DNA from: Escherichia coli
GTDB taxonomy: Bacteria > Pseudomonadota > Gammaproteobacteria > Enterobacterales > Enterobacteriaceae
Direction: 5' to 3' (one strand)
NCBI RefSeq assembly: GCF_003334405.1
Contig: NZ_QOWM01000001.1
Length of the DNA stretch: 64,000 nt
Part shown: one piece after another, positions 1 through 64,000 of the stretch
Position numbering within the stretch: the stretch's first letter is position 1
Layout of the letters: every line of letters begins with the position of its first letter
Notes under the pieces: generated by a model
What the model was told of the DNA's origin: nothing
Databases searched by the model: none
What the model saw: only the letters and a program-made list of their open reading frames with translations
Program-made: the position numbers and the translations under genes

Positions 1-76
1 TTGACCCTGCTATGCAATACCCCCACTTTTACAATAAAAAACCCCGGGCAGGGGCGAGTTTGAGGTGAAGTAAGAC
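1..76 (+). promoter_or_regulatory. iscR upstream leader/promoter region (partial; window begins inside it)
   Basis: 76 nt upstream of iscR ATG; TTGACC at 1-6 and TACAAT-like at 30-35, but spacing ambiguous; IscR autoregulation known for this operon (established knowledge), sites not resolved here. Confidence 0.3.
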
Positions 77-565
77 ATGAGACTGACATCTAAAGGGCGC
101 TATGCCGTGACCGCAATGCTTGACGTTGCGCTCAACTCTGAAGCGGGCCCGGTACCGTTGGCTGATATTTCCGAACGTCAGGGAATTTCCCTTTCTTATC
201 TGGAACAACTGTTTTCCCGTCTGCGTAAAAATGGTCTGGTTTCCAGCGTACGTGGACCAGGCGGTGGTTATCTGTTAGGCAAAGATGCCAGCAGCATCGC
301 CGTTGGCGAAGTAATTAGCGCCGTTGACGAATCTGTAGATGCCACCCGTTGTCAGGGTAAAGGCGGCTGCCAGGGCGGCGATAAATGCCTGACCCACGCG
401 CTGTGGCGTGATTTGAGCGACCGTCTCACCGGTTTTCTCAACAACATTACTTTAGGCGAACTGGTTAATAACCAGGAAGTGCTGGATGTGTCTGGTCGTC
501 AGCATACTCACGACGCGCCACGCACCCGCACACAAGACGCGATCGACGTTAAGTTACGCGCTTAA
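77..565 (+). CDS. iscR: Fe-S cluster regulator IscR (Rrf2 family)
   Basis: Complete 162-aa ORF, N-term [20 protein letters not shown]; first gene of isc operon synteny. Confidence 0.97.
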
Positions 566-575
566 TAAAAAGAAT

Positions 576-642
576 TCAGAATCAGGCCGGAGTGCTAAAT
601 ACTCCGTAAACACGGTCGTACATCCAGCCGGTAGCCTGATTC
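576..642 (+). promoter_or_regulatory. structured iscR-iscS intergenic RNA element (nested inverted repeats)
   Basis: Inner hairpin cggagt-gctaaat-actccg (588-606) enclosed by outer arms gaatcaggccgg / ccgg(ta)gcctgattc; lies in the iscRS intergenic region where sRNA-dependent differential operon decay is described. Confidence 0.4.
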
Positions 643-676
643 CTTGCATTGAGTGATGTACGGAGTTTATAGAGCA

Positions 677-1891
677 ATGAAATTACCGATTTATCTCGAC
701 TACTCCGCAACCACGCCGGTGGACCCGCGTGTTGCCGAGAAAATGATGCAGTTTATGACGATGGACGGAACCTTTGGTAACCCGGCCTCCCGTTCTCACC
801 GTTTCGGCTGGCAGGCTGAAGAAGCGGTAGATATCGCCCGTAATCAGATTGCCGATCTGGTCGGCGCTGATCCGCGTGAAATCGTCTTTACCTCTGGTGC
901 AACCGAATCTGACAACCTGGCGATCAAAGGTGCAGCCAACTTTTATCAGAAAAAAGGCAAGCACATCATCACCAGCAAAACCGAACACAAAGCGGTACTG
1001 GATACCTGCCGTCAGCTGGAGCGCGAAGGTTTTGAAGTCACCTACCTGGCACCGCAGCGTAACGGCATTATCGACCTGAAAGAACTTGAAGCAGCGATGC
1101 GTGACGACACCATCCTCGTGTCCATCATGCACGTAAATAACGAAATCGGCGTGGTGCAGGATATCGCGGCTATCGGCGAAATGTGCCGTGCTCGTGGCAT
1201 TATCTATCACGTTGATGCAACCCAGAGCGTGGGTAAACTGCCTATCGACCTGAGCCAGTTGAAAGTTGACCTGATGTCTTTCTCCGGTCACAAAATCTAT
1301 GGCCCGAAAGGTATCGGTGCGCTGTATGTACGTCGTAAACCGCGCGTACGCATCGAAGCGCAAATGCACGGCGGCGGTCACGAGCGCGGTATGCGTTCCG
1401 GCACTCTGCCTGTTCACCAGATCGTCGGAATGGGCGAGGCCTATCGCATCGCAAAAGAAGAGATGGCGACCGAGATGGAACGTCTGCGCGGCCTGCGTAA
1501 CCGTCTGTGGAACGGCATCAAAGATATCGAAGAAGTTTACCTGAACGGTGACCTGGAACACGGTGCGCCGAACATTCTCAACGTCAGCTTCAACTACGTT
1601 GAAGGTGAGTCGCTGATTATGGCGCTGAAAGACCTCGCAGTTTCTTCAGGTTCCGCCTGTACGTCAGCAAGCCTCGAACCGTCCTACGTGCTGCGCGCGC
1701 TGGGGCTGAACGACGAGCTGGCACATAGCTCTATCCGTTTCTCTTTAGGTCGTTTTACTACTGAAGAAGAGATCGACTACACCATCGAGTTAGTTCGTAA
1801 ATCCATCGGTCGTCTGCGTGACCTTTCTCCGCTGTGGGAAATGTACAAGCAGGGCGTGGATCTGAACAGCATCGAATGGGCTCATCATTAA
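677..1891 (+). CDS. iscS: cysteine desulfurase IscS
   Basis: ORF-track 653-1891 trimmed to ATG at 677 giving 404 aa, [19 protein letters not shown]; PLP-dependent class V aminotransferase family. Confidence 0.96.
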
Positions 1892-1918
1892 TCGGTATCG
1901 GAATCAGGAGAATTTATA

Positions 1919-2305
1919 ATGGCTTACAGCGAAAAAGTTATCGACCATTACGAGAATCCGCGTAACGTGGGTTCCTTTGACAACAACGACGAGAACGTCG
2001 GCAGCGGCATGGTGGGGGCACCGGCCTGTGGCGACGTGATGAAGTTGCAGATTAAAGTCAACGATGAAGGTATCATTGAAGACGCGCGTTTTAAAACTTA
2101 CGGCTGCGGTTCCGCTATCGCTTCCAGCTCCCTGGTCACCGAATGGGTGAAAGGGAAGTCTCTCGACGAAGCGCAGGCGATCAAAAACACCGATATTGCT
2201 GAAGAACTTGAACTGCCGCCGGTGAAAATTCACTGTTCTATTCTGGCAGAAGACGCGATCAAAGCCGCCATTGCGGACTATAAAAGCAAACGTGAAGCAA
2301 AATAA
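1919..2305 (+). CDS. iscU: Fe-S cluster scaffold IscU
   Basis: 128-aa ORF MAYSEKVIDHYENPRNVGSF; conserved Cys residues; RBS aggag upstream. Confidence 0.97.
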   Translation: MAYSEKVIDHYENPRNVGSFDNNDENVGSGMVGAPACGDVMKLQIKVNDEGIIEDARFKTYGCGSAIASSSLVTEWVKGKSLDEAQAIKNTDIAEELELPPVKIHCSILAEDAIKAAIADYKSKREAK

Positions 2306-2321
2306 GAGTTGAGGTTTGGTT

Positions 2322-2645
2322 ATGTCGATTACACTGAGCGACAGTGCAGCAGCGCGAGTAAATACCTTTCTGGCTAACCGCGGTAAAGGGTTTGGCCTGC
2401 GTCTGGGCGTGAGAACCTCCGGGTGTTCAGGTATGGCTTATGTACTGGAATTTGTTGACGAACCGACGCCGGAAGACATCGTGTTTGAAGACAAAGGCGT
2501 GAAAGTCGTGGTCGATGGCAAGAGCCTGCAATTTCTGGACGGTACGCAGCTGGACTTCGTAAAAGAAGGCCTGAACGAAGGGTTTAAATTCACCAACCCG
2601 AACGTCAAAGATGAGTGTGGTTGCGGCGAAAGCTTCCACGTTTGA
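2322..2645 (+). CDS. iscA: Fe-S cluster insertion protein IscA (A-type carrier)
   Basis: ORF 2316-2645 trimmed to ATG 2322 (107 aa, [13 protein letters not shown]); C-terminal CGCGESF motif. Confidence 0.95.
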
Positions 2646-2740
2646 TGCGCATACCGATAACCCCACCGTGGTCGCCTGCGCGTGGGGTTTGTTTTACCTG
2701 ATTCGCCGTTATCGCGGCGGATCGCAGCCCTGAGAATGTT

Positions 2741-3256
2741 ATGGATTACTTCACCCTCTTTGGCTTGCCTGCCCGCTATCAACTCGATACCCAGGCGCTG
2801 AGCCTGCGTTTTCAGGATCTACAACGTCAGTATCATCCTGATAAATTCGCCAGCGGAAGCCAGGCGGAACAACTCGCCGCCGTACAGCAATCTGCAACCA
2901 TTAACCAGGCCTGGCAAACGCTGCGTCATCCGTTAATGCGCGCGGAATATTTGCTTTCTTTGCACGGCTTTGATCTCGCCAGCGAGCAGCATACTGTGCG
3001 CGACACCGCGTTCCTGATGGAACAGTTGGAGCTGCGCGAAGAGCTGGACGAGATCGAACAGGCGAAAGATGAAGCGCGGCTGGAAAGCTTTATCAAACGT
3101 GTGAAAAAGATGTTTGATACCCGCCATCAGTTGATGGTTGAACAGTTAGACAACGAGACGTGGGACGCGGCGGCGGATACCGTGCGTAAGCTGCGTTTTC
3201 TCGATAAACTGCGAAGCAGTGCCGAACAACTCGAAGAAAAACTGCTCGATTTTTAA
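2741..3256 (+). CDS. hscB: J-domain co-chaperone HscB
   Basis: 171-aa [19 protein letters not shown] with HPD motif (QYHPDKF). Confidence 0.96.
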
Positions 3257-3272
3257 TTTCTGGAAGCTAAAC

Positions 3273-5123
3273 ATGGCCTTATTACAAATTAGTGAACCTG
3301 GTTTGAGTGCTGCGCCGCATCAGCGTCGTCTGGCGGCCGGTATTGACCTGGGCACAACCAACTCGCTGGTGGCGACAGTGCGCAGCGGTCAGGCCGAAAC
3401 GTTAGCCGATCATGAAGGCCGTCACCTGCTGCCATCTGTTGTTCACTATCAACAGCAAGGGCATTCGGTGGGTTATGACGCGCGTACTAATGCAGCGCTC
3501 GATACCGCCAACACAATTAGTTCTGTTAAACGCCTGATGGGACGCTCGCTGGCTGATATCCAGCAACGCTATCCGCATCTGCCTTATCAATTCCAGGCCA
3601 GCGAAAACGGCCTGCCGATGATTGAAACGGCGGCGGGGCTGCTGAACCCGGTGCGCGTTTCTGCGGACATCCTCAAAGCACTGGCGGCGCGGGCAACTGA
3701 AGCCCTGGCAGGCGAGCTGGATGGTGTAGTTATCACCGTTCCGGCGTACTTTGACGATGCCCAGCGTCAGGGCACCAAAGACGCGGCGCGTCTGGCGGGC
3801 CTTCACGTCCTGCGCTTACTTAACGAACCGACCGCTGCGGCTATCGCCTACGGGCTGGATTCCGGTCAGGAAGGCGTGATCGCCGTTTATGACCTCGGTG
3901 GCGGGACGTTTGATATTTCCATTCTGCGCTTAAGTCGCGGCGTGTTTGAAGTGCTGGCAACCGGCGGTGATTCCGCGCTCGGCGGCGATGATTTCGACCA
4001 TCTGCTGGCGGATTACATTCGCGAGCAGGCGGGCATTCCTGATCGTAGCGATAACCGCGTTCAGCGTGAACTGCTGGATGCCGCCATTGCAGCCAAAATC
4101 GCGCTGAGCGATGCGGACTCCGTGACCGTTAACGTTGCGGGCTGGCAGGGCGAAATCAGCCGTGAACAATTCAATGAACTGATCGCGCCACTGGTAAAAC
4201 GAACCTTACTGGCTTGTCGTCGCGCGCTGAAAGACGCGGGTGTAGAAGCTGATGAAGTGCTGGAAGTGGTGATGGTGGGCGGTTCTACTCGCGTGCCGCT
4301 GGTGCGTGAACGGGTAGGCGAATTTTTCGGTCGTCCACCGCTGACTTCCATCGACCCGGATAAAGTCGTCGCTATTGGCGCGGCGATTCAGGCGGATATT
4401 CTGGTGGGTAACAAGCCAGACAGCGAAATGCTGTTGCTTGATGTGATCCCACTGTCGCTGGGCCTCGAAACGATGGGCGGCCTGGTGGAGAAAGTGATTC
4501 CGCGTAATACCACTATTCCGGTGGCCCGCGCTCAGGATTTCACCACCTTTAAAGATGGTCAGACGGCGATGTCTATCCATGTAATGCAGGGTGAGCGCGA
4601 ACTGGTGCAGGACTGCCGCTCACTGGCGCGTTTTGCGCTGCGTGGTATTCCGGCGCTACCGGCTGGCGGTGCGCATATTCGCGTGACGTTCCAGGTCGAT
4701 GCCGACGGTCTTTTGAGCGTGACGGCGATGGAGAAATCCACCGGCGTTGAGGCGTCTATTCAGGTCAAACCGTCTTACGGTCTGACCGATAGCGAAATCG
4801 CTTCGATGATCAAAGACTCAATGAGCTATGCCGAGCAGGACGTAAAAGCCCGAATGCTGGCAGAACAAAAAGTAGAAGCGGCGCGTGTGCTGGAAAGTCT
4901 GCACGGCGCGCTGGCTGCTGATGCCGCGCTGTTAAGCGCCGCAGAACGTCAGGTCATTGACGATGCTGCCGCTCACCTGAGTGAAGTGGCGCAGGGCGAT
5001 GATGTTGACGCCATCGAACAAGCGATTAAAAACGTAGACAAACAAACCCAGGATTTCGCCGCTCGCCGCATGGACCAGTCGGTTCGTCGTGCGCTGAAAG
5101 GCCATTCCGTGGACGAGGTTTAA
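3273..5123 (+). CDS. hscA: Hsp70-type chaperone HscA
   Basis: ORF 3219-5123 trimmed to ATG 3273 (616 aa, [10 protein letters not shown]...); Hsp70 ATPase motif IDLGTTNS. Confidence 0.96.
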
Positions 5124-5124
5124 T

Positions 5125-5460
5125 ATGCCAAAGATTGTTATTTTGCCTCATCAGGATCTCTGCCCTGATGGCGCTGTTCTGGAAGCTAATAGCGGTGAAA
5201 CCATTCTCGACGCAGCTCTGCGTAACGGTATCGAGATTGAACACGCCTGTGAAAAATCCTGTGCTTGCACCACCTGCCACTGCATCGTTCGTGAAGGTTT
5301 TGACTCACTGCCGGAAAGCTCAGAGCAGGAAGACGACATGCTGGACAAAGCCTGGGGACTGGAGCCGGAAAGCCGTTTAAGCTGCCAGGCGCGCGTTACC
5401 GACGAAGATTTAGTAGTCGAAATCCCGCGTTACACTATCAACCATGCGCGTGAGCATTAA
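5125..5460 (+). CDS. fdx: [2Fe-2S] ferredoxin Fdx
   Basis: 111-aa [21 protein letters not shown]; Cys cluster [12 protein letters not shown]. Confidence 0.96.
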
Positions 5461-5471
5461 CAGAGGTTAGT

Positions 5472-5672
5472 ATGGGACTTAAGTGGACCGATAGCCGCGA
5501 AATTGGCGAAGCACTGTACGATGCGTATCCCGATCTTGATCCGAAAACGGTTCGATTCACCGATATGCATCAGTGGATTTGCGATCTGGAAGATTTCGAC
5601 GACGACCCGCAGGCATCCAACGAGAAAATCCTCGAAGCGATTTTGTTAGTCTGGCTGGACGAGGCCGAATAA
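5472..5672 (+). CDS. iscX: Fe-S assembly protein IscX (YfhJ)
   Basis: 66-aa [27 protein letters not shown]; last gene of isc cluster. Confidence 0.95.
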
Positions 5673-5849
5673 TTTCCGCGTCATGCTTCACGCCGCAGAT
5701 GCGTTGGCTGCGCTCGTTCACCCCAGTCACATAGTTATCTATGCTCCTGGGGCTTCACTCACTTGCCGCCTTCCTGCAACGCGAATCATTTAGCGGAAAA
5801 ATCCTGGGGCTGCCAACTGGCGGCCCTTTTACAAAGAAGGATAACTAAA

Positions 5850-7133
5850 ATGACAGAAGCGATGAAGATTACCCTCTCTACCCAACCTGCCGACGCGCGC
5901 TGGGGAGAAAAAGCAACTTACAGCATTAATAATGACGGCATTACCCTGCATTTGAACGGGGCAGACGATCTGGGGCTGATCCAGCGTGCGGCGCGCAAGA
6001 TTGACGGTCTGGGCATCAAGCATGTTCAGTTAAGCGGTGAAGGCTGGGATGCGGATCGCTGCTGGGCATTCTGGCAAGGTTACAAAGCCCCGAAAGGCAC
6101 GCGTAAAGTGGTGTGGCCGGATCTGGACGATGCCCAGCGCCAGGAACTGGATAACCGCCTGATGATCATCGACTGGGTGCGTGACACCATCAACGCACCG
6201 GCAGAAGAATTGGGACCATCGCAACTGGCACAGCGTGCTGTTGATCTGATCAGCAACGTCGCGGGCGATCGTGTGACTTATCGGATCACCAAAGGCGAAG
6301 ATCTGCGTGAGCAAGGTTATATGGGGCTGCACACAGTCGGACGCGGTTCAGAACGTTCTCCGGTATTGCTGGCGCTGGATTACAACCCAACTGGCGATAA
6401 AGAAGCGCCAGTGTACGCGTGCCTGGTAGGTAAAGGTATCACTTTTGACTCCGGCGGCTACAGCATCAAACAGACTGCGTTTATGGACTCGATGAAGTCG
6501 GACATGGGCGGCGCGGCAACGGTTACCGGGGCGCTGGCATTTGCCATTACGCGCGGACTGAACAAGCGCGTGAAGCTGTTCCTCTGCTGTGCGGATAACC
6601 TGATTAGCGGCAATGCGTTCAAGCTGGGCGATATCATCACCTATCGCAACGGTAAAAAAGTTGAAGTGATGAACACTGATGCCGAAGGGCGTCTGGTGCT
6701 TGCCGATGGTCTGATTGATGCCAGTGCGCAGAAACCGGAAATGATCATTGATGCGGCGACCCTCACCGGGGCGGCGAAAACTGCGCTGGGTAATGATTAT
6801 CACGCGCTGTTCAGTTTTGACGATGCGCTGGCCGGTCGCTTGCTGGCGAGTGCCGCGCAGGAGAACGAACCGTTCTGGCGTCTGCCGCTGGCGGAGTTCC
6901 ACCGCAGCCAGCTGCCGTCTAACTTTGCCGAACTGAACAATACCGGAAGCGCGGCGTATCCGGCAGGCGCGAGCACGGCGGCGGGCTTCCTGTCGCACTT
7001 TGTTGAGAACTATCAGCAAGGCTGGCTGCATATCGACTGCTCGGCGACTTACCGTAAAGCGCCGGTTGAACAGTGGTCTGCGGGCGCTACGGGACTTGGT
7101 GTGCGCACGATAGCTAATCTGTTAACGGCGTAA
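5850..7133 (+). CDS. pepB: peptidase B (M17 leucyl aminopeptidase family)
   Basis: ORF 5763-7133 trimmed to ATG 5850 (427 aa, [21 protein letters not shown]); M17 motif NTDAEGRL. Confidence 0.95.
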
Positions 7134-7141
7134 ACTAATAT

Positions 7142-7240
<99 letters not shown>

Positions 7241-7274
7241 TTGCGCCCCGAACGTTGAATGAATTGTGGTTCTT

Positions 7275-8051
7275 ATGTCCGAAACAAAAAACGAACTTGA
7301 AGACCTGCTGGAAAAAGCAGCAACTGAACCGGCGCACCGCCCGGCCTTTTTCCGTACTCTACTGGAATCCACCGTCTGGGTGCCTGGTACGGCGGCGCAG
7401 GGCGAGGCTGTGGTTGAAGATAGCGCGCTTGATTTACAGCACTGGGAAAAAGAAGACGGCACCAGCGTCATTCCTTTTTTCACCTCGTTAGAAGCACTTC
7501 AACAGGCGGTTGAAGACGAACAGGCATTTGTCGTAATGCCCGTTCGCACGCTGTTTGAGATGACACTTGGCGAAACGCTCTTCCTTAATGCCAAACTGCC
7601 AACCGGTAAAGAATTTATGCCGCGTGAAATCAGTTTGTTGATTGGTGAAGAGGGAAATCCGCTGAGCAGCCAGGAAATCCTGGAAGGCGGTGAATCGCTG
7701 ATATTATCGGAAGTCGCAGAGCCGCCAGCACAAATGATTGATTCACTCACCACCTTATTTAAAACCATTAAGCCGGTGAAGCGTGCTTTTATTTGTTCAA
7801 TTAAAGAGAACGAAGAGGCACAGCCTAATTTACTTATTGGCATTGAAGCCGATGGTGATATCGAAGAAATTATTCAGGCGACGGGAAGTGTAGCGACCGA
7901 TACATTACCTGGCGATGAACCAATCGATATTTGTCAGGTGAAAAAAGGGGAAAAAGGAATTAGCCACTTTATTACCGAACATATTGCGCCATTCTATGAA
8001 CGTCGCTGGGGTGGTTTTTTGCGTGACTTTAAACAGAATCGGATAATCTAA
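7275..8051 (+). CDS. sseB: SseB (enhanced serine sensitivity protein)
   Basis: ORF 7266-8051 trimmed to ATG 7275 (258 aa, MSETKNELEDLLEK). Confidence 0.93.
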   Translation: MSETKNELEDLLEKAATEPAHRPAFFRTLLESTVWVPGTAAQGEAVVEDSALDLQHWEKEDGTSVIPFFTSLEALQQAVEDEQAFVVMPVRTLFEMTLGETLFLNAKLPTGKEFMPREISLLIGEEGNPLSSQEILEGGESLILSEVAEPPAQMIDSLTTLFKTIKPVKRAFICSIKENEEAQPNLLIGIEADGDIEEIIQATGSVATDTLPGDEPIDICQVKKGEKGISHFITEHIAPFYERRWGGFLRDFKQNRII

Positions 8052-8054
8052 AAT

Positions 8055-8080
8055 ATGCCGCCCAAAGGGCGGCATTCGGG
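8055..8080. terminator. bidirectional intrinsic terminator (sseB 3' end / small-ORF transcript 3' end)
   Basis: Hairpin atgccgccc-aaa-gggcggcat with U-rich flanks on both strands. Confidence 0.6.
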
Positions 8081-8081
8081 C

Positions 8082-8219
8082 TTACTTGCTGCTCTGAAGG
8101 TTGTTAACCACCAGTAAATTGTCGCCGGAGAGACTCCGGTTATTATTTACCTCGGTTAACAGCGCACCAGAAACAATAAGTACGATACAAAAGCACCGTA
8201 TCTTCATTGTGCGGTCCAT
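8082..8219 (-). CDS. small hydrophobic protein, candidate type I toxin-like (41 aa from ATG 8207, or 45 aa from ATG 8219); ryfA/timP-like
   Basis: Hand-translated minus-strand ORF (M)DRTMKIRCFCIVLIVSGALLTEVNNNRSLSGDNLLVVNNLQSSK*; hydrophobic N-terminal segment; absent from the >=60-aa ORF track; weak SD; location matches the ryfA locus between sseB and sseA as I recall it. Confidence 0.5.
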   Translation of the reverse strand: MDRTMKIRCFCIVLIVSGALLTEVNNNRSLSGDNLLVVNNLQSSK

Positions 8220-8335
8220 GCGAAGACCGCATCACGACAGCACCACTGGCGATATTGCCGCGATAGCAAGCGCTGTGAAACACCTGCATTTACGGCCACG
8301 GAACATCCTTTCCTAAAGCCAGCGCCCGTTTGCGA

Positions 8336-8532
8336 GACGGCGGAAAGGGCCGCAGTGGATAATACACTAACAGAACAATAATAACTCTCTTTTGCTTGAC
8401 AAAAAGAGAGTTACTGGCGAGTATTGTCTCCGCTGAGACGCGCTTGCATTACTACGGTAATACAACCTGCTGGAAAGGCCGCGAACCGGACCAGCAACAA
8501 AAAACCGCCTGATTTTGGCGGTTTTTTGTTTT
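8336..8532 (+). repeat. tandem duplicated sRNA-like module, copy 1
   Basis: About 195-bp unit beginning acggcggaaagggcc..., sharing ctctcttttgcttgacaaaaagagagttactgg and cctgctggaaaggccgcgaacc blocks with copy 2. Confidence 0.75.
8433..8532 (+). ncRNA. candidate small RNA (copy 1; diverged sibling), approx. bounds
   Basis: TTGACA at 8396-8401 with weak -10 about 17 bp downstream; strong intrinsic terminator aaaaaaccgcc-tgatttt-ggcgg + ttttttgtttttt (8498-8534); ryfB/ryfC-type by location. Confidence 0.4.
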
Positions 8533-8752
8533 TTAAAGGAAAGTGAATTTACATGTTTAAGTAATATCTTTTACCGGTTAGAATTTTTAATTTTGAGCAG
8601 GATTTGTTTATATTTGTCTGAATTCGGACTAATAAGCCAGGTTATTTTATTACCGAACACGGCGGAAAGGGCCGGTGTCGATAATACGCTAAATAAACAA
8701 TAATTACTCTCTTTTGCTTGACAAAAAGAGAGTTACTGGTGAGTATTGTTTT

Positions 8753-8857
8753 GCTGTGAAGCACCTGCGTTGCTCATGTAACACAAGTCAACCTGCTGGA
8801 AAGGCCGCGAACCAGACTAGCAATAAAAAACCGCCAAATTCGGCGGTTTTTTATTGC
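8753..8857 (+). ncRNA. candidate antitoxin-type small RNA (copy 2), approx. bounds
   Basis: Predicted 5' end gcugugaagcaccugcguu is complementary, with 2 G-U wobbles, to the small-ORF mRNA leader (plus-strand 8270-8291); terminator 8825-8856. Confidence 0.45.
8825..8856. terminator. bidirectional intrinsic terminator (sRNA copy 2 / sseA)
   Basis: aaaaaaccgcc-aaattc-ggcgg-tttttt with A-tract upstream; directly downstream of sseA stop on the minus strand. Confidence 0.7.
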
Positions 8858-8868
8858 CTGTAAAATAC

Positions 8869-9714
8869 TTATTTCACTGGCTCAACCGGTAAATCTGCCC
8901 GCGCGCCCCATTCACTCCATGCGCCGTCGTACAGTTTCACGTTTGGCACATCCAGCGTCGCGAGTGCTAACAAAACCACGGCTGCCGTTACACCAGAGCC
9001 GCAGCTGACGATAATTGGTTTGTCGTAGCTGACGCCGCGACCAAAAAATATCGCATCCAGTTCATCGGTCGTTTTTAGTTCGCCTTCGCGCACCAGTTCC
9101 GTCCACGGAACATTCAGTGCTCCGGGAATATGTCCGCGACGTAAACCTGGGCGAGGTTCATCAACTTCTGCGTTAAAACGTGCAGCCGGGCGGGCATCAA
9201 TAATTTGCGCCGTATTTTCATGGCTTGCCAATAATACATCGGTTACTTTCACCACGGCTTCAGGATTAAACGCGGCGTTAAACTCTCCTTCCGGCAGCTC
9301 TACTGCACCTTCTTCTAACAGCAGATCATCGCGCTGCCAGCCTGCAAGTCCACCCCCCAGAATCGACACTTTCTCTACACCAAAGGTGCGCAGCATCCAC
9401 CATGCTCGTGGGGCTGAGAAAAGATTACCTTCGTCATAGACAATCAGGTGCTTATCCTGGTTAACGCCTAATTCACGCATCGCCACGGCGAACGTTTCCG
9501 GGCGCGGCAGCATGTGCGGAAGCGGGGAAGTGTGATCAGAAAGCGCTTCGATATCAAAAAACACTGCGCCGGGAATATGTCCATTCAGATACTCCTGAGC
9601 AACGTTACGATCCTCCTGTCCAGGCGACGCCATGCGGGCATCGATAATCTGAATTTCCGGGTCATCAATATGTTCGGCGAGCCAGTCGGCTCCTACAAAC
9701 CATGTCGTGGACAT
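8869..9714 (-). CDS. sseA: 3-mercaptopyruvate sulfurtransferase SseA (rhodanese family)
   Basis: ORF 8869-9873 trimmed to ATG 9714 (281 aa, MSTTWFVGADWLAEHIDDPE); active-site CGSGVTA. Confidence 0.94.
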   Translation of the reverse strand: MSTTWFVGADWLAEHIDDPEIQIIDARMASPGQEDRNVAQEYLNGHIPGAVFFDIEALSDHTSPLPHMLPRPETFAVAMRELGVNQDKHLIVYDEGNLFSAPRAWWMLRTFGVEKVSILGGGLAGWQRDDLLLEEGAVELPEGEFNAAFNPEAVVKVTDVLLASHENTAQIIDARPAARFNAEVDEPRPGLRRGHIPGALNVPWTELVREGELKTTDELDAIFFGRGVSYDKPIIVSCGSGVTAAVVLLALATLDVPNVKLYDGAWSEWGARADLPVEPVK

Positions 9715-9920
9715 AGGCATCTCCATTTTTGCCGGGGTTAGGCTAAATTGTCGGATGTTTAGTGAAAAGCGACAAGCAAAAGAGGCTGATTTGGCTGTCT
9801 GAGCCACAATTCTCACTAAAATTCGGATTGTATGGGCGTGATACTGAATTACATAACGTAAATTCTCACGCATAATAATTATTCGACGTTGCTAACGGGC
9901 CATTGTGGCAGGGATGAAAA

Positions 9921-12900
9921 ATGAAAAAGTTACGCGTAGCCGCCTGCATGCTAATGCTGGCGCTGGCAGGGTGCGACAACAACGATAACGCGCCAACAGC
10001 GGTGAAAAAAGATGCGCCTTCTGAAGTTACTAAAGCGGCCTCTTCAGAAAACGCGAGTTCAGCAAAACTCTCCGTGCCGGAGAGACAAAAACTGGCCCAA
10101 CAGAGTGCCGGTAAGGTGCTGACATTGCTGGATCTCTCTGAAGTCCAACTTGATGGTGCAGCCACGCTGGTGCTGACGTTCTCCATCCCTCTCGACCCGG
10201 ATCAGGATTTCTCACGCGTTATTCATGTCGTCGATAAAAAAAGCGGCAAAGTGGATGGTGCCTGGGAGCTGTCAGATAATCTTAAAGAGTTACGTTTACG
10301 CCACCTCGAACCGAAACGTGATTTGATCGTTACTATTGGCAAGGAGGTCAAAGCACTCAACAACGCAACCTTCAGTAAAGATTACGAAAAAACTATAACT
10401 ACCCGCGACATCCAACCCAGCGTCGGTTTTGCCAGCCGTGGTTCGCTGCTGCCTGGCAAAGTCGTTGAAGGGCTGCCGGTAATGGCGCTCAACGTTAATA
10501 ATGTCGATGTTAACTTCTTCCGCGTTAAGCCAGAATCTCTGCCAGCATTCATTAGCCAATGGGAATACCGCAATTCGCTGGCGAACTGGCAGTCAGACAA
10601 ACTGCTGCAGATGGCGGATCTGGTCTACACCGGACGGTTTGATCTCAATCCTGCGCGTAACACCCGTGAAAAATTATTGCTGCCGCTGGGCGATATCAAA
10701 CCGCTTCAGCAGGCGGGCGTGTATCTGGCTGTGATGAATCAGGCTGGACGTTACGATTACAGTAATCCCGCGACGCTGTTTACGTTAAGTGATATCGGCG
10801 TTTCAGCTCACCGTTATCACAATCGTCTGGATATCTTTACCCAAAGTCTGGAAAACGGCGCGGCCCAGCAAGGAATTGAAGTCTCTTTATTAAATGAGAA
10901 AGGGCAGACTCTGACTCAGGCAACCAGTGACGCTCAGGGGCATGTGCAGCTGGAAAATGATAAAAACGCGGCATTACTGTTGGCGCGTAAAGACGGTCAG
11001 ACAACGCTACTCGATTTAAAACTTCCGGCGCTGGACTTAGCAGAATTTAACATTGCTGGCGCGCCAGGCTATAGCAAACAGTTTTTCATGTTTGGCCCAC
11101 GCGATCTTTATCGCCCAGGTGAAACGGTAATCCTCAATGGTTTGCTGCGTGATGCAGACGGTAAAGCGTTGCCCAATCAACCCATCAAGTTAGACGTGAT
11201 TAAACCCGATGGGCAGGTACTCAGGAGCGTCGTTAGTCAGCCGGAGAATGGCCTCTACCACTTTACCTGGCCACTCGATAGCAATGCGGCAACCGGTATG
11301 TGGCATATTCGCGCTAACACGGGCGATAATCAGTATCGGATGTGGGATTTCCACGTCGAAGATTTTATGCCAGAGCGCATGGCGCTGAATCTGACCGGTG
11401 AGAAAACCCCGCTAACGCCGAAAGATGAAGTGAAATTCTCCGTGGTGGGGTACTACCTGTATGGTGCACCTGCTAATGGTAATACTTTGCAAGGGCAACT
11501 TTTCCTGCGCCCACTGCGTGAAGCTGTGTCAGCCTTACCTGGTTTTGAATTCGGCGATATAGCTGCCGAAAATCTTTCCCGCACGCTGGATGAAGTTCAG
11601 TTGACGCTGGATGATAAAGGGCGCGGCGAAGTTTCTACAGAAAGCCAGTGGAAGGAAACGCATTCCCCATTACAGGTTATTTTCCAGGGTAGTTTGCTGG
11701 AATCGGGCGGTCGCCCGGTGACGCGCCGCGCTGAGCAGGCTATCTGGCCTGCCGATGCATTGCCGGGGATCCGTCCGCAGTTCGCCTCGAAATCGGTTTA
11801 CGATTATCGTACTGACAGCACGGTGAAACAGCCCATTGTTGATGAAGGCAGTAACGCCGCTTTTGACATCGTTTATAGCGATGCGCAAGGCGTGAAAAAA
11901 GCCGTGTCGGGCTTGCAGGTGCGCCTGATTCGCGAACGCCGCGATTACTACTGGAACTGGTCAGAAGATGAAGGCTGGCAGTCACAGTTTGATCAAAAAG
12001 ATCTGATCGAAAATGAACAAACTCTGGATCTGAAAGCGGACGAAACCGGCAAGGTCAGTTTTCCGGTAGAGTGGGGCGCTTATCGTCTGGAAGTCAAAGC
12101 GCCGAATGAAGCGGTCAGTAGTGTTCGTTTCTGGGCTGGCTATAGCTGGCAGGACAACAGCGACGGTAGCGGCGCAGTGCGACCCGACCGTGTCACGCTG
12201 AAACTGGATAAAGCCAGTTATCGCCCTGGCGACACCATTAAGTTGCATATCGCCGCGCCAACGGCGGGTAAAGGTTATGCGATGGTCGAGTCCAGTGAAG
12301 GGCCGCTGTGGTGGCAAGAGATTGATGTTCGGGCTCAAGGGCTGGATCTGACGATTCCGGTCGATAAAACCTGGAATCGTCATGATCTGTATTTAAGTAC
12401 GCTGGTGGTACGTCCTGGCGATAAATCTCGCTCCGCGACGCCAAAACGCGCGGTTGGTGTGTTGCATCTGCCGCTTGGCGATGAAAACCGTCGCCTCGAT
12501 CTGGCGCTGGAAACACCAGCAAAAATGCGTCCCAATCAACCATTAACCGTGAAAATTAAAGCCAGCACTAAAAATGGCGAGAAGCCTAAACAGGTGAATG
12601 TGCTGGTGTCTGCCGTTGATAGTGGTGTGCTGAATATTACTGACTACGTCACGCCAGATCCGTGGCAGGCGTTCTTTGGTCAGAAACGCTATGGCGCAGA
12701 CATTTACGATATTTACGGTCAGGTTATTGAAGGTCAGGGGCGTCTGGCAGCTCTGCGTTTCGGTGGCGATGGTGATGAGCTGAAACGTGGTGGTAAACCG
12801 CCGGTCAATCACGTCAATATTGTCGTGCAGCAGGCGCTGCCGGTAACGCTCAACGAACAGGGCGAAGGCTCGGTTACACTGCCGATTGGCGATTTTAACG

Positions 12901-14882
12901 GTGAATTGCGCGTCATGGCGCAAGCCTGGACGGCAGATGACTTCGGTAGCAACGAAAGTAAAGTGATAGTTGCCGCACCGGTGATTGCTGAACTGAACAT
13001 GCCGCGCTTTATGGCGAGTGGCGATACCTCGCGTCTGACGCTGGATATCACTAATCTTACCGATAAACCGCAAAAACTGAACGTTGCCCTGACCGCCAGT
13101 GGTTTGCTTGAACTGGTCAGCGATTCACCCGCAGCCGTTGAATTAGCGCCAGGTGTGCGTACTACGCTGTTTATCCCGGTGCGAGCATTGCCGGGTTATG
13201 GCGATGGAGAAATTCAGGCCACCATTAGCGGGTTAGCGTTACCGGGTGAAACCGTTGCCGATCAGCATAAGCAGTGGAAAATCGGCGTCCGTCCGGCGTT
13301 CCCGGCACAAACGGTTAATTACGGTACGGCGTTACAGCCTGGTGAGACATGGGCGATTCCGGCGGATGGATTGCAAAACTTCTCGCCTGTTACGCTGGAA
13401 GGGCAATTGTTGTTGAGCGGCAAACCACCGCTGAACATCGCACGTTATATCAAAGAGTTAAAAGCGTATCCGTACGGCTGTCTTGAGCAAACCGCCAGCG
13501 GCCTGTTTCCGTCACTTTATACCAACGCAGCCCAACTGCAGGCGTTGGGCATCAAAGGCGACAGTGATGAGAAACGCCGTGCATCGGTCGATATCGGCAT
13601 TTCCCGTTTGCTGCAAATGCAACGTGATAACGGCGGCTTTGCGCTGTGGGATAAAAACGGTGACGAAGAGTACTGGCTGACGGCTTACGTGATGGATTTC
13701 CTGGTCCGCGCAGGCGAACAGGGTTACAGCGTGCCGACAGACGCCATTAACCGGGGTAATGAGCGTCTGCTGCGCTATTTACAAGATCCGGGCATGATGT
13801 CGATCCCGTACGCGGATAATCTCAAAGCCAGTAAATTCGCCGTACAGTCTTACGCTGCGCTGGTGTTGGCCCGTCAGCAAAAGGCTCCGCTGGGTGCGCT
13901 GCGTGAAATCTGGGAGCATCGTGCAGATGCCGCTTCTGGTTTACCGCTGCTGCAACTTGGCGTTGCGCTGAAAACCATGGGTGATGCGACGCGTGGTGAA
14001 GAAGCGATTGCGCTGGCGCTGAAAACGCCGCGTAATAGTGATGAGCGGATATGGCTGGGTGATTACGGTAGTTCACTGCGCGACAACGCGTTAATGCTCT
14101 CCTTGCTGGAAGAAAATAAACTGCTACCCGATGAGCAGTACACTTTGCTGAACACACTTTCGCAGCAGGCGTTTGGTGAACGCTGGCTATCGACGCAGGA
14201 AAGTAACGCGTTGTTCCTGGCTGCCCGTACGATTCAGGATTTACCCGGTAAATGGCAGGCGCAAACCTCTTTCTCAGCTGAGCAGCTGACAGGCGAGAAA
14301 GCGCAAAACAGCAATCTGAATAGCGATCAACTTGTCACCTTGCAGGTGAGCAACAGTGGCGATCAGCCGTTATGGTTGCGTATGGATGCCAGCGGTTATC
14401 CGCAATCCGCACCTTTACCGGCGAACAATGTGCTGCAAATCGAGCGTCATATTCTTGGTACTGATGGTAAGAGCAAATCGCTGGACTCGTTACGTAGCGG
14501 CGATCTGGTGCTGGTGTGGTTGCAGGTAAAAGCCAGTAACAGCGTGCCGGATGCGTTAGTCGTGGATCTGCTGCCTGCGGGTCTGGAACTGGAAAACCAG
14601 AATCTGGCGAACGGTAGCGCCAGCCTGGAGCAAAGTGGTGGCGAAGTGCAGAACTTACTGAACCAGATGCAGCAGGCGAGCATTAAGCACATTGAGTTCC
14701 GTGACGATCGCTTTGTGGCGGCGGTTGCCGTTGATGAATACCAACCGGTAACGCTGGTGTATCTGGCGCGGGCGGTGACGCCGGGAACGTATCAGGTACC
14801 GCAACCGATGGTGGAATCAATGTATGTTCCCCAATGGCGGGCGACCGGCGCGGCTGAAGATCTGCTGATTGTCAGACCGTAA
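9921..14882 (+). CDS. yfhM: alpha-2-macroglobulin family lipoprotein YfhM
   Basis: 1653-aa ORF; lipobox LALAGC at N-term; thioester motif CLEQ at 13479-13490 (YPYGCLEQTASG). Confidence 0.96.
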   Translation: MKKLRVAACMLMLALAGCDNNDNAPTAVKKDAPSEVTKAASSENASSAKLSVPERQKLAQQSAGKVLTLLDLSEVQLDGAATLVLTFSIPLDPDQDFSRVIHVVDKKSGKVDGAWELSDNLKELRLRHLEPKRDLIVTIGKEVKALNNATFSKDYEKTITTRDIQPSVGFASRGSLLPGKVVEGLPVMALNVNNVDVNFFRVKPESLPAFISQWEYRNSLANWQSDKLLQMADLVYTGRFDLNPARNTREKLLLPLGDIKPLQQAGVYLAVMNQAGRYDYSNPATLFTLSDIGVSAHRYHNRLDIFTQSLENGAAQQGIEVSLLNEKGQTLTQATSDAQGHVQLENDKNAALLLARKDGQTTLLDLKLPALDLAEFNIAGAPGYSKQFFMFGPRDLYRPGETVILNGLLRDADGKALPNQPIKLDVIKPDGQVLRSVVSQPENGLYHFTWPLDSNAATGMWHIRANTGDNQYRMWDFHVEDFMPERMALNLTGEKTPLTPKDEVKFSVVGYYLYGAPANGNTLQGQLFLRPLREAVSALPGFEFGDIAAENLSRTLDEVQLTLDDKGRGEVSTESQWKETHSPLQVIFQGSLLESGGRPVTRRAEQAIWPADALPGIRPQFASKSVYDYRTDSTVKQPIVDEGSNAAFDIVYSDAQGVKKAVSGLQVRLIRERRDYYWNWSEDEGWQSQFDQKDLIENEQTLDLKADETGKVSFPVEWGAYRLEVKAPNEAVSSVRFWAGYSWQDNSDGSGAVRPDRVTLKLDKASYRPGDTIKLHIAAPTAGKGYAMVESSEGPLWWQEIDVRAQGLDLTIPVDKTWNRHDLYLSTLVVRPGDKSRSATPKRAVGVLHLPLGDENRRLDLALETPAKMRPNQPLTVKIKASTKNGEKPKQVNVLVSAVDSGVLNITDYVTPDPWQAFFGQKRYGADIYDIYGQVIEGQGRLAALRFGGDGDELKRGGKPPVNHVNIVVQQALPVTLNEQGEGSVTLPIGDFNGELRVMAQAWTADDFGSNESKVIVAAPVIAELNMPRFMASGDTSRLTLDITNLTDKPQKLNVALTASGLLELVSDSPAAVELAPGVRTTLFIPVRALPGYGDGEIQATISGLALPGETVADQHKQWKIGVRPAFPAQTVNYGTALQPGETWAIPADGLQNFSPVTLEGQLLLSGKPPLNIARYIKELKAYPYGCLEQTASGLFPSLYTNAAQLQALGIKGDSDEKRRASVDIGISRLLQMQRDNGGFALWDKNGDEEYWLTAYVMDFLVRAGEQGYSVPTDAINRGNERLLRYLQDPGMMSIPYADNLKASKFAVQSYAALVLARQQKAPLGALREIWEHRADAASGLPLLQLGVALKTMGDATRGEEAIALALKTPRNSDERIWLGDYGSSLRDNALMLSLLEENKLLPDEQYTLLNTLSQQAFGERWLSTQESNALFLAARTIQDLPGKWQAQTSFSAEQLTGEKAQNSNLNSDQLVTLQVSNSGDQPLWLRMDASGYPQSAPLPANNVLQIERHILGTDGKSKSLDSLRSGDLVLVWLQVKASNSVPDALVVDLLPAGLELENQNLANGSASLEQSGGEVQNLLNQMQQASIKHIEFRDDRFVAAVAVDEYQPVTLVYLARAVTPGTYQVPQPMVESMYVPQWRATGAAEDLLIVRP

Positions 14883-17195
14883 ATGCCTCGCTTGTTAACC
14901 AAACGCGGCTGCTGGATAACGTTGGCAGCCGCGCCCTTTCTCCTTTTTCTTGCAGCGTGGGGAGCAGATAAACTCTGGCCTCTACCGCTGCATGAAGTCA
15001 ATCCCGCACGAGTGGTCGTGGCGCAGGATGGTACGCCGCTCTGGCGCTTCGCCGATGCTGACGGCATCTGGCGTTATCCGGTAACAATCGAAGATGTTTC
15101 TCCACGTTACCTTGAAGCGCTGATCAATTATGAAGATCGCTGGTTCTGGAAGCATCCGGGGGTGAATCCATTCTCGGTGGCGCGCGCAGCATGGCAAGAT
15201 CTCACTTCGGGACGGGTTATTTCCGGTGGCAGCACGCTCACTATGCAGGTTGCTCGTCTGCTTGATCCTCACCCCAAAACATTTGGCGGCAAAATTCGCC
15301 AGCTCTGGCGCGCGTTGCAACTGGAATGGCATCTGTCTAAGCGTGAAATTCTGACCTTGTATCTTAACCGCGCTCCGTTTGGCGGTACGTTGCAGGGGAT
15401 CGGTGCGGCAAGTTGGGCTTATCTCGGAAAATCGCCTGCGAATTTAAGCTATTCCGAGGCGGCAATGCTGGCGGTTTTGCCGCAAGCGCCCAGCCGTCTT
15501 CGCCCGGATCGTTGGCCGGAGCGTGCCGAAGCCGCGCGTAATAAAGTGCTCGAACGGATGGCCGTGCAAGGTGTGTGGTCCCGTGAGCAGGTAAAAGAGT
15601 CAAGGGAAGAACCCATCTGGCTGGCCCCCCGACAAATGCCGCAACTGGCACCGCTGTTTTCGCGCATGATGCTCGGTAAAAGCAAAAGCGACAAAATCAC
15701 TACTACGTTGGATGCCGGTCTTCAACGACGTCTGGAAGAACTGGCGCAAAACTGGAAAGGGCGGTTGCCACCGCGCAGCTCACTGGCGATGATCGTGGTT
15801 GATCATACCGATATGCGTGTTCGCGGCTGGGTGGGATCGGTTGATCTCAACGATGATTCACGCTTTGGTCATGTTGATATGGTCAATTCGATCCGATCGC
15901 CAGGATCAGTGCTCAAACCGTTTGTTTATGGTCTGGCGCTGGATGAAGGCTTGATCCACCCGGCATCACTGCTGCAAGACGTCCCCCGGCGCACCGGTGA
16001 TTATCGACCAGGTAACTTTGATAGCGGTTTTCATGGCCCGATCAGCATGAGCGAGGCGCTGGTGCGCTCGCTGAACTTACCTGCTGTGCAGGTGCTGGAA
16101 GCCTATGGACCGAAACGGTTTGCGGCAAAGTTACGCAATGTTGGATTGCCGTTATATTTGCCCAACGGTGCTGCGCCGAATCTTTCACTCATTCTCGGCG
16201 GCGCTGGTGCAAAACTGGAAGATATGGCGGCAGCGTATACCGCGTTTGCTCGCCACGGCAAGGCAGGCAAATTGCGCTTACAGCCTGACGATCCGCTGCT
16301 TGAACGGCCTTTAATGTCGTCGGGGGCGGCGTGGATCATTCGCCGGATTATGGCTGATGAAGCGCAACCCTTGCCGGATAGTGCCTTGCCGCGCGTCGCC
16401 CCACTGGCATGGAAAACGGGCACCAGCTATGGCTATCGTGACGCCTGGGCGATTGGGGTTAACGCTCGCTATGTCATTGGGATCTGGACTGGCAGACCGG
16501 ACGGCACGCCCGTTGTTGGTCAGTTTGGCTTTGCCAGTGCCGTACCATTGTTGAATCAGGTCAATAATATCTTACTGTCGCGCAGTGCGAATCTGCCGGA
16601 AGACCCGCGCCCGAACTCAGTCACTCGTGGCGTTATCTGCTGGCCGGGCGGACAGTCTTTGCCGGAAGGTGACGGTAACTGTCGCCGCCGCCTGGCAACC
16701 TGGCTGCTGGACGGGAGTCAGCCGCCAACTCTATTACTGCCGGAGCAGGAAGGCATTAATGGCATTCGTTTCCCCATCTGGCTGGATGAAAATGGCAAAC
16801 GTGTTGCCGCTGATTGCCCGCAAGCGCGACAAGAAATGATAAATGTCTGGCCGCTACCGCTGGAACCCTGGCTGCCCGCATCAGAACGTCGCGCTGTGCG
16901 CTTACCACCGGCCTCGACAAGTTGCCCGCCATACGGTCACGATGCCCAGCTCCCGCTGCAGCTGACAGGCGTTCGCGATGGCGCGATTATTAAACGTTTA
17001 CCGGGCGCAGCGGAAGCGACTTTGCCGTTGCAATCAAGTGGAGGGGCAGGTGAACGCTGGTGGTTTCTGAATGGCGAACCGTTAACTGAACGCGGGCGCA
17101 ACGTGACCCTGCATTTGACGGATAAAGGTGATTATCAATTGCTGGTGATGGATGACGTGGGGCAAATCGCGACAGTGAAATTTGTCATGCAATAG
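14883..17195 (+). CDS. pbpC: penicillin-binding protein 1C (bifunctional glycosyltransferase/transpeptidase)
   Basis: 770-aa ORF MPRLLTKRGCWITLAAAPF starting immediately after yfhM stop; glycosyltransferase motif EDRWFWKH; SxxK transpeptidase motif. Confidence 0.96.
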   Translation: MPRLLTKRGCWITLAAAPFLLFLAAWGADKLWPLPLHEVNPARVVVAQDGTPLWRFADADGIWRYPVTIEDVSPRYLEALINYEDRWFWKHPGVNPFSVARAAWQDLTSGRVISGGSTLTMQVARLLDPHPKTFGGKIRQLWRALQLEWHLSKREILTLYLNRAPFGGTLQGIGAASWAYLGKSPANLSYSEAAMLAVLPQAPSRLRPDRWPERAEAARNKVLERMAVQGVWSREQVKESREEPIWLAPRQMPQLAPLFSRMMLGKSKSDKITTTLDAGLQRRLEELAQNWKGRLPPRSSLAMIVVDHTDMRVRGWVGSVDLNDDSRFGHVDMVNSIRSPGSVLKPFVYGLALDEGLIHPASLLQDVPRRTGDYRPGNFDSGFHGPISMSEALVRSLNLPAVQVLEAYGPKRFAAKLRNVGLPLYLPNGAAPNLSLILGGAGAKLEDMAAAYTAFARHGKAGKLRLQPDDPLLERPLMSSGAAWIIRRIMADEAQPLPDSALPRVAPLAWKTGTSYGYRDAWAIGVNARYVIGIWTGRPDGTPVVGQFGFASAVPLLNQVNNILLSRSANLPEDPRPNSVTRGVICWPGGQSLPEGDGNCRRRLATWLLDGSQPPTLLLPEQEGINGIRFPIWLDENGKRVAADCPQARQEMINVWPLPLEPWLPASERRAVRLPPASTSCPPYGHDAQLPLQLTGVRDGAIIKRLPGAAEATLPLQSSGGAGERWWFLNGEPLTERGRNVTLHLTDKGDYQLLVMDDVGQIATVKFVMQ

Positions 17196-17281
17196 TCTGT
17201 TTTGTCCCTGATTGTTGCTAAAACTCATTTTATTTTAAAAAAATGTTACCTTCATCAATAGTCAACGGCCCTGTTGCTCAT

Positions 17282-17287
17282 TATAAT
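17282..17287 (+). promoter_or_regulatory. candidate -10 hexamer (TATAAT) for ndk
   Basis: TATAAT 57 bp upstream of ndk ATG; -35 not convincing. Confidence 0.3.
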
Positions 17288-17343
17288 CCGCGCCATCTCG
17301 TACGCTGGTACAGACAACAACAGAACAATTTACAGAGGTAAAA

Positions 17344-17775
17344 ATGGCTATTGAACGTACTTTTTCCATCATCAAACCGAACGCGGTAGCAAAAAACGTC
17401 ATTGGTAATATCTTTGCGCGCTTTGAAGCTGCAGGGTTCAAAATTGTTGGCACCAAAATGCTGCACCTGACCGTTGAACAGGCACGTGGCTTTTATGCTG
17501 AACACGATGGAAAACCGTTCTTTGATGGTCTGGTTGAATTCATGACCTCTGGCCCGATCGTGGTTTCCGTGCTGGAAGGTGAAAACGCCGTTCAGCGTCA
17601 CCGCGATCTGCTGGGCGCGACCAATCCGGCAAACGCACTGGCTGGTACTCTGCGCGCTGATTACGCTGACAGCCTGACCGAAAACGGTACCCACGGTTCT
17701 GATTCCGTCGAATCTGCCGCTCGCGAAATCGCTTATTTCTTTGGCGAAGGCGAAGTGTGCCCGCGCACCCGTTAA
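17344..17775 (+). CDS. ndk: nucleoside diphosphate kinase
   Basis: 143-aa [24 protein letters not shown]; active-site NGTHGSD. Confidence 0.97.
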
Positions 17776-17835
17776 TAATTTCGTAAATGCCGCGTGCAAA
17801 CGTGGCATCCGTGCGCCAGAATTTGTACAATGCAG

Positions 17836-17880
17836 CGCCCCCGGACGAGCAGCCGCTCACCGGGGCGTTTCTTTTTTCAA
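17836..17880 (+). terminator. candidate intrinsic terminator after ndk
   Basis: GC-rich hairpin cgcccccgg...ccggggcg followed by gtttcttttttc. Confidence 0.5.
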
Positions 17881-17924
17881 CCCTCCAGGGGCCATAACGT
17901 GTAATAACGAGGCCGGAATAGCAT

Positions 17925-19079
17925 ATGTCTGAACAATTAGTCACACCTGAAAACGTCACCACGAAAGATGGAAAAATCAACCTGCTGGATCTCAACCGTC
18001 AGCAGATGCGGGAGTTTTTTAAAGATTTAGGTGAAAAACCCTTCCGCGCCGATCAGGTGATGAAGTGGATGTATCACTATTGCTGCGACAACTTTGATGA
18101 GATGACCGACATCAACAAAGTGTTGCGCGGCAAACTGAAAGAGGTGGCGGAAATCCGCGCACCGGAAGTGGTTGAAGAACAGCGTTCATCTGACGGCACC
18201 ATTAAATGGGCGATCGCCGTTGGCGATCAGCGCGTCGAAACGGTGTATATCCCGGAAGACGACCGTGCCACGCTCTGCGTCTCTTCGCAGGTGGGGTGTG
18301 CGCTAGAGTGTAAATTCTGTTCCACCGCCCAGCAGGGCTTTAACCGCAACCTGCGGGTGTCGGAAATTATCGGCCAGGTGTGGCGTGCGGCGAAAATCGT
18401 CGGCGCAGCAAAAGTCACCGGTCAGCGTCCGATCACTAACGTAGTGATGATGGGCATGGGCGAGCCGCTGCTCAACCTGAACAACGTCGTTCCGGCGATG
18501 GAAATCATGCTTGATGATTTCGGTTTTGGCCTGTCTAAACGTCGCGTCACGCTTTCCACTTCCGGTGTAGTTCCGGCGCTGGATAAACTGGGCGATATGA
18601 TCGACGTTGCACTGGCAATTTCCCTGCACGCGCCGAACGACGAAATTCGTGACGAAATTGTGCCGATCAACAAAAAGTACAATATCGAAACGTTCCTTGC
18701 TGCGGTGCGCCGTTATCTGGAGAAATCCAACGCCAATCAGGGCCGAGTCACTATTGAATACGTGATGCTTGACCACGTTAACGACGGCACTGAACACGCG
18801 CACCAACTGGCGGAACTGCTGAAAGATACGCCGTGTAAGATCAACCTGATCCCGTGGAACCCGTTCCCGGGTGCGCCGTATGGACGCAGCTCGAACAGCC
18901 GTATCGACCGTTTCTCAAAAGTGCTGATGAGCTACGGTTTCACCACTATTGTGCGTAAAACTCGTGGTGATGATATCGATGCTGCCTGTGGTCAGTTGGC
19001 GGGCGATGTTATCGACCGTACGAAACGTACCCTGCGTAAACGGATGCAGGGTGAAGCCATCGACATTAAAGCGGTCTGA
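17925..19079 (+). CDS. rlmN: 23S rRNA/tRNA adenine C2 methyltransferase RlmN (radical SAM)
   Basis: 384-aa [23 protein letters not shown]; radical-SAM Cys motif CALECKFC. Confidence 0.96.
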
Positions 19080-19083
19080 TAGC

Positions 19084-19125
19084 CATTACGCCACGGTTAC
19101 TTTATGTACCGTGGCGTAATGTTTT
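19084..19125 (+). terminator. intrinsic terminator after rlmN
   Basis: Perfect 14-bp stem cattacgccacggt / accgtggcgtaatg with 10-nt loop, then ttttatg. Confidence 0.75.
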
Positions 19126-19363
19126 ATGAATGAAGTATTAAGTTGCAATTGTCTGGTCAATATTAACGGTGCGTTTTTGCTGACTTTAAGGCAGTATGTA
19201 ACGATGCAACAGTAAGTTAGCCTTAGTGAATGTGGGCTTTGTCACGAGCACACAGACGGTCTTATACTGTATGATAACGGTTAACTTAACGGATGTTTCG
19301 CGGTGTGGGTGAGCATGATGGTTCACCGGCATCTCAATTCTCATTTAAACGTACCTGCAGCGA

Positions 19364-20377
19364 ATGAATACTGAAGCCACGCACGACCAAAATGAAGCAC
19401 TTACTACCGGCGCTCGCCTGCGTAATGCTCGCGAACAACTAGGACTTAGTCAGCAGGCCGTTGCCGAGCGACTTTGCCTGAAGGTTTCCACGGTACGCGA
19501 CATTGAAGAAGATAAGGCACCCGCCGATCTTGCTTCAACATTCCTGCGCGGATATATCCGCTCTTATGCGCGTCTGGTACATATTCCAGAAGAAGAACTG
19601 CTGCCAGGGCTGGAAAAGCAGGCTCCACTTCGGGCTGCAAAAGTTGCGCCGATGCAGAGTTTTTCCCTCGGTAAACGCCGCAAAAAACGCGACGGCTGGC
19701 TGATGACCTTCACTTGGCTGGTGTTGTTTGTGGTTATCGGCCTGAGCGGTGCCTGGTGGTGGCAAGACCACAAAGCTCAGCAGGAAGAGATCACCACTAT
19801 GGCCGATCAATCTTCGGCGGAACTGAGCAGTAATAGCGAGCAGGGGCAGAGTGTTCCATTAAATACGTCGACAACTACAGACCCGGCTACAACGTCCACG
19901 CCGCCAGCGTCTGTGGATACTACCGCAACCAACACGCAAACACCTGCCGTAACTGCGCCAGCACCAGCTGTTGATCCGCAACAGAATGCGGTTGTTTCGC
20001 CTTCGCAGGCAAATGTTGATACCGCCGCGACCCCGGCACCAACGGCAGCAACAACGCCAGATGGTGCTGCGCCGTTGCCAACCGATCAGGCTGGCGTGAC
20101 CACGCCGGTGGCTGATCCGAATGCGCTGGTGATGAACTTTACTGCCGATTGCTGGCTGGAGGTCACTGATGCTACCGGTAAAAAATTGTTTAGCGGTATG
20201 CAGCGTAAAGACGGTAATTTGAACTTAACCGGCCAGGCACCGTACAAACTGAAAATTGGTGCGCCAGCCGCAGTACAGATCCAGTATCAAGGGAAACCTG
20301 TCGATCTGAGTCGTTTTATCAGAACTAACCAGGTTGCGCGTCTGACCCTCAATGCCGAACAATCACCGGCGCAGTAA
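19364..20377 (+). CDS. rodZ: cytoskeleton protein RodZ
   Basis: 337-aa ORF; N-terminal HTH ([21 protein letters not shown]), single TM segment, Pro/Thr/Ala-rich linker. Confidence 0.95.
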
Positions 20378-20403
20378 CAGACGGGTAACGCGGGAGATTT
20401 TTC

Positions 20404-21522
20404 ATGCATAACCAGGCTCCAATTCAACGTAGAAAATCAACACGTATTTACGTTGGGAATGTGCCGATTGGCGATGGTGCTCCCATCGCCGTACAGTCCA
20501 TGACCAATACGCGTACGACAGACGTCGAAGCAACGGTCAATCAAATCAAGGCGCTGGAACGCGTTGGCGCTGATATCGTCCGTGTATCCGTACCGACGAT
20601 GGACGCGGCAGAAGCGTTCAAACTCATCAAACAGCAGGTTAACGTGCCGCTGGTGGCTGACATCCACTTCGACTATCGCATTGCGCTGAAAGTAGCGGAA
20701 TACGGCGTCGATTGTCTGCGTATTAACCCTGGCAATATCGGTAATGAAGAGCGTATTCGCATGGTGGTTGACTGTGCGCGCGATAAAAACATTCCGATCC
20801 GTATTGGCGTTAACGCCGGATCGCTGGAAAAAGATCTGCAAGAAAAGTATGGCGAACCGACGCCGCAGGCGTTGCTGGAATCTGCCATGCGTCATGTTGA
20901 TCATCTCGATCGCCTGAACTTCGATCAGTTCAAAGTCAGCGTGAAAGCGTCTGACGTCTTCCTCGCTGTTGAGTCTTATCGTTTGCTGGCAAAACAGATC
21001 GATCAGCCGTTGCATCTGGGGATCACCGAAGCCGGTGGTGCGCGCAGCGGGGCAGTAAAATCCGCCATTGGTTTAGGTCTGCTGCTGTCTGAAGGCATCG
21101 GCGACACGCTGCGCGTATCGCTGGCGGCCGATCCGGTCGAAGAGATCAAAGTCGGTTTCGATATTTTGAAATCGCTGCGTATCCGTTCGCGAGGGATCAA
21201 CTTCATCGCCTGCCCGACCTGTTCGCGTCAGGAATTTGATGTTATCGGTACGGTTAACGCGCTGGAGCAACGCCTGGAAGATATCATCACTCCGATGGAC
21301 GTTTCGATTATCGGCTGCGTGGTGAATGGCCCAGGTGAGGCGCTGGTTTCTACACTCGGCGTCACCGGCGGCAACAAGAAAAGCGGCCTCTATGAAGATG
21401 GCGTGCGCAAAGACCGTCTGGACAACAACGATATGATCGACCAGCTGGAAGCACGCATTCGTGCGAAAGCCAGTCAGCTGGACGAAGCGCGTCGAATTGA
21501 CGTTCAGCAGGTTGAAAAATAA
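20404..21522 (+). CDS. ispG: 4-hydroxy-3-methylbut-2-enyl diphosphate synthase IspG
   Basis: 372-aa [26 protein letters not shown]; Cys motif ACPTCSR. Confidence 0.96.
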
Positions 21523-21632
21523 TAACGTGATGGGAAGCGCCTCGCTTCCCGTGTATGATTGAACCCGCATGGCTCCCGAAACATTGAGGGAAGCGTTGAG
21601 GGTTCATTTTTATATTCAGAAAGAGAATAAAC

Positions 21633-22907
21633 GTGGCAAAAAACATTCAAGCCATTCGCGGCATGAACGATTACCTGCCTGGCGAAACGGCCATCTGGCA
21701 GCGCATTGAAGGCACACTGAAAAACGTGCTCGGCAGCTACGGTTACAGTGAAATCCGCTTGCCGATTGTAGAGCAGACCCCGCTATTCAAACGTGCGATT
21801 GGTGAAGTCACCGACGTGGTTGAAAAAGAGATGTACACCTTTGAGGATCGCAATGGCGACAGCCTGACTCTGCGCCCTGAAGGGACGGCGGGCTGTGTAC
21901 GCGCCGGCATCGAGCATGGTCTTCTGTACAATCAGGAACAGCGTCTGTGGTATATCGGGCCGATGTTCCGTCACGAGCGTCCGCAGAAAGGGCGTTATCG
22001 TCAGTTCCATCAGTTGGGCTGCGAAGTTTTCGGTCTGCAAGGTCCGGATATCGACGCTGAACTGATTATGCTCACTGCCCGCTGGTGGCGCGCGCTGGGT
22101 ATTTCCGAGCACGTAACTCTTGAGCTGAACTCTATCGGTTCGCTGGAAGCACGCGCCAATTACCGCGATGCGCTGGTGGCATTCCTTGAGCAGCATAAAG
22201 AAAAGCTGGACGAAGACTGCAAACGCCGCATGTACACTAACCCGCTGCGCGTGCTGGATTCAAAAAATCCGGAAGTGCAGGCGCTTCTCAACGACGCTCC
22301 GGCATTAGGTGACTATCTGGACGAGGAATCTCGTGAGCATTTTGCCGGTCTGTGCAAACTGCTGGAGAGCGCGGGGATCGCTTACACCGTAAACCAGCGT
22401 CTGGTGCGTGGTCTGGATTACTACAACCGTACCGTTTTCGAGTGGGTGACTAACAGTCTCGGCTCCCAGGGCACCGTGTGTGCAGGCGGTCGTTATGACG
22501 GTCTTGTGGAACAACTGGGCGGTCGTGCAACACCGGCTGTCGGTTTTGCGATGGGCCTCGAACGTCTTGTATTGTTAGTACAGGCCGTTAATCCGGAATT
22601 TAAAGCCGATCCTGTTGTCGATATATACCTGGTGGCTTCAGGTGCTGATACACAATCTGCGGCTATGGCATTAGCTGAGCGTCTGCGTGATGAATTACCG
22701 GGCGTGAAATTGATGACCAACCACGGCGGCGGCAACTTTAAGAAACAGTTTGCCCGTGCTGATAAATGGGGTGCCCGCGTTGCTGTGGTGCTGGGTGAGT
22801 CTGAAGTGGCTAACGGCACAGCAGTAGTGAAGGATTTGCGCTCTGGTGAGCAAACGGCAGTTGCGCAGGATAGCGTAGCCGCGCATTTGCGCACGTTACT
22901 GGGTTAA
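21633..22907 (+). CDS. hisS: histidine--tRNA ligase
   Basis: 424-aa ORF with GTG start, [18 protein letters not shown]; class II aaRS motifs. Confidence 0.95.
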
Positions 22908-22924
22908 GGAAGGAGAAGGACAGC

Positions 22925-23545
22925 GTGGAAATTTACGAGAACGAAAACGACCAGGTAGAAGCGGTTAAACGCTTTTTTGCTGAAAATGGCAAAGCACTGG
23001 CTGTTGGGGTGATTTTGGGCGTTGGCGCACTGATTGGCTGGCGCTACTGGAACAGCCATCAGGTTGATTCTGCACGCTCCGCTTCTCTTGCCTATCAAAA
23101 TGCGGTTACCGCAGTGAGCGAAGGCAAACCGGATAGCATCCCGGCGGCGGAAAAATTTGCTGCTGAAAATAAAAATACTTATGGTGCGCTGGCTTCTTTG
23201 GAACTTGCGCAGCAATTTGTTGACAAAAATGAACTAGAGAAAGCTGCCGCCCAGTTACAACAGGGGCTGGCAGACACGAGCGATGAAAATCTCAAAGCCG
23301 TGATAAATCTGCGTCTTGCTCGCGTTCAGGTACAGCTCAAGCAGGCTGATGCCGCGCTGAAAACCCTTGATACCATCAAAGGTGAAGGGTGGGCTGCCAT
23401 TGTTGCCGACCTGCGTGGTGAAGCATTGCTGAGCAAAGGTGATAAGCAAGGTGCGCGTAGTGCATGGGAAGCAGGCGTGAAAAGCGATGTTACTCCGGCA
23501 CTGAGCGAAATGATGCAGATGAAAATTAATAATTTGTCCATCTGA
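22925..23545 (+). CDS. yfgM: YfgM (ancillary SecYEG translocon subunit, TPR-like)
   Basis: 206-aa ORF with GTG start MEIYENENDQVEAVKRFF; single TM segment. Confidence 0.93.
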   Translation: MEIYENENDQVEAVKRFFAENGKALAVGVILGVGALIGWRYWNSHQVDSARSASLAYQNAVTAVSEGKPDSIPAAEKFAAENKNTYGALASLELAQQFVDKNELEKAAAQLQQGLADTSDENLKAVINLRLARVQVQLKQADAALKTLDTIKGEGWAAIVADLRGEALLSKGDKQGARSAWEAGVKSDVTPALSEMMQMKINNLSI

Positions 23546-23555
23546 GAGGGACCCG

Positions 23556-24734
23556 ATGCAATTGCGTAAATTACTGCTGCCAGGACTGCTTTCCGTTACC
23601 CTTTTAAGCGGCTGTTCGCTGTTTAACAGCGAAGAAGATGTGGTAAAGATGTCCCCATTGCCAACCGTTGAAAACCAGTTTACGCCGACCACGGCGTGGA
23701 GCACTTCCGTTGGTAGCGGCATTGGCAACTTCTATTCCAATCTTCATCCGGCACTGGCGGACAACGTTGTCTATGCAGCGGACCGCGCTGGTTTAGTAAA
23801 AGCGCTGAATGCGGATGATGGCAAAGAAATCTGGTCTGTCAGCCTGGCCGAGAAAGATGGCTGGTTCTCTAAAGAGCCTGCATTACTTTCTGGCGGTGTG
23901 ACCGTGTCTGGTGGGCATGTCTACATTGGCAGCGAAAAGGCGCAGGTTTACGCGCTGAATACCAGCGATGGTACTGTGGCATGGCAAACTAAAGTCGCGG
24001 GTGAAGCACTTTCGCGCCCGGTGGTCAGCGACGGTCTGGTGTTAATCCACACCAGTAACGGTCAGTTACAAGCGCTGAACGAAGCTGACGGCGCTGTCAA
24101 ATGGACAGTTAACCTCGATATGCCTTCGCTCTCTTTGCGTGGCGAGTCTGCGCCGGCAACGGCTTTTGGTGCGGCCGTCGTGGGGGGCGATAATGGTCGC
24201 GTCAGCGCAGTGCTGATGGAACAGGGCCAGATGATTTGGCAGCAGCGTATTTCCCAGGCGACCGGTTCTACCGAAATTGACCGTCTGAGCGATGTTGACA
24301 CGACTCCCGTCGTTGTTAACGGCGTTGTTTTCGCGCTGGCCTATAATGGTAACCTGACGGCGCTTGATCTGCGCAGTGGTCAGATTATGTGGAAACGCGA
24401 ACTGGGTTCGGTGAATGATTTCATCGTCGACGGCAATCGCATCTATCTGGTCGATCAAAATGACCGGGTGATGGCGTTGACCATTGATGGCGGCGTTACG
24501 CTGTGGACACAAAGCGATCTGCTGCATCGCCTGCTGACTTCTCCGGTGCTGTATAATGGCAACCTGGTGGTCGGTGACAGTGAAGGTTATCTGCACTGGA
24601 TTAACGTCGAAGATGGTCGTTTCGTTGCCCAGCAAAAAGTTGATAGTTCCGGTTTCCAGACTGAACCGGTTGCCGCTGACGGCAAACTGCTGATCCAGGC
24701 AAAAGACGGAACCGTGTACTCTATTACACGTTAA
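23556..24734 (+). CDS. bamB: outer membrane protein assembly factor BamB (lipoprotein, beta-propeller)
   Basis: 392-aa ORF; lipobox LLSGC. Confidence 0.96.
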   Translation: MQLRKLLLPGLLSVTLLSGCSLFNSEEDVVKMSPLPTVENQFTPTTAWSTSVGSGIGNFYSNLHPALADNVVYAADRAGLVKALNADDGKEIWSVSLAEKDGWFSKEPALLSGGVTVSGGHVYIGSEKAQVYALNTSDGTVAWQTKVAGEALSRPVVSDGLVLIHTSNGQLQALNEADGAVKWTVNLDMPSLSLRGESAPATAFGAAVVGGDNGRVSAVLMEQGQMIWQQRISQATGSTEIDRLSDVDTTPVVVNGVVFALAYNGNLTALDLRSGQIMWKRELGSVNDFIVDGNRIYLVDQNDRVMALTIDGGVTLWTQSDLLHRLLTSPVLYNGNLVVGDSEGYLHWINVEDGRFVAQQKVDSSGFQTEPVAADGKLLIQAKDGTVYSITR

Positions 24735-24851
24735 TCGTCTCTGTCGTTCACTTTGAAAACGGCTCCTGGACAGGGGCCGTTTTCCTGTTTTTAACAACGA
24801 CGCGAATATAGCGTGCGTTGTCTGATGATTTATAAAAATGAGGCTTTAAAC

Positions 24852-26324
24852 ATGGTACCTGTGGTCGCGCTTGTCGGGCGCCCTAACGTAGGAAAATCCA
24901 CGTTATTTAACCGTCTAACTCGCACCCGAGATGCGCTGGTTGCGGATTTCCCGGGTCTGACTCGTGACCGTAAGTACGGTCGTGCGGAAATTGAAGGCCG
25001 TGAGTTTATCTGTATTGATACCGGCGGGATTGATGGCACAGAAGACGGTGTAGAAACCCGCATGGCGGAACAGTCGCTGCTGGCGATTGAAGAAGCGGAC
25101 GTCGTACTGTTTATGGTGGATGCGCGCGCGGGCCTGATGCCGGCAGATGAAGCGATTGCCAAACATCTGCGCTCCCGTGAAAAACCGACCTTCCTGGTGG
25201 CAAACAAAACTGACGGTCTGGATCCCGATCAGGCAGTGGTTGATTTCTACTCGCTTGGTTTAGGTGAAATCTACCCGATCGCCGCGTCTCACGGTCGTGG
25301 CGTATTAAGTCTGCTGGAGCATGTGCTGCTGCCGTGGATGGAAGATCTCGCACCGCAAGAGGAAGTCGACGAAGACGCTGAATACTGGGCGCAATTTGAA
25401 GCGGAAGAGAACGGCGAAGAAGAAGAGGAAGACGACTTCGACCCGCAAAGTCTGCCGATCAAACTGGCGATTGTGGGTCGTCCGAACGTAGGTAAGTCTA
25501 CACTCACTAACCGTATTCTTGGTGAAGAGCGCGTTGTTGTTTACGACATGCCTGGCACGACGCGTGACAGCATCTACATCCCAATGGAACGCGATGGACG
25601 TGAGTATGTGCTCATTGACACCGCTGGCGTACGTAAACGCGGCAAAATCACCGATGCTGTAGAGAAATTCTCCGTAATCAAAACGTTGCAGGCCATTGAA
25701 GACGCCAACGTGGTGATGTTAGTGATTGATGCGCGCGAAGGTATTTCCGATCAGGATCTCTCGCTGCTGGGCTTTATTCTCAATAGTGGGCGCTCACTTG
25801 TCATTGTGGTGAATAAGTGGGATGGCCTGAGTCAGGAAGTGAAAGAGCAGGTGAAAGAAACGCTGGACTTCCGTCTGGGCTTTATCGATTTTGCTCGTGT
25901 GCACTTTATCTCTGCCTTGCACGGCAGTGGTGTTGGTAACTTGTTTGAATCAGTACGTGAAGCGTATGACAGCTCCACCCGTCGTGTGGGGACCTCTATG
26001 CTGACGCGCATCATGACGATGGCTGTTGAAGATCACCAACCGCCGCTGGTACGCGGTCGTCGTGTGAAGCTGAAATATGCCCACGCCGGTGGTTATAACC
26101 CGCCGATTGTGGTGATTCACGGTAATCAGGTGAAAGACCTGCCTGATTCCTACAAGCGCTACTTGATGAACTACTTCCGCAAATCGCTGGACGTAATGGG
26201 ATCGCCGATTCGTATTCAGTTCAAAGAAGGGGAAAACCCGTATGCGAATAAGCGTAACACCCTGACGCCAACCCAGATGCGTAAACGTAAGCGTCTGATG
26301 AAGCACATCAAGAAAAATAAATAA
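24852..26324 (+). CDS. der: ribosome-associated GTPase Der (EngA), tandem GTPase domains
   Basis: ORF 24813-26324 trimmed to ATG 24852 (490 aa, [20 protein letters not shown]); two G1 motifs GRPNVGKS; acidic inter-domain linker. Confidence 0.95.
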
Positions 26325-26393
26325 TTATCCGTAAGTATTTTATCTGCCATTCCCTCTATGAATGTAGAGGGAATGGCTACCGGAGGAATTCAT

Positions 26394-28006
<1,613 letters not shown>

Positions 28007-28088
28007 TTATTCAGTCGATAGTAACCCGCCCTTCGGGGATAGCAAGCATTTTTTGCAAAAAGGGGTAGATGCAATCGGTTACGCTCTG

Positions 28089-28094
28089 TATAAT
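28089..28094 (+). promoter_or_regulatory. candidate guaBA promoter -10 (TATAAT)
   Basis: TATAAT 44 bp upstream of guaB ATG in the xseA-guaB divergent region. Confidence 0.4.
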
Positions 28095-28137
28095 GCCGCG
28101 GCAATATTTATTAACCACTCTGGTCGAGATATTGCCC

Positions 28138-29604
28138 ATGCTACGTATCGCTAAAGAAGCTCTGACGTTTGACGACGTTCTCCTCGTTCCTGCTCACTCT
28201 ACCGTTCTGCCGAATACTGCTGACCTCAGCACCCAGCTGACGAAAACTATTCGTCTGAATATCCCTATGCTTTCCGCAGCAATGGATACCGTAACGGAAG
28301 CGCGCCTGGCTATTGCTCTGGCTCAGGAAGGCGGTATCGGCTTTATCCACAAAAACATGTCCATTGAACGCCAGGCAGAAGAAGTTCGCCGTGTGAAAAA
28401 ACACGAATCTGGTGTGGTGACTGATCCGCAGACTGTTCTGCCAACCACGACGCTGCGCGAAGTGAAAGAACTGACCGAGCGTAACGGTTTTGCGGGCTAT
28501 CCGGTCGTTACCGAAGAAAACGAACTGGTGGGTATTATCACCGGTCGTGACGTGCGTTTTGTTACCGACCTGAACCAGCCGGTTAGCGTTTACATGACGC
28601 CGAAAGAGCGTCTGGTCACCGTGCGTGAAGGTGAAGCCCGTGAAGTGGTGCTGGCAAAAATGCACGAAAAACGCGTTGAAAAAGCGCTGGTGGTTGATGA
28701 CGAATTCCACCTGATCGGCATGATCACCGTGAAAGACTTCCAGAAAGCGGAACGTAAACCGAACGCCTGTAAAGACGAGCAAGGCCGTCTGCGTGTTGGT
28801 GCAGCGGTTGGCGCAGGTGCGGGTAACGAAGAGCGTGTTGACGCGCTGGTTGCCGCAGGCGTTGACGTTCTGCTGATCGACTCCTCCCACGGTCACTCAG
28901 AAGGTGTACTGCAACGTATCCGTGAAACCCGTGCTAAATATCCGGATCTGCAAATTATCGGCGGCAACGTGGCAACAGCTGCAGGTGCACGCGCTCTGGC
29001 AGAAGCTGGTTGCAGTGCGGTTAAAGTCGGCATTGGCCCTGGCTCTATCTGTACAACTCGTATCGTGACTGGCGTCGGTGTTCCGCAGATTACCGCTGTT
29101 GCTGACGCAGTAGAAGCCCTGGAAGGCACCGGTATTCCGGTTATCGCTGATGGCGGTATTCGCTTCTCCGGCGACATCGCCAAAGCTATCGCCGCTGGCG
29201 CAAGCGCGGTGATGGTAGGTTCCATGCTGGCGGGTACTGAAGAATCTCCGGGTGAAATCGAACTCTACCAGGGCCGTTCTTACAAATCTTACCGTGGTAT
29301 GGGTTCCCTGGGCGCGATGTCCAAAGGTTCCTCTGACCGTTATTTCCAGAGCGATAACGCTGCCGACAAACTGGTGCCGGAAGGTATCGAAGGTCGCGTA
29401 GCCTATAAAGGTCGCCTGAAAGAGATCATTCACCAGCAGATGGGCGGCCTGCGCTCCTGTATGGGTCTGACCGGCTGTGGTACTATCGACGAACTGCGTA
29501 CTAAAGCGGAGTTTGTACGTATCAGCGGTGCGGGCATTCAGGAAAGCCACGTTCACGACGTGACCATTACTAAAGAGTCCCCGAACTACCGTCTGGGCTC
29601 CTGA
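28138..29604 (+). CDS. guaB: IMP dehydrogenase
   Basis: ORF 28069-29604 trimmed to ATG 28138 (488 aa, [21 protein letters not shown]); active-site [11 protein letters not shown]. Confidence 0.96.
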
Positions 29605-29612
29605 TTCTCTTC

Positions 29613-29640
29613 GCCCGACTTCATGTCGGGCGATTTATAT
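29613..29640 (+). terminator. candidate partial terminator/hairpin between guaB and guaA
   Basis: Hairpin cgcccgac-ttcat-gtcgggcg followed by atttatatt. Confidence 0.35.
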
Positions 29641-29672
29641 TATCTGTTTCACTTGCCTCGGAATAAGCGTCA

Positions 29673-31250
29673 ATGACGGAAAACATTCATAAGCATCGCA
29701 TCCTCATTCTGGACTTCGGTTCTCAGTACACTCAACTGGTTGCGCGCCGCGTGCGTGAGCTGGGTGTTTACTGCGAACTGTGGGCGTGGGATGTGACAGA
29801 AGCACAAATTCGTGACTTCAATCCAAGCGGCATTATTCTTTCCGGCGGCCCGGAAAGTACTACTGAAGAAAACAGTCCGCGTGCGCCGCAGTATGTCTTT
29901 GAAGCAGGCGTACCGGTATTCGGCGTTTGCTATGGCATGCAGACCATGGCAATGCAGTTGGGCGGTCACGTTGAAGCCTCTAACGAACGTGAATTTGGCT
30001 ACGCGCAGGTTGAAGTCGTAAACGACAGCGCACTGGTTCGCGGTATCGAAGATGCGCTGACCGCAGACGGTAAACCGCTGCTCGATGTCTGGATGAGCCA
30101 CGGCGATAAAGTTACCGCTATTCCGTCCGACTTCATCACCGTAGCCAGCACCGAAAGCTGCCCGTTTGCCATTATGGCTAACGAAGAAAAACGCTTCTAT
30201 GGCGTACAGTTCCACCCGGAAGTGACTCACACCCGCCAGGGTATGCGCATGCTGGAGCGTTTTGTGCGTGATATCTGCCAGTGTGAAGCCCTGTGGACGC
30301 CAGCGAAAATTATCGACGATGCTGTAGCTCGCATCCGCGAGCAGGTAGGCGACGATAAAGTCATCCTCGGCCTCTCTGGTGGTGTGGATTCCTCCGTAAC
30401 CGCAATGCTGCTGCACCGCGCTATCGGTAAAAACCTGACTTGCGTATTCGTCGACAACGGCCTGCTGCGCCTCAACGAAGCAGAGCAGGTTCTGGATATG
30501 TTTGGCGATCACTTTGGTCTTAACATTGTTCACGTACCGGCAGAAGATCGCTTCCTGTCAGCGCTGGCTGGCGAAAACGATCCGGAAGCAAAACGTAAAA
30601 TCATCGGTCGCGTTTTCGTTGAAGTATTCGATGAAGAAGCGCTGAAACTGGAAGACGTGAAGTGGCTGGCGCAGGGCACCATCTACCCTGACGTTATCGA
30701 ATCTGCGGCGTCTGCAACCGGTAAAGCACACGTCATCAAATCTCACCACAACGTGGGCGGCCTGCCGAAAGAGATGAAGATGGGCCTGGTTGAACCGCTG
30801 AAAGAGCTGTTCAAAGACGAAGTGCGTAAGATTGGTCTGGAGCTGGGCCTGCCGTACGACATGCTGTACCGTCACCCGTTCCCGGGACCAGGCCTTGGCG
30901 TTCGTGTTCTGGGTGAAGTGAAGAAAGAGTACTGTGACCTGCTGCGCCGTGCTGACGCCATCTTCATTGAAGAACTGCGTAAAGCGGACCTGTACGACAA
31001 AGTCAGCCAGGCGTTCACTGTGTTCCTGCCGGTACGTTCCGTTGGCGTAATGGGCGATGGTCGTAAGTATGACTGGGTTGTCTCTCTGCGTGCTGTCGAA
31101 ACCATCGACTTTATGACCGCACACTGGGCGCATCTGCCGTACGATTTCCTCGGTCGCGTTTCCAACCGCATTATCAATGAAGTGAACGGTATTTCCCGCG
31201 TGGTGTATGACATCAGCGGCAAGCCGCCAGCTACCATTGAGTGGGAATGA
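29673..31250 (+). CDS. guaA: GMP synthase (glutamine-hydrolysing)
   Basis: 525-aa [25 protein letters not shown]; GATase and ATP-PPase (SGGVDSS) motifs. Confidence 0.97.
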
Positions 31251-31274
31251 TTTGACCCTGCACTATGAATGAAC

Positions 31275-31304
31275 AAAACCCTCTGTTACTACAGAGGGTT
31301 TTTT
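31275..31304. terminator. bidirectional intrinsic terminator between guaA and yfgI
   Basis: aaaa-ccctctgt-tact-acagaggg-tttttt. Confidence 0.75.
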
Positions 31305-31342
31305 ATCTTCAAGAATTATAGGATTGAAGTTACTAACATCGA

Positions 31343-31882
31343 TTAATTAAACCAGCTGTCCGATTTGTTCTCTTCTGCTTTGCCCACGCTTTTCATCAGA
31401 TCGCGACCGCCTTCAGTCATATTTCTGTTGGCGTCAGCTTCAGATTGCACCACATCGGTTTGCGCAGCTTTGTGCTTCAGTTCCTGATCGATAAATTCGT
31501 TTTCTCGCTTAACGCGGGCTTCTTCTTTCGCCAGCGCCAGTTTTTGTTTCTGAATCTCTAAGCTGCGTAGCTCATCTTCATAACTTTGATCGCGTTTTTT
31601 GTCCGCAGAGGCTTCGGCGTCCAGTTTATCCTGACGAGCTTTCTTATTTGCCGCTGCCGTTGCCGCTCTTTTGTTAGCGGCGGCCTGGGCATTTGCGCGA
31701 CGTTGCTTCTCTTGCTGGATTTCCCTGTTGCGCTCCGCGACCCATTCGTCATGCTGCCTTTGCTCTTCATTTTTACCTTGCTGTTCCGCTTCTGCGACAG
31801 CAGAGAGTTGATCCTGCAATGATGAGGCGATAGCCGGATAGCTTAAGGAGGCTAAGATGGCGCAAAGAAAAACTTTCTTCAT
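31343..31882 (-). CDS. yfgI: YfgI (secreted, charged coiled-coil-like protein)
   Basis: 179-aa ORF with signal peptide MKKVFLCAILASLSYPAIASS; K/E/A/Q-rich. Confidence 0.9.
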   Translation of the reverse strand: MKKVFLCAILASLSYPAIASSLQDQLSAVAEAEQQGKNEEQRQHDEWVAERNREIQQEKQRRANAQAAANKRAATAAANKKARQDKLDAEASADKKRDQSYEDELRSLEIQKQKLALAKEEARVKRENEFIDQELKHKAAQTDVVQSEADANRNMTEGGRDLMKSVGKAEENKSDSWFN

Positions 31883-31897
31883 GACTCCTCCTGATTA

Positions 31898-32416
31898 TTA
31901 GCTCTTTTCAGGACATTTGGTATTTGGCTGAATACGCGTTTCGTTATACGTCGTGGTAATAACAACGGCTAAACCTGTCGTAAACTGGCACTCTTTACCC
32001 ACCTGGGTAGAGGTATACACTTTGGTGCCTTCCTTATAGGTTAAAGAAACACCTTCCACTAAGGTTTTATCATTCACCATAGAACCCGCTGCCGCGCCTA
32101 CAGCTCCGCCGCCAACTGCACCTGCCGTCGTTCCGGAATTGCTGCCAGACCCGACGTTGTGGCCGATAACACCGCCAGCGACTGCGCCAATAAGCGCGCC
32201 GAAGGCTTGTGCGTTCCGTTTATTTTGGGAGTTGTCTACGGCAACTTTTGCGGGAAGAATGGAAATAATATTAACGGTTTTAGTTTCTTGTTTGGTATTC
32301 AGTTGATCGGTTTGATAAACATCGGCAGCATGATCGTCAGCATTTGACTGGCATCCTGCCAGAGTGAATGACGCTAACATTGCCACAGGCAGAAGACATT
32401 TTTTAAATTTCATCAC
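31898..32416 (-). CDS. yfgH: YfgH (glycine-zipper outer membrane lipoprotein)
   Basis: 172-aa ORF; lipobox LAGC; Gly-rich zipper GALIGAVAGGVIGHNVGSG. Confidence 0.9.
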   Translation of the reverse strand: MMKFKKCLLPVAMLASFTLAGCQSNADDHAADVYQTDQLNTKQETKTVNIISILPAKVAVDNSQNKRNAQAFGALIGAVAGGVIGHNVGSGSNSGTTAGAVGGGAVGAAAGSMVNDKTLVEGVSLTYKEGTKVYTSTQVGKECQFTTGLAVVITTTYNETRIQPNTKCPEKS

Positions 32417-32726
32417 TATTCCTTGTTATACACATTACGAAAAATAAGACATTTAAGATCATCAAAAGAGGAAAGTAAATGTATTGCGTATAAAGGGATA
32501 GATTAAATTTATTAAAATTCACGCAGGGAATAATTTATAAAAATATATCATTACAACATATATATTAATTTTATATTTATTTCGCAGCCAAACAGGATAA
32601 ACATCAGTCAGGATAAAGACGTAAAATTTAAGATGAAAGAATATCTGCCGCTTTGATAATCCCAAACAGCAAAAGCATCCGACAGCGAAGTGCCGTTATG
32701 TTCTGTGAAAGTGGAGAAGGTAACCG

Positions 32727-32918
32727 CTAACGTTGTACCGGTGATTCGACGGAGAGTGTGGATTGCTGAGCTTCTTTTTTGCTCTGATGGTGCTGCCAGG
32801 CACCGACGGACGAGTAGATAAAACGGCCAAAGAAGAAGATAAAGCTGATGAGCAGTACGATACGGGTCATGCGACTGTTAAATCGGTGTCGTTTTCGCAT
32901 ACTGGTTGCCTGACTCAC
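32727..32918 (-). CDS. yfgG: YfgG (small membrane protein)
   Basis: 63-aa ORF MSQATSMRKRHRFNSRMTRIVLLISFIFFFGRFIY. Confidence 0.8.
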   Translation of the reverse strand: MSQATSMRKRHRFNSRMTRIVLLISFIFFFGRFIYSSVGAWQHHQSKKEAQQSTLSVESPVQR

Positions 32919-33128
32919 AAAAGGTTCCTTGAAGTATGTCCCACGCTGTGGACGGTACTTACATTAAGGCACAACAGGACAAAATGGTCAATTCTTCGTT
33001 ATGTAAAAAAGCGTCAGTGGATACATATTTTAATGTTATGGAAGTTAATTTAATTATTTACAATGATGATGTAATAATGATGAATTAACATGATAAACGT
33101 AATAATTCATTAATCAGGGTTATTTTGT

Positions 33129-33142
33129 TTGATATATATCAA
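33129..33142 (+). promoter_or_regulatory. FNR-type binding site (TTGAT-N4-ATCAA) upstream of pdeF
   Basis: Perfect TTGATatatATCAA; TAGAAT -10 candidate at 33164-33169 puts the site near -41.5 (class II geometry). Confidence 0.6.
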
Positions 33143-33269
33143 TTGGTACTTTCATATGACACTTAGAATCAATGCTCTCTATAGTGATGAATAATCATCA
33201 TTCGAAGTCAGGTGGGATGCCTGTCTGAATACACCTCCTTCAGGATGTGGGGGATTCTGCTGAGCATCT

Positions 33270-48295: not shown

Positions 48296-50308
48296 TTACA
48301 ACACCTCGCGAACCGAGATCCCCAGCCGCTGCATTCGTGACAGCAGCGTGGTGCGCTTCATCCCTAATCGCGTCGCTGCGCCACGGGGCCCGGCAACAAT
48401 GCCATTGGTTTCTCGCAATACCTGAACAATGCGCTGACGTTCTTCTTCGTCATTCTCTGGCGTCGTCGGGTGCAGTAACTGCGCCATTGAACTGCGAAGC
48501 GCTGAATCTTCATTTAGCGTCGGCAGTAAACGGCTTTGTCGGACATTTAGATGTAAATTCAGACTGTTACCACGAGTCAACAGTACCGCCCGCTCAATCA
48601 CGTTTTCCAGCTCGCGCACGTTGCCCGGCCAATCCCACGACATCAACTGGCGTAGTGCCTCGGTCGGGATGGCGTCAATTGCGCGATTCATATGGCGCGC
48701 CATTTTTTGCGTGAAATGTTTTGCTAAAAGAGGGATATCTTCCGGACGGTCGCGTAGCGGCGGCAATTCCAGTGGGAAGACATTCAGGCGATAAAAGAGA
48801 TCGCTGCGAAACTGGCGATCTTCAACCATTTGCCACAAATCACGGTTGGTGGCGGCAATGACTCTGACATTCACCGGGATCGTTCTACTCCCGCCGAGAC
48901 GCTCAATCTCCCGCTCCTGCAATACGCGCAGCAGTTTAGGCTGAAGTTCTAACGGCAGATCGCCAATTTCATCGAGAAACAACGTGCCGCCATCGGCAAT
49001 TTCAAAACGACCACGATGGGTATTAATCGCACCAGTAAACGCCCCTTTGTCATGACCGAATAACTCACTTTCCAGAAGACTGGCGGGGATGGCAGCGCAG
49101 TTGATTTTGACCAGCGGCTTGTCGCGTCGCGGGCTAAGTTGATGGATCGCTCTGGCGATCACCTCTTTGCCAGTTCCGGTTTCACCACAAATCAACACCG
49201 TACTGTCGCTCTTCGCCACAATATCTACCTGCTGGAGCAGGTCTTCCATTGCCTGGCTTTGATAGATAATGTCACCGATGCCCAGATTCGAAAGGAGCTG
49301 CTCGCTAAGCTGGTGGTTTTCTTGCTGCAAACTTTCCTGCAAATCGGTCATGCTACGCCAGGCATCGGCATTGCCAACGGCAATAGCGATGCGATCGGCT
49401 ATGTGTTGTAGTAGCTGGCAGTTTTCCTCACTAAAGAGAGTGGAAGAGGTATGCGCCAGCAACAATGCACCCGGTGTATGGTTGCCAAAGGTAAGCGGTA
49501 TAAGGAGCGCAGATTCGCAGCCGTTAGATGCAAGTAAGAGTAATAACGGGTCGCGTTGCCAGAGAAACAGATCATCTGCACGGTGCGTCAAGGTCGGTTG
49601 TCGGGTTTGTAGCGTTTGTGTCAGCAATACACTTTCGCCAGGCATACAGCGTGGCAGACACGCACAATGTGAGGCAGAAAGATCGCTGCACCACAGGCTG
49701 AACTTCTCGTTCTTTCGATGATCGCCCAGTACCATACTGACTGAAGCCAGACCGAAAAAATGATGGATCTCACGAGCGACGTCAGCGATCAGATCGTCGA
49801 GATCAAGATGTGACAGCACTGCATTAGTAATATCAACCAGTACCCGATGATGATCGCGATCTTTCTCCAGCAAACGCAGCGCCACCTGCTGTTCTTCATC
49901 ATTGAGCCATGATTGCAGAACCGGGGTGATTATCCGCGCCAGCCAGTTAAACAGTGTGCAATCCTGGGAAGTAAAACGACTGCCGTGGGTGCGAATAAAG
50001 CGTAGCTCCGCCATTCCACTACTGCCGAGAAGGACGGCGTGACGCGAATAATCGACCATCTCGCCCTGATACTCTGTTGTTGCCGTCACATCGCTGCCAT
50101 CATCATGGTAGCGGTAATAGAAGTTGCTTTTGAGAACATGCAGTTCAATAAGTTGTACCGGGCTGAACGGCGGCGGCAGCGGGATGAAGGCGCGTAATAA
50201 AGACGCCTTGCCGTGTTTCTGTGCTAACCGCTCCGCGAGCATTCCGTTTACCGCTTCAATTGTTATTCCTTGTGGCGGGGCAAACATCGCCTCGTCTGAC
50301 ATAGCCAT
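48296..50308 (-). CDS. hyfR: sigma54-dependent transcriptional activator HyfR (FhlA-like)
   Basis: ORF 48296-50311 trimmed to ATG 50308 (670 aa, [14 protein letters not shown]); AAA+ sigma54-interaction domain ([14 protein letters not shown]), C-terminal HTH. Confidence 0.95.
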
Positions 50309-50337
50309 CAACAGTCCTTATTAATGAGAAATCCTTC

Positions 50338-50751
50338 TCACGCAATTTTTCTGGCCATCAGATAGATGGCCGGTTCCTGCACAATTTCATCCAACAGATG
50401 AATGAATTGAATGCTACGCGCCTGCCACACAGACGTCGCGTCATCCGCCAGTGGCGCGAATGCCCGGGTCAACAGGGCGGTGTGGCTGGCGTCAATAACA
50501 ATCTCACCAAAAGTCATCACCCCCAGCATCTTACGTCGGGCTTGCTCCTCTTCGACCAGTGCAAGCCAATCTTCGTATTCCGTCAGTGGGCAGCGGAAGG
50601 CGACATTCAGACAATCAATCACGCCAACGTGATGGCCGATAGCTAGCGAGTAATACATTACCTGAGAGCTGTGTTCCGGCATCTCGTCGCTACTGGCGAC
50701 AAACTTTTTTCGCAGCGTCCAGAAAACAATTTCCCCGCACTCTTCAGTCAT
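50338..50751 (-). CDS. hyfJ: hydrogenase-4 component HyfJ (HycH-like)
   Basis: ORF 50338-50814 trimmed to ATG 50751 (137 aa, [17 protein letters not shown]). Confidence 0.9.
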
Positions 50752-51502
50752 GTAACCCCCGGAGTACGCGAAAGAGTTGCTGAACGATACTATTGAGACG
50801 TGGATCGTCGGCATCGCGCAACCAGGTGTTAACCCGATTTCCTGTAGGATCGTCGCTTAAATGGCGCAGGAGCCGATCGCAAATTTCTCGCCCCTGACGA
50901 TAGCCCGCCAGCCGCCGCGCTTCTCGCTCAATGGCGATACGCTGTGATGGCGGGATCTGCGGCCACAACGGTTGCATAGTCACCCCGGTGGGATCGCGAT
51001 AATCCACAGCGTGAATCTTCTGTTGCAGCAAACCGAGCGCCACGGCGAAACCGTGAATGGTGGCGGCCGGTGTTGGCGGGCAGCCGGGGATCCAAACATC
51101 AATGGGGACAATGGTGTCGCTACCGCCCCAGACGCTGTAGAGATCGTGGAAAATACCGCCGCCGACACCGCACGCGCCGTAGGAAACACAAATTTTATGA
51201 TCGGGGGCAGACTCATACGCCCGAAGTGCAGGCATACGCATCGCCCGGGTGACTGCGCCAGTAAATAACAAAATATCGGCGTGACGCGGTGATGAAACAA
51301 CCTTAATGCCAAAACGTTCTGCGTCGAATACTGGTGTAATGGCAGCAAAAATTTCGATTTCACAGGCGTTGCAGCCGCCGCAATCGACGCGATAAACGTA
51401 AGCCGAGCGACGGATATCCTGTAGCAAATGCCGCTTCATCTTTTGCGTTTGCTCGTCCAGCGTGATGGGCTGGCTGACATGTTGTGTAAGCACTGGACTC
51501 AT
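50744..51502 (-). CDS. hyfI: hydrogenase-4 small subunit HyfI (NuoB-like)
   Basis: 252-aa [21 protein letters not shown]; CGGCNAC and GCPP motifs. Confidence 0.95.
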
Positions 51503-52044
51503 AGCTGCTCCTTAGCCACCAGCAGTACATCTGTATCGTCGTTGATCAGCGTCGCGCGTTGTTTGCATTCCGGGCAGACGCTCGCTTGCGCCCACAACAT
51601 TTCGCGGTTTTGTGGCGCATTTTGTTGCTGTGCTAACAATTCAGCAGCCAGTGCGATGGTTTTTTGCGGGGCAAACGGGCGTTCGCAACGGCTGCAACGT
51701 TGTAGATGGAACGTCGCGCGGGTATAGAGATCGGCTTTATTGGTGACGGTCAGTTCAAAGTTATTGGTAAGCTGGATGGCTCTGGTCGGGCACACTTCTT
51801 CACAACGTCCGCAGTAAATACAACGCCCCAGATAGAGCTGCCAGGTGCGCGAATTTTGCTGGTCGTCGGTCTGGATAGTCAGCGCATTTGCCGGACAAGC
51901 ACAGGCGCAGGCACCGCAGGCAATACATTGGCTGGGCATCAGGTCCGGTTTTCCGCGAAAGCCAGGGCTGACCTCCAGTGGCGCGAAGGGATATTTCACC
52001 GTCGCGGTTCCGGCGCGCATAATAGTTTTCAGTAACTTCAGCAT
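51499..52044 (-). CDS. hyfH: hydrogenase-4 ferredoxin subunit HyfH (2x 4Fe-4S)
   Basis: 181-aa ORF; two CxxCxxCxxxCP motifs. Confidence 0.95.
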
Positions 52045-52053
52045 CTTCTGTCC

Positions 52054-53721
52054 TTACTTCAGCGGCGAACGGTTACGATCAATGCCGTAGCGTTCGATCT
52101 CTTTATACGGCACGGTTTTTGACTGGCGCTTGCGCACATCTACCAGCGTCACACGGTCGGTACAGGAGTAGCAGGGATCAAGGCTACCGATAATCAGCGG
52201 TGCGTCAGAAACGGTATTGCCGCGCAGCATGTAACGCAACACCGGCCAGTTGGCGTAGGTGGCGGCACGGCAGCGCCAGCGGAACAATTTTTGGTTATCA
52301 CCGAGCATGCTCCAGTGCACGTCTTCACCGCGTGGCGCTTCAACAAAGCCCAGCGCGAATGCGTGAGGTTTATAGCTAAAGCCTTCGGTCAGCAGTGGGG
52401 TATCCGGCATGTTGTCGAGGGCAAATTCCAGCATTGCCAGCGAATCAAACGTCTCTTTGACACGGACCATCACGCGGGAGAAAACATCGCCGCCGGTAAA
52501 GGTAAACAGTGTTTTTGGAATATTGCCGTAGTCGGCGTAGGGGTGATCAAAGCGCAAATCACGGGCGATTTGTCGGTCGAGAATGCCAATGCCCTGAGTG
52601 CGTTGTTCCATATTCGGCGTAGCAAGCAGCATCTCTACCAGCTCCGACACGTCGGCGCGCATCTCGCGCACCAGTTTCAGCGTTTGCAGACGTTGCTCTT
52701 TGAGAATATCGCGGCGAACACCACCAATCAGATTCAGACCGTAGGTTTTACGCGACCCGATCAGCAATTCCGCCATCGTCATCGACTTTTCCCGCACGCG
52801 GAAAAATTGCATAAAGCCGGTATCAAAACCAACGAAATGGCAGGAGAGGCCAAGGTTAAGCAAATGACTGTGTAGCCGTTCGACTTCCAGCAGAATCGAG
52901 CGAATAGTATGTGCTCGTTGCGGCACCTCAATCCCCAGTGCATTTTCAACCGAATTGGTATAGGCCACACTGTGGGCAAAACCGCAAATCCCACACACGC
53001 GGTCCGATAAGAAGGTCACTTCGTTGTAGCCCATCCGCGTTTCTGCCAGTTTCTCCATGCCGCGATGGACATAAAACAGGCGGTAATCAGCATCGACAAT
53101 TTGCTCGCCATCCACAAACAAGCGGAAGTGACCCGGTTCATCGGAGGTGATATGCAGCGGGCCGACAGGGATCACCCGCGCATCGCTGTTGCCCTCATTG
53201 ATAAACGGATACGTTTCGGAATCAGTCGTCGGTTCAGGGCGCAGTCGATAATCCATCGCATCTTTGCGCAGCGGATGCATATCTTCCGGCCAGTCATCGG
53301 GCAACACCAGGCGACGCTGATCCGGCAGGCCAACCGGAATCAGCCCGTACATATCGCGAATTTCTCGCTCGCCCCAGACCGCGGCAGGGACGCGCGGTGT
53401 GACTGACGGAAACTCCCGACTGTCGGCATCGACCAGCGCCTTCACCACAATCCAGCATTTTTCGGCCCCTTCCATTGAAAGGGCATAATAAACCGCGTAA
53501 TGACCGTTAAGTGTCCGCTCGTCGTTGCCAAACAGGACCGGAAGCCAGCCATCATGTTGATAATAAAGATACTGTACAACGTCAGGCAGCAGATTGATTT
53601 TCACCGTAATGGTGACCTGTTCAGGCGTTTGTCGCTCTTCATCCAGCACCGCGCCGGGGAACTGCGTTTTCAGGGCGGCGAGAATCGCTTCGCCACGATT
53701 TGACGATGAATTAACGTTCAC
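52054..53721 (-). CDS. hyfG: hydrogenase-4 large [NiFe] subunit HyfG
   Basis: ORF 52054-53766 trimmed to in-frame GTG 53721 (555 aa, (M)[16 protein letters not shown]); NiFe motifs RVCGICG and DPCYSC. Confidence 0.92.
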
Positions 53722-55291
53722 TGTGTTTCTCCGAAACAGATGCGGTGCCTGAAGGCAAAAAATCATGCCAGGTGCTACGTTGTGCAGGCAGATCGTGCGT
53801 CCCTGAGAGGACTATAGTGGAAGCGCCCGCCAGGATCCTGATGACAGGTTGTGGAATATGCGTTCCCATCGCCAGCATCATGACCAGCAGAATCACCATT
53901 GGCGAGGTGGTCAACCAGCCGAGATCACCCCGGTTAACGGCCTGCGGCGGTTTCGCCATTAACACCCGCGCAGCCATCCGTACCAGGCCCGCCAGCACCA
54001 GCGTTAACAGCAATAACAGCAGGACGATAATCAGCAGGTGATTACGTGCCAGTCCGGCGGTAATGGTCATAAATTCGCTAAGAAAAATGTTGAAGGGCGG
54101 CATCCCTGCCAGCGCCAGCGCACCGCCGCCAAACAGCACGGCGGTAAATGGCATGATTTTGAGCATCCCACAGACGACGTTGAGATCGCGCGTGCCGTAC
54201 TTGAGCAGTACATTGCCGGAACCGCAGAACAGCAGCGTTTTTGCCAGACTGTGGTTTAAGATGTGCAGCAGCGCGGCAAAAATTCCCAGCGGCCCGCCAA
54301 TGCCTAGCTCCACCGCGACCAGCCCCATGTTCTCCACGCTGGAGTACGCCAGCAGACGCTTAATGTCCCGCTGTACCAGAATGAAAAATGCCGCCACGGC
54401 AACCGACAACATGCCGAAGATGAGCAACAACCGGTTGGGGAAATCGCTGCCGATGGCTTGGCAAATAATGATGTAATAGCGAATCAGCACCAACAGCGCG
54501 CAGTTCAGCAATACGGCGGAGAGCAGGGCGCTGACCGGACTCGGCGCTTCACTGTGAGCATCCGGCAGCCAGGCGTGCATGGGAAATAGCCCGGTTTTGG
54601 TACCAAAGCCAATTAGCAAAAACACAAAGGCCAACAGCATTAATGTTGGGTCAAGCAAGGACGATTGCTTAAGAACCTCGCTCCAGAATATCGCCATTTC
54701 TGCCTGCGGCATAACGCTGGCGGCGTTGGCGTATACCAGCACGGTACCGAACAGACCAAAAGCGACACCAACAGTACAAATAATGATGTACTTCCATGCA
54801 GCTTCCAGCGATGAACGCTGACCGTAAATGCCTACCAGAAACGCCGAGCTTAAGGTGGTGGCTTCGATCGCCGCCCACATCACAATCAGGTTATTGCTGG
54901 TAACAACCAGCAGCATGGTGAACAAAAACAGATGGAAGAAACCGTAGTAATCGCACAGCGTAACGGGTGAAAGCTCGCCGTGTGCCACTTCATGACGCAT
55001 GTAGCCAATCGAGTAAATACCGGTGAGAAAGCCAATCACACCAAGAATGGCGAGGAACAAACCGCCCAGACCATCAATATGAAGCCACAGTCCCGCAGCG
55101 AATATTTCTCCTGCATCAGCGGCAGTTTGGACCACCCAGAGTGCCAGAATCAGCAGCAGTGTGATCCCTAAGCTATGTAATACGGTCACCGTGCGAGTCG
55201 CAGAAAGTCTCCGTTTCCGGCAGGCAAAACAGAGCAGCGAAAAAAGCAGCGGCGTGAGCAGGAGTAAAGCGAACATCACAGAATAACTCAT
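53711..55291 (-). CDS. hyfF: hydrogenase-4 membrane subunit HyfF (NuoL/M/N-type antiporter-like)
   Basis: 526-aa polytopic [21 protein letters not shown]. Confidence 0.95.
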
Positions 55292-55295
55292 CTCA

Positions 55296-55946
55296 TTATC
55301 CCTTCAGCGCGGTCAAGTTGTTCACGTCCAGCGTGCCGTGGGTACGCCATATTTTTCTTGCCAGTAACACCATCACAATGACGGCGAAGATGGCGTCGGT
55401 AGCGATACCTATTTCCACCAGTTCCGGTGCTCGCCAGGCAAGAAGCGCCAGCACCAGATGGGAGCCGTTTTCCATCAGGCAGTAACCAAAAATTTGCCGC
55501 AGGATATTGCGCTGGCTGACAATGCACAGCAGGCCAAGCAGAAAATGACCTAACGCTACCGCCAGCGCCGGTTTCAGCCCGGTAGCCATCGGTAGCTTCA
55601 CGGGCTGAACGACAAATGCGCAAAGCAGGACAATTAACGCCGCGAGCAGTGCCATCATTGCCGGACCGAATAACGCTTTTTCCGGGATGTTCTGGGGAAT
55701 ATTTCGTGCAGCGTAAGTCATGATTAACGGTACCAGCAGCACTTTGGTGATAAAGGCGCTGGCGGACCAGATCAGCAGTTGCTCTGCGGCGAACAGGCAC
55801 GAGAGAGTGGCGAAAATAGACACCAGCACCAGTGACTGGCAGGCGTAAAATCCGCATGACAGGCGATAGCTTTTGACGCTAATCACAAACAGCGATGTCA
55901 GCATCATCAGTCCCGCCAGATTATTTACGATCATAGAACCGGTCAT
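55296..55946 (-). CDS. hyfE: hydrogenase-4 membrane subunit HyfE
   Basis: 216-aa polytopic [23 protein letters not shown]. Confidence 0.94.
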
Positions 55947-55957
55947 TCATCATCTCC

Positions 55958-57397
55958 TTACTGCAACCAGGTCGCGGCGATTACGCTGGAAATCAGCGAC
56001 ATCACAATCAGTACAATCAACACCAGGCGCATTGATCCTGGCAGCGGTGCGGCATCGGCGACGGCCTCGCTCGGTTTGCCAGGCACAACGCGACCAAACC
56101 AGCGAATAAACCAGGCGAAACTGGCGACCGATTCAATCATCAGAAGAATCATGGCGGGCAGCAGGATCCAGTACTCCACTGACAACGCAAAACCGGCAGC
56201 AAACAGCGGGAATTTACTGAAGAAGCCGTTGAACGGCGGCACGCCGGTAATCGCCAGCGCTGCCACGCAGAAACCCACGCCTGGCAACGGCAGGGTGTGC
56301 AATACGCCACGCAGACGCGGCAACAAGCGCGTGCCGCAGCTGTAACTCAGCGCACCTGCTACAAGGAAAAACAGGCTTTTAGCGAACGCGTGGTTGACGA
56401 TGTAGGCGATGCTGCCCTCCAGCGCCAGCCGCGAGCCGAAGATGGAGAGCGACAAGCCGAAGAACATCCAGCCAAGTTGAGTGATGGTCGACCAGGCTAG
56501 CAACCGCTTCATATCCTGCTGTGGCAAATACATCAGAAAGCCATAAAGAATGGTGACCAGTGCCATGACCATGCCAACGCCGCCAATCACATGCGGGATA
56601 TTGCCGCCGTCGATAATAGCGCGGGCAAAAATGTAAACGCCCACTTTCACCATCGATGCGGCGTGGAGATAGGCGCTGATCGGTGTTGGCGCTTCCATTG
56701 CGTCCGGTAGCCACGCTTGCATCGGTAGCTGGGCCGATTTCCCCCACGCGGCAAACAGGATGCCGCCATAAACCAGATAACGTGCGTCGCCGTGTAACTC
56801 GCTCATCGCGCTAAGCGCAAACGTTCCGGTCTGCAAAAACAGCGTGGCGGCGGCAAGATACAACCCCAACGAGCCGATATGAGTGATAAGTAACGCTTTT
56901 AGTGCTGAACGCTGCGCTTTATCGCTCTGGTAATAACTGATCAACGCCCAGGAGCAGCCGCCTGTAATTTCAAAAAACAACAACTGACCGAGCAGCGTCG
57001 AGGAGAGTACCAGTCCCGCCATCGCGCCGATAAACACCAGTAAAAATGCGTAATAACGATTCGTGCCGTTATGCGGGTGTTCGCGATTTTTATCCGTCAG
57101 ATAACCCGTGGAGTAGATCGTGACCAGCAAACCGAGAAACACCACCACAAACAGAATCAGCGTACTCACGCGATCAATGACCAGGCCAAACAACGCCACA
57201 TCCCCCACGTTGACCAACGTCAACGTGACGGCAACTTTATCGGCCTGATAAAACGCGGAGATCAGTGACAACATGCACAGCGTGGTCAGCGCGGCGAACA
57301 AAACCCCCCATTCGGCGGCCCGACGTTGTGGCGAAAACGAAACGACCAGTGCGCCGATAAAAGGCAGCAATAACGTCGTCAGAGCAAGATTTTCCAT
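55958..57397 (-). CDS. hyfD: hydrogenase-4 membrane subunit HyfD (antiporter-like)
   Basis: 479-aa polytopic ORF MENLALTTLLLPFIGALVV. Confidence 0.95.
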   Translation of the reverse strand: MENLALTTLLLPFIGALVVSFSPQRRAAEWGVLFAALTTLCMLSLISAFYQADKVAVTLTLVNVGDVALFGLVIDRVSTLILFVVVFLGLLVTIYSTGYLTDKNREHPHNGTNRYYAFLLVFIGAMAGLVLSSTLLGQLLFFEITGGCSWALISYYQSDKAQRSALKALLITHIGSLGLYLAAATLFLQTGTFALSAMSELHGDARYLVYGGILFAAWGKSAQLPMQAWLPDAMEAPTPISAYLHAASMVKVGVYIFARAIIDGGNIPHVIGGVGMVMALVTILYGFLMYLPQQDMKRLLAWSTITQLGWMFFGLSLSIFGSRLALEGSIAYIVNHAFAKSLFFLVAGALSYSCGTRLLPRLRGVLHTLPLPGVGFCVAALAITGVPPFNGFFSKFPLFAAGFALSVEYWILLPAMILLMIESVASFAWFIRWFGRVVPGKPSEAVADAAPLPGSMRLVLIVLIVMSLISSVIAATWLQ

Positions 57398-57413
57398 ATT
57401 CCGTCAGTGCTCC

Positions 57414-58361
57414 TTACAGACCGGTTAACCAGAAGACCCATGCAAGCGCAGCAAGGCTGAAGCCAAGCCAGGTCACATGGTGAATGAGTAAAAAACGCCC
57501 GCGTGCCAGCGTGTTTTCTGCGATTGAGGCCAGTACAAAAATCAGCAAAACCTTGAGCAGCGTAACGACAAGTGAAGTCAGCAGGCAGGCGAGAGAAAGT
57601 TCTTGCGCGCGCCCAAAGGGCAGAAACAGGGCCACAAACAGTGATGCCATCACGACCTGTTTCAGCCCCAGCCCCCATTTCGCTAGCGCCAGCCCGGCAC
57701 CGGAATATTCGGTCAGCGGGCCTTCCTGTAATTCCTGTTCTGCTTCAGCAACATCAAAGGGAATTTTTCCCATCTCAATGAAGCAGGCAAAACCACAGGC
57801 CAGTAACGCCAGTACGGTGGTTAGCGGCGAGTTCCAGCCCATCGCCAGCGTATTGCTGATCATCTCGATATGCGTGGAACCTGCTATCAGCGCCAATACC
57901 AGCAGTGAGAGAATAAGCATTGGTTCGACCAGAATGCCGAGCGTCAACTCGCGACTGGCACCGACTCCCGCAAACGGACTTCCGGTATCCAGCCCGGAAA
58001 GAGCAAAGAAAAAACGAAACAGGGCAAGAAGATAGATAAGGGTGATCAGATCGCCGCCGCCCGCAAAAGGGGAAACGGTAATAAACAGTGGTAAGGCCAT
58101 CGCCAGCACCAGCATGCTGCTGATTAATACCCACGGCATCAGGCGGAACATCAGACCTGAAGATGTCGGCGCAACTTCCTGGCGTTTAAACAGTTTGTGG
58201 ATATCGCGATAATCCTGCCAGATCCCCGGCCCGCGGCGGGAGTGCATACGCGCGCGTATCTGCCGGGAAATACCCGTAAAAAGTGGGGTTAGCATCAGCA
58301 GAATCACGGCCTGTGCTAACGCAAAAATGACCAGATATCCGTCGCAAAGAGTTTGTCTCAT
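57414..58361 (-). CDS. hyfC: hydrogenase-4 membrane subunit HyfC (NuoH-like)
   Basis: ORF 57414-58382 trimmed to ATG 58361 (315 aa, MRQTLCDGYLVIFALAQ). Confidence 0.92.
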   Translation of the reverse strand: MRQTLCDGYLVIFALAQAVILLMLTPLFTGISRQIRARMHSRRGPGIWQDYRDIHKLFKRQEVAPTSSGLMFRLMPWVLISSMLVLAMALPLFITVSPFAGGGDLITLIYLLALFRFFFALSGLDTGSPFAGVGASRELTLGILVEPMLILSLLVLALIAGSTHIEMISNTLAMGWNSPLTTVLALLACGFACFIEMGKIPFDVAEAEQELQEGPLTEYSGAGLALAKWGLGLKQVVMASLFVALFLPFGRAQELSLACLLTSLVVTLLKVLLIFVLASIAENTLARGRFLLIHHVTWLGFSLAALAWVFWLTGL

Positions 58362-58371
58362 GGTGATTTCC

Positions 58372-60390
58372 TTAGACGGCAATAGCGATTAGCAGCACAA
58401 CCAGTGCGGCGACCACATACAGGCAATAGAGACGAAAGTCGCCGCTTTGCAGATGCTGTATTTCTTTGGCCAGCCGTTGGGTGGCGCTCACGATGGGGCG
58501 GATCACCCGCTCATCCCAGAAGGGTTCTGTGCTCTGAGCCCTGGCGGTGACGTGCGCAAGACCTTTATTTAGCCTCAGCGTAGGGTCGAGCTGTTGTCGT
58601 AGACGAAATAGCGCAGAAAAGACCACACGCAGCGGCTGCATCACGCCATTGCCTGACGGGGCCATCGCATTTTCCCAGCCGTAGCCGCATGCCCAGGCAT
58701 CTCCTGTGCGACGAAACGCTGCGCGGCGCGAACGACACCACAGCCAGTAAAGGCCAGGCAGCAAAGGCATCGCCAGTAGTAACAGCAACAGTAATGAGGG
58801 GGTGACCTGTGTATGAAACGTGCCGGGTACAAGTGCTATTCCGCTGGCGACAGTGGCGGGAGGGGTATTGGTAAACGCATGGGCAATATGCATTATCTTC
58901 GGTGCCAGCCAACTGGCACTAAGCGCAATTAATACGCAGAGTGCCGCGAGCAGTAGCATGGCGACGATCATCGTATTTGGCACTTCCTGTGCCTCTTCAG
59001 CGTGTGTACTGCGCGGCGCACCACAGAAAGTAATACCGTACATTTTTACGAAGCACATTACTGCCAGCCCACCAGTGACTGCCAGCATTACCATAGCAAT
59101 AGGACCCGCAAGTTGTAGCGCTACGGCTTCCACACGACTTAGTGAGAACAGCGACTGCCAGGTGTACCATTCGCTGATAAAACCATTCAGCGGAGGAATG
59201 GCTGATATCGCGAGGCAACCAATCAGGCATGCTGCGGCTGTCCACGGCATCCGTTTCGCTAGTGCCCCCATTTTTTCCATGTCGTGGGTATGCAAACGCG
59301 AAATAATCGCTCCCGCGCCGAGAAATAGCAGCCCTTTGAACAGCGCATGGTTGAGCAGATGAAACAGTGCGCCGAGCAGTCCAACCACGGTGAGCAGCGG
59401 GTCGTGCAGTGACAGACCGACCATCGCCACACCGACTGCCAGCAAAATAATGCCGACGTTTTCGACGGTACTCCAGGCCAGCAGCCGTTTGATATCCTGT
59501 TCCGCCAGCGCATATAGCACGCCCAGGAGCGCGGAGATTGCGCCGATCGCCATCACCAGAATGCCCCACCACAGAGGCAAACCCGTTTGCGCCAGCAGAT
59601 CCATCGCTACTTTCAGGATGCCGAAAATACCTATTTTGACCATTACGCCAGACATCAACGCCGAAGCGTGCGATGGTGCGGCAGGGTGAGCGCGCGGCAA
59701 CCAGCTGTGCAACGGCATCATCCCGGCTTTCGCGCCAAAACCGAAAAAGGCCAGCAGGAACACCGCCGACGCCAGCCCCGGAGAAAGTGAAAGCGTGCGG
59801 AAACTGGCAAAATCGAGGCTGCCGCTTTCGCGCCCCATCAGCAAGAAGGCGATCATTATCAGCACCGATCCGGCGTGGGCGATAAAAAAGTAGAGCATGC
59901 CAGCGTTGATCGACGTTTTATCCTGCCTGGCAATGACCAGAAACCAGGAAGACAGCGACATCATTTCAAACAGCACGATGAACCAAAAAGCGTTGTCCAT
60001 CACCAGCAGGGCAACCATCGATGCGATGAAAATATTCATAAAGAAGCCCATCGCCGCCGCGCCTTTGCCCTCGTATTCGCGCATATAAGTCAATGAATAG
60101 AGAGAACAAACCACCACCAGCAAGGAGATAACCAGCACCATAAATGCCGAGAGGCTATCCATTCGCAGGGTTAAATCGGCAAATTCAAAAGGGGTGGCAA
60201 AACGGGCGACTAAAGTTACACCAGCATGTAATTGCGTAATTCCGCTGATGATGCCAATCACGCCGCCCACCAGCGATGTGATGCCGGAAAGCTTAATAGC
60301 CAGTCTGTCCAGACCGAGTAAAAACAGCGAAGCCAGACTAGCAAACAGATAGAGAATCAGCGACCAGGTTAATAATTGCAGGGCATCCAT
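58372..60390 (-). CDS. hyfB: hydrogenase-4 membrane subunit HyfB (antiporter-like)
   Basis: 672-aa polytopic ORF MDALQLLTWSLILYLFASL. Confidence 0.95.
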   Translation of the reverse strand: MDALQLLTWSLILYLFASLASLFLLGLDRLAIKLSGITSLVGGVIGIISGITQLHAGVTLVARFATPFEFADLTLRMDSLSAFMVLVISLLVVVCSLYSLTYMREYEGKGAAAMGFFMNIFIASMVALLVMDNAFWFIVLFEMMSLSSWFLVIARQDKTSINAGMLYFFIAHAGSVLIMIAFLLMGRESGSLDFASFRTLSLSPGLASAVFLLAFFGFGAKAGMMPLHSWLPRAHPAAPSHASALMSGVMVKIGIFGILKVAMDLLAQTGLPLWWGILVMAIGAISALLGVLYALAEQDIKRLLAWSTVENVGIILLAVGVAMVGLSLHDPLLTVVGLLGALFHLLNHALFKGLLFLGAGAIISRLHTHDMEKMGALAKRMPWTAAACLIGCLAISAIPPLNGFISEWYTWQSLFSLSRVEAVALQLAGPIAMVMLAVTGGLAVMCFVKMYGITFCGAPRSTHAEEAQEVPNTMIVAMLLLAALCVLIALSASWLAPKIMHIAHAFTNTPPATVASGIALVPGTFHTQVTPSLLLLLLLAMPLLPGLYWLWCRSRRAAFRRTGDAWACGYGWENAMAPSGNGVMQPLRVVFSALFRLRQQLDPTLRLNKGLAHVTARAQSTEPFWDERVIRPIVSATQRLAKEIQHLQSGDFRLYCLYVVAALVVLLIAIAV

Positions 60391-64000: not shown

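Follow-up and report, generated by a model that had tools for sequence, protein, structure and literature searches.

Introduction

When the small RNA RyhB binds the ribosome-binding site of iscS, the iscSUA part of the isc message decays and a stable, translatable iscR transcript remains (PMC3089445), the strong secondary structure of the iscR-iscS spacer being responsible for this RyhB-dependent accumulation of the iscR transcript (PMC12533949). The same RyhB/iscR mechanism is described in PMC5040110, PMC6497325 and PMC11572966, and all five papers credit it to Desnoyers et al. 2009; one of them terms RyhB repression of isc 'rather modest' (PMC6497325). The switch from the Isc to the Suf system has furthermore been linked to aminoglycoside tolerance (PMC6497325, PMC11572966).

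Several other described systems come close to this one. In the galETKM operon under Spot 42 and the nirBDC-cysG operon under NarS, a small RNA pairs within the polycistronic mRNA and represses its downstream cistrons, the upstream cistron remaining expressed (PMC3089445, PMC7038943), but iscRSUA differs from both in having a dedicated structured element that protects the upstream fragment. REP/BIME stabilisers, such as the malE-malF REP, are likewise extragenic imperfect palindromes at the 3' end of an upstream cistron, and both they and the element treated here are thought to block 3'-to-5' exonucleases, giving uneven expression within an operon; the present element, however, is single-copy, lacks the REP consensus, folds into a three-way junction rather than a simple hairpin and is coupled to a small RNA site immediately downstream. 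The Rfam family RF02783 ('IscS-1 ICR thermometer') occupies the same iscR-iscS junction, but in the short-spacer relatives Serratia and Hafnia, and has a different structure that spans the iscR 3' end and the iscS start. Closest of all is RF01517 (iscRS), which shares with the present element its locus, sequence, helices P1-P4 and proposed role in RyhB-induced differential decay of iscRSUA; nothing essential differs, except that the outermost long-range helix of the family consensus gains no support from pair counts here.

In this work we analyzed the iscR-iscS spacer of a 64,000-nt stretch of the Escherichia coli chromosome (hereafter, the window), in which a preliminary description, made from the sequence by itself, had reported a nested stem-loop and tentatively connected it to RyhB.

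Results

The iscR-iscS spacer holds the iscR stability element

The window opens with iscR and iscS, and its first 7 kb carries, according to the open reading frame list, iscR, iscS, iscU, iscA, hscB, hscA, fdx, iscX and pepB. The spacer between the first two genes (566-676) is 111 nt long. A 401-nt probe of this junction found one match each in 5425 of 5426 complete E. coli genomes, lying beneath annotated iscR and iscS, in agreement with the gene context originally assigned to the structure. Using the covariance models of Rfam release 15, we found that RF01517, the curated family for exactly this interval, matches the spacer minus one base, covering model positions 1-110 of 110 (E = 3e-37), between the iscR stop codon and the iscS start codon and on the mRNA strand. 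What lies at 566-675 is the iscR stability element, known before this work and catalogued in Rfam, reportedly described by Desnoyers et al. 2009, EMBO J 28:1551.

Table 1. Features of the iscR-iscS region, in window coordinates
Feature	Position	Strand	Basis
iscR coding sequence, upstream preserved cistron	77..565	+	ORF list; E. coli annotation
RF01517 full-length match, 'iscR stability element'	566..675	+	138.1 bits; gathering threshold 40
Leader UAAAAAGAAUUCA adjoining P1 on its 5' side, A-rich and single-stranded	566..578	+	Sequence reading
P1 5' arm GAAUCAGGC, outer helix	579..587	+	MFE; pair probabilities 0.98-1.00
P2 hairpin CGGAGUG-CUAAA-UACUCCG, hypervariable tip	588..606	+	Pair probabilities 0.85-1.00
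P3 hairpin AC-CGG / CCGGU, 12-nt loop UCGUACAUCCAG	610..632	+	Pair probabilities 0.68-1.00
P1 3' arm GCCUGAUUC	634..642	+	MFE; pair probabilities 0.98-1.00; covariation as for the 5' arm
P4 small hairpin beside the Shine-Dalgarno, sharing positions with the 5' part of the RyhB site	645..660	+	Rfam consensus; MFE
Predicted RyhB site: UGAGUGAUG (650-658), GGAGU (662-666), GAGCAAUG (672-679)	650..680	+	Best duplex
iscS coding sequence, the cistron with which the degraded iscSUA part begins	677..1891	+	ORF list (true ATG 677); annotation

The spacer RNA folds into a three-way junction

The RNA folding check proposed in the preliminary description gave a stable fold: the minimum free energy (MFE) of 560-680 was -34.7 kcal/mol (z -3.33) and that of the narrower interval 576-645 was -26.6 kcal/mol, compared to -14.2 +/- 2.9 kcal/mol for dinucleotide shuffles, none of 200 of which was as good (z -4.34). 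The stem-loop structure between iscR and iscS is real and evolutionarily conserved. It is a 64-nt three-way junction, in which a 9-bp outer helix, P1, encloses two hairpins, P2 and P3 (Table 1). P2 pairs over 7 bp (588-594 with 600-606), and P3 pairs positions 610-611 and 613-615 with 628-632, its loop being invariant in Escherichia, Citrobacter, Pluralibacter, Enterobacter Bisph1 and Pseudocitrobacter. The A-richness of the leader is kept in orthologues as well as in alleles carrying the ERIC-like insert described below, and by its sequence the leader may be a candidate Hfq (ARN)n site.

The nested stem-loop first reported thus stands as a structure, though not as a simple nested hairpin, and P3 and P4 had been missed altogether. 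Its inner hairpin, cggagt/actccg, lies at 588-593/601-606 as claimed and extends to 7 bp, its right outer arm ccggtagcctgattc occupies 628-642 as claimed, and the reported gap of about 35 nt to the iscS ATG is close to the 34 nt that separate the end of the element from position 677. The left outer arm gaatcaggccgg, placed at 576-588, is actually found at 579-590, 3 nt away, and the extension of the outer arms by a ccgg/ccgg pairing does not form, having a pairing probability of ~0 and costing 4.6 kcal/mol when forced. The extended rod that would run through both ccgg tetramers was rejected on these grounds, as it competes with P2 and P3, which use parts of the two tetramers (588-590 in P2 and 628-630 in P3).

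The junction is conserved in Enterobacteriaceae by covariation

For comparison, we fetched 80 loci from species-representative genomes with an IscR probe and extracted their spacers. The junction was found in Escherichia, Citrobacter, Pluralibacter, Pseudocitrobacter, Superficieibacter, Cedecea, Siccibacter, Shimwellia and Mangrovibacter, and also in several isolates labelled Enterobacter or Klebsiella. RF01517 reached at least its gathering score in 12 of 16 related junction loci, and a covariance model of our own detected 16 of 16. When folded as single sequences, most orthologues shared the junction architecture, with the sequence of P2 varying by genus.

Covariation was scored on a covariance-model alignment of 17 Enterobacteriaceae sequences, which was fitted to the model and is therefore biased towards the structure; the independent folds of the orthologues and slid-register controls nevertheless argue that the signal is real. 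Standard pairs make up 88.4% of the cells in this alignment, and changes on both sides occur at 13 pairs, compared to 36-50% paired cells and 3-5 double-change pairs in the slid-register controls, and none of 500 column shuffles reached the observed values. By helix, among the 17 species, P1 was paired in 99.3% of cells (with 2 compensatory and 4 wobble-only pairs), P2 in 91% (with compensatory changes at 6 of 7 pairs), P3 in 82% (at 5 of 5 pairs) and P4 in 90%, the latter with 0 compensatory changes because its sequence is conserved. The covariation of the arms that had been proposed as a check is thus present in orthologues. P1-P3 furthermore contain 25 G.U cells against 5 A.C cells, and hence the mRNA strand pairs better than its complement does (308 vs 288 of 331 cells). 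RNAalifold, run on a plain MAFFT alignment, recovered P1 and P4; owing to misalignment of the variable hairpin, it did not recover P2 and P3.

The outermost long-range helix of RF01517 (573-577/663-667) was 69% paired and had no compensatory change across the same 17 species. Part of the Shine-Dalgarno would lie within this helix, whose left arm is not constant in E. coli.

RyhB is predicted to pair directly downstream of the junction

The RyhB sequence is present at 100% identity once per E. coli genome; in the same strain, ryhB lies ~1 Mb from the isc locus, and it was not found in the 64,000-nt window. A description of RyhB as an antisense RNA expressed from this very spacer (PMC3896431) was disregarded, given the ~1 Mb distance and the absence of ryhB from the window. 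The single-stranded core of RyhB (nt 39-69) pairs best at 649/650-680, with -23.7 to -23.9 kcal/mol, a duplex ranking in the top 1% of 6396 control windows; when full-length RyhB was run against 155 nt with RNAduplex, 58% of control windows scored as well. The predicted site begins 8 nt past the 3' end of P1, its GGAGU block is the Shine-Dalgarno and its GAGCAAUG block includes the AUG. This outcome of the complementarity search suggested in the preliminary description, a best duplex directly 3' of the structure, agrees with the RyhB-iscS pairing tabulated at -26..+2 with -23.7 kcal/mol, which corresponds to 651-678 of the window (PMC3546686).

An alternative is that the element mainly controls iscS translation, either as an RNA thermometer or by Shine-Dalgarno sequestration, with helix 573-577/663-667, P4, or a pseudoknot between the P3 loop (616-624) and 655-663 as possible routes. 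We consider this very unlikely. The RF01517 consensus does pair 573-577 with the GAGUU of the Shine-Dalgarno region, but, as noted above, this helix shows neither full pairing nor covariation and its left arm is variable within E. coli. As for the pseudoknot, the P3 loop segment UCGUACAUC is complementary to GAUGUACGG, a stretch that includes the first two G's of the iscS Shine-Dalgarno, over 9 bp (-12.4 kcal/mol). Five to six genera have an invariant loop, and its few substitutions preserve the pairing with GAUGUACGG. Compared with shuffled loops, however, this duplex reached only p ~0.06-0.11 in most loci of the Escherichia/Citrobacter group (0.02 in L035 and 0.31 in L010), and did not exceed what shuffled loops gave in Superficieibacter, Cedecea, Siccibacter, Shimwellia and Mangrovibacter. 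The thermometer family RF02783 matches the same junction in Serratia and Hafnia, but had no match in the window even at E <= 10.

The element is not a REP sequence

Since the structure at the iscR 3' end has been described as a REP (PMC7038943), we weighed the alternative that a REP sits by chance after iscR and stabilises the upstream mRNA as REPs do elsewhere. The stabilising function would be analogous, and on reading the sequence a faint resemblance to REP arms can be seen in ATCAGGCC and GTAGCCTGAT, but their order is the reverse of the REP arm order. A 75-nt version of the element, moreover, has a single location in each of 5425 E. coli genomes (blastn, word size 11, E <= 1), and the REP consensus (blastn-short) had no match in 566-676, although it found true REPs elsewhere in the window. 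These hits, at 7142-7175, 7210-7238 and 44150-44240, validate the consensus used. We therefore regard the REP reading as very improbable and reject REP membership: the element would act in the manner of a REP stabiliser, but it is single-copy, has no consensus match and is itself no REP. A count of the arm motif over the window gave 10 dispersed copies against 5.4 expected, which is not significant.

The hits used for validation are genuine REP/BIME clusters in their own right, the first of them located just past an open reading frame that ends at 7133.

That the element is instead an intrinsic terminator or attenuator ending iscR transcripts, with iscSUA made from a promoter of its own, is extremely unlikely, for although a GC-rich stem does follow the stop codon, and the Rahnella spacer (L026) does have a terminator-like hairpin with a U-tract, the tail after P1 reads UUCCUUGCAUUG, without a U-tract, a scan of the spacer (566-676) revealed no terminator-like or promoter-like site, and iscRSUA is treated as one transcript in the literature (PMC12533949, PMC11572966).

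The RyhB site is found well beyond the range of the junction

The RyhB site motif, GTGATGTACGGAG...GAGCAATG, is conserved across Enterobacterales well past the range of the junction and is carried by Serratia, Yersinia, Hafnia, Dickeya, Pectobacterium, Brenneria, Budvicia, Tatumella, Mixta and Rosenbergiella. In several of these genera the spacer measures 48-70 nt and is essentially without upstream structure, and the iscR-iscS spacers of Vibrionales and Alteromonadales measure ~10-35 nt. Judging from this distribution, the junction looks like a later Enterobacteriaceae addition to the stretch that separates the iscR stop codon from the RyhB site, which is older. Serratia, Yersinia, Hafnia and Dickeya keep the RyhB site without any upstream structure, indicating that RyhB control of iscS does not in itself require the structure.

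The same spacer holds other structures in other lineages. The RF02783 thermometer matches are at 1896-2079 of the Serratia silvae locus (L011, 118 bits) and at 1896-2097 of the Hafnia paralvei locus (L015, 62.5 bits). An extra, non-homologous hairpin is found between the iscR stop codon and the stability element in seven Enterobacteriaceae loci (L003, L005-L007, L010, L014 and L035), and unrelated stable hairpins occupy the same place in Erwiniaceae, Providencia and Rahnella (L026-L029, L033, L036, L037 and L043), that of Rahnella L026, with its U-tract, looking like a terminator.

The element varies among E. coli strains

In 1875 of 5425 E. coli genomes, the 75-nt element shares only 80-90% identity with that of the window. 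The representatives of these alleles that we fetched (L081-L090) nevertheless have the same IscS accession, with one exception, and the same IscR accession wherever the fetched stretch reached iscR. Over the spacer plus the initial 30 nt of iscS, the KO11FL, O145 and O157 alleles show 10-11 differences from that of the window, 9 of which fall in the tip of P2 (591-603). The P2-tip alleles form a pair-preserving series, from U-A through U.G to C-G, and P2 of the O157/KO11FL allele is the same as in E. albertii. Among the E. coli alleles, the stability of P2 ranges from -7.8 kcal/mol, in the K-12 type allele of the window, to -11.7 kcal/mol.

A second polymorphism is an insert of ~129 nt directly after the iscR stop codon, present in 490 of 5426 E. 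coli genomes (9%), where it lengthens the spacer to 240 nt; in E. coli 2017.01.04CC it spans 310-438 of locus L091, its site corresponding to 565/566 of the window. It is a dispersed repeat, found at a median of 5 and up to 10 places per genome, which resembles ERIC, going by the ERIC primer sequences. A homologous insert is found at the same site in Citrobacter werkmanii (L002, 1992-2120), with 89% mean column identity.

Discussion

The three-way junction is very probably the cis-acting iscR stability element of the polycistronic iscRSUA mRNA. Upon iron starvation, the trans-encoded RyhB, together with Hfq, would pair at 650-680, cover the iscS Shine-Dalgarno and start codon and block translation, and the untranslated iscSUA part would be cut by RNase E and then degraded. 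Decay of the upstream fragment in the 3'-to-5' direction would halt at the base of the junction, so that an iscR-only mRNA would accumulate and still be translated, and IscR, presumably mostly apo-IscR, would then favour the switch from Isc to Suf. The dependence on RyhB, the decay of iscSUA and the dependence of iscR accumulation on the spacer structure are taken here from secondary descriptions in the literature, and it is by analogy to REP stabilisers that we infer a barrier to 3'-to-5' exonucleases. The original interpretation of the structure, as protecting the iscR cistron while RyhB triggers decay of iscSUA, is supported by the RF01517 match (138.1 bits), the stable fold, the covariation, the RyhB site and the literature alike.

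As the element was described in 2009 and is catalogued in Rfam, its confirmation brings no new biology. What the analysis offers are refinements, namely the anatomy of the three-way junction, the evidence that it is not a REP, a RyhB site older than the junction, and polymorphisms at the level of strains.

These polymorphisms bring up a further idea, that the element is more than a passive exonuclease block and is tuned between strains, to which the invariant and complementary P3 loop, the hypervariable P2 tip and the ERIC-like insert in 9% of genomes all point, and which we nonetheless hold to be rather unlikely. The P3 loop could form a pseudoknot or a specific binding site, which could set basal iscS translation or compete with RyhB. 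Together, the P3 loop, the P2 tip and the insert could give the iscR fragment a lineage-specific stability and hence lineage-specific settings of the Isc-to-Suf switch.

As the iscR stability element, the junction belongs to a textbook case in which one small RNA splits the fate of a single operon mRNA. It would let E. coli keep making IscR while the iron-costly Isc machinery is shut down, and the IscR retained in this manner would feed the Isc-to-Suf switch, which also affects aminoglycoside susceptibility.

Follow-up and report, generated by a model that had tools for sequence, protein, structure and literature searches.

The window analysed here, a stretch of 64,000 nucleotides of Escherichia coli DNA, carries an open reading frame (ORF) on the minus strand at 8082..8219, between sseB and sseA. 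An earlier note, made from the letters of the sequence, had described this ORF as a toxin-like small protein. The ORF listing gave the same ATG-start frame of 45 aa, MDRTMKIRCFCIVLIVSGALLTEVNNNRSLSGDNLLVVNNLQSSK, letter for letter, and independent translation confirmed the two ATG codons at 8219 and 8207, the in-frame TGA five codons upstream of the first ATG, and the stop codon at 8082-8084, which is TAA. The strongly hydrophobic N-terminus was also reproduced: the Kyte-Doolittle mean was 2.86 for residues 5-17 of the 41-aa form starting at the second ATG, and -0.68 for residues 18-41, the polar C-terminal half. As the note had stated, the SD is weak, being a UGGA that ends 7 nt before the AUG at 8207 within the 3' arm of a 7-bp hairpin, and a terminator lies just past the ORF, its hairpin (8055-8075) starting 6 nt beyond the stop codon. 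The ORF had further been called unlisted. This was not the case, since MG1655 has timP (b4812) and RefSeq has timP here in 25 of the 25 listed E. coli genomes.

Several other features share the 841-nt spacer between sseB and sseA. In plus-strand coordinates, the order is timP on the minus strand, a proximal TimR-like gene on the plus strand, the IS128 RNA on the minus strand, and the distal TimR gene on the plus strand. The whole spacer was 100% identical in several E. coli chromosomes, including those of clinical and animal isolates.

Identification of the frame and its transcript

The coding sequence of timP (8082..8207, minus strand) consists of 41 codons and TAA and reads MKIRCFCIVLIVSGALLTEVNNNRSLSGDNLLVVNNLQSSK. 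When the 45-aa ORF was compared with the NCBIfam family NF040796 (toxic_TimP), a score of 86.4 bits was obtained against a cutoff of 45 (E 1.1e-24), and profile positions 1-40 of 40 aligned to residues 5-44, i.e., from the second ATG. The ryfA family of Rfam (RF00126) matched 8050..8353 on the minus strand with 314.9 bits against a gathering score of 80, over model positions 1-296 of 296 and without truncation. This 304-nt RNA, which equals ryfA b4440 of MG1655, is the timP mRNA and comprises a 5'UTR of 146 nt, the ORF at +147..+272, and the terminator. The MG1655 annotation contains ryfA b4440, timP b4812 ("putative toxic protein TimP"), and timR b4811. The TimP of the window was identical to the products of b4812 and of RefSeq WP_001380605.1, and the WP_001380605.1 coding sequence of one identical genome mapped to 8082..8207 of the window.

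Subsequently, the peptide was compared with TimP of Salmonella enterica, which was retrieved by a profile search built from a 10-sequence alignment. The Salmonella peptide has 38 aa, MKIRCFCIVLLVSGALCLHADRSYSGNFAPVTRNVQSR, and its Ala20-Asp21 and Leu18 agree with the published description (PMC7667032). The comparison with it, which the earlier note had proposed as a check, gave 59% identity, and 15 of the 16 N-terminal residues were the same. TimP peptides have 38-42 aa, a start of the form MK(I)R, a hydrophobic, signal-like stretch of about 17 residues, and a polar C-terminal half, and the 41-aa peptide of the window shows all of these traits; M1, K2, C7, I8, V12, G14, and V33 were invariant in the 10-sequence alignment. 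Taken together, the NCBIfam, Rfam, MG1655, and Salmonella comparisons all agree with the proposal of a TimP-type toxin on ryfA between sseB and sseA. Judged from these sequence comparisons, the ORF at 8082..8207 is very probably timP, which encodes the toxin of timPR, an enterobacterial toxin-antitoxin locus of type I, and lies on the ryfA transcript of about 300 nt. The finding is correct but already known, as timP was described in 2020, its mechanism has been dissected since, and the gene is annotated in MG1655 and RefSeq. It shows that a toxin gene of fewer than 50 codons can be recovered by a reader working from raw sequence.

To the 3' side, the intrinsic terminator of timP/ryfA (8055..8075, minus strand; stem of 9 bp with 7 GC, loop of 3, ATTTT tail) is common to the convergent sseB gene. 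At the 5' end, a promoter scan selected TTGTCA-16-TATTGT (8402-8375), which would put the timP 5' end approximately 15 nt upstream of the annotated one. The numbering used for Salmonella, in which the ORF begins at +145 and site 2 lies at C57-G59, fits a 5' end near 8351-8353; accordingly, TATTAT at 8359-8364 is favoured as the candidate -10 element of timP. The upstream region is part of a module that occurs twice in the spacer (see below). In both copies, GCTTGACA has on its two sides the arms of a perfect inverted repeat of 12 nt, TAACTCTCTTTT / AAAAGAGAGTTA (8382-8413 and 8706-8735), and here the -35-like hexamers TTGACA of the plus strand and TTGTCA of the minus strand share almost the same base pairs.

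Orthologous loci were collected by scanning contigs with a pattern for the hairpin that contains the SD-like element, GCGGTCNNNGCANNGACCGCAC. At least 120 stretches matched, mostly from unrelated high-GC genomes, the pattern being a GC-rich palindrome. Fifteen usable enterobacterial loci were found among the matches listed, to which three E. coli lineages were added; no Salmonella locus was among the matches listed.

Leader folding and the TimR genes

The minimum free energy (MFE) fold of the timP 5'UTR reproduced the four stem-loops known from Salmonella: SL1 at about nt 6-47, SL2 at nt 67-88, SL3 at nt 90-123, and SL4 at nt 124-143. SL4 (8211..8230, minus strand; GCGGUCU/GGACCGC) matches the SD-sequestering SL4 of Salmonella (PMC11228461). 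The UGGA at 8215-8218, the only SD-like element, is located in the 3' arm of this 7-bp GC-rich hairpin, and the first ATG is also inside SL4. In the alignment the invariance of SL4 was imposed by the search pattern and is therefore uninformative on the conservation of SL4 or on its covariation with site 2 (sites 2-4).

A pseudoknot between SL1 and SL3 was examined in the same fold. Site 1, CGCUGGC in the upper part of SL1 (8318..8324, minus strand; nt 30-36), pairs with site 3, GCCAGUG in the SL3 loop (8244..8250, minus strand; nt 104-110), which corresponds to the SL1-SL3 pseudoknot of Salmonella (PMC11228461). About two lone 7-bp matches are expected by chance between such segments according to our estimate, and two were found; since a lone match of this length is thus expected, covariation is what counts. 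In an alignment of 12 sequences, the pseudoknot helix was 100% paired and three of its seven pairs had changed on both sides. The whole structure was 94% paired in the 12 sequences, compared with 38-50% when the partners were slid. Furthermore, nt 57-62 (GGCCGU) can pair with nt 124-129 (GCGGUC) by six pairs, two of them G:U, as read from the sequence, with the SL4 side fixed by the search pattern. Conservation of this pairing between site 2 and the 5' flank of SL4 (site 4) has been reported (PMC13000454).

Two genes for TimR-like RNAs were located upstream of timP. The distal copy (8753..8852, plus strand), placed by coordinate mapping from MG1655, is timR b4811, the antitoxin sRNA, with a terminator T-run about 95 nt downstream. 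Its 5' end, GCUGUGAAGCACCUGCGUU, pairs with timP nt 64-82. The target site in SL2 (8271..8290, minus strand; nt 64-83), which varies among lineages, is complementary to this 5' end over 19-20 nt. The proximal copy (8431..8530, plus strand) is divergent from timP and unannotated in MG1655, and its start was placed by homology to the distal copy. The matching of the TimRs was scored by counts of contiguous stretches and by site-restricted duplexes. SL2 formed 19-20 contiguous pairs with the distal TimR (site-restricted duplex, -37.3 kcal/mol) and 11 with the proximal TimR-like RNA, for which the site-restricted duplex was still -33.1 kcal/mol. Whole-molecule RNAduplex runs of timP against the TimRs were dominated by long spurious pairings; with energies no better than those of shuffled controls, they were uninformative. 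Relative to the timP 5' end at 8353, the two TimR-like genes are both situated upstream, so that an antitoxin gene overlapping the toxin gene, as in the hok/sok type, was not found and timPR is here not a classical cis-antisense type I locus. TimR and timP are complementary because the SL2 site exists a second time, as a separate short copy that forms the 5' end of TimR.

The two TimR-like genes belong to a tandem-duplicated module of promoter plus sRNA in the spacer between timP and sseA, in which 8337-8427 corresponds to 8659-8749 (90%) and 8463-8526 to 8789-8852 (84%). The duplicated copy of the timP promoter module transcribes the IS128 RNA (8485..8693, minus strand; Rfam RF00125, 262.1 bits). 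The 5' portion of IS128, about 40 nt, resembles the 5' end of ryfA, and the remainder is AT-rich and unrelated to it. Over its last 46 nt, IS128 is a perfect antisense of the proximal TimR-like RNA, covering the 3' end and terminator of the latter. IS128 may be what is left of a second copy of ryfA, comparable to the pair ryfA1 and ryfA2 of S. dysenteriae. Its being a decayed second timP was considered and set aside as unproven: only the first 40 nt or so are ryfA-like, and its main ORF, which has 29 aa, a GTG start, and a polar composition, is unlike TimP. The sole difference from MG1655 in the 841-nt spacer, at position 8606 (G here, A in MG1655), falls inside IS128.

Proposed control, coding capacity, and start codon

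The following working of the locus is taken over from Salmonella (PMC7667032, PMC11228461, PMC13000454) and is accordingly worded as a proposal for E. coli. The timP transcript would be made constitutively and mostly in an inactive fold; with its weak SD buried in SL4, the primary transcript is expected, from the Salmonella work, to be mostly translationally silent. Translation would need the SL1-SL3 pseudoknot and the pairing of the upstream segment with the 5' flank of SL4, which would free the SD for 30S binding. TimR, an sRNA of about 100 nt from the same intergenic region, would use its 5' end to bind SL2 in the active conformer, disrupt the pseudoknot, and block initiation. If TimR were depleted, TimP would be made and inserted in the inner membrane, probably by Sec and with an uncleaved signal sequence, and a leaky membrane and growth arrest would follow. 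In the K-12-type locus, the best-matched TimR is the distal copy (8753-8852), with the imperfectly matched TimR-like gene (8431-8530) adjoining timP. In Salmonella, inner-membrane localisation of TimP and toxicity that depends on the start codon were observed on overexpression (PMC7667032), TimR represses timP translation and the toxin is made once TimR is removed (PMC7667032, PMC11228461), and expression of Salmonella timP in E. coli causes toxicity as well (PMC13000454).

The cited literature on ryfA/timP in E. coli reports neither detection nor toxicity of the E. coli TimP peptide (PMC8205139, PMC13188913), and the main alternative is that ryfA in E. coli acts mainly or only as a regulatory RNA, the TimP frame having no functional translation and being a relic or preserved through the overlapping RNA structure. 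Three experimental results speak for this alternative. In uropathogenic E. coli (UPEC) CFT073, ryfA alleles with a destroyed ORF still complemented all phenotypes of the ryfA mutant (PMC8205139); in avian pathogenic E. coli (APEC), loss of timR had minimal effect (PMC13188913); and no protein was detected from ryfA1 of S. dysenteriae (PMC5333039). The ORF region is also heavily base-paired, both in the fold and in the Rfam consensus. The complementation result, however, shows that the tested phenotypes are RNA-mediated, not that the peptide is absent, and a dual-function RNA would satisfy both data sets. The UPEC, APEC, and S. dysenteriae results are compatible with such a dual-function RNA and leave room for a peptide; because of them, we keep the functional claim for timP in E. 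coli below certainty.

Conservation of the reading frame bears on the same question. The earlier note had named frameshifts or stops in orthologous loci as the observation that would speak against its reading; instead, the frame was open, with 38-42 codons, in 17 of 17 loci from Escherichia, Citrobacter, Superficieibacter, Yersinia, Rahnella, and Erwinia. All length differences among these loci were indels of whole codons, even though 41-67% of the residues differ across the six genera, and outside Escherichia the identity to the window peptide was 33-51%. Nei-Gojobori dN/dS was 0.07-0.54 in most pairs of different genera and well below 1 in the Yersinia, Rahnella, and Erwinia comparisons; timP of Y. 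aldovae and Y. similis, for example, differed by 14 synonymous and 5 non-synonymous changes. These observations, together with an N-terminal stretch of 16 residues nearly identical to that of the proven Salmonella toxin, argue against an RNA without a functional frame.

The comparison within Escherichia was less one-sided. Seven alleles were used, namely the window (8082-8207, minus strand) and the loci L124, L125, L126, L028, L048, and L100. Among these seven there was no clear coding signature, as the polymorphic sites were distributed 6/7/5 over the codon positions and the pooled pN/pS was 0.94, which favours the regulatory-RNA explanation. Against it, the N-terminal half is constrained within Escherichia too, with a pN/pS of 0.48; the value for the C-terminal half was about 2.9. 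In ST131, the substitution S27F stems from one of two mutually compensatory changes in an RNA hairpin within the ORF (CCGGAGUCUCUCCGG -> CCGAAGUCUCUUCGG), so that a change compensatory for the RNA alters the peptide. In the C-terminal half, conservation of the RNA structure seems no weaker than that of the peptide. Sporadic disrupted alleles of timP were seen, for example in S. sonnei without the N-terminus and in E. albertii without the start. Considering both sides, we regard a purely or mainly regulatory ryfA as unlikely, though it is the alternative to be taken most seriously, and prefer timP as a coding gene.

Regarding the start of the timP product, the earlier note had left two candidates; both ATG codons exist, but support was obtained for the one at 8207 and not for the one at 8219. 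The rival product is the 45-aa form from the first ATG, as assumed for CFT073 (PMC8205139). The ATG at 8219 (8217..8219, minus strand) is in frame with an in-frame stop five codons upstream, and it is present in Escherichia, Citrobacter, Superficieibacter, and most Yersinia. On the other hand, it reads AAG in Rahnella, Erwinia, and Y. similis, a variation that is unbiased because those two bases were left free in the search pattern. It lies inside SL4 and overlaps UGGA, the only SD-like element, and on reading the sequence no purine-rich, SD-like stretch was present before it that could serve as an SD of its own. The ATG at 8207, in contrast, follows SL4 by one base (ACAAUGAA) and was conserved in 17 of 17 loci. 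The TimP profile aligns from residue 5 of the longer form, and RefSeq and EcoCyc both place the start at 8207. Furthermore, the Salmonella start was shown to be +145 by an ATG-to-AAG mutation (PMC7667032); 8207 is +147 and 8219 is +135, and the Salmonella start thus corresponds to 8207. The upstream ATG is therefore very unlikely to be the start, and the sequence data support the 41-aa form from the second ATG, because only the ATG at 8207 is conserved. This settles the start at 8207 (41 aa) against the 45-aa form given in some E. coli papers.

Finally, it can practically be dismissed that the frame is a chance ORF unrelated to TimP: short ORFs are plentiful, 51 of at least 20 aa overlapping the surrounding 3.5 kb, so that a length of 45 codons is not beyond chance and the significance of the frame rests on homology and cross-genus conservation, but the profile, RNA-family, annotation, and cross-genus evidence contradicts a chance origin.

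Relation to known systems and variation of the pairing segment

The closest known system is TimP/TimR of Salmonella enterica (Andresen et al. 2020, PMC7667032), which is orthologous; both loci lie beside sseB, and in both TimP is encoded on an mRNA of the ryfA family. The ORF is equally far from the 5' end (+147 here, +145 in Salmonella). The hydrophobic N-terminus is shared (15 of 16 residues), whereas the C-terminal half has diverged, giving 59% identity overall, and the peptide has 41 aa here and 38 aa in Salmonella. The Ala20-Asp21 motif of the signal-peptide prediction in Salmonella is not conserved here, where LLTEVN is found. The layout of SL1-SL4, the pseudoknot, and the SD-sequestering SL4 are the same as those described for Salmonella (Eleftheraki & Holmqvist 2024, PMC11228461; Eleftheraki et al. 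2026, PMC13000454), and in both species SL2 is the partner with which the 5' end of TimR pairs. Unlike in Salmonella, two TimR-like genes and the IS128 RNA are found between timP and sseA in the K-12-type locus, and the better-matched TimR is located 398 nt upstream, compared with about 77 nt in Salmonella.

RyfA1 and RyfA2 of S. dysenteriae, with RyfB1 and RyfB2 (Fris et al. 2017, PMC5333039), belong to the same RNA family as the ryfA of the window. There too a divergent sRNA of about 100 nt is complementary to a short "variable region" of ryfA, and a few nucleotides set the specificity. The duplicated promoter/sRNA modules of the window resemble this two-copy layout, the two having been compared by description. 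The window differs in having one full ryfA/timP; its second module drives IS128, with about 40 nt that are ryfA-like and no TimP frame.

In the chromosomal type I systems tisB/istR-1, zorO/orzO, shoB/ohsC, and dinQ/agrB, a small hydrophobic inner-membrane toxin is combined with an antitoxin encoded apart from or divergent to the toxin gene. The antitoxin sRNA pairs with the 5'UTR of the toxin mRNA and not with the whole ORF, and the fold of the mRNA blocks co-transcriptional translation (summarised in PMC11228461). By analogy, timPR would share the traits of this class: an inner-membrane toxin, an sRNA pairing with the 5'UTR, and an inhibitory mRNA fold. Weak Rfam matches to this group on the terminators of TimR and IS128 were far below the gathering scores, and there was no sequence relation to ohsC, OrzO-P, or AgrB. 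In contrast to these systems, Salmonella timP works without ribonucleolytic processing, by a purely structural switch of pseudoknot and SL4 opening, and Salmonella TimP has a Sec-type signal sequence instead of a plain transmembrane helix (PMC7667032, PMC13000454).

We also compared the pairing segments of timP and TimR among lineages. The SL2 site and the TimR 5' end co-varied in 11 of 17 loci, with all six genera represented. The 5' end of the proximal TimR-like RNA of the window was identical to the TimR 5' end of ST131 and strain 042, and it matched the timP SL2 sites of ST131 and 042 perfectly over 17 nt; O157 had a third matched pair of SL2 and TimR. The cognate TimR started 64-80 nt upstream of timP in 11 of the 16 other loci, the K-12 type with its 398 nt being the exception. 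The remaining five of the 16 were three deletion loci, one locus with a match of only 12 nt, and one without a match of at least 12 nt. Among 5,426 complete E. coli genomes, the SL2 of the K-12 type occurred in 1,975, the distal TimR 5' end of the K-12 type in 2,020, and the proximal-type TimR 5' end in 4,546, each being a marginal count.

A tentative and rather improbable reading of these data is that the timP-TimR pairing segment is a swappable specificity allele in E. coli, with a two-antitoxin K-12 type and a repeat that is a deletion hotspot. On this reading, the K-12 type, at about 36% of the complete genomes, would join a timP SL2 matched to the distal TimR with an adjacent TimR of the ST131/042 type. 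Two antitoxin RNAs of different specificity would then stand over one toxin, with IS128 antisense to the adjacent one. Being present as a direct repeat in the DNA, the pairing segment would also be a hotspot for deletions in which both promoters are lost. If the reading were true, the locus would be an example of antitoxin-specificity turnover within a species, and if the two TimRs were unequal in activity, or one of them were titrated by IS128, an unrecognised extra layer of control would exist. Only the two-TimR arrangement and the deletion hotspot may go beyond the cited timPR papers.

Deletions between the pairing segments were directly visible in three genomes. C. amalonaticus AUH_CA_2023_1 (L105:8040-8196), Y. 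similis (L073:4534-4690), and Y. aleksiciae (L103:5272-5428) lack the approximately 150-160 nt that separate the 5' pairing segment of TimR from the SL2 site. The C. amalonaticus deletion allele sits at the canonical locus between sseA and sseB. In all three, the deletion removes both promoters and SL1 and brings the body of TimR directly into antisense orientation to the timP leader, whereas the ORF remains intact. In C. amalonaticus and Y. similis, the junction falls within a direct repeat of 16-20 nt whose two copies are the 5' end of TimR and the SL2 site of timP. This suggests that recombination between the pairing repeats recurs and silences the locus.

Follow-up and report, generated by a model that had tools for sequence, protein, structure and literature searches.

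In Salmonella, the 5′ end of the small RNA TimR (STnc2070; RyfB1 and RyfB2 in Shigella) pairs with the timP 5′UTR more than 50–60 nt upstream of the ribosome-binding site (RBS) and blocks translation, as seen with compensatory mutations and cell-free translation (PMC7667032). When timR is deleted, TimP protein appears, and every enterobacterial genome examined was noted to have a complementary sRNA upstream of timP (PMC7667032). In the same organism TimR also relieves the toxicity of TimP (PMC7667032, PMC11228461). When TimR binds, stem-loop 2 (SL2) opens and a pseudoknot required for initiation is destabilised (PMC11228461, PMC13000454). In Shigella dysenteriae, overproduced RyfB1 lowers RyfA1 and not RyfA2 (Fris et al., PMC5333039). 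RyfA1 and RyfA2 differ chiefly in a 5-nt variable region that overlaps the site (PMC5333039), and the ability of RyfB1 to discriminate between them supports allele specificity. We found no E. coli K-12 experiment on TimR repression, toxicity rescue or compensatory mutations in the literature searched, and its searchable text gave no explicit account of two K-12 TimR genes, of a K-12 mosaic or of a function for IS128.

The window analysed here is a 64-kb stretch of Escherichia coli DNA. The original prediction was that a plus-strand sRNA with its 5′ end near 8752 pairs in trans with the leader of a small ORF on the minus strand. This agrees with the published pairing of TimR with timP, or RyfB with RyfA (PMC7667032, PMC11228461, PMC5333039). 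We conclude, with a probability of about 0.9, that the match is the seed–target pair of the timPR type I toxin-antitoxin system in K-12-type E. coli. The TimR–timP pairing, its position in the 5′UTR and its conservation across enterobacteria are already published and are rediscovered here.

The locus shares with Salmonella timPR the sseB and sseA flanks, the ryfA/timP mRNA family and the TimP family. Also common to both are a divergent sRNA with the promoter TTGACA-17-GAGTAT and a conserved body and terminator, a seed at the extreme 5′ end of the sRNA, and a target in SL2 of the 5′UTR, more than 50 nt upstream of the RBS. The seed and site differ, being CUACGGUGUGCCUGCGUU in Salmonella and allele A in the window. 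Furthermore, unlike Salmonella timPR, the window contains two TimR genes: the predicted cognate one is distal, 400 nt from the timP +1, and the TimR adjoining timP carries a non-cognate B seed.

The timP locus between sseB and sseA

The locus is the sseB–sseA intergenic region of K-12-type E. coli. From 7266 to 9714 the order is sseB (+), a short ORF on the minus strand, a pair of similar units on the plus strand, each with a terminator, and sseA (−). Across the 841 bases from 8040 to 8880, the sequence differs from K-12 MG1655 at a single base, 8606. The features are listed in Table 1.

Table 1. Features of the timPR locus, in window coordinates
Feature	Position	Strand	Basis or description
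timP mRNA (formerly 'sRNA' RyfA)	8050..8351	−	Rfam RF00126; 5′ end by Salmonella +1 homology (GGCCCTTTCC)
timP CDS	8082..8207	−	41-aa TimP family protein with signal-peptide-like N-terminus
Predicted TimR-binding site, allele A, AAUGCAGGUGUUUCACAGCG	8271..8290	−	timP 5′UTR, about +62 to +81 of the mRNA
timP −10 box TATTAT	8359..8364	−	7 nt upstream of +1; read from sequence
TimR copy 1 promoter, TTGACA, 17 nt, GAGTAT	8396..8424	+	Read from sequence
TimR copy 1 = TimR-B	8430..8531	+	Alignment with Salmonella TimR; seed CGCUGAGACGCGCUUGCAUU at 8431–8450
Rfam 'IS128' element, spacer between the two TimR genes	8485..8693	−	RF00125, 262.1 bits (gathering score 80)
TimR copy 2 promoter, TTGACA, 17 nt, GAGTAT	8718..8746	+	Read from sequence
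TimR copy 2 = TimR-A, predicted cognate antitoxin sRNA	8752..8853	+	Pairing, Salmonella TimR homology and fold; seed (U)GCUGUGAAGCACCUGCGUU at the extreme 5′ end, 8752/8753–8771

The minus-strand transcript matches the ryfA family (RF00126) over the entire model (1–296 of 296, at 8050–8353), scoring 314.9 bits (gathering score 80; E = 1.9e-88), and has the family's stem-loops SL1 to SL4. Its 3′ end is a terminator common to sseB, which lies back to back with it. The +1 at 8351 is based on the Salmonella T7 template oligo EHO-1421, which begins GGCCCTTTCCGCCGTC, and the −10 box and its spacing match oligo EHO-1348 (...GGTATTATCTTTCCC followed by GGCCC). The ORF scores 86.8 bits with the NCBIfam model toxic_TimP (NF040796, cut-off 45) over residues 1–40, and the RefSeq annotation of timP has this position in identical genomes and is found in all E. 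coli genomes with the locus. The product is predicted to be a toxin, a small protein of the inner membrane.

These matches bear on a different view of the locus, proposed for Shigella, UPEC and APEC, in which RyfA works mainly in trans as a regulatory RNA and TimR/RyfB is an anti-sRNA that acts on RyfA abundance and not on toxin translation. Overproduction of RyfB1 lowers RyfA1 RNA and overproduction of RyfA1 removes ompC mRNA (PMC5333039). Deletions of ryfA alter stress resistance, fimbriae and virulence (PMC8205139, PMC13188913), and the UPEC and APEC deletion phenotypes are read by their authors as sRNA, not toxin, functions. However, the ORF is a good member of the TimP family, the stem-loops that sequester the timP RBS are conserved, and in Salmonella it is TimP protein that appears upon timR deletion (PMC7667032). 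We consider this view improbable as a replacement for toxin control; the regulatory-RNA and toxin roles are compatible, and both use the same pairing.

The two TimR genes align with Salmonella TimR, whose sequence was taken from oligos EHO-1419 and EHO-1420. Fifty-four columns are invariant in the five aligned TimR sequences: the body (CCTGCTGGAAAGGCCGCGAA) and terminator are invariant and the first ~20 nt are variable. Each copy comprises a small hairpin, the body (CCUGCUGGAAAGGCCGCGAA in copy 2), which is conserved, and an intrinsic terminator; the fold of copy 1 with its terminator has z = −3.85. Both promoters match the TTGACA-17-GAGTAT architecture of the Salmonella timR promoter (oligo EHO-1349), in which the −10 box GAGTAT is a weak match to the consensus. 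A generic promoter and terminator scan reported neither the promoters nor the terminators of the TimR genes, which were placed by homology and folding. The +1 positions (~8752/8753 for copy 2, ~8430/8431 for copy 1 and 8351 for timP) follow from homology with the oligo table of PMC7667032, which for Salmonella gives the sequence and promoter of TimR as well as the +1 of each RNA. No TimR family was matched in the Rfam scan. Membership in the Rfam families AgrB, OhsC and OrzO-P was rejected, all three hits being below the gathering scores and coming from the terminator region.

Between the two TimR genes, the IS128 element contains a duplicated timP-type promoter (−10 at 8681–8686, predicted +1 at 8673) together with the initial ~18 nt of timP (GGCCCUUUCCGCCG), without a toxin ORF. 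From its promoter, the spacer is probably transcribed. The 3′ end of the element overlaps the terminator region of TimR copy 1 in antisense, and an IS128 RNA might act on that copy.

Two further observations concern the folds of these RNAs. A motif of the invariant TimR body, GGAAAGGCCGC (plus strand, 8797–8807 and 8471–8481), is approximately complementary, with a one-base bulge, to the extreme 5′ end of the timP mRNA, GGCCCUUUCC (minus strand, 8340–8351), a segment involved in SL1 and the pseudoknot. With minor variation, all TimR sequences inspected by eye keep the motif; the match could be a second contact or just part of TimR's own fold. In E. coli E24377A (locus L127, 471–492), a single base change replaces GAAGACCGC with GAAGTCCGC and breaks one stem pair of an otherwise invariant hairpin, GCGGUC...GACCGC, downstream of the TimR-binding site.

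Predicted pairing of TimR copy 2 with the timP leader

The two 19-mers on which the original prediction was built are present, shifted by 1–2 bases: GCTGTGAAACACCTGCATT at 8272–8290 and GCTGTGAAGCACCTGCGTT at 8753–8771. On the plus strand they are identical at 17 of 19 bases. When both strands of the window were searched with up to three mismatches, only these two places matched; the chance expectation for such a 19-mer match in the window is 0.05, and two places were obtained in none of 100 shuffles. Both mismatches had been described as G·U wobbles, and this is correct: an A in the leader strand corresponds to a G in the sRNA strand, placing a G of the sRNA opposite a U of the mRNA. A third wobble (U·G) extends the helix to 20 bp, so that 20 contiguous pairs (17 Watson-Crick and three G·U) form with mRNA positions 8290 to 8271. 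Taken alone, the two G·U positions are weak evidence. The site lies 64–83 nt upstream of the timP start codon given by RefSeq and NCBIfam (8207–8205), close to the predicted 65–85 nt. With the ends placed by Salmonella homology, the sRNA does not begin downstream of 8770 and the ORF transcript does not start downstream of 8270. RNAduplex calculations on full-length RNAs gave loop-rich duplexes of about −70 kcal/mol for both TimR copies, which is uninformative; the seed and site segments were used instead.

The proposed check, whether related loci keep the complementarity through covarying substitutions, was performed on 16 alleles or species and was strongly positive. The 16 seed/site pairs were aligned without gaps and registered on conserved sequence anchors, not on pairing. 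They came from several E. coli genomes, from the Salmonella oligo sequences and from 15 enterobacterial loci found by a pattern scan. The pattern, GCGGTCNNNGCANNGACCGCAC, is unspecific: it gave at least 120 loci over the genome contigs, most of them chance matches in GC-rich genomes, and 15 enterobacterial ones were usable. The Salmonella row is a reconstruction from the oligo table of PMC7667032, there being no Salmonella locus among the matches listed. In this alignment 95.6% of cells are paired, and compensatory changes on both sides occur at 10 of the 20 pairs, in 56 cells; none of 500 shuffles was as good, and sliding the partner by 1–3 columns left only 30–49% paired. The position of the site is the same in the 15 other alleles or species. 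In Yersinia, Rahnella, Erwinia, Superficieibacter, Citrobacter, Salmonella, E. whittamii and E. coli, this leader position pairs with the 5′ end of an opposite-strand sRNA upstream, and the site sequence itself is almost wholly different between genera.

The same data speak to the possibility that the 19-nt repeat is a mere relic of local duplication or recombination, with no role in RNA–RNA pairing. The region is visibly a mosaic of duplicated segments (8339–8430 is repeated at 8660–8750), direct repeats of this length are recombinogenic, and deletions between seed and site are found in four loci, described below. However, seed and site lie outside the duplicated promoter block, and the pairing has been validated in Salmonella by compensatory mutagenesis and in vitro translation (PMC7667032). 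Moreover, the complementarity persists through complete sequence turnover between genera, with double changes at half of the pairs. Because of this covariation, the relic explanation is effectively refuted, and we assign it almost no weight.

The site spans the 5′ arm and loop of the predicted SL2. By analogy with Salmonella (PMC7667032, PMC11228461, PMC13000454), TimR-A would bind the translation-competent conformer of the timP mRNA at SL2 and open this stem-loop. The SL1–SL3 pseudoknot used for 30S loading would then be destabilised, and no TimP would be made while TimR is in excess. The RBS itself would not be occluded by TimR.

Two TimR genes with different seeds

Copy 1 had been described as carrying a diverged version of the sequence. 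Our comparison does not bear this out: copy 1 is an intact TimR-B, identical over 8339–8495 to the single-copy module of E. coli 042 and cognate to timP-B, the allele that most other E. coli have. The earlier description of copy 1 was inaccurate, the homologous register being CGCTGAGACGCGCTTGCATT at 8431–8450. The related claim, that only copy 2 retains the target, holds insofar as copy 2 is the cognate partner, but copy 1 keeps 18 of the 20 pairs, at −33.7 against −42.5 kcal/mol. Opposite the same 20 nt, copy 1 forms 15 Watson-Crick and three G·U pairs with two mismatches, giving helices of 11, 2 and 5 bp separated by single mismatches. The energies for copy 1 range from −33.7 to −37.3 kcal/mol with the leader in the window and from −44 to −47.6 kcal/mol with timP-B; copy 2 gives −42.5 to −43.1 kcal/mol with the leader in the window. 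In K-12-type strains, timP is probably repressed mainly by copy 2, with little contributed by copy 1. The latter would be an orphan or heterologous antitoxin, perhaps with partial repression.

Since copy 1 keeps 18 of the 20 leader pairs, copy 2 is possibly not the only effective repressor. Both copies could repress timP, copy 1 being sufficient or even the main repressor and copy 2 redundant. The three helices of copy 1 lie in one register, its promoter, body and terminator are identical to those of the functional single module of E. coli 042, and the functional TimR is proximal in all other species. Three points weigh against this reading, which we regard as unlikely. The cognate duplex is stronger by 6–9 kcal/mol. 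A change of 5 nt in the site suffices for discrimination by RyfB1 in S. dysenteriae (PMC5333039). Finally, TimR-A is kept in essentially every genome with timP-A (2030 against 1971 genomes, and all ten of those inspected), which is unexpected if TimR-B sufficed.

Sites and seeds in E. coli fall into specificity alleles: A combines the site AAUGCAGGUGUUUCACAGCG with the seed GCUGUGAAGCACCUGCGUU, B (which has a minor variant, B′) combines GAGCAAGCGCGUCUCAGCG with CGCUGAGACGCGCUUGCAUU, and C combines ...GCAGACACCCCACAGUG with CACUGUGGGGUGCCUGCGUU; a further allele, D, is an orphan seed. In a 3×3 RNAduplex matrix of A, B and C, the cognate combinations are the strongest (−42.5, −44.0 and −37.2 kcal/mol, respectively), and non-cognate combinations range from −23.9 to −33.7 kcal/mol. 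The window combines a timP-A leader with an adjoining TimR (copy 1) that has the B seed, and the cognate TimR-A (copy 2) lies 320 bp farther out, beyond IS128.

We aligned the locus with modules of each type: EC476 module 1 for A, 042 and EC476 module 2 for B, and one C module. The leader (8239–8338) is A-type, and the stretch identical to B (8339–8495) comprises both promoters and the TimR seed and body. The terminator of copy 1 and the spacer that follows are A-type. Copy 2 has an A-type promoter block that includes the first ~18 nt of the timP 5′ end, and a B-type terminator next to sseA. On this alignment, the K-12-type arrangement is a recombinant mosaic, in which a patch of ~160 bp (8339–8495) appears to have brought in the B seed.

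Other arrangements were seen elsewhere. E. coli EC476 (L126, 1244–2370) has a tandem of timP-A/TimR-A, an IS128-like spacer, an 87-nt fragment of the sseB 3′ end and timP-B/TimR-B; each timP pairs with its own TimR at −46.2 and −45.6 kcal/mol, and the crossed pairs are at −35.0 and −29.5 kcal/mol. A TimR with the D seed (GAGUAGACGAGAUACACUUGCAG; L123 at 1250–1365, L135 at ~2150–2265 and L138 at ~1255–1370) sits distal to a cognate B module in ~10% of sampled genomes, with a different promoter and without the small hairpin. No timP site matching TimR-D was seen, its best duplex being −26 kcal/mol. In four unrelated genomes, E. coli 06-00048 (L125, ~1671–1870), Y. similis (L071), Y. aleksiciae (L101) and C. 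amalonaticus (L103), both promoters and timP SL1 are deleted, and the TimR body and terminator adjoin the timP SL2 site in a direct fusion; the E. coli locus also carries an IS3 insertion. The ~20-nt seed and site are direct repeats on one strand, and recombination between them would be expected to give such fusions; seed–site deletion looks like a recurrent route of locus inactivation.

Distribution in E. coli and comparison with other systems

A census of 5426 complete E. coli genomes found the TimR-A seed in 2030 (1623 of the K-12 subtype and 407 of the CFT073 subtype) and the timP-A site in 1971 (1644 and 327, respectively). The TimR-B seed is present in 4548 genomes, the IS128 spacer in 2243 and the timP-B site in at least 1888, an undercount, because the B′ variant breaks the 28-nt megablast word. 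The K-12-type arrangement occurs in ~30% of the complete genomes. A systematic sample of 20 contained six genomes of the K-12 type, one tandem A+B, nine with a single B or B′, two with B and an orphan D, one with a single C and one degenerate locus. In CFT073 and EC5654 the locus is a plain single A module whose TimR-A is proximal. Every one of the ten inspected genomes with a timP-A leader (H1–H7, CFT073, EC5654 and MG1655) also has TimR-A; over all genomes, co-occurrence is judged from the near-equal counts and this small sample and not genome by genome. Among the inspected genomes, orphan antitoxins are common and no orphan toxin was seen, which suggests that a cognate TimR copy is needed.

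We tentatively propose, at somewhat less than even odds, that recombination in the K-12 lineage set the non-cognate TimR-B beside timP-A while TimR-A survived distally, retained by addiction-like selection if TimR-B cannot repress timP-A. If so, the locus would be a natural specificity swap, in which type I seed/site alleles diversify and recombine within a species, and in which orphan antitoxins (B here, D elsewhere) are tolerated and orphan toxins never seen. In K-12, the standard laboratory strain, the TimR gene adjoining timP is not the predicted cognate one, and deletion or over-expression of 'timR' must reckon with two genes that have different seeds. The three or more co-varying seed/site alleles and the orphan antitoxins are ready material for measuring how much mismatch a type I antitoxin tolerates. 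The K-12 mosaic is of practical use for timPR work in E. coli; it is not surprising in kind and is a minor addition to the known pairing.

The closest parallel to the arrangement is the RyfA1/RyfA2–RyfB1/RyfB2 region of S. dysenteriae, where several modules also share the same intergenic region and the RyfA variable region overlaps the RyfB site (PMC5333039). E. coli EC476 also has this tandem A+B arrangement. In contrast, the window has only one toxin gene left, the second module being reduced to a promoter, ~18 nt of the timP 5′ end and TimR, and the seeds are swapped relative to their positions.

Among the other type I systems of E. coli, dinQ-agrAB, zorO-orzO, tisB-istR1 and shoB-ohsC similarly have a divergent, non-overlapping antitoxin that pairs in trans with a short stretch of the 5′UTR far from the RBS. 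The dinQ-agrAB locus also has a pair of similar sRNAs, and repression is attributed to AgrB alone. These systems have no sequence or family relation to timPR. Unlike them, timP needs no processing of its mRNA (PMC11228461).

What the first reader, a model, noticed from the sequence alone, without database searches (positions are those of the whole stretch)
8336..8857. Tandem duplication of a promoter-sRNA-terminator module on the plus strand, opposite the small ORF
Two copies of a roughly 200-bp unit (8336-8532 and 8651-8857) share a TTGACA-containing block and a 3' block cctgctggaaaggccgcgaacc, each ending in a strong A-tract/hairpin/U-tract terminator. They are separated by an AT-rich spacer (8533-8650). 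The copies have diverged in their middle, the predicted 5' part of each transcript. This is a sibling-sRNA arrangement; I recall ryfB/ryfC annotations here but cannot verify their coordinates or strands.
Basis: seen in the sequence. Interest (0 to 1): 0.5.

Follow-up and report, generated by a model that had tools for sequence, protein, structure and literature searches.

The report
Two TimR antitoxin RNA genes
The repeat is real: it is two copies of the small antitoxin RNA gene (TimR, called RyfB in Shigella) that guards the toxin gene timP/ryfA, a known system, but the copy beside the toxin gene has the wrong recognition sequence and the matching copy is a leftover from a second, decayed module.

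Summary
Units 8337-8530 and 8659-8857 are 82% identical: 90% in the promoter block, 86% in the 3' part and only 55% in the 5' part of the RNA. Both plus-strand RNAs exist in K-12, with published 5' and 3' ends at 8430/8529 and 3' end 8854.

They are two TimR/RyfB-type antitoxin sRNA genes of the timP (ryfA) type I toxin-antitoxin locus.
- **Unit 2** is the annotated timR (b4811).
- **Unit 1** is unannotated and was published as IS129/ECS011.

It is not a simple sRNA duplication. Strains with two full modules show that unit 2 is what remains of a second timP-timR module. Its toxin gene was deleted, leaving a 14-nt sseB tag and the dead timP promoter.

The divergent "middle" is the target-recognition domain, which comes in allelic classes.
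- K-12 timP (class A) matches distal TimR2: 19 contiguous pairs.
- Proximal TimR1 is class C. It is a perfect match to timP of other strains but an interrupted match here.
- About 30% of 5,426 complete E. coli genomes share this mismatch.
- Essentially every class-A timP has a class-A TimR nearby.

The family is known. The shuffled pairing seems undescribed, and its functional meaning is inferred.

The parts
8050..8353 (-). timP mRNA (ryfA RNA), the toxin transcript of the type I toxin-antitoxin locus
   Evidence: Rfam RF00126 ryfA, 314.9 bits, E = 9.5e-87, full model. RefSeq annotates ryfA b4440 at the corresponding K-12 coordinates. The Term-seq 3' end lies at window 8051.
8082..8207 (-). 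TimP small toxic inner-membrane protein ORF (41 aa), the 'small ORF' of the finding
   Evidence: RefSeq timP b4812. [quoted passage not shown] The ORF is listed (8082..8219 with an upstream ATG).
8272..8294 (-). TimR-binding site in the timP 5'UTR (stem-loop 2), class A allele (variable pentamer UGUUU)
   Evidence: It pairs with the TimR2 5' end over 19 contiguous base pairs. The position corresponds to the SL2 site mapped in Salmonella (PMC7667032; PMC11228461). It is the 'variable region' TGTTT of Fris 2017.
8354..8429 (.). Divergent promoter region of unit 1. TimR1 promoter: -35 TTGACA 8396-8401, 17-bp spacer, -10 GAGTAT 8419-8424. The timP promoter lies on the other strand, with -35 TTGTCA 8402..8397 overlapping back-to-back.
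   Evidence: Read from the sequence. The minus-strand promoter-like site 8402..8375 was called. The RNA 5' end at 8430 lies 6 nt after GAGTAT. The TTGACA-17-(-10) layout is conserved in Yersinia, Rahnella, Erwinia and Citrobacter homologues.
8430..8529 (+). TimR1: unannotated TimR/RyfB-family sRNA (= IS129 / ECS011). Class C recognition domain at 8430-8449, SL1 8444-8465, invariant SL2 8468-8496, terminator 8497-8529.
   Evidence: ECS011 reads span 8430-8500, and a strand-specific northern gave ~95/100-nt bands. The Term-seq 3' end at 8529 was found in LB 0.4, LB 2.0 and M63, with 107037, 48011 and 208460 reads. Fold z = -4.15. The 5' domain is identical to that of class-C strains and E. whittamii.
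8531..8645 (.). AT-rich spacer (27% G+C) of unknown origin, marking the junction of the ancestral module duplication
   Evidence: Composition is. It is collinear with the spacer of two-module strains. It is absent from single-module strains and from all outgroup loci, and has no other copy in the window.
8646..8659 (+). 14-nt relic of the duplicated 3' end of sseB (TTTATTACCGAACA), the left edge of the deletion that removed timP2
   Evidence: It is an exact repeat of 7968-7981 inside sseB (D4). In two-module strains the same 14-mer continues into an 87-bp partial sseB followed by a second timP. The 14-mer is conserved in sseB of other Escherichia and Citrobacter.
8660..8752 (.). Relic of the timP2 5' end (8660-~8675) with its promoter, plus the TimR2 promoter (-35 TTGACA 8718-8723, -10 GAGTAT 8741-8746)
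   Evidence: It is 90% identical to 8338-8427. A minus-strand promoter-like site 8724..8697 was called. The SNP pattern matches the class-A module of strain GF131.
8753..8854 (+). TimR2 = annotated timR (b4811): class A recognition domain, cognate to the resident timP. Its terminator is bidirectional and also sits 15 nt past the sseA stop codon.
   Evidence: RefSeq ncRNA timR lies at window 8753-8852. The Term-seq 3' end at 8854 was found in M63 only, with 34005 reads. Fold z = -3.86. It forms 19 contiguous pairs with the timP site, duplex -42.6 kcal/mol.
8485..8693 (-). Rfam 'IS128' match. I read it as the predicted run-off from the dead timP2 promoter, through the sseB tag and spacer, to the back side of the TimR1 terminator.
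   Evidence: RF00125, 262.1 bits. There were no reads and no northern signal with a strand-specific probe, and the authors called it an artefact or condition-specific. Term-seq lists the 8529 end as 'antisense to IS128'.

Best explanation
The two units are paralogous genes for TimR (RyfB)-type antitoxin sRNAs of the timP/ryfA type I toxin-antitoxin locus between sseB and sseA.

**How a TimR RNA is built and works.** Each unit makes a ~100-nt RNA from a TTGACA/GAGTAT promoter. The RNA has four parts:
- a single-stranded 5' recognition domain;
- a small variable hairpin;
- an invariant hairpin (GCUGG-AAAGGCCGC..ACC-CCAGC);
- a bidirectional intrinsic terminator.

In this family the 5' domain pairs with stem-loop 2 of the timP 5'UTR and blocks TimP translation by disturbing the leader's pseudoknot. 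This was shown in Salmonella and is inferred here.

**Unit 2 (TimR2, the annotated timR).** It carries the recognition domain that matches the resident timP (class A). It is the surviving antitoxin of a second timP-timR module whose toxin gene was deleted.

**Unit 1 (TimR1, unannotated, = IS129/ECS011).** It sits in the canonical divergent position next to timP and gives the stronger 3'-end signal. Its recognition domain is class C, which is perfectly complementary to timP alleles of other E. coli lineages and only interruptedly complementary to the K-12 allele. A recombination breakpoint between 8329 and 8353 separates a class-A timP body from a class-C promoter/TimR segment.

**Most likely division of labour (inferred).** TimR2 is the effective repressor of K-12 TimP. 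TimR1 is a non-cognate, at best weakly cross-reacting, paralogue.
For: **Shown here:**
- *Repeat and motifs:*.
- *Family membership:* ryfA/timP lies divergently adjacent. Homologous single TimR genes with the same promoter spacing, domain order and terminator occur next to ryfA in Yersinia, Rahnella, Erwinia, Citrobacter, Superficieibacter and E. whittamii. The consensus structure shows compensatory changes in SL1 and the terminator.
- *Origin:* K-12 7900-8659 is collinear with strain GF131 through spacer and sseB tag. GF131 then continues with partial sseB, a second timP and a second TimR.
- *Specificity (duplex energies):* cognate pairs give -41 to -44 kcal/mol with 16-19 contiguous pairs. 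timP(A) x TimR1(C) gives -33.7 with helices of 5, 2, 11, 6 and 3 pairs.
- *Specificity (cofold net energies):* cognate pairs -20.8 to -23.9. timP(A)+TimR1(C) -14.2. Other non-cognate pairs -7 to -12.
- *Mosaic:* K-12 equals the class-A strain left of ~8330 and is identical to class-C strain LP50-1 from 8339 to 8492.
- *Population:* 1,653 of 5,426 genomes have a class-A site beside TimR(C). 1,981 genomes have a class-A site together with TimR(A), against 1,975 genomes with a class-A site at all.

**From papers:**
- Both RNAs are expressed with the predicted ends.
- TimR pairs through its 5' end with the timP 5'UTR and inhibits translation, with compensatory mutants (PMC7667032), through SL2 and the pseudoknot (PMC11228461).
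- In S. dysenteriae, RyfB1 (class B by its cloning primer) lowers RyfA1 but not RyfA2 (class A). So a class mismatch of similar predicted strength (-12.0) was ineffective in vivo.
Against: - No experiment in K-12 separates the two sRNAs.
- TimR1 gives far more 3'-end reads than TimR2, which is listed in one of three conditions only. TimR2 was not among the candidates of the 2011 deep-sequencing study.
- Because the class-A site is U-rich, G-U wobbles let TimR1 form 24-27 pairs with it. An abundant TimR1 could therefore still repress.
- The Shigella specificity test measured RNA levels, not translation.
- In the co-occurrence test, 'nearby' means within ~550 nt. Counts come from BLAST thresholds, not from a per-genome table.
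- The order of evolutionary events (conversion, import, deletion) is not resolved.
Confidence: 0.8

Rival explanations
1. Simple local tandem duplication of a promoter-sRNA-terminator cassette, followed by neutral drift of the 5' part. This gives two redundant sibling sRNAs.
For: There are two ~200-bp direct repeats with conserved promoter and 3' blocks and a divergent middle.
Against: - Unit 2 is preceded by a 14-nt sseB fragment and the first nucleotides of a timP leader. Strains with two complete modules are collinear with K-12 up to that point.
- The two 5' domains are not drifted copies. Each is near-identical to alleles found as single copies, with a matching timP site, in other lineages and species: class C in E. 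whittamii, and class B, the closest relative of class A, in Escherichia sp. E1V33.
Confidence: 0.07
2. TimR1, the promoter-proximal and abundant copy, is the working antitoxin of K-12 timP through wobble-tolerant pairing. TimR2 is a redundant relic that persists only because its terminator also serves sseA.
For: - TimR1 3'-end counts are 107037, 48011 and 208460, against TimR2 detected only in M63 at 34005.
- ECS011 was among the most abundant new sRNAs in 2011 while TimR2 was not listed.
- Predicted timP(A)-TimR1 duplex is -33.7 kcal/mol with an 11-bp helix.
- The TimR2 terminator lies 15 nt from the sseA stop.
Against: - Net binding energy is about 7 kcal/mol weaker than for cognate pairs.
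- A mismatch of equal predicted strength was ineffective in Shigella.
- Essentially all ~1,975 genomes with a class-A timP keep a class-A recognition domain, not just a terminator. A second strain type, timP(D)-TimR(A')-spacer-TimR(D), repeats the 'cognate copy is distal' pattern.
Confidence: 0.2
3. The real gene of the region is the minus-strand IS128 RNA (Rfam RF00125). The plus-strand repeats are only its promoter and terminator context.
For: There is a full-length, high-scoring Rfam match at 8693..8485. A promoter-like site (8724..8697) lies upstream and a bidirectional terminator downstream.
Against: - There were zero reads and no northern signal with a strand-specific probe, while the opposite strand was detected.
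- Term-seq ends are on the plus strand of the window.
- The IS128 interval is a chimera of dead timP2 leader, sseB tag and spacer. It exists only in strains with this rearrangement, and was reported as variable among E. coli in PMC3318445.
Confidence: 0.03

Closest known systems
TimR-timP of Salmonella enterica (Andresen 2020, PMC7667032; Eleftheraki & Holmqvist 2024, PMC11228461)
   Same: - Same locus, between sseB and sseA.
- Same divergent arrangement.
- A ~100-nt sRNA whose 5' end pairs with SL2 of the timP 5'UTR.
- Homologous 3' domain and terminator.
   Different: Salmonella is described with one TimR. K-12 has two. The one in the canonical divergent position does not match the resident toxin mRNA, and the matching one lies 400 bp away behind a spacer.
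RyfA1/RyfB1 and RyfA2/RyfB2 sibling modules of Shigella dysenteriae (Fris 2017, PMC5333039)
   Same: - The same family and the same duplicated architecture: sseB - module - spacer - partial sseB - module - sseA.
- The same 'variable region' classes (TGTTT, CACCC, CGCGT).
- sRNA specificity for its own partner was shown.
   Different: In Shigella both toxin RNAs are kept and each sRNA sits next to its partner. K-12 has lost one toxin gene and carries a class-C sRNA beside a class-A toxin gene.
AgrA/AgrB-DinQ of E. coli (own knowledge: Weel-Sneve et al. 2013)
   Same: Two adjacent homologous sRNAs are encoded divergently from a type I toxin gene, and only one of them (AgrB) is an effective repressor.
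   Different: The sequences are unrelated. There is no relic of a second toxin gene, and no known population of interchangeable specificity classes. This resemblance is recalled from memory and was not tested here.
Sib/Ibs and Zor/Orz multi-copy type I systems (own knowledge: Fozo 2008; Wen 2014)
   Same: Tandem or repeated toxin-antitoxin modules in which short recognition domains make each sRNA discriminate its cognate toxin mRNA.
   Different: Sib RNAs are true cis-antisense RNAs. In those systems the cognate pairs stay physically coupled, whereas here recombination has uncoupled them.
IS128 (Rfam RF00125) / IS129 / ECS011 / C0614, historical sRNA candidates of this intergenic region
   Same: They have the same coordinates. 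ECS011/IS129 is TimR1. C0614 (8670-8756) covers the TimR2 promoter. IS128 is the opposite strand of the spacer.
   Different: None of these names links the RNAs to the TimR family or to each other. IS128 itself was not detectable.

Membership tests
TimR/RyfB antitoxin sRNA of the timPR type I toxin-antitoxin system | Encoded next to and divergently from timP (ryfA), between sseB and sseA | tested here: met
   Unit 1 lies 77 nt upstream of the ryfA 5' end on the opposite strand. Unit 2 lies divergently from a truncated timP2 5' end (8660-~8675), which is a complete timP in two-module strains.
TimR/RyfB antitoxin sRNA of the timPR type I toxin-antitoxin system | Discrete ~100-nt transcript with its own promoter and intrinsic terminator | tested here: met
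   The sequence shows TTGACA-17-GAGTAT and an A-tract/hairpin/U-tract in both units. Published ends are 5' 8430 with 3' 8529, and 3' 8854. The 5' end of TimR2 rests on the RefSeq annotation only.
TimR/RyfB antitoxin sRNA of the timPR type I toxin-antitoxin system | Sequence and structure homology to TimR of other Enterobacterales | tested here: met
   BLAST matches lie next to ryfA in 15 loci. In the 13-sequence alignment the SL2 block is invariant, and compensatory pairs occur in SL1 and the terminator. Salmonella TimR itself was not retrieved.
TimR/RyfB antitoxin sRNA of the timPR type I toxin-antitoxin system | 5' end has a long continuous complementarity (about 16-18 nt) to SL2 of the resident timP 5'UTR | tested here: met
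   This row is for TimR2 (unit 2). It forms 19 contiguous pairs including G-U, -42.6 kcal/mol.
TimR/RyfB antitoxin sRNA of the timPR type I toxin-antitoxin system | Same feature, for TimR1 (unit 1) against the resident timP | tested here: not met
   Pairing is interrupted into helices of 5, 2, 11, 6 and 3 pairs, -33.7 kcal/mol. The net cofold energy is -14.2 against about -21 to -24 for cognate pairs. The feature is met against class-C timP alleles of other strains, with 17 nt exact. TimR1 is therefore a family member by descent but not a matched partner of its neighbour.
TimR/RyfB antitoxin sRNA of the timPR type I toxin-antitoxin system | Represses TimP translation / rescues TimP toxicity | not testable with these tools
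   Shown for Salmonella TimR. Not done for either K-12 copy in any paper found.
Sibling sRNAs (adjacent homologous sRNA genes) | Two neighbouring, independently transcribed, homologous sRNA genes | tested here: met
   Each unit has its own promoter and terminator, and separate 3' ends were mapped.
   RefSeq features between sseA and sseB are timR, ryfA and timP only. Rfam finds only ryfA and IS128 here. That K-12 ryfB/ryfC equals shoB/ohsC elsewhere on the chromosome is my own knowledge.
IS128 RNA (Rfam RF00125) | Match to the covariance model above the gathering score | tested here: met
   262.1 bits against a gathering score of 80, at 8693..8485.
IS128 RNA (Rfam RF00125) | A transcript on that strand | tested here: not met
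   Literature only: 0 reads and no band with a strand-specific probe. No Term-seq end was reported on that strand in the interval.

The most novel reading that the evidence does not exclude
In K-12-type E. coli (about 30% of complete genomes), recombination has placed a foreign-class TimR (class C) next to a class-A toxin gene. The lineage tolerates this only because the class-A antitoxin of a decayed second module is retained. That would be a chromosomal case of 'antitoxin addiction' to an orphan sRNA. The abundant, partner-less TimR1 would then be free to act on other mRNAs. This would fit the APEC result that ryfA-deletion phenotypes disappear when timR is also deleted (PMC13188913).
Probability: 0.25. 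Interest if true: 0.6.

Novelty: new member of a known kind. Interest (0 to 1): 0.4.

Why it matters
- **Annotation.** K-12 carries two TimR-family genes. RefSeq/EcoCyc lists only the distal one as 'putative'. The proximal one has the stronger mapped 3'-end signal but survives only under the obsolete names IS129/ECS011.
- **Rfam.** The family IS128 appears to model the non-transcribed strand of a rearrangement scar.
- **Experiments.** Anyone deleting 'timR' in E. coli must know which copy and which class is removed. Strains differ: one module, two modules, or module plus orphan, in at least four specificity classes. This may underlie the conflicting RyfA/TimR phenotypes reported for K-12, UPEC, APEC and Shigella.
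- **Biology.** The locus is a compact natural experiment on how short recognition domains keep type I toxin-antitoxin pairs specific, and on what happens when recombination shuffles them.

Tried and rejected
- **Full-length RNAduplex of the sRNAs against ryfA** gave artefactual 90-nt duplexes. I replaced it with site-restricted duplexes and cofold.
- **The promoter/terminator scanner** did not call the two plus-strand terminators. The likely reason is that its longest-stem rule absorbs the U-tract. I relied on inverted repeats, folding and Term-seq instead.
- **TSS data.** Thomason 2015 is not held. The Cappable-seq supplement had no matching coordinates. The TimR2 5' end therefore rests on RefSeq, and the timP TSS and which of two -10 candidates it uses stay unresolved.
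- **The single genome-contig scan** used a GC-rich palindromic ryfA motif. Fifteen Enterobacterales loci were still usable.
- **A second complementarity**, between the invariant TimR SL2 loop (GGAAAGGCCGC) and the timP 5' end (GCGGCCCUUUCC), was tested against shuffles. It is not significant, with 32-101 of 300 shuffles as good.
- **The spacer** was searched against outgroup loci and the window for an origin. Nothing was found beyond the sseB 14-mer.
- **Supplements of the Salmonella paper** held no text on E. coli copies.
- **The exact order of events** that produced the K-12 mosaic was considered and left open. At least two events are needed.
Full report
**1. What is in the sequence**

The window is an E. 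coli K-12-type chromosome read in reverse. A 4,001-nt stretch equals NC_000913.3 2652000-2656000 except for one base at 8606. The conversion is K-12 coordinate = 2662208 - window coordinate.

Features between sseB (ending at 8051, plus strand) and sseA (ending at 8869, minus strand):

| Window coordinates | Strand | Feature |
|---|---|---|
| 8353..8050 | - | ryfA RNA, now called timP mRNA (Rfam, 314.9 bits) |
| 8207..8082 | - | TimP ORF, 41 codons |
| 8337-8530 | + | repeat unit 1 |
| 8531-8645 | . | spacer, 27% G+C |
| 8659-8857 | + | repeat unit 2 |

The repeat is as described. Identity is 90% over the promoter block, 86% over the 3' part, 55% in between and 82% overall. The shared 21-mer occurs exactly twice in the window, against none in shuffles.

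**2. Both plus-strand RNAs exist**

- Term-seq of MG1655 lists dominant 3' ends at window 8529 in LB OD 0.4, LB OD 2.0 and M63 (107037, 48011 and 208460 reads) and at 8854 in M63 (34005 reads) (PMC7815308). Both lie after the U-tracts.
- A 2011 small-RNA sequencing study found ECS011, whose sequence is exactly window 8430-8500.
- A 35-nt strand-specific probe on its 5' part gave bands of ~95 and ~100 nt. The authors equated ECS011 with the older candidate IS129.
- The same study could not detect the opposite-strand IS128 (PMC3175480).
- RefSeq annotates 'putative small regulatory RNA TimR' (b4811) at window 8753-8852, which is unit 2 only.
- Each RNA folds into the same four elements, with z-scores -4.15 and -3.86.

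**3. What they are**

[quoted passage not shown] The divergently encoded sRNA TimR pairs through its 5' end with the timP 5'UTR and blocks translation. This was shown in Salmonella with compensatory mutants and in vitro translation (PMC7667032). The site is stem-loop 2, and binding disturbs a pseudoknot needed for initiation (PMC11228461).

In Shigella dysenteriae the same RNAs are RyfA1/RyfA2 and RyfB1/RyfB2 (PMC5333039).

I found single TimR homologues next to ryfA in Yersinia, Rahnella, Erwinia, Citrobacter, Superficieibacter and E. whittamii. All have the same -35/-10 spacing, domain order and terminator.

A 13-sequence alignment gives this consensus:
- a free 5' segment;
- a small hairpin with compensatory changes;
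- an invariant hairpin, GCUGG-AAAGGCCGC..ACC-CCAGC;
- a terminator with compensatory changes.

Both units are therefore TimR-family genes.

**4. Not a simple sRNA duplication**

Unit 2 is preceded by TTTATTACCGAACA (8646-8659), an exact copy of 7968-7981 inside sseB.

Strain GF131 has sseB - timP - TimR - spacer - 87-bp partial sseB - timP - TimR - sseA. K-12 7900-8659 aligns collinearly with it at 93.5%, through the spacer and the 14-mer. There GF131 continues into sseB' and a second timP, while K-12 jumps to CGGCGGAAAGGG, the start of a timP leader.

So K-12 descends from a two-module locus. About 356 bp, covering the rest of sseB' and nearly all of timP2, were deleted.

Architectures found among E. 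coli strains:

| Architecture | Example loci |
|---|---|
| Single module | LP50-1, O157 |
| Module + spacer + a different orphan TimR | L004, L129, L130 |
| Two full modules | L002, L128 |
| IS elements inserted in the locus | L126, L127, L131 |

All sampled outgroups have one module.

**5. The divergent middle is the recognition domain, in allelic classes**

Comparing the timP SL2 sites with the TimR 5' ends gives matched classes:

| Class | Plus-strand site sequence | Where found |
|---|---|---|
| A | GCTGTGAAACACCTGC | K-12 timP, K-12 TimR2, GF131 module 1 |
| B | CACTGTGGGGTGCCTG | O157, GF131 module 2, Escherichia sp. E1V33 |
| C | GCTGAGACGCGCTTGC | LP50-1, L004, E. whittamii, and K-12 TimR1 |
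| D | GACGAGATACACTTGC | L127 timP; orphan TimR in L004, L129, L130 |

The timP side of classes A, B and C matches variable-region variants TGTTT, CACCC and CGCGT already listed by Fris et al..

Predicted pairing energies in kcal/mol:

| Pair | Site-restricted duplex | Net cofold energy |
|---|---|---|
| Cognate pairs | -41 to -44 (16-19 contiguous pairs) | -20.8 to -23.9 |
| K-12 timP(A) x TimR1(C) | -33.7 (interrupted) | -14.2 |
| timP(A) x TimR(B) | -33.7 | -12.0 |
| Other non-cognate pairs | -12 to -26 | -7 to -11 |

The B-on-A combination was tested in Shigella. RyfB1 is class B by its cloning primer. It lowered RyfA1 but not RyfA2.

**6. K-12 is a mosaic**

- In a seven-way alignment, K-12 follows the class-A allele up to ~8329.
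- It is then identical to class-C strain LP50-1 from 8339 to 8492.
- Unit 2 carries the class-A promoter and 5'-domain SNP pattern joined to the sseA-type terminator.
- The breakpoint (8329-8353) falls between the toxin's target site and the antitoxin's recognition domain. It uncouples the proximal pair.
- Strain L127 shows the same logic with other classes: timP(D) - TimR(A') - spacer - TimR(D).

**7. Population counts (5,426 complete E. coli genomes)**

| Probe | Genomes |
|---|---|
| TimR(C) domain | 4,550 |
| timP(C) site | 2,983 |
| TimR(A) domain | 2,146 |
| timP(A) site at >=95% identity | 1,975 |
| K-12 junction (spacer / sseB tag / unit 2) | 1,876 |
| Class-A site joined to TimR(C) | 1,653 (30%) |
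| Class-A site joined to TimR(A) | 1,981 |

Essentially every class-A toxin gene therefore keeps a class-A antitoxin nearby. These are BLAST counts, not a per-genome table.

**8. Mechanism, and what is shown versus inferred**

*Shown:*
- two expressed TimR-family RNAs;
- the deletion scar;
- the class structure;
- the mosaic;
- the population frequencies.

*Inferred:*
- TimR2 is the effective repressor of K-12 TimP.
- TimR1 is non-cognate, at best weakly cross-reacting.
- The distal copy is retained by selection.

*Against the inference:* TimR1 gives much stronger 3'-end signals than TimR2, and G-U wobbles allow substantial pairing with the U-rich class-A site. I therefore give 0.2 to the rival that TimR1 is the working antitoxin.

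[quoted passage not shown] This hints that an unpaired TimR can act elsewhere. That underlies the novel case.

**9. Comparison with what is known, and novelty**

- The system (timPR, also RyfA/RyfB) is known.
- Sibling modules are known in Shigella.
- Both K-12 RNAs have been seen before under unrelated names.
- In the papers searched, none states that K-12 has two TimR genes, that the annotated one is a relic of a second module, or that the proximal one is mismatched.
- I file it as a new member of a known kind, with moderate interest.

Noticed in passing
window 8485-8693 (-): The Rfam family IS128 (RF00125) matches at 262 bits. The interval is a chimera of dead timP2 leader, sseB tag, spacer and the back of the TimR1 terminator. 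Published strand-specific probing found no such RNA. The family may model a non-transcribed strand.
   Followed up: partly
window 8384-8411 and 8706-8733: A 28-nt palindrome, ACTCTCTTTTGCTTGACAAAAAGAGAGT, holds the TimR -35 (TTGACA) and a minus-strand TTGTCA offset by one base. Toxin and antitoxin promoters may therefore share one -35 region or a common regulator site. It is kept in class A and C modules and in E. whittamii, but is altered in class B modules.
   Followed up: partly
window 8268 (-), = K-12 2653940 (+): Term-seq lists a minor 3' end (857 reads, LB OD 0.4) inside the timP leader at nt 86, four nucleotides past the TimR2 pairing region. It could be a cleavage or pause product linked to sRNA binding.
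   Followed up: no
L107 8025-8125 (Citrobacter amalonaticus) and L075 4526-4615 (Yersinia similis): In these genomes the reverse complement of a TimR-like gene, terminator included, abuts ryfA at about nt 80. No room is left for the usual leader start and promoters. Rfam still aligns the region as a full ryfA. This looks like an inversion or deletion between the sRNA recognition domain and its target site, and it shows how similar antisense TimR is to the timP leader.
   Followed up: partly
L126 1493-2539; L127 1756-2214; L131 1673-2921: IS481-family, IS200/IS605 and IS3-family elements are inserted within or beside the timP-timR intergenic region in different E. coli strains. The locus is a hotspot of rearrangement.
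   Followed up: no
L127 1140-1650 and L004 1600-1760: There is a fourth specificity class (D). It has its own promoter variant (TTGACATCGTTGATGCATAAAGCGAGTAT) and a shortened sRNA lacking most of hairpin 1. It is a full partner of timP in L127 and an orphan in L004, L129 and L130.
   Followed up: partly
window 8468-8496 / 8794-8822 versus 8342-8353: The invariant TimR hairpin loop (GGAAAGGCCGC) can pair with the first 12 nt of timP mRNA (GCGGCCCUUUCC). The energy is not better than for shuffled blocks (32-101 of 300 as good), so it is unsupported as a second contact.
   Followed up: yes
window 8606: This is the only difference from MG1655 in 4 kb: G here, A in MG1655. It lies in the AT-rich spacer, so the window is from a K-12-like strain that is not MG1655 itself.
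   Followed up: yes
window 8670-8756 (+): The old microarray candidate C0614 maps onto the TimR2 promoter and ends 3 nt into TimR2. It is probably an imprecise early sighting of TimR2.
   Followed up: no
window 566-675 (+) and 21522-21613 (+): Ordinary Rfam matches to the iscR stability element (138 bits) and SroE (117 bits). They are consistent with the K-12 map position.
   Followed up: no

Follow-up and report, generated by a model that had tools for sequence, protein, structure and literature searches.

The locus raises two questions: whether the CLEQ tetrapeptide encoded in yfhM marks a genuine thioester site of a bacterial alpha-2-macroglobulin (A2M), and what is to be made of the direct contact between this gene and pbpC. 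Based on the collective evidence from the window (the whole 64-kb stretch of Escherichia coli DNA analysed), the feature is understood, with high confidence, as the thioester site of YfhM, the type I A2M of E. coli K-12 referred to as ECAM, the gene of which directly adjoins pbpC; a protease-trapping mechanism and likely co-transcription of the two genes are included in this reading. The yfhM coding sequence (9921 to 14882, on the plus strand like all features located below) is one uninterrupted frame of 1653 codons plus stop, with neither frameshifts nor internal stops. The pbpC coding sequence (14883 to 17195; 770 amino acids plus stop) is likewise free of both, and with the CxEQ motif kept, the locus is complete, as the initial annotation had held.

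The gene names proposed there are borne out by DNA comparison, in which the 7.6-kb yfhM-pbpC region is 100% identical to yfhM/pbpC of E. coli K-12 MG1655, where the counterpart of yfhM is annotated as 'alpha2-macroglobulin' (WP_000736312.1). The region was found in every one of the 5426 complete E. coli genomes searched, at a coverage of at least 80% in 5424 of them. Since none of the NCBIfam models matches YfhM (0 families), its identification rests on Pfam, the PDB and genome annotation. Against the solved structures of ECAM (4rtd, 4ziq and 5a42), YfhM aligns with E=0, from residue 23 or 40 through to 1653; it is the product of the same gene, of the same length of 1653 residues, and the residue numbers of all published functional residues agree. 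In the numbering of PMC4498604, R923, L942, R956, G958, N963, Y1183, Y1185, C1187, Q1190 and M1634 are all recovered in the translation. The alignment, as far as printed, shows two residues at which the 4rtd construct and YfhM of the window differ (Ser219 versus Pro, Gln605 versus Arg); both lie outside the thioester domain, and there is no functional difference from ECAM. The K-12 protein has reportedly been the subject of work by Doan and Gettins in 2008 and, separately, by Garcia-Ferrer and by Fyfe in 2015.

The thioester motif CLEQ (13479 to 13490) reads TGTCTTGAGCAA and follows directly on Y1183-P-Y1185-G. It begins 3558 nt from the yfhM ATG at 9921, a distance divisible by three, which places it in frame as Cys1187 to Gln1190, and its local context AYPYGCLEQTASG is exactly that given when the motif was first called intact. 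CxEQ occurs once in YfhM, as CLEQ, and only four times in the six-frame translation of the entire window (about 128,000 codons), the longer form GCxEQ just once. A tetrapeptide of this kind might have arisen by chance, or might persist in a decayed pseudogene with no functional thioester to show for it. We consider this extremely improbable, for the 1653-codon frame is intact, the encoded protein is identical to one characterised by experiment, and the shielding residues and lock motifs around the site are in place. CLEQ is not a chance match because it falls on the published thioester residues of ECAM, Cys1187 and Gln1190 (PMC4498604), and CxEQ is kept in all 149 divergent homologues whose sequence spans the site (representatives at 32-53% identity). 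The chance or pseudogene reading is rejected on this retention together with the structure match, the K-12 identity and the intact frame.

The surroundings of the motif are those of a protected thioester. CLEQ is located inside the Pfam match to TED_complement (PF07678, E=2.5e-8; residues 1176-1283, at 13446 to 13769), a match that delimits the N-terminal part of the thioester domain (TED), the true domain reaching further toward the C-terminus. Tyr1183 and Tyr1185 are named in ECAM (PMC4498604) as tyrosines that shield the thioester. In the C-terminal MG domain, the RDDR motif (residues 1594-1597; 14700 to 14711) helps to hold the TED locked, and the ESMY motif (residues 1632-1635, including Met1634 and Tyr1635; 14814 to 14825) contributes the hydrophobic pocket over the thioester. 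RDDR and ExMY are conserved motifs described in PMC4498604, and all of these shielding and locking residues are present in YfhM of the window. The ECAM thioester is essential for covalent binding, it is modified by methylamine and by proteases, and a conformational change is described (PMC4498604; PMC3328433; PMC5764988; PMC9156758). Formation and reactivity of the bond, reported for the E. coli protein itself (PMC4498604; PMC3328433), may be expected here from the identity of the window sequence to K-12.

Pfam resolves the remainder of YfhM into bMG1, A2M_bMG2, bMG3, MG2, bMG5, bMG6, A2M_BRD, A2M, TED_complement, CUB_A2MG and bMG10, in which all matches other than those of the bait and thioester domains have E<=1e-7. 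The MG domains and the thioester domain anticipated by the initial annotation are thus accounted for; the receptor-binding domain listed with them is not, the C-terminal domain matching the bacterial bMG10/CTMG model instead of the eukaryotic receptor-binding-domain model. A2M_BRD (PF07703) covers residues 759-905 (E=4.5e-16), and the core of the bait region, Arg923-Leu942 (RYGADIYDIYGQVIEGQGRL; 12687 to 12746), comes just after it. A disordered stretch is reported for elastase-cleaved ECAM (PMC4498604), and its ends match residues 923 (R) and 942 (L). At the N-terminus, the lipoprotein signal peptide MKKLRVAACMLMLALAGC (9921 to 9974) was recognised from sequence and by regular expression; it ends in the lipobox L15-A-G-C18, with Asp19 at position +2. 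The lipobox Cys is conserved in ECAM (PMC3735191 Fig. 1). Lipidation of YfhM at Cys18 is predicted from the LAGC lipobox of residues 15-18. Asp at position +2 of a lipoprotein leads to retention at the inner membrane under the Lol-avoidance rule, by which YfhM is probably retained through Asp19 on the periplasmic face of that membrane. Overall, the sequence combines CxEQ in the TED, an MG array with CUB, a bait domain, a lipobox, the lock residues and adjacency to pbpC, which are the features of a type I bacterial A2M.

Assembled into a mechanism, these elements would operate as follows. After export, YfhM would be lipidated at Cys18 and probably held by Asp19 at the inner membrane, facing the periplasm. 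Once YfhM has folded, its Cys1187 and Gln1190 would be joined in the internal thioester, which would lie buried beneath Tyr1183 and Tyr1185 and the C-terminal MG domain with its RDDR and ESMY motifs. On entering the periplasm, a protease would cleave the exposed bait region at around Arg923-Leu942, and the freed bait strand would push the TED off its lock, with rearrangement of YfhM as the result. The thioester thus exposed could then react with a nucleophile on the protease, leaving the latter covalently tethered and sterically hindered from cutting large substrates. The downstream gene would supply a membrane-anchored class A penicillin-binding protein (PBP) with an intact glycosyltransferase domain together with a transpeptidase domain. 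For ECAM, published experiments demonstrate the thioester, its reactivity with methylamine and protease, the conformational change and the structures. ECAM is an 'inhibitor' only in a limited sense because the proteases it traps are shielded solely from very large substrates, of 160 kDa or more (PMC9156758).

Turning to the contact with pbpC, the junction TAAATG (14880 to 14885) reads ...AGACCG TAA ATG CCT..., with the yfhM stop at 14880-14882 and the pbpC ATG at 14883-14885. The two genes therefore abut with a 0-nt spacer and without overlap, just as had been noted, and on the same strand, with zero intergenic DNA to hold a promoter or terminator between the coding sequences. The calculated Shine-Dalgarno duplex energy is +0.4 kcal/mol at the pbpC ATG (no pairing), compared to -6.0 at that of yfhM. 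The scan for promoters and terminators (9500-18000) returned nearby matches only inside coding sequences and site counts at the level of shuffled sequence, and the consensus scan gave no terminator-like site on the plus strand between the pbpC stop and ndk. A sigma-70-like match, ATTACA-17-CATAAT (9848 to 9876), lies in the intergenic region between sseA and yfhM, 45 nt ahead of the yfhM ATG, and agrees with the consensus at 9 of 12 positions. The region has 7 such sites, no excess over the 5.9 +/- 2.3 in shuffles, and the match may be viewed as a weak candidate for the yfhM promoter. An in vitro SELEX peak of the RpoE holoenzyme is listed inside yfhM (PMC5493296). The sigma-E consensus GGAACTT-N15-17-TCAAA, at up to 2 mismatches, is absent from both strands of 9501-15200, and hence no internal promoter in yfhM is claimed.

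Three features, namely the abutting of the genes (0 nt), the absence of a Shine-Dalgarno sequence before pbpC and conserved synteny, suggest that yfhM and pbpC are most likely co-transcribed; from the first two of these, pbpC is most likely translated by coupling to termination on yfhM. The literature searched for co-transcription of the pair yields statements on gene order and no transcript evidence, and the term 'operon', as applied there to A2M-pbpC, is based on gene order (PMC4498604; PMC5764988).

The product of pbpC is identified as the class A PBP1c, its DNA being 100% identical to MG1655 pbpC. It scores 1568.6 bits against the NCBIfam equivalog NF008414 'peptidoglycan glycosyltransferase PbpC' (cut-off 1121) and 919.9 bits against TIGR02073 PBP_1c (cut-off 494.2). 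Identical DNA and a score above the equivalog cut-off make this the same gene as that of the E. coli PBP1c of Schiffer & Holtje 1999. Pfam places Transgly at residues 61-226 (E=4.9e-52), Transpeptidase at 306-519 and BiPBP_C (PF06832) at 687-767 (E=4.8e-17), and an N-terminal hydrophobic segment is present. By motif search, the glycosyltransferase domain contains GT51 motif 1, EDRWFWKHPG with Glu84 (15132 to 15161), as well as GGSTLTMQ (GxSTxTxQ, residue 115) and KREILTLYLN (KxxILxxYxN, residue 153); the transpeptidase domain contains the active-site SxxK as S342-V-L-K345 (15906 to 15917), SxN as S396-L-N398 (16068 to 16076) and KTG as K511-T-G513 (16413 to 16421). All glycosyltransferase and transpeptidase motifs are thus kept, and PbpC is predicted to be a transpeptidase. 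No role in peptidoglycan synthesis is known for PBP1c under standard laboratory conditions, it cannot replace PBP1a or PBP1b, and its sole reported phenotype requires overproduction. It differs from PBP1a and PBP1b in having the BiPBP_C C-terminal domain and in being without a known Lpo activator.

Adjacency of A2M and pbpC has been described before (PMC4498604; PMC5764988; PMC3328433; PMC3735191), so that the module is, as the initial annotation had said, not novel, and the distant homologues looked up here agree. In five of six A2M homologues at 34-47% identity, the next gene downstream, on the same strand, is of the pbpC type, in one of these five with a TAATG overlap, and the flanking genes around the distant pairs are completely different. 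The pairing is frequent and, because the sixth homologue (L006) is without a downstream pbpC, not obligatory. The idea of a direct interaction between ECAM and PBP1c was already raised in PMC3328433.

A partnership of trap and synthase was put forward as a hypothesis by Budd 2004, as PMC4498604, PMC5764988 and PMC3328433 relate. Along the same lines, we hypothesize that YfhM and PBP1c cooperate, the one neutralising proteases and the other repairing peptidoglycan after a breach of the envelope. The two genes may instead be neighbours, perhaps co-transcribed, whose products are functionally independent, with YfhM trapping proteases, PBP1c carrying out wall synthesis that is unrelated or redundant, and shared history or co-transfer accounting for the adjacency. 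Such independence would accord with PBP1c lacking a known synthetic role in the laboratory, with the one homologue devoid of a pbpC neighbour, and with a literature in which the link between the two functions is only suggested and no experiment joins them. It is nevertheless considered unlikely, given that direct same-strand adjacency is retained in five of six homologues at 34-47% identity within completely different flanks, and that gene order is seldom kept over such distance without selection.

A closer association is also conceivable, in which YfhM is a lipoprotein dedicated to PBP1c as its partner or regulator, by analogy with LpoA and LpoB for PBP1a and PBP1b, and protease-activated ECAM binds PBP1c via its C-terminal domain and turns on local glycan synthesis. 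PMC3328433 proposes a possible direct interaction of PBP1c with the flexible C-terminal region of ECAM. Both proteins are predicted to be anchored in the inner membrane (YfhM by its lipobox, PbpC by its N-terminal hydrophobic segment), the abutting genes and the lack of a Shine-Dalgarno sequence before pbpC point to coupled translation, favouring linked production, and apparent inactivity of PBP1c in vivo unless overproduced would fit an absent activating signal. Interaction data are absent from the literature consulted on YfhM and PBP1c, and we regard this arrangement as doubtful. In its most specific form, YfhM would be the damage-sensing counterpart of LpoA/LpoB: an invading protease, by cutting the bait, would cause ECAM to bind and activate PBP1c, with repair directed to the site of the breach. 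This form is conceived from the conserved synteny, the apparent translational coupling, the inner-membrane anchoring of both proteins and a PBP1c that is silent unless overproduced, and we hold it to be rather improbable.

The reading preferred here, that of a thioester-dependent protease trap encoded directly beside pbpC, describes an intact and ordinary K-12 locus. Published accounts exist of the gene pair, its thioester residues, the structures and the adjacency of A2M and pbpC, the DNA of the window is that of the reference laboratory strain, and confirming the locus as intact and rightly identified therefore carries little weight as a discovery. It touches on the long-standing question of the role of PBP1c and of its cooperation with the macroglobulin, which is not made more testable by this sequence.

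Lastly, YfhM can be placed among the known A2M systems. Among them is SaA2M of Salmonella enterica (4u48/4u4j; Wong & Dessen 2014), also of type I, with a 13-domain architecture, CxEQ and the C-terminal MG lock; its structure 4u48 matches YfhM with E=0 over residues 18-1653, and 82% identity is reported (PMC4498604). SaA2M is the orthologue in another genus; it has provided the native locked conformation, and ECAM the protease-cleaved form. The type II A2M MagD of P. aeruginosa has the MG-domain architecture, the bait region and the periplasmic location in common with YfhM but is devoid of CxEQ and of the lipobox Cys, traps proteases non-covalently and is encoded in the six-gene magABCDEF operon rather than beside pbpC (PMC5764988; PMC3735191). 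CLEQ, the lipobox and the pbpC neighbour are the reasons for assigning YfhM to type I and for rejecting a MagD-like type II membership. With eukaryotic alpha-2-macroglobulin, complement C3 and CD109, YfhM shares the MG fold, the bait principle and the CxEQ thioester domain, and its sequence matches to human A2M (7voo, 6tav), C3 and CD109 are weak but significant; an identity of about 12% is reported between ECAM and human A2M (PMC4498604). Compared to the eukaryotic A2M, ECAM is a monomeric lipoprotein that carries two extra N-terminal MG domains (bMG1, bMG2), keeps off only very large substrates (PMC9156758) and has bMG10 as its C-terminal domain.

The locus examined is the ECAM/PBP1c locus itself, from the reference strain, beyond mere likeness to it. 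The region 9700-17300 is 100% identical to Escherichia coli K-12 MG1655 and several other strains; it was matched in 5426/5426 complete E. coli genomes searched, with coverage of at least 80% in 5424. The MG1655 record labels yfhM as alpha2-macroglobulin (A2M; WP_000736312.1) and pbpC as peptidoglycan glycosyltransferase PbpC, alias penicillin-binding protein 1C, and places the pair between sseA (divergent) and ndk. The earlier verdict of "not novel" is thus endorsed: the locus is already known, and nothing is new in the gene pair. Across 25.6 kb (700-26300), the window departs from the MG1655 record NZ_CP032667.1 at five single bases (8606, 18305, 19770, 22550 and 24156), all outside yfhM-pbpC; it is therefore K-12-like, not identical to that assembly. 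The remainder is ordinary K-12 chromosome, iscS to bamC. It includes the known K-12 features iscRS stability element (566-675, +; Rfam 138.1 bits), at the isc operon start, and sroE sRNA (21522-21613, +; 116.6 bits), between ispG and hisS. The sseB-sseA gap is a known small-toxin/sRNA locus, with Rfam matches to ryfA RNA (8050-8353, -; 314.9 bits) and IS128 RNA (8485-8693, -; 262.1 bits); TimP, a small toxic inner-membrane protein, is annotated in the K-12 record at 8082-8207 (-), within the ryfA match.

At the thioester site, TGTCTTGAGCAA (13479-13490) begins 3558 nt from the yfhM ATG at 9921, a multiple of 3, and therefore codes for Cys-Leu-Glu-Gln, residues 1187-1190 of YfhM. CxEQ occurs once in this protein; translated in all six frames (~128,000 codons), the whole window contains CxEQ four times and GCxEQ once. 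The initial annotation had described the motif as intact and in frame, which is correct to the base, down to the peptide context AYPYGCLEQTASG; when the window sequence was checked for a frameshift or loss of CxEQ, the 1653-aa yfhM ORF (9921-14882, +) proved uninterrupted and CLEQ present. Equally exact was its placement of the gene junction, in which the pbpC ATG (14883-14885) comes straight after the yfhM stop TAA (14880-14882), with a spacer of 0 nt and the 770-aa pbpC ORF ending at 17195.

The arrangement of the pair argues for a single transcription unit with coupled translation, favoured because of the 0-nt spacer, the lack of a Shine-Dalgarno (SD) sequence at pbpC, the lack of intergenic DNA able to house a promoter or terminator, and the gene order and strand conserved among distant loci. 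No SD pairing was found before pbpC (14861-14885), where the anti-SD duplex energy is +0.4 kcal/mol; yfhM gives -6.0 kcal/mol, and most neighbouring genes fall between -5 and -9 kcal/mol. Together with the abutting yfhM stop, the missing pairing suggests that pbpC is translated by termination-reinitiation coupling. The rodZ gene (start 19364) is likewise without SD pairing (+0.6 by the same measure). The promoter/terminator consensus scan stood at shuffle level. An intragenic (type D) peak from in vitro RpoE-holoenzyme SELEX is listed in yfhM (map position 2649866 in the paper's coordinates; PMC5493296); a search of both strands of 9501-15200, allowing up to 2 mismatches, gave no sigma-E consensus. 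Transcription may read through from pbpC into ndk: on the + strand, the stretch from the pbpC stop to ndk (17196-17343) yielded no terminator-like hairpin in the scan, the first one after pbpC lying behind ndk at 17854-17867, and a good sigma-70-like site (TAGTCA-17-TATAAT, 10/12) is located upstream of ndk at 17259-17287. The initial interpretation is supported overall, with "operon" and "module" as its inferred terms. In two duck isolates from Sichuan, E. coli HL15 (NZ_CP079770.1; 162-1130 of the extracted locus) and SF10 (NZ_CP079767.1), an IS5-family transposase has inserted between sseA and yfhM, where the promoter is presumed to lie, ~157 nt ahead of the yfhM ATG (window equivalent ~9715-9920). 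Both isolates retain unchanged yfhM and pbpC coding sequences; expression of the two genes could be altered by the insertion.

A search with the C-terminal 653 residues of YfhM against 1.84 billion cluster representatives gave 9897 matches at E<=0.001 (1207 at E<=1e-30). Among the best 150 of the 9897 (identity 32-53%, one short fragment 81%), CxEQ is kept in 149/149 that span the site and CLEQ in 118/149; the exception is a fragment beginning after the thioester. Six full-length representatives (32-47% identity) were viewed in their own contigs. Three (L002, L003 and L004), with wholly different flanking genes, have a Transgly + Transpeptidase + BiPBP_C gene directly downstream of A2M on the same strand; in L005 a 765-aa downstream gene, 44% identical to PbpC, overlaps the A2M stop (ATAATG), and in L007 the gene downstream is truncated and aligns with PbpC residues 28-73. 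In the sixth (L006 353-5785; GCA_052043475.1, JBQGBW010000136.1), an acetyltransferase gene, not pbpC, follows the A2M gene, whose product P0139 is a full-length thioester-containing A2M-type homologue (32% identity); this contig shows only 352 nt upstream, so a pbpC could still lie on that side. With 5/6 loci paired, the A2M-pbpC association is therefore frequent, not obligatory. Nor is the spacer always 0, amounting to ~150-170 nt in L003 and L004. In L002 the gene calls place a 135-aa ORF without Pfam match (8950-9357) between the two genes, where it runs into the predicted pbpC start; either miscalling or the insertion of a small gene may account for it.

PbpC scores 1568.6 bits, above the cut-off of 1121, with the NCBIfam PbpC equivalog and 919.9 bits, above 494, with TIGR02073 PBP_1c; its Pfam domains are Transgly (residues 61-226), Transpeptidase (306-519) and BiPBP_C (687-767). 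GT51 motifs (EDRWFWKHPG, GGSTLTMQ, KREILTLYLN) and transpeptidase motifs (SVLK at 342, SLN at 396, KTG at 511) are present, and the hydrophobic N-terminal segment WITLAAAPFLLFLAAW is compatible with membrane anchoring; as far as sequence can tell, PbpC has every defining feature of PBP1c. Under standard conditions, PBP1c is not known to contribute to peptidoglycan synthesis; it cannot replace PBP1a/PBP1b, and the first phenotype ascribed to it needed overproduction. Cooperation with A2M was hypothesized by Budd et al. 2004, as relayed by citing papers, all of which treat it as a hypothesis: A2M neutralises proteases and PBP1c repairs peptidoglycan once the envelope is breached (PMC4498604; PMC5764988; PMC3328433). 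Direct interaction with PBP1c via the ECAM C-terminal domain has been suggested (PMC3328433). The one reading that would offer some novelty, in which damage activates ECAM to regulate PBP1c, we consider improbable; it is partly anticipated in print, and the window sequence makes it no more testable.

YfhM itself matches structures of "uncharacterized lipoprotein YfhM" (4rtd, 4ziq, 5a42; E=0, residues 23/40-1653) and of Salmonella alpha-2-macroglobulin (4u48, 4u4j; E=0). Its Pfam domains are bMG1 (residues 59-163), A2M_bMG2 (169-287), bMG3 (289-381), MG2 (388-479), bMG5 (485-610), bMG6 (638-741), A2M_BRD (759-905), A2M (976-1057), TED_complement (1176-1283), CUB_A2MG (1443-1504) and bMG10 (1505-1638). 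The macroglobulin and thioester domains anticipated by the initial annotation are thus present; the eukaryotic receptor-binding-domain model has no Pfam match in YfhM, whose C-terminal domain is the bacterial MG10/CTMG instead. In the N-terminus MKKLRVAACMLMLALAGC-D there is a lipobox, with Asp19 after Cys18; by the established lipoprotein sorting rule, Asp at +2 leads to inner-membrane retention, which would apply to YfhM. Published ECAM residue numbers all agree with the translation (Arg923, Leu942 in the bait, Arg956, Gly958, Asn963), and Tyr1183, Tyr1185, Cys1187, Gln1190, Met1634 and the RDDR and ExMY motifs are likewise at their published positions (PMC4498604). ECAM is modified by methylamine and proteases and changes conformation upon activation (PMC4498604; PMC3328433): once its disordered bait region is cut, the freed strand and the thioester domain compete for the C-terminal macroglobulin domain, which exposes the thioester (PMC4498604). 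The protein is monomeric, and trapped proteases are kept only from very large substrates (PMC9156758). Since the window encodes the same protein, we adopt this mechanism, whereby YfhM would proceed from bait cleavage to thioester exposure. Human A2M, complement C3 and CD109 also match YfhM in sequence, weakly but significantly. Among bacterial A2Ms, YfhM has all defining features of type I that can be tested in sequence; those of type II (MagD) are absent.

Follow-up and report, generated by a model that had tools for sequence, protein, structure and literature searches.

A probable leaky intrinsic terminator after rlmN and separate promoters for rodZ-ispG in Escherichia coli

RESULTS AND DISCUSSION

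The hairpin that follows rlmN in Escherichia coli is a real, evolutionarily maintained terminator that some transcripts read through, and the arrangement that we regard as probable for this junction is a leaky intrinsic (Rho-independent) terminator combined with independent promoters for rodZ. The window referred to throughout is the whole 64-kb stretch of the E. coli chromosome that was analyzed, with the gene order pbpC-ndk-rlmN-rodZ-ispG-sroE-hisS. Open reading frames on the plus strand correspond to ndk (17344-17775), rlmN (17925-19079, annotated as rlmN in all E. coli genomes), rodZ (19364-20377), ispG (20404-21522), and hisS (21633-22907). The small RNA sroE (21522-21613), which is known and annotated in K-12, lies between ispG and hisS and was recovered as Rfam RF00371 with 116.6 bits.

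A 601-bp query spanning the rlmN-rodZ junction matched once in each of 5426 of 5426 complete E. coli genomes, with rlmN and rodZ annotations. The match in strain P276M has 76% identity over the junction and frameshifted genes; we considered it as a divergent allele and rejected this in favor of an error-laden assembly. Two assemblies labeled "complete," those of P276M and strain C10, carry frameshifted or internally stopped rlmN and rodZ, and these broken genes look like assembly errors rather than real alleles. Published positions in K-12 MG1655 (NC_000913.3), where the genes lie on the minus strand, were converted as 2662208 minus the window position. Positions given on U00096.2 by Romero et al. 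(2014, PMC4681348) equal those of NC_000913.3 minus 1978, an offset validated by agreement to within 1 nt between their start sites and those of SMRT-Cappable-seq (PMC6131387). The record NC_000913.3 has no annotated feature between rlmN and rodZ.

A stable single-copy hairpin directly follows rlmN

The hairpin starts 5 nt downstream of the rlmN stop codon (TGA, 19077-19079) and comprises a 5' arm, CATTACGCCACGGT (19084-19097), a 10-nt loop, UACUUUAUGU (19098-19107), and a 3' arm, ACCGTGGCGTAATG (19108-19121), that is the perfect complement of the 5' arm. The sequence directly after the 3' arm is TTTTATGAATG, in which TTTT (19122-19125) is followed by ATGAATG, so the transcript has only a short U-run, UUUUAU (19122-19127). 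The post-stem tract UUUUAUGA holds 4 consecutive U and 5 U in its first 8 positions; the tail of the ndk terminator, UUUCUUUUUU, is stronger, and the tract of an intrinsic terminator is ∼7 to 9 nt long. The initial annotation had described a perfect 14-bp stem and a U-tract just after rlmN, and this description is accurate to the base, with 19084-19125 being exactly the stem-loop plus T4, provided that the U-run is understood to be short.

RNAfold adds two inner pairs to the stem (19099-19107 and 19100-19106), leaving a 5-nt apical loop and a 1-nt bulge, and gives an energy of -26 kcal/mol (z = -6.5), with none of 200 shuffled sequences folding as well. Nine of the 16 pairs (14 perfect plus 2 inner) are G-C, and 4 of the 5 basal pairs are A-U. 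A stable, G+C-containing stem-loop thus stands directly upstream of the putative release site, as in intrinsic terminators. Our consensus terminator scan missed the hairpin only through its loop limit of 8, and a d'Aubenton-Carafa-type score was positive for both E. coli (+10.7) and E. albertii (+6.9).

The canonical intrinsic terminator of ndk, 1.2 kb upstream in the same window (hairpin at about 17836-17867, 3' end at 17872), provides a local standard of comparison. Both elements sit at the 3' end of a gene, consist of a stable stem-loop with a U-run directly after it, have in vivo RNA 3' ends in that U-run, and allow partial read-through that gives longer operon variants. The rlmN element differs from that of ndk in its shorter U-run (UUUUAU versus UUUCUUUUUU), in the A-U-rich base of its stem, in its position 5 nt past the stop codon, and in a lower published termination statistic (0.64 to 0.75 versus 0.78 to 0.97; see below).

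That the palindrome arose by chance, or is a REP-like repeat with no role in the formation of RNA 3' ends, is a reading to which we give almost no credence. Palindromes do occur in intergenic DNA, and nothing further speaks for it. The 64-kb window holds 3 perfect inverted repeats with arms of 14 bp or more and loops of 3 to 12 nt, 40 dinucleotide-preserving shuffles gave none, and the hairpin occurs once and only once in each of 5424 E. coli genomes. An Rfam 15 search of positions 17000-23000 at an E value of ≤1 returned sroE as its sole match, and nothing at the hairpin. The hairpin does share with REP/BIME elements its character as an intergenic palindrome just past a stop codon that could stabilize the upstream mRNA, but it is single copy where those elements occur in many copies, and its sequence varies between genera; the possibility of a REP-like or mobile repeat was rejected on copy number. 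We know of no resemblance between the hairpin and the REP consensus. Together with the covarying pairs and the mapped 3' end at the expected place, both described below, the shuffles and the copy number refute this reading.

The window contains other perfect inverted repeats of 11 to 16 bp, at 8382-8413, 8496-8530, 8820-8857, 26346-26377, 31275-31302, and 35518-35546. The repeats at 8496 and 8820 are flanked on each side by A-runs and T-runs, the anatomy of bidirectional terminators, and match published 3' ends near ryfA, timR, and sseA.

Pairing is conserved across genera, the U-run is not

In a 55-nt search, 3434 of 5424 E. coli genomes differed from the window by 1 or 2 bases. Position 19121 is G in the window and in K-12-like strains and C in UTI89, the sole differing genome that we read, which reduces the stem to 13 bp there. 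The outermost pair is accordingly C-G in K-12-like strains and the window, a C.C mismatch in UTI89, and G-C in E. albertii, and from these sequences the 14th pair appears to be restricted to K-12-like strains. Compensatory changes relative to Citrobacter and E. albertii also support the stem. Between Escherichia and Citrobacter, three pairs have changed on both sides (A-U/G-C, G-C/A-U, and C-G/U-A). Over Escherichia and Citrobacter together there are four double-changed pairs and 89% of cells are paired, compared with 19 to 51% in slid registers, where sliding by -3 to +2 left no double-changed pair and sliding by +3 left one. On this alignment evidence, compensatory change keeps the stem paired in both genera, which shows selection on pairing.

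Among Enterobacteriaceae with a short rlmN-rodZ spacer, a strong hairpin of 13 to 17 pairs (-20 to -28 kcal/mol) is found almost everywhere at the orthologous position, beginning 0 to 15 nt past the rlmN stop codon, with z scores of -5 to -7.6 for those folded together with shuffles. From one genus to another, the stem sequences are unrelated. What is kept in the Enterobacteriaceae examined is therefore the hairpin and not the combination of hairpin and U-tract: a U-run follows it only in Escherichia, with UUUU also in one soil metagenome-assembled genome (MAG) lineage, and most of the other hairpins have 1 to 4 T in the first 8 positions. The same d'Aubenton-Carafa-type score falls clearly below zero in Citrobacter, Enterobacter, Pluralibacter, Superficieibacter, Pseudocitrobacter, and Pseudescherichia. 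Since most relatives' hairpins have no U-run, the structure may be selected for something besides canonical termination. The E. coli hairpin itself can be counted among ordinary intrinsic terminators, probably as one of moderate efficiency, and departs from the type only in that its U-run is not conserved in other genera. In Enterobacter sp. BIGb0383 (3667-3720 of the locus extracted from that genome), the hairpin after rlmN is preceded by A8 with no T after it, and it would thus be a canonical terminator for the opposite strand only.

RNA 3' ends map to the U-run and some transcripts read through

Published transcript-end maps place an RNA 3' end in vivo inside the U-run. The TRS data set (Nat Commun 2023, PMC10687069) lists a terminus classed as "Primary" for rlmN at K-12 position 2643081, 2643082, or 2643083 in at least three table entries, with P values of 1e-9 to 1e-55; these positions correspond to 19127-19125 in the window, 4 to 6 nt past the stem, and the authors' own fold is the identical hairpin at -26 kcal/mol. 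Mapping of 3' ends does not distinguish release at a site from trimming back to a hairpin, so that factor-independent release at this position is what we infer from the end together with the structure. The three-condition Term-seq tables of Adams et al. (2021, PMC7815308) list 3' ends at 2644336 (the ndk terminator), 2642944, and 2642824, and no 3' end at 26430xx. The tables of the TERMITe paper contain no rows for the rlmN-rodZ locus.

The initial annotation had called the terminator strong and had it isolating rlmN from rodZ-ispG, and both terms overstate the case. Complete insulation of rlmN from rodZ-ispG by an efficient terminator, with no read-through of any consequence, would be in keeping with the very stable stem, with the separate rlmN and rodZ operons of RegulonDB (given as a column in the SMRT-Cappable-seq table, PMC6131387), and with the "Primary" class of the rlmN terminus, a class reserved for genes that come last in every transcription unit assigned to them by EcoCyc. 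We consider it highly improbable. The TRS statistic R = L/(L+D), described as "1 minus read-through," is 0.64, 0.71, and 0.75 for the rlmN terminus, below the 0.78, 0.88, and 0.97 of ndk; the rlmN values are lowered by reads from the rodZ promoter P1, which starts 77 nt downstream, and are not a true efficiency. The short U-run and the A-U-rich stem base argue in the same direction. SMRT-Cappable-seq (PMC6131387) reports primary transcripts from the rlmN and ndk promoters that fully cover rlmN and rodZ, namely the variants rlmN-rodZ (start at 2644379) and ndk-rlmN-rodZ (start at 2644913), alongside ndk alone, rodZ alone (2642932 and 2643004), and rodZ-ispG-hisS (2642925 and 2643004). For rlmN, the tables give a single transcriptional context in M9 and two in rich medium, with neither an rlmN-only variant nor a termination site at the hairpin among the entries. 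Because the longest read defines the operon in that method where no termination site is called, these rows prove that read-through exists but give no fraction for it.

An alternative origin for the mapped end is that transcripts end or are cut farther downstream in the spacer and are trimmed by 3'-to-5' exonucleases back to the base of the hairpin, which would then be mainly a barrier to decay and the mapped end a processing product. The strong hairpins found 0 to 15 nt past rlmN in the Enterobacteriaceae examined, most of them with no U-run, would fit such a role, as would the read-through RNAs and the restriction of positive terminator scores to Escherichia. Dar and Sorek (2018, PMC6061677) describe Rho-dependent transcripts that are trimmed back to stable stems, and the processed ends of such transcripts carry a strong hairpin with no U-run. 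The orthologous hairpins of Citrobacter, Enterobacter, Pluralibacter, Superficieibacter, Pseudocitrobacter, and Pseudescherichia resemble these processed ends; the E. coli hairpin, unlike them, has a U-run and C-poor RNA downstream.

For E. coli, we regard trimming as an unlikely source of the rlmN 3' end. UUUU stands directly at the stem in both E. coli and E. albertii, with the mapped ends inside it, and the tables of PMC7815308 and PMC10687069 contain no precursor 3' end between 19128 and 19263. The spacer would also be a poor loading site for Rho: in every 78-nt window of the spacer RNA, C makes up 10 to 19% and G 23 to 29% (C/G ratio of 0.44 to 0.8), so that no C-rich, G-poor untranslated loading region was found across the spacer, and the RNA upstream of the hairpin is coding. 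Rho-dependent termination within the spacer is disfavored by this composition, and Rho is unlikely to act here in E. coli because the RNA is translated to within 5 nt upstream of the hairpin and the spacer is C-poor.

Under the leaky intrinsic terminator that we favor, RNA polymerase would transcribe UUUUAU (19122-19127) while the 14+2-bp hairpin (about -26 kcal/mol) forms in its exit channel, and the weak rU:dA hybrid would give way to release the RNA at 19125-19127. Most rlmN transcripts would end here, and some polymerases would proceed into rodZ. Three features may hold efficiency below the maximum: only four U are uninterrupted, the five basal pairs are mostly A-U, and the 5' arm, lying 5 nt past the stop codon, would be covered by the terminating ribosome. 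Expression of rodZ-ispG(-hisS) would be independent of read-through, with the promoters P1 and P2 initiating most rodZ transcripts.

Two promoters in the spacer serve rodZ

The proposal that rodZ-ispG has its own promoter or promoters is borne out by start sites mapped in the spacer by two independent methods, at 19203/4 and at 19276-19283. Romero et al. (2014, PMC4681348) list a class I start site at 2641025-27 (U00096.2), equivalent to window position 19203; class I sites are TAP enriched (5'-triphosphate) and mark the leading edge of transcription. They also list a class II site at 2640948, equivalent to 19282. SMRT-Cappable-seq (PMC6131387) found 5' ends of primary transcripts of rodZ and rodZ-ispG-hisS at 19204, 19276, and 19283. 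The P1 start (19203-19204, plus strand) thus combines the class I site with the SMRT-Cappable-seq end at 2643004, and the P2 starts (19276-19283, plus strand) combine the SMRT-Cappable-seq ends at 2642932 and 2642925 with the class II site.

P2 (19239-19268, plus strand) has a recognizable promoter sequence, with a -35 element TTGTCA (19239), an 18-bp spacer, and a -10 element TATACT (19263-19268), and scored 10 of 12 in our scan. The start at 19276 is served by TATACT, which is conserved across genera in the alignment, and those at 19282/3 by an overlapping TATGAT (19270-19275). Upstream of P1, two blocks, ACGGTGCGTTT (19167-19177) and GGCAGTATGTA (19190-19200), are invariant or nearly so in 13 genera and sit at about -35 and -10. 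As a sigma-70 -35 element, P1 offers only a poor match (GTGCGT or TGCGTT), and we recognized in the two blocks no consensus for sigma-E, -H, -28, or -54.

Several further features lie in or near the rodZ leader. PMC4681348 lists an sRNA candidate, ECS174 (Shinhara 2011), at 19203-19265, which begins at the P1 class I start and whose 3' end matches the Term-seq end at K-12 2642944 (window 19264), inside the P2 -10 element. Folding of the P1 leader (19203-19390) gave no global structure signal (z = 0.04), with only a local stem at 19302-19333 supported. Conservation of this stem-loop, GGUGUGGGUGA...UCACCGGCAUC, extends over 13 genera; 76% of cells pair, compared with 36 to 54% when the register is slid, and both sides have changed in four pairs. 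A 3' end at K-12 2642824 (window 19384) falls 20 nt inside the rodZ open reading frame in two conditions (Adams et al., PMC7815308). Farther downstream, SMRT-Cappable-seq (PMC6131387) reports an ispG-hisS-yfgM transcript starting at K-12 2641981 (window 20227), which is a promoter within the 3' part of rodZ.

The initial annotation had suggested that rodZ-ispG is not expressed by simple read-through. The part of this suggestion that concerns promoters stands, and the implied insulation does not, given the rlmN-rodZ and ndk-rlmN-rodZ RNAs.

The spacer looks like a decayed remnant of pilW

The spacer (19126-19363) is 238 bp long with 42.4% G+C, against 52.2% for the window, which agrees with an earlier description of about 240 bp of AT-rich sequence, if only moderately AT-rich. 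Relatives outside the Enterobacteriaceae sensu stricto have an intact gene in its place. The rlmN-rodZ interval of Yersinia, Erwinia, Pantoea, Pectobacterium, Brenneria, and Rahnella is occupied by a gene of ∼245 codons that overlaps the start of rodZ. This gene is pilW, which encodes a type IV pilus biogenesis/stability TPR lipoprotein, with scores of 260.8 and 194.4 bits against TIGR02521 (cutoff, 154); it lies at 3896-4648 and 3748-4479 of two extracted loci from outside the Enterobacteriaceae sensu stricto (L022 and L019, respectively).

Positions 71 to 142 of the E. coli spacer (19150-19221, plus strand) match the central part of pilW with 75 to 78% identity, and collinearly with the start of rodZ, in blastn and tblastn comparisons with pilW of Yersinia, Erwinia, Rahnella, Pectobacterium, and Brenneria, and encode the relic NNYGAFL..L.QYV..QQ. 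Every Enterobacteriaceae spacer examined retains such a remnant (NNYGAFL..L.QYV..QQQFS, PilW residues about 104 to 130), with stops and frameshifts beyond it and E values down to 1e-8 in a small database. By these sequence comparisons, the AT-rich spacer appears to be a decayed pilW gene. The fragment that has survived best contains ACGGTGCGTTT and GGCAGTATGTA and coincides with positions -35 to +1 of rodZ P1. Most simply, pilW would have contained a promoter that was kept as the gene itself disappeared. Our literature search found no mention of a decayed pilW with a retained promoter.

An open frame at 19285-19375 (29 protein letters) has ATG codons at 19315 and 19318 and a TGA that overlaps the rodZ start codon region. 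Its ANEY* end is a relic of the PilW C terminus, and with the TGA overlapping the rodZ start, a short upstream open reading frame coupled to rodZ translation is possible.

The ndk terminator lies in the rlmN leader

The start sites of rlmN fall at K-12 2644379 and 2644371 (window 17829 and 17837), and the stem of the ndk terminator occupies about 17836-17867 with its 3' end at 17872. The second of these positions is an unlabeled value in the last column of the ndk row of a TRS table (PMC10687069), which we take to be a start site. Because the rlmN starts lie upstream of the ndk terminator, every rlmN transcript must read through it, and the terminator acts as an attenuator in the rlmN leader.

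Implications for the junction and its evolution

The analysis confirms that rlmN and rodZ-ispG-hisS, the latter being essential genes, are separate and leakily connected transcription units. The rlmN 3' end, the rodZ start sites, and the operon variants are already present in published E. coli K-12 tables, and databases already treat rlmN and rodZ as separate units; our literature search returned no dedicated study of the junction. The rlmN terminator is ordinary, and its significance goes little beyond bookkeeping.

A wider account of the locus is possible, which we offer tentatively and at clearly less than even confidence. The hairpin may be an old boundary element of the Enterobacteriaceae that is selected for its structure, either as a decay barrier or as a ribosome-gated conditional terminator, with the U-run gained only in Escherichia. 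The second role is conceivable because a ribosome halted at the rlmN stop codon could reach the hairpin. The element would stand at the edge of a fossil pilW gene, of which the sole surviving piece would have been kept for the P1 promoter that drives rodZ-ispG.

Two by-products of this work bear on operon evolution, and neither changes the current understanding of termination. The first is that a hairpin can be conserved as a structure across genera when the U-run beside it is not, and the second is the apparent origin of the rlmN-rodZ spacer by decay of pilW, with an internal promoter that may have outlived the gene itself.

Follow-up and report, generated by a model that had tools for sequence, protein, structure and literature searches.

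Two long AT-rich intergenic regions enclose the small gene yfgG in Escherichia coli, and this locus raises the question of whether they are promoters silenced by nucleoid proteins, as a preliminary description proposed, or are AT-rich for some other reason. The analysis covered a stretch of 64,000 nucleotides, referred to here as the window, which is the reverse complement of positions 2598208-2662207 of E. coli K-12 MG1655 with 10 single-base differences, none of which falls within 32417-33269. The gene names and coordinates given earlier are correct: yfgH occupies 31898-32416 (minus strand), yfgG 32727-32918 (minus strand) and pdeF 33270-35513 (plus strand).

Base composition bears out the description of both gaps as long, strongly AT-rich and unlike their GC-balanced surroundings. 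The yfgH-yfgG gap (310 bp) has a GC content of 0.306 (30.6%) and the yfgG-pdeF gap (351 bp) one of 0.342 (34.2%), compared with 0.522 for the whole window and 0.495 for yfgG; the two stretches singled out earlier, 32460-32600 and 33040-33160, have GC contents of 0.234 and 0.223. Among 150-bp sliding windows (mean GC 0.522, standard deviation 0.054), values of 0.25 or less occur only at the two gaps flanking yfgG and make up 0.3% of all such windows. The lowest non-overlapping 130-bp windows are 32452-32581 (0.192), 33023-33152 (0.200) and 8522-8651 (0.246). When the 18 annotated intergenic regions that are 100 bp or longer (mean 0.433) are ranked by GC, both gaps come lowest, with 100-bp minima of 0.17 and 0.18 and the next lowest at 0.23. 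Sliding-window GC thus places the gaps outside the normal intergenic range, as the lowest-GC stretches of the 64 kb. As wholes, the gaps lie only about 1.3-1.9 standard deviations under the intergenic mean; their extreme parts are cores of about 130-210 bp (32430-32640 and 32996-33128). A repeat search of 32380-33300 returned short chance matches in AT-rich DNA and the FNR palindrome, and nothing else. The features of the locus are as follows, in window coordinates.

32430-32640, no strand: AT-rich core of the yfgH-yfgG gap, GC 0.246, upstream of the predicted yfgHI promoter and within the H-NS regions
32451-32479, minus: predicted sigma-70 promoter of yfgHI, read from the sequence
32640-32700, minus: candidate intrinsic terminator of yfgG, weak, with a hairpin and then a tail containing U (scan and fold)
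32727-32918, minus: yfgG, 63 amino acids, one hydrophobic segment, GTG start (MG1655 annotation)
32919-32995, minus: yfgG leader and core promoter, GC 0.43, the GC-normal part of the gap
32930-32926, minus: yfgG Shine-Dalgarno sequence AAGGA
32938-32953, minus: yfgG 5' hairpin, a leader element
about 32956, minus: yfgG start site, converted from the published 2627275 (U00096.2)
32971-32963, minus: yfgG extended -10, TGcCTTAAT
32991-32986, minus: yfgG -35, TTGACC
32996-33128, no strand: AT-rich spacer, GC 0.233, separating the core promoters of yfgG and pdeF, which are divergent
33129-33142, plus: FNR box TTGATATATATCAA of the class II pdeF promoter (sequence, and Lacey 2010 as cited in PMC3718329)
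33164-33169, plus: pdeF -10 hexamer TAGAAT (conservation, and Lacey 2010 as cited in PMC3718329)
33177-33269, plus: pdeF 5' leader, about 93 nt (alignments and folds)

Three independent published data sets agree with the part of the earlier claim that concerns binding by a nucleoid protein. In ChIP-chip, the anaerobic H-NS region 2626274-2628408 corresponds to 31823-33957 of the window (2134 bp) and the aerobic region 2624400-2628963 to 31268-35831 (4563 bp) (Myers 2013, PMC3688515, Table S3), and both gaps lie within each of the two regions. The coordinate conversion was controlled with the FNR site at 2627088 (window 33143) and the sigma-70 peak at 2627279 (window 32952). ChAP-seq finds H-NS on yfgH and on the yfgHI transcription unit (Higashi 2016, PMC4720273, S2 Table), and yfgH is counted among horizontally transferred genes (Higashi 2016, PMC4720273). 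Genomic SELEX places an H-NS site within the yfgF/yfgG spacer, yfgF being pdeF (Shimada 2014, PMC3946193). The GC content of the H-NS patch is 0.42-0.45 and that of its 10-kb flanks 0.51-0.53. The third-lowest-GC spot, the timR/ryfA gap at 8522-8651, is also inside a Myers H-NS region (2650827-2652882, window 7349-9404), so the link from composition to H-NS holds elsewhere in the window. Table S6 of Myers gives nucleoid-protein overlap at the pdeF FNR site as 'None', yet the H-NS region of Table S3 contains this site.

The AT cores may act as H-NS nucleation sites, on a scale finer than ChIP-chip, whose resolution is too coarse to place nucleation there, and H-NS may spread or bridge between both cores. 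The exact high-affinity H-NS 10-mer TCGATAAATT has one match in the window, in yfgI (31488-31497), and similar motifs in the AT tracts have two mismatches at best (32506-32515 and 32532-32541). The high-affinity motif is not obligatory for H-NS binding. The other part of the earlier claim, silencing, fares differently from promoter to promoter: it agrees with the hns stpA effects at pdeF, may extend to yfgHI, and fails at yfgG, where sigma-70 occupancy is strong.

At pdeF, the promoter has the class II FNR layout, a TTGAT-N4-ATCAA box with TAGAAT about 21-22 bp downstream of it, at positions conserved across genera. Of 33 loci, 32 have the box, at a distance of 124-150 bp upstream from the ATG of pdeF, and the -10 reads TAAAAT or TAGAAT in 22 of 23 aligned sequences and TACACT in the other. 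With the start site at about 33176-33177, as the literature has it (Lacey 2010, as cited in PMC3718329), the FNR box would be centred at -41.5. An FNR ChIP-seq peak and a 16.08-bit site have been reported at this promoter, and in an hns stpA double mutant the FNR ChIP peak average at pdeF increases significantly, from 0.35 to 1.68 (log2) (Myers 2013, PMC3688515). Oxygen-dependent expression of pdeF (ratio 0.23) was seen only in the hns stpA mutant (Myers 2013, PMC3688515), and in the wild type in glucose minimal medium the FNR peak is accompanied by no FNR-dependent change in pdeF expression (Myers 2013, PMC3688515, Table S9). FNR-dependent anaerobic expression of pdeF in the wild type is on record (Lacey 2010, as cited in PMC3718329), so silencing of pdeF is conditional, not absolute. 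Because the double mutant is pleiotropic, its effect on pdeF could be partly indirect. An alternative pdeF promoter, ATGACA-18-TATAGT, has been predicted (Shimada 2014, PMC3946193) and was also recovered by a consensus scan whose promoter and terminator counts were not above those of shuffled sequences.

The right tract is conserved together with this promoter. The order ppx-pdeF-yfgG is kept in 37 of 37 loci and the features of the tract across about 30 genera; the FNR box, the -10, the gap length (338-366 bp in most genera) and the AT minimum are conserved across Enterobacteriaceae. This conservation of synteny, gap length, AT minimum and FNR box argues that the right tract is ancestral and maintained and not a recent scar. 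The spacer itself has a GC content of 0.28 across genera and a mean pairwise identity of 0.48 vs a random expectation of 0.30, and it contains a T-tract that resembles a UP element; blocks in it at 33001-33008 (ATGTAAAA), 33034-33043 and 33056-33062 are conserved. In a set of 5,400 E. coli genomes, identity over the yfgG-pdeF gap reaches 99% or more in 79% and nowhere drops below 95%.

The yfgG promoter is in the middle of the H-NS patch, and yfgG is not silenced: its promoter occupies the GC-normal edge of the gap and is strongly occupied by sigma-70. The promoter has been given as TTGACC-17-CTTAAT (PMC3946193), a sigma-70 ChIP-seq peak of height 11932 maps to it (2627279, window 32952) (Myers 2013, PMC3688515), and a sigma-S ChIP peak has been published there as well. 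All of the promoter and leader elements are conserved in 23 genera. The product, described earlier as 63 amino acids with one transmembrane segment, is a 63-residue DUF2633 protein (Pfam PF11119, E = 4.3e-28, residues 7-49, full model covered) with one hydrophobic segment; a search of NCBIfam gave zero matches for YfgG or YfgI. YfgG is required for nickel and cobalt tolerance (PMC6338753), and its protein identity is 97-100% across Escherichia. The terminator candidate downstream of yfgG has a fold z-score of 0.01, which is weak support.

The left tract has another history. Among the 37 loci compared, yfgHI is found only in Escherichia and C. amalonaticus, and the tract is AT-rich in every lineage that carries yfgHI (100-bp minimum GC 0.12-0.18) and unalignable between species. 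The predicted yfgHI promoter has a -35 of TTTACT (32479-32474), a 17-nt spacer and a -10 of TTAAAT (32456-32451), from which a start site near 32444 would be expected. Both hexamers are conserved in E. coli, the cryptic clades and E. albertii and partly in C. amalonaticus, and the surrounding DNA is not. No sigma-70 ChIP-seq peak at this predicted promoter is among the anaerobic matches listed (Myers 2013, PMC3688515); together with H-NS binding, this suggests that yfgHI may be silenced. Of the 5,400 E. coli genomes, just 35% have a yfgH-yfgG gap with 99% identity or more, and in 21% its identity is 90-95%. Divergence of yfgH between E. coli and E. albertii is 22-24%, compared with 1-5% for yfgG. 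Published work describes faster divergence in H-NS-bound regulatory gaps that belong to acquired genes, and a variable left gap beside a conserved right gap in E. coli fits that finding. The distance between yfgG and guaA can be as short as 62 bp or exceed 4.3 kb, with gene content differing by genus; integrative element or prophage genes occur at the same junctions in single E. coli strains.

We consider it likely, with good confidence in the explanation as a whole, that both gaps contain H-NS-preferred tracts in one patch, that pdeF is limited in its response to FNR and that yfgHI is kept low. Both AT tracts would be H-NS-preferred DNA in one extended patch of H-NS, probably also of StpA, that spans yfgI, yfgH, yfgG and pdeF. 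The right tract (32996-33128) would be the upstream spacer common to two back-to-back core promoters, and the yfgG promoter, used by sigma-70 and sigma-S with a start at about 32956, would sit just outside the AT core; it is strongly occupied by RNA polymerase. Under anaerobiosis FNR binds the class II box of pdeF at 33129-33142, and H-NS and StpA on the adjoining AT-rich DNA would reduce FNR occupancy and leave pdeF without an oxygen response in glucose minimal medium. The left tract (32430-32640) would be the upstream region of the yfgHI promoter, carried with an accessory cassette and AT-rich despite sequence drift, and the same H-NS patch most likely keeps yfgHI expression low.

Several known systems resemble this arrangement in part. 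H-NS-restricted FNR promoters such as hlyE and ttdR ('Category 7'; Myers 2013, PMC3688515) likewise have a high-quality FNR box near -41.5 in an extended H-NS region, and in them deletion of hns and stpA raises FNR occupancy and makes oxygen-dependent expression appear. The pdeF promoter differs in having its FNR peak in both strains and not in the mutant alone, so that the locus is partly and not fully masked, and in that FNR activates it in the wild type when conditions are different (Lacey 2010, as cited in PMC3718329). Xenogeneic silencing, e.g. of ybdO (Higashi 2016, PMC4720273), is matched in part by yfgHI, which is patchy, classed as horizontally transferred and H-NS-bound and whose upstream gap diverges faster than neighbouring DNA and stays AT-rich, whereas the yfgG-pdeF tract is an ancestral core regulatory region and was not acquired. 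The right tract also resembles 'type-A spacers', with back-to-back promoters, starts about 220 bp apart and a common AT-rich segment, and it is listed with constitutive RpoD promoters and an H-NS site (Shimada 2014, PMC3946193); the pdeF promoter predicted there, ATGACA-18-TATAGT, differs from the functional one, which uses the FNR box and a TAGAAT 15 bp farther upstream (Lacey 2010, as cited in PMC3718329).

H-NS binding, the class II FNR promoter of pdeF, the yfgG start site and the hns and stpA effects on pdeF were already public. What is added is that two tracts of similar appearance have opposite histories, the right one ancestral and conserved and the left one acquired with a cassette and fast-evolving, and that the promoter of yfgG evades the H-NS patch. 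The locus compactly illustrates how H-NS limits a transcription factor at a promoter of the core genome, and it is a possible test case. The AT-rich gaps around yfgG are thus an ordinary, largely explained feature that opens no new question, and two conserved hairpins with GGA loops in the pdeF leader are the sole loose end.

These hairpins lie at 33209-33223 and 33236-33252, after a variable one at 33183-33202, and their GGA motifs (33215-33217 and 33243-33245) are conserved across genera. In pair counts over the leader, 88% of cells are paired, vs 30-53% with slid partners, and compensatory changes are few; RNAalifold returned one 5-bp hairpin for the leader with a covariation term of almost nil. 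Targets of CsrA typically have at least two GGA motifs, preferably in hairpin loops, about 10-60 nt apart. The pdeF leader fits this pattern in GGA number, loop position and spacing; yfgF, pdeF and b2503 are absent from the literature searched and from the CsrA CLIP-seq supplements, which come from cultures that may not have expressed pdeF. A more elaborate reading builds on the hairpins and on the conserved spacer blocks. It is an ancestral switch of two layers, kept throughout the family, in which a regulator or anti-silencer on the blocks would couple YfgG, for nickel and cobalt tolerance, with pdeF, an anaerobic c-di-GMP phosphodiesterase, and CsrA or another RNA-binding factor would act on the GGA-hairpin leader. 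We hold this to be unlikely and mention it tentatively.

It is improbable that the AT-richness is a scar of horizontal acquisition, i.e. foreign low-GC DNA, with the whole yfgG neighbourhood an island. The patchiness of yfgHI, its classification as transferred, the variable yfgG-guaA interval, the far greater divergence of yfgH than of yfgG and the integrative or prophage genes at junctions in single strains all point to acquisition, but only for the left tract, since the right tract, yfgG and pdeF are syntenic in every locus. Acquisition and H-NS binding are moreover complementary and not mutually exclusive.

Nor do we give much weight to another DNA-binding protein (Fis, IHF, StpA alone, PgrR, FlhDC or an unknown factor) as the reader of the tracts with H-NS secondary, which seems improbable too. 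The three conserved spacer blocks suggest sequence-specific recognition, and in genomic SELEX the yfgF/yfgG spacer gave a hit for PgrR and the yfgG/yfgH spacer one for FlhDC, but both come solely from in vitro work. The closest IHF ChIP-chip region (2626233-2626512, window 33719-33998) is inside pdeF and in neither gap, the genes are absent from the ArcA supplementary tables, and SdiA has been published to be without effect on an E. coli yfgHI fusion. ArcA binding at GTTAAT-like words was rejected on a misfit of repeat spacing and the same absence from the tables.

Ordinary promoter AT-richness (UP elements, melting DNA and terminator tails), with the H-NS signal passive and without consequence, is very improbable. 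Intergenic DNA here is AT-richer than coding DNA anyway (mean GC 0.43), the block at 33001-33008 is at -45 to -52 of the yfgG promoter, the position of a UP element, and yfgG is strongly transcribed within the patch; however, the cores are the most extreme in the 64 kb, and removal of H-NS and StpA significantly changes FNR occupancy and uncovers the oxygen-dependent expression of pdeF.

That the tracts hide an unannotated gene, either a small protein (a 50-aa ORF at 32936-33088, plus strand) or a small RNA, is extremely improbable: PGAP annotates the ORF (WP_000017552.1 and its variants) in almost every RefSeq E. coli genome and its frame is open throughout Escherichia, but it is missing from the curated record of MG1655, crosses the yfgG promoter in antisense orientation, has no NCBIfam match, changes within Escherichia mostly in ways that alter amino acids (K-12 and strain E69 differ at 10 of 50 residues), has a broken frame in C. 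amalonaticus and has short indels and poor conservation in other genera. An annotation artefact is the probable origin of this widely propagated "hypothetical protein". The other short ORFs of the gaps have stops or frameshifts in cryptic clades, and the search of both gaps for small ORFs found none conserved beyond E. coli and none credible. An Rfam scan of 31200-33600 at E-values up to 1 gave no sRNA or riboswitch, its lone sub-threshold match being a chance one to a human lncRNA model (E = 0.76).

IS5 and IS1 insertions into AT-rich H-NS-bound control regions are known as events of the bgl, flhDC and glpFK type. An IS1 in strain EH08-18-36 was rejected as a tract insertion on its position inside pdeF. 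One natural strain has an IS1 at the start of the AT spacer, which is like these events in position and differs from them in being coupled to a deletion into pdeF. In a gallium-evolved line, IS5 is inserted at MG1655 2629042 (window 33166) at a frequency of 0.5; its TTAG target lies within the pdeF -10, on the border of the AT tract.

The window matches E. coli K-12 MG1655 2598208-2662207 in reverse complement (window coordinate = 2662208 minus the U00096.3 coordinate). Ten single-base differences, each isolated, separate the two sequences along the 64 kb (8606, 18305, 19770, 22550, 24156, 26998, 30230, 35831, 41458 and 60195), none of which lies within 32417-33269. The gene names and coordinates of the preliminary description agree with the MG1655 annotation, and the relevant genes and segments are listed here.

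guaA: 29673-31250, plus strand
yfgI: 31343-31882, minus strand
yfgH: 31898-32416, minus strand
yfgH-yfgG gap (left tract): 32417-32726, 310 bp, GC 0.306
AT-rich example within the left tract: 32460-32600, 141 bp, GC 0.234
yfgG: 32727-32918, minus strand, 192 bp, GC 0.495
yfgG-pdeF gap (right tract): 32919-33269, 351 bp, GC 0.342
AT-rich example within the right tract: 33040-33160, 121 bp, GC 0.223
pdeF (yfgF): 33270-35513, plus strand
ppx: 35552-37132, minus strand
Whole window: 1-64000, 64 kb, GC 0.522

GC at or below 0.25 over 150 bp occurs only in the two gaps flanking yfgG (0.3% of all 150-bp windows). The lowest non-overlapping 130-bp windows are, in order, 32452-32581 (0.192), 33023-33152 (0.200) and 8522-8651 (0.246). 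Among the 18 intergenic regions of at least 100 bp in the MG1655 annotation (mean GC 0.433), the two gaps have the lowest GC and the lowest 100-bp minima (0.17 and 0.18). Their composition is therefore outside the normal intergenic range, and the earlier observation that both are strongly AT-rich relative to their surroundings is confirmed.

The AT core of the right tract, 32996-33128 (GC 0.233), is flanked by back-to-back yfgG and pdeF core promoters, both in more GC-normal DNA.

32991-32986, minus strand: yfgG -35 TTGACC, 17-nt spacer to the -10 (promoter listed in Shimada 2014, PMC3946193)
32968-32963, minus strand: yfgG -10 CTTAAT, TG upstream (same promoter listing)
33129-33142, plus strand: FNR box TTGATATATATCAA of pdeF, a class II FNR promoter according to Lacey 2010 as cited in PMC3718329
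33164-33169, plus strand: pdeF -10 TAGAAT (same promoter, same source)

The published yfgG start site, 2627275 in U00096.2, falls at window 32956 (window = 2660231 minus the U00096.2 coordinate, an offset checked with the FNR site and the sigma-70 peak). A strong anaerobic sigma-70 ChIP-seq peak (2627279, height 11932) falls at 32952 (Myers 2013, PMC3688515), and the promoter also lies under a published sigma-S ChIP peak. The pdeF FNR site scores 16.08 bits and carries an FNR ChIP peak (Myers 2013, PMC3688515). The wild-type yfgG expression ratio is 0.45 (Myers 2013 Table S12, PMC3688515), taken to be aerobic/anaerobic from the values of yfiD (0.11) and pta (0.10) in that table; yfgG would thus be about 2-fold higher anaerobically, although it lacks an FNR box placed for activation.

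The two tracts were compared across 37 Enterobacteriaceae loci from a YfgG-based scan, all of which keep the order ppx-pdeF-yfgG. The yfgG-pdeF gap is 338-366 bp in most loci. Its AT minimum (100-bp GC 0.18-0.30) is kept in 28 of 33 measured loci and lost (0.39-0.45) in four, namely two Pluralibacter, Enterobacter sp. CC120223-11 and Siccibacter. Of the 33 loci, 32 have an FNR box whose distance to the pdeF ATG is 124-150 bp. A 23-genus alignment retains the yfgG -35 and extended -10, the FNR box, the pdeF -10 and the leader elements. The AT spacer holds three conserved blocks (33001-33008, 33034-33043 and 33056-33062), with an identity of 0.48 vs 0.30 expected at random and a GC of 0.28 with all genera pooled. 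Conserved synteny, gap length, AT minimum, FNR box and blocks therefore show the right tract to be ancestral and maintained. Within E. coli, the right gap is at least 99% identical in 79% of 5423 matched genomes and 95-99% identical in 21%, with none at 90-95%.

Among the same 37 loci, yfgHI is found in Escherichia and C. amalonaticus only. The tract upstream of yfgH is extremely AT-rich (0.12-0.18) in every lineage with yfgHI, and is unalignable between E. coli and E. albertii (~47% mismatch); yfgG differs by 1-5%. This limited distribution, constant association and fast divergence therefore place the left tract with the accessory yfgHI cassette. Among 5419 matched E. coli genomes, the left gap is at least 99% identical in 35%, 95-99% in 44% and 90-95% in 21%. 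Two hexamers that outlast the surrounding divergence form a predicted yfgHI promoter.

32479-32474, minus strand: predicted -35 TTTACT
32456-32451, minus strand: predicted -10 TTAAAT

That the AT-richness is a scar of horizontal transfer agrees with the prediction of yfgH as a horizontally transferred gene (Higashi 2016, PMC4720273), but accounts for the left tract only. The yfgG-guaA interval (31251-32726) is a variable hot spot, ranging from 62 bp to >4.3 kb with unrelated genes between genera. E. coli E105 carries an IS3 copy and conjugative-element genes (trbL) from 39 bp after yfgG onward, in the usual place of yfgHI, and in strain O15_8X phage lysis genes adjoin yfgI. The annotated yfgH start is a GTG at 32416 (minus strand); the ATG at 32413 has a conserved AAGGA (32424-32420) at a distance of 6 nt, gives MKFKK... 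with a lipoprotein signal, and looks like a better start.

An AT-rich, H-NS-associated feature has already been documented here by genome-scale studies. H-NS ChIP-chip regions span 2626274-2628408 anaerobically (2134 bp; window 31823-33957) and 2624400-2628963 aerobically (4563 bp; window 31268-35831) (Myers 2013 Table S3, PMC3688515), covering both gaps together with yfgH, yfgG and pdeF, the last in part or whole. The nucleoid-protein overlap of the yfgF/yfgG FNR site is given as 'None' in Table S6, yet the site is inside the Table S3 regions (PMC3688515). ChAP-seq finds yfgH and the yfgHI unit H-NS-bound (Higashi 2016, PMC4720273), and an H-NS SELEX site is marked in the yfgF/yfgG spacer (Shimada 2014, PMC3946193). 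As a consistency check, the timR/ryfA gap (8354-8752, core 8522-8651), which contains the TimR/RyfA-TimP toxin-antitoxin-like sRNA locus and has the third-lowest GC in the window (0.246), is also within a Myers H-NS region (7349-9404; PMC3688515). The high-affinity H-NS 10-mer TCGATAAATT has its sole exact copy in the 64 kb inside yfgI (31488-31497, plus strand) and a one-mismatch copy at the yfgI stop (31339-31348), both inside the aerobic region and outside the AT tracts.

Removal of H-NS and StpA alters FNR occupancy and the oxygen response at pdeF. In the hns stpA mutant the average FNR peak reaches 1.68, against 0.35 in wild type, a change flagged significant (Table S7, PMC3688515). The wild-type peak comes without FNR-dependent expression change (Myers 2013 Table S9, PMC3688515), and yfgF changes with O2 (+O2/-O2 = 0.23) in the double mutant only (Table S11, PMC3688515). 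Ordinary promoter AT-richness cannot account for these mutant effects. The data support instead the nucleoid-protein reading of the preliminary description, which had likened the gaps to bound, silenced promoters; binding and the restraint at pdeF bear this out, and the yfgG promoter is open. We infer that H-NS nucleates at the two AT cores, the most favourable DNA of what is most likely one H-NS/StpA patch, and spreads or bridges between them. On the right, the patch would restrain FNR at the conserved class II promoter, so that pdeF expression would need more than anaerobiosis; on the left, it probably holds the acquired yfgHI cassette quiet. The yfgG promoter, on the GC-normal edge, stays open. 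ArcA and IHF were considered as readers of the tracts and are without support; the closest IHF region falls within pdeF, outside both gaps (Myers 2013, PMC3688515).

A hidden small ORF or RNA is unlikely, as Rfam gave no match at either gap and ORF comparison across Escherichia and Citrobacter left no credible gene, other short ORFs decaying in cryptic clades. In almost every RefSeq E. coli genome, PGAP calls a 'hypothetical protein' of 50 aa (WP_000017552.1 and its variants; 32936-33088, plus strand). It is not in curated MG1655, is open only in Escherichia with mostly amino-acid-changing differences, is frame-broken in Citrobacter and crosses the yfgG promoter in antisense orientation. The call is probably an artefact of annotation.

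YfgG is confirmed as DUF2633. The extreme 5' end of its mRNA (32938-32953, minus strand) carries a short GC-rich hairpin conserved across genera (GUCCAC-AGC-GUGGGAC in K-12, GCCC...GGG in other genera), which may be a stabilising stem-loop. The pdeF 5' leader (33177-33269, plus strand) has two hairpins with GGA in each loop, conserved across ~25 genera, and a third upstream.

33183-33202, plus strand: upstream hairpin, sequence variable
33209-33223, plus strand: CAGG-UGGGAUG-CCUG
33236-33252, plus strand: UCCU-UCAGGAUGU-GGGG

In the GGA-loop hairpins 88% of cells are paired vs 30-53% with partners slid; compensatory changes are few and covariation is weak. By analogy, the pair resembles twin CsrA sites; no CsrA link to pdeF was found in the literature or CsrA data, and no Rfam match to the hairpins. 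Insertions also occur in this control region. IS5 at MG1655 2629042 (window 33166; target TTAG, 33163-33166) lies in the pdeF -10 in a gallium-evolved population at frequency 0.5 (PMC6928379), strain O15_8X has IS1A at ~32998 with a deletion into pdeF, and strain EH08-18-36 has IS1 within the start of pdeF.

Follow-up and report, generated by a model that had tools for sequence, protein, structure and literature searches.

The pdeF (yfgF) promoter of Escherichia coli: a probable class II FNR-dependent promoter with a footprint kept across enterobacterial genera

The yfgG-pdeF locus

The DNA analyzed here, referred to as the window, is a stretch of 64,000 nucleotides (64 kb) from E. coli. Near its middle, the gene for a c-di-GMP phosphodiesterase, pdeF (also called yfgF), diverges from yfgG across an AT-rich spacer. 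The components of the locus are as follows:

32727..32918, minus strand: yfgG (b2504), the divergent neighbour, from the MG1655 annotation and translation; its start codon ends at 32918
32919..33269, no strand: AT-rich divergent yfgG-pdeF spacer with an H-NS-associated flag; 351 bp, GC 0.23-0.33
32991-32963, minus strand: predicted yfgG promoter TTGACC-17-CTTAAT, from the sequence and PMC3946193, with a σ70 ChIP-seq summit
33270..35513, plus strand: pdeF (yfgF, b2503), c-di-GMP phosphodiesterase and the regulated gene; open reading frame (ORF) of 747 amino acids (aa), ATG at 33270

The region from 32881 to 33300, which includes the first 31 nt of pdeF, matches E. coli K-12 MG1655 at 100% identity in reverse orientation (position in U00096.3 = 2662208 minus the window position), and pdeF as annotated in MG1655 is 2244 nt, equal in length to the gene in the window. 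A first-pass annotation of the window had described 32919-33269 as an AT-rich divergent spacer; these limits match the MG1655 annotation exactly, and the low GC content is confirmed, with dips to 0.23-0.30 across 33000-33224. The yfgF/yfgG spacer carries an "HNS" flag in the genomic survey of Shimada 2014 (PMC3946193). A second very AT-rich stretch (GC 0.23-0.33) is present between yfgG and yfgH (window 32400-32700).

In other E. coli, the NCBI pipeline calls within the spacer a 50-aa "hypothetical protein" ORF (WP_000017552/WP_000017553) at ~32936-33088 on the plus strand; this ORF has no annotation in MG1655 and is probably spurious. A scan of 32700-33500 against Rfam returns just one chance snoRNA match (E = 0.65) and no known RNA element in the pdeF leader. 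A Fur box within the ATGAT/AATAAT-rich stretches was considered and rejected, as these stretches, judged by eye, show no alignment to the 19-bp Fur consensus.

An FNR box in place of a -35 element

Upstream of pdeF, the spacer contains a palindromic FNR box followed by a recognizable -10 element. The features of the promoter are:

33129..33142, no strand (palindromic): FNR box TTGATATATATCAA, centre at 33135.5, read from the sequence
33140..33147, plus strand: position of the -35 element, with the hexamer absent; shared in part with the 3' half of the FNR box
33164..33169, plus strand: -10 hexamer TAGAAT of the FNR-dependent pdeF promoter, from the sequence and named as the -10 in PMC3718329
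33176..33177, plus strand: inferred pdeF transcription start, from geometry and the published -41.5 (33177 if the box is at -41.5)
33177..33269, plus strand: inferred pdeF 5' leader of ~93 nt, as bounded by the inferred start and the pdeF ATG (33270)

The box matches TTGAT-N4-ATCAA at all 10 specified positions (33129-33142), bearing out the exact half-sites claimed in the first-pass annotation, and it is the only perfect match to TTGATNNNNATCAA on either strand of the 64-kb window. In 100 dinucleotide-preserving shuffles of the window, the mean number of perfect matches is 0.08, and 8 of the 100 contain at least one. When one mismatch is allowed, 3 sites are seen in the window versus 2.37 expected; since this count is close to expectation, only the perfect site stands out. 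Another predicted FNR site in the window, TTGATCTCGCTCAC, is located in the guaB/xseA spacer (27977-27990, minus strand), where it lies under an FNR ChIP-seq peak and overlaps a CRP site according to Myers 2013 (PMC3688515). A further predicted site, TTGACTTTAGTCAA, in the upp/purM spacer (41241-41254, minus strand), has an FNR ChIP-seq peak above it, and the same study does not report an fnr-dependent expression change there.

The TAGAAT hexamer at 33164-33169, also picked out in the first-pass annotation and present on rereading of the sequence, agrees with TATAAT at five of six positions and is separated from the end of the FNR box by 21 nt. Candidate -35 hexamers at a spacing of 16-18 nt to TAGAAT share only 0-1 of six positions with TTGACA. 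A missing -35 element, a recognizable -10 element, and a box lying over the place of the -35 together give, as far as DNA sequence can indicate, the arrangement expected of a class II promoter that depends on an activator.

A start site 6-8 nt past the hexamer, at the inferred position of 33176-33177, would place the centre of the box at -40.5 or -41.5. The distance between box and hexamer is 1 nt below that of a canonical -41.5 site with a hexamer at -12 to -7, and the observed spacing fits either a box at -40.5 or, if transcription begins 8 nt past the hexamer, a box at -41.5. Thus, the initial placement of the box at ~41 bp upstream of a predicted start agrees both with the geometry from TAGAAT (-40.5/-41.5) and with PMC3718329, which states -41.5. 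The start at 33176-33177 would follow from this secondary citation together with the geometry; supplements that list start sites (Cappable-seq coordinates and ROSE entries) contain no match for yfgF. Just 3' of the inferred start is a perfect inverted repeat, TGATGA-N4-TCATCA (window 33185-33200). It was rejected as an operator: it is kept in the Escherichia loci alone, and ~1 such repeat is expected by chance (a rough estimate for a 6-nt inverted repeat in a 351-bp AT-rich spacer, with a range of spacings allowed).

Published evidence for FNR at yfgF

The pdeF promoter is already known: its description dates from 2010, with confirmation from FNR ChIP-seq in 2013. A passage of PMC3718329 (2013), restating Lacey, Partridge and Green 2010 (Microbiology 156:2873) from the same laboratory, describes the yfgF promoter as Class II FNR-dependent, with an FNR box at -41.5 and TAGAAT as the -10; citing Lacey 2010, it also states that FNR activates yfgF and that expression is maximal anaerobically. 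RegulonDB curates FNR as an activator of yfgF under anaerobiosis (PMC4207228), and elsewhere in the literature yfgF is said to be "expressed only under anaerobic conditions". As far as the K-12 yfgF promoter is described in RegulonDB and in this restatement of Lacey 2010, it is the same locus, box, TAGAAT -10 and -41.5 assignment, with identical sequence.

Occupancy in vivo comes from the work of Myers et al. 2013 (PMC3688515). Their Table S6 lists the exact 14-mer as a predicted FNR site with a PatSer score of 16.08, among the highest there, at coordinate 2627088 of U00096.2 (2629066 of U00096.3, window 33142). An FNR ChIP-seq peak at yfgF/yfgG, found by MOSAiCS, NCIS and CisGenome and also by ChIP-chip, coincides with this 14-mer (Table S5), so the comparison with FNR ChIP-seq peaks proposed along with the first-pass annotation finds a published peak covering the exact site. 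The same table gives the yfgF/yfgG peak as absent from an earlier FNR ChIP-chip study. In Table S9, yfgF is given as the estimated target and has one known transcription start site (TSS), for which Lacey 2010 is cited. Among FNR-activated promoters with a known start in this study, 19 of 23 have their site at -41.5 ± 4, and sites at -40.5 are found at yfiD, focA-pflB, pykA and nikA. The supplements of a genome-scale study of redox regulation (Federowicz 2014) contain no entry for yfgF, yfgG or b2503.

Anaerobic induction of pdeF, the expectation drawn from the sequence at the outset, is reported by PMC3718329 and RegulonDB. However, in anaerobic glucose minimal medium yfgF expression shows no FNR-dependent change between the wild type and an fnr mutant (PMC3688515, Table S9). 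The induction of pdeF therefore depends on conditions. The abstract of the Lacey 2010 study reportedly has yfgF expression peaking at 28 C and in stationary phase, a growth-phase and temperature pattern that would fit a promoter whose output is gated.

Data on nucleoid proteins are also available for this site. The FNR ChIP-chip peak average at yfgF/yfgG is significantly higher in an hns/stpA mutant (1.68) than in the wild type (0.35; PMC3688515, Table S7), and anaerobic induction of yfgF is listed by Myers 2013 for the hns/stpA mutant only. At the yfgF FNR site itself, Table S6 gives no NAP overlap. In addition, a 2025 study of an avian pathogenic strain reports that BasR binds a yfgF promoter fragment and that a basSR mutant is 2.3-fold derepressed.

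Conservation of the promoter in Enterobacteriaceae

A scan with the PdeF protein, taking one genome per species, provides 14 orthologous loci with upstream DNA: four from Escherichia (92-93% aa identity), one from Enterobacter asburiae (63%), two from Phytobacter (62%), six from Kluyvera (58-61%), and one from another member of the Enterobacteriaceae (57%). The scan returned no promoters from Salmonella, Citrobacter or Klebsiella. The divergent yfgG neighbour is kept at all 14 loci, and each contains exactly one FNR box with 0-1 mismatch to TTGAT-N4-ATCAA, located 140-180 nt upstream of the matched start; such a box would be expected by chance in 400 nt of like composition at 2-4% per locus. 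In every one of the 14, a -10 element follows exactly 21 nt after the box (TAGAAT in Escherichia, TAAAAT in the others). When seven representative loci are anchored on the box, the invariant positions are distributed as follows:

Flank of 30 nt before the box: 1 of 30 invariant
FNR half-sites: 8 of 10 invariant
Box centre: 0 of 4 invariant
21-nt spacer: 1 of 21 invariant
-10 hexamer: 5 of 6 invariant
Flank of 25 nt after the hexamer: 0 of 25 invariant

Since the half-sites, the -10 element and the distance between them are kept while the flanks have diverged, selection has acted to preserve these two elements at a fixed distance, but no other part of the sequence. This pattern, at the level of sequence comparison, is what a class II FNR promoter would predict, and it provides independent support for the FNR-pdeF connection as ancestral in Enterobacteriaceae. 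The cross-genus footprint is new here, the remainder having already been published; relative to the K-12 yfgF description, the analysis adds only this footprint, together with the connection drawn to ChIP-seq and H-NS results. The yfgF gene of Salmonella Enteritidis (STM2503) has the same layout, an FNR box at -41.5 plus a -10, but differs by one change in each element: its box is TTGAC--ATCAA and its -10 is TACAAT (PMC3718329). The TTGAC variant of the box is also present in Kluyvera loci.

Other readings of the spacer

Transcription of pdeF could in principle arise mainly from a σ70 promoter that does not depend on FNR and overlaps the FNR-dependent one. Such a promoter would consist of ATGACA (33156-33161) and TATAGT (33180-33185), separated by 18 nt, with a start at ~33192, leaving FNR with an incidental or modulatory role. 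A consensus scan of 32850-33350 returns this as its sole hexamer pair, with 10 of 12 matches; the pair is also the one given for yfgF in a genomic SELEX list of "constitutive" RpoD promoters (PMC3946193), and yfgF expression that is unchanged without fnr in glucose minimal medium is compatible with FNR-independent basal transcription. However, the one promoter-like site from the scan is fewer than the 2.3 ± 1.4 found in shuffles, so that the ATGACA/TATAGT match has no statistical weight, and the SELEX assignment is a sequence prediction inside a peak that also spans the strong yfgG promoter. A start at ~33192 would place the FNR box at about -57, which fits neither class I nor class II. Neither ATGACA nor TATAGT is kept outside Escherichia, in contrast to the FNR box and the TAnAAT that follows it at 21 nt, and the part of PMC3718329 that deals with yfgF reports its dependence on FNR. 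For these reasons we consider this origin for most pdeF transcription improbable, although ATGACA-18-TATAGT is a possible basal promoter.

The position of the box in a shared spacer also allows that its target is the divergent yfgG, or both genes, and not pdeF in particular. The FNR ChIP-seq peak is assigned to the yfgF/yfgG spacer as a whole, yfgG is 2.2-fold higher anaerobically in the wild type (ratio of 0.45 in Table S12; PMC3688515), and a strong anaerobic σ70 ChIP-seq summit lies on the yfgG side, at ~32951 in the window. Against this, the predicted yfgG promoter puts the centre of the box ~180 nt upstream of the yfgG start, outside the known FNR positions (-41.5, -61.5 etc.), and the fixed, conserved spacing runs to a -10 on the pdeF strand. 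Furthermore, yfgG is not among the operons whose expression differs in the fnr mutant according to Table S8, and yfgF is the estimated target named by Myers 2013 (PMC3688515). An action of the box aimed at yfgG is thus very unlikely. The chance that the palindrome has no FNR role at all, being either a random match or the site of another protein such as CRP, is slighter still and close to negligible. AT-rich DNA does favour words of the TTGAT/ATCAA type, and a perfect site turns up in the 8 shuffled windows mentioned above. Nevertheless, four genera share the half-sites despite variation in the box centre and flanks, and FNR occupies the site in vivo (PMC3688515). The half-sites, moreover, are TTGAT and lack the GTGA core of the CRP type. 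The consensus for CRP is TGTGA-N6-TCACA, and it is this GTGA core that separates CRP sites from FNR half-sites (TTGAT). A CRP-dependent promoter was accordingly rejected: the sequence here does not match the CRP consensus, having TTGAT/ATCAA with a 4-nt centre and a T that replaces the G of the GTGA core.

A class II promoter with conditional output

The reading that best accounts for these observations is that the site is the class II FNR-dependent promoter of pdeF, to which we assign a probability of about 0.92. Class II activation of pdeF by FNR had been put forward from the sequence at the start, and it gains support from PMC3718329, from the Myers 2013 peak, and from the fixed 21-nt spacing at 14 of 14 loci. 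In the proposed mechanism, dimeric [4Fe-4S]-FNR would bind the palindrome at 33129-33142 when oxygen is lacking. The bound palindrome, centred ~41 bp upstream of the start, would then take the place of the missing -35 hexamer. The AT-rich, H-NS-associated spacer would act as a further gate on output, as would other inputs, which reportedly include growth phase and temperature and, in an avian pathogenic strain, BasR. The exact start, the contacts made by polymerase and the size of the induction are taken here from inference or from the literature.

The FNR-dependent pdeF promoter resembles canonical class II promoters, such as narG, dmsA, nirB and nrfA at -41.5 or yfiD, focA-pflB, pykA and nikA at -40.5. 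In both cases a single box lies over the -35 position (for pdeF it would fall within -41.5 ± 4 of the predicted start), the -35 element is poor or absent, and the -10 is recognizable. Unlike these promoters, pdeF combines a perfect consensus with no detectable response to deletion of fnr in glucose minimal medium (PMC3688515). It is also similar to H-NS-masked FNR targets such as hlyE (Category 7 of Myers 2013, PMC3688515): both are AT-rich, both show an FNR ChIP signal that increases in hns/stpA, and for both anaerobic induction is listed for that mutant only. However, pdeF differs from promoters of the hlyE type in that its site is already bound in the wild type (the peak is designated "WT and hns/stpA") and has no NAP overlap (PMC3688515), which argues that masking is partial. 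Thus, FNR appears to be necessary but conditionally limited at pdeF, and the limitation is probably exerted by H-NS. These comparisons suggest that FNR is the activator, with nucleoid proteins and other inputs acting as gates on output.

A stronger form of this idea is that the perfect, FNR-occupied class II site is nearly silent in exponential anaerobic growth, with H-NS/StpA, and possibly BasR or another repressor, holding the spacer. The pdeF promoter would then need two keys, anoxia as one and, as the other, slow growth, low temperature or envelope signals that lift the nucleoid silencing; ATGACA-18-TATAGT might provide a basal supply. We regard this two-key arrangement as tentative and, on balance, rather doubtful. 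If true, it would partly reconcile Lacey 2010 with Myers 2013, and the style of regulation would be a known one, as at hlyE.

In enteric bacteria, the FNR-dependent pdeF promoter connects oxygen sensing by FNR with the turnover of c-di-GMP and hence with motility, surface properties and peroxide tolerance. The link between FNR and c-di-GMP is established in the literature, and the value of the present analysis is as confirmation: an experimentally validated regulatory site is recoverable from sequence alone.

Variation of the promoter among E. coli strains

A 71-nt core promoter is present at 95% identity or better in 5404 of 5426 complete E. coli genomes, and 1575 of those 5404 carry the K-12 core at 99% identity or better. 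Between the box and the -10, position 33146 of the window is T in K-12 (TTGGTACTTT) and A in the other Escherichia loci and in the other E. coli strains inspected.

Insertion sequences are also found in this spacer; IS1 is present in the yfgG-pdeF spacer in all ten of the top matches listed among E. coli genomes. In E. coli ES6 (NZ_CM184335.1, 1010-1830), IS1 has entered the stretch separating the FNR box from the -10, at the equivalent of window 33145-33153, and is flanked by a 9-bp target duplication, GGAACTTTC. The whole element parts the box from TAGAAT, and this insertion is a natural disruption of the class II pdeF promoter. In E. coli SCZE5 (700-1470), the one examined of the ten, IS1 is located at the predicted yfgG -35, equivalent to window ~32985-32998; this insertion lies ~140 nt away from the FNR box on its upstream side, and the pdeF promoter is intact.
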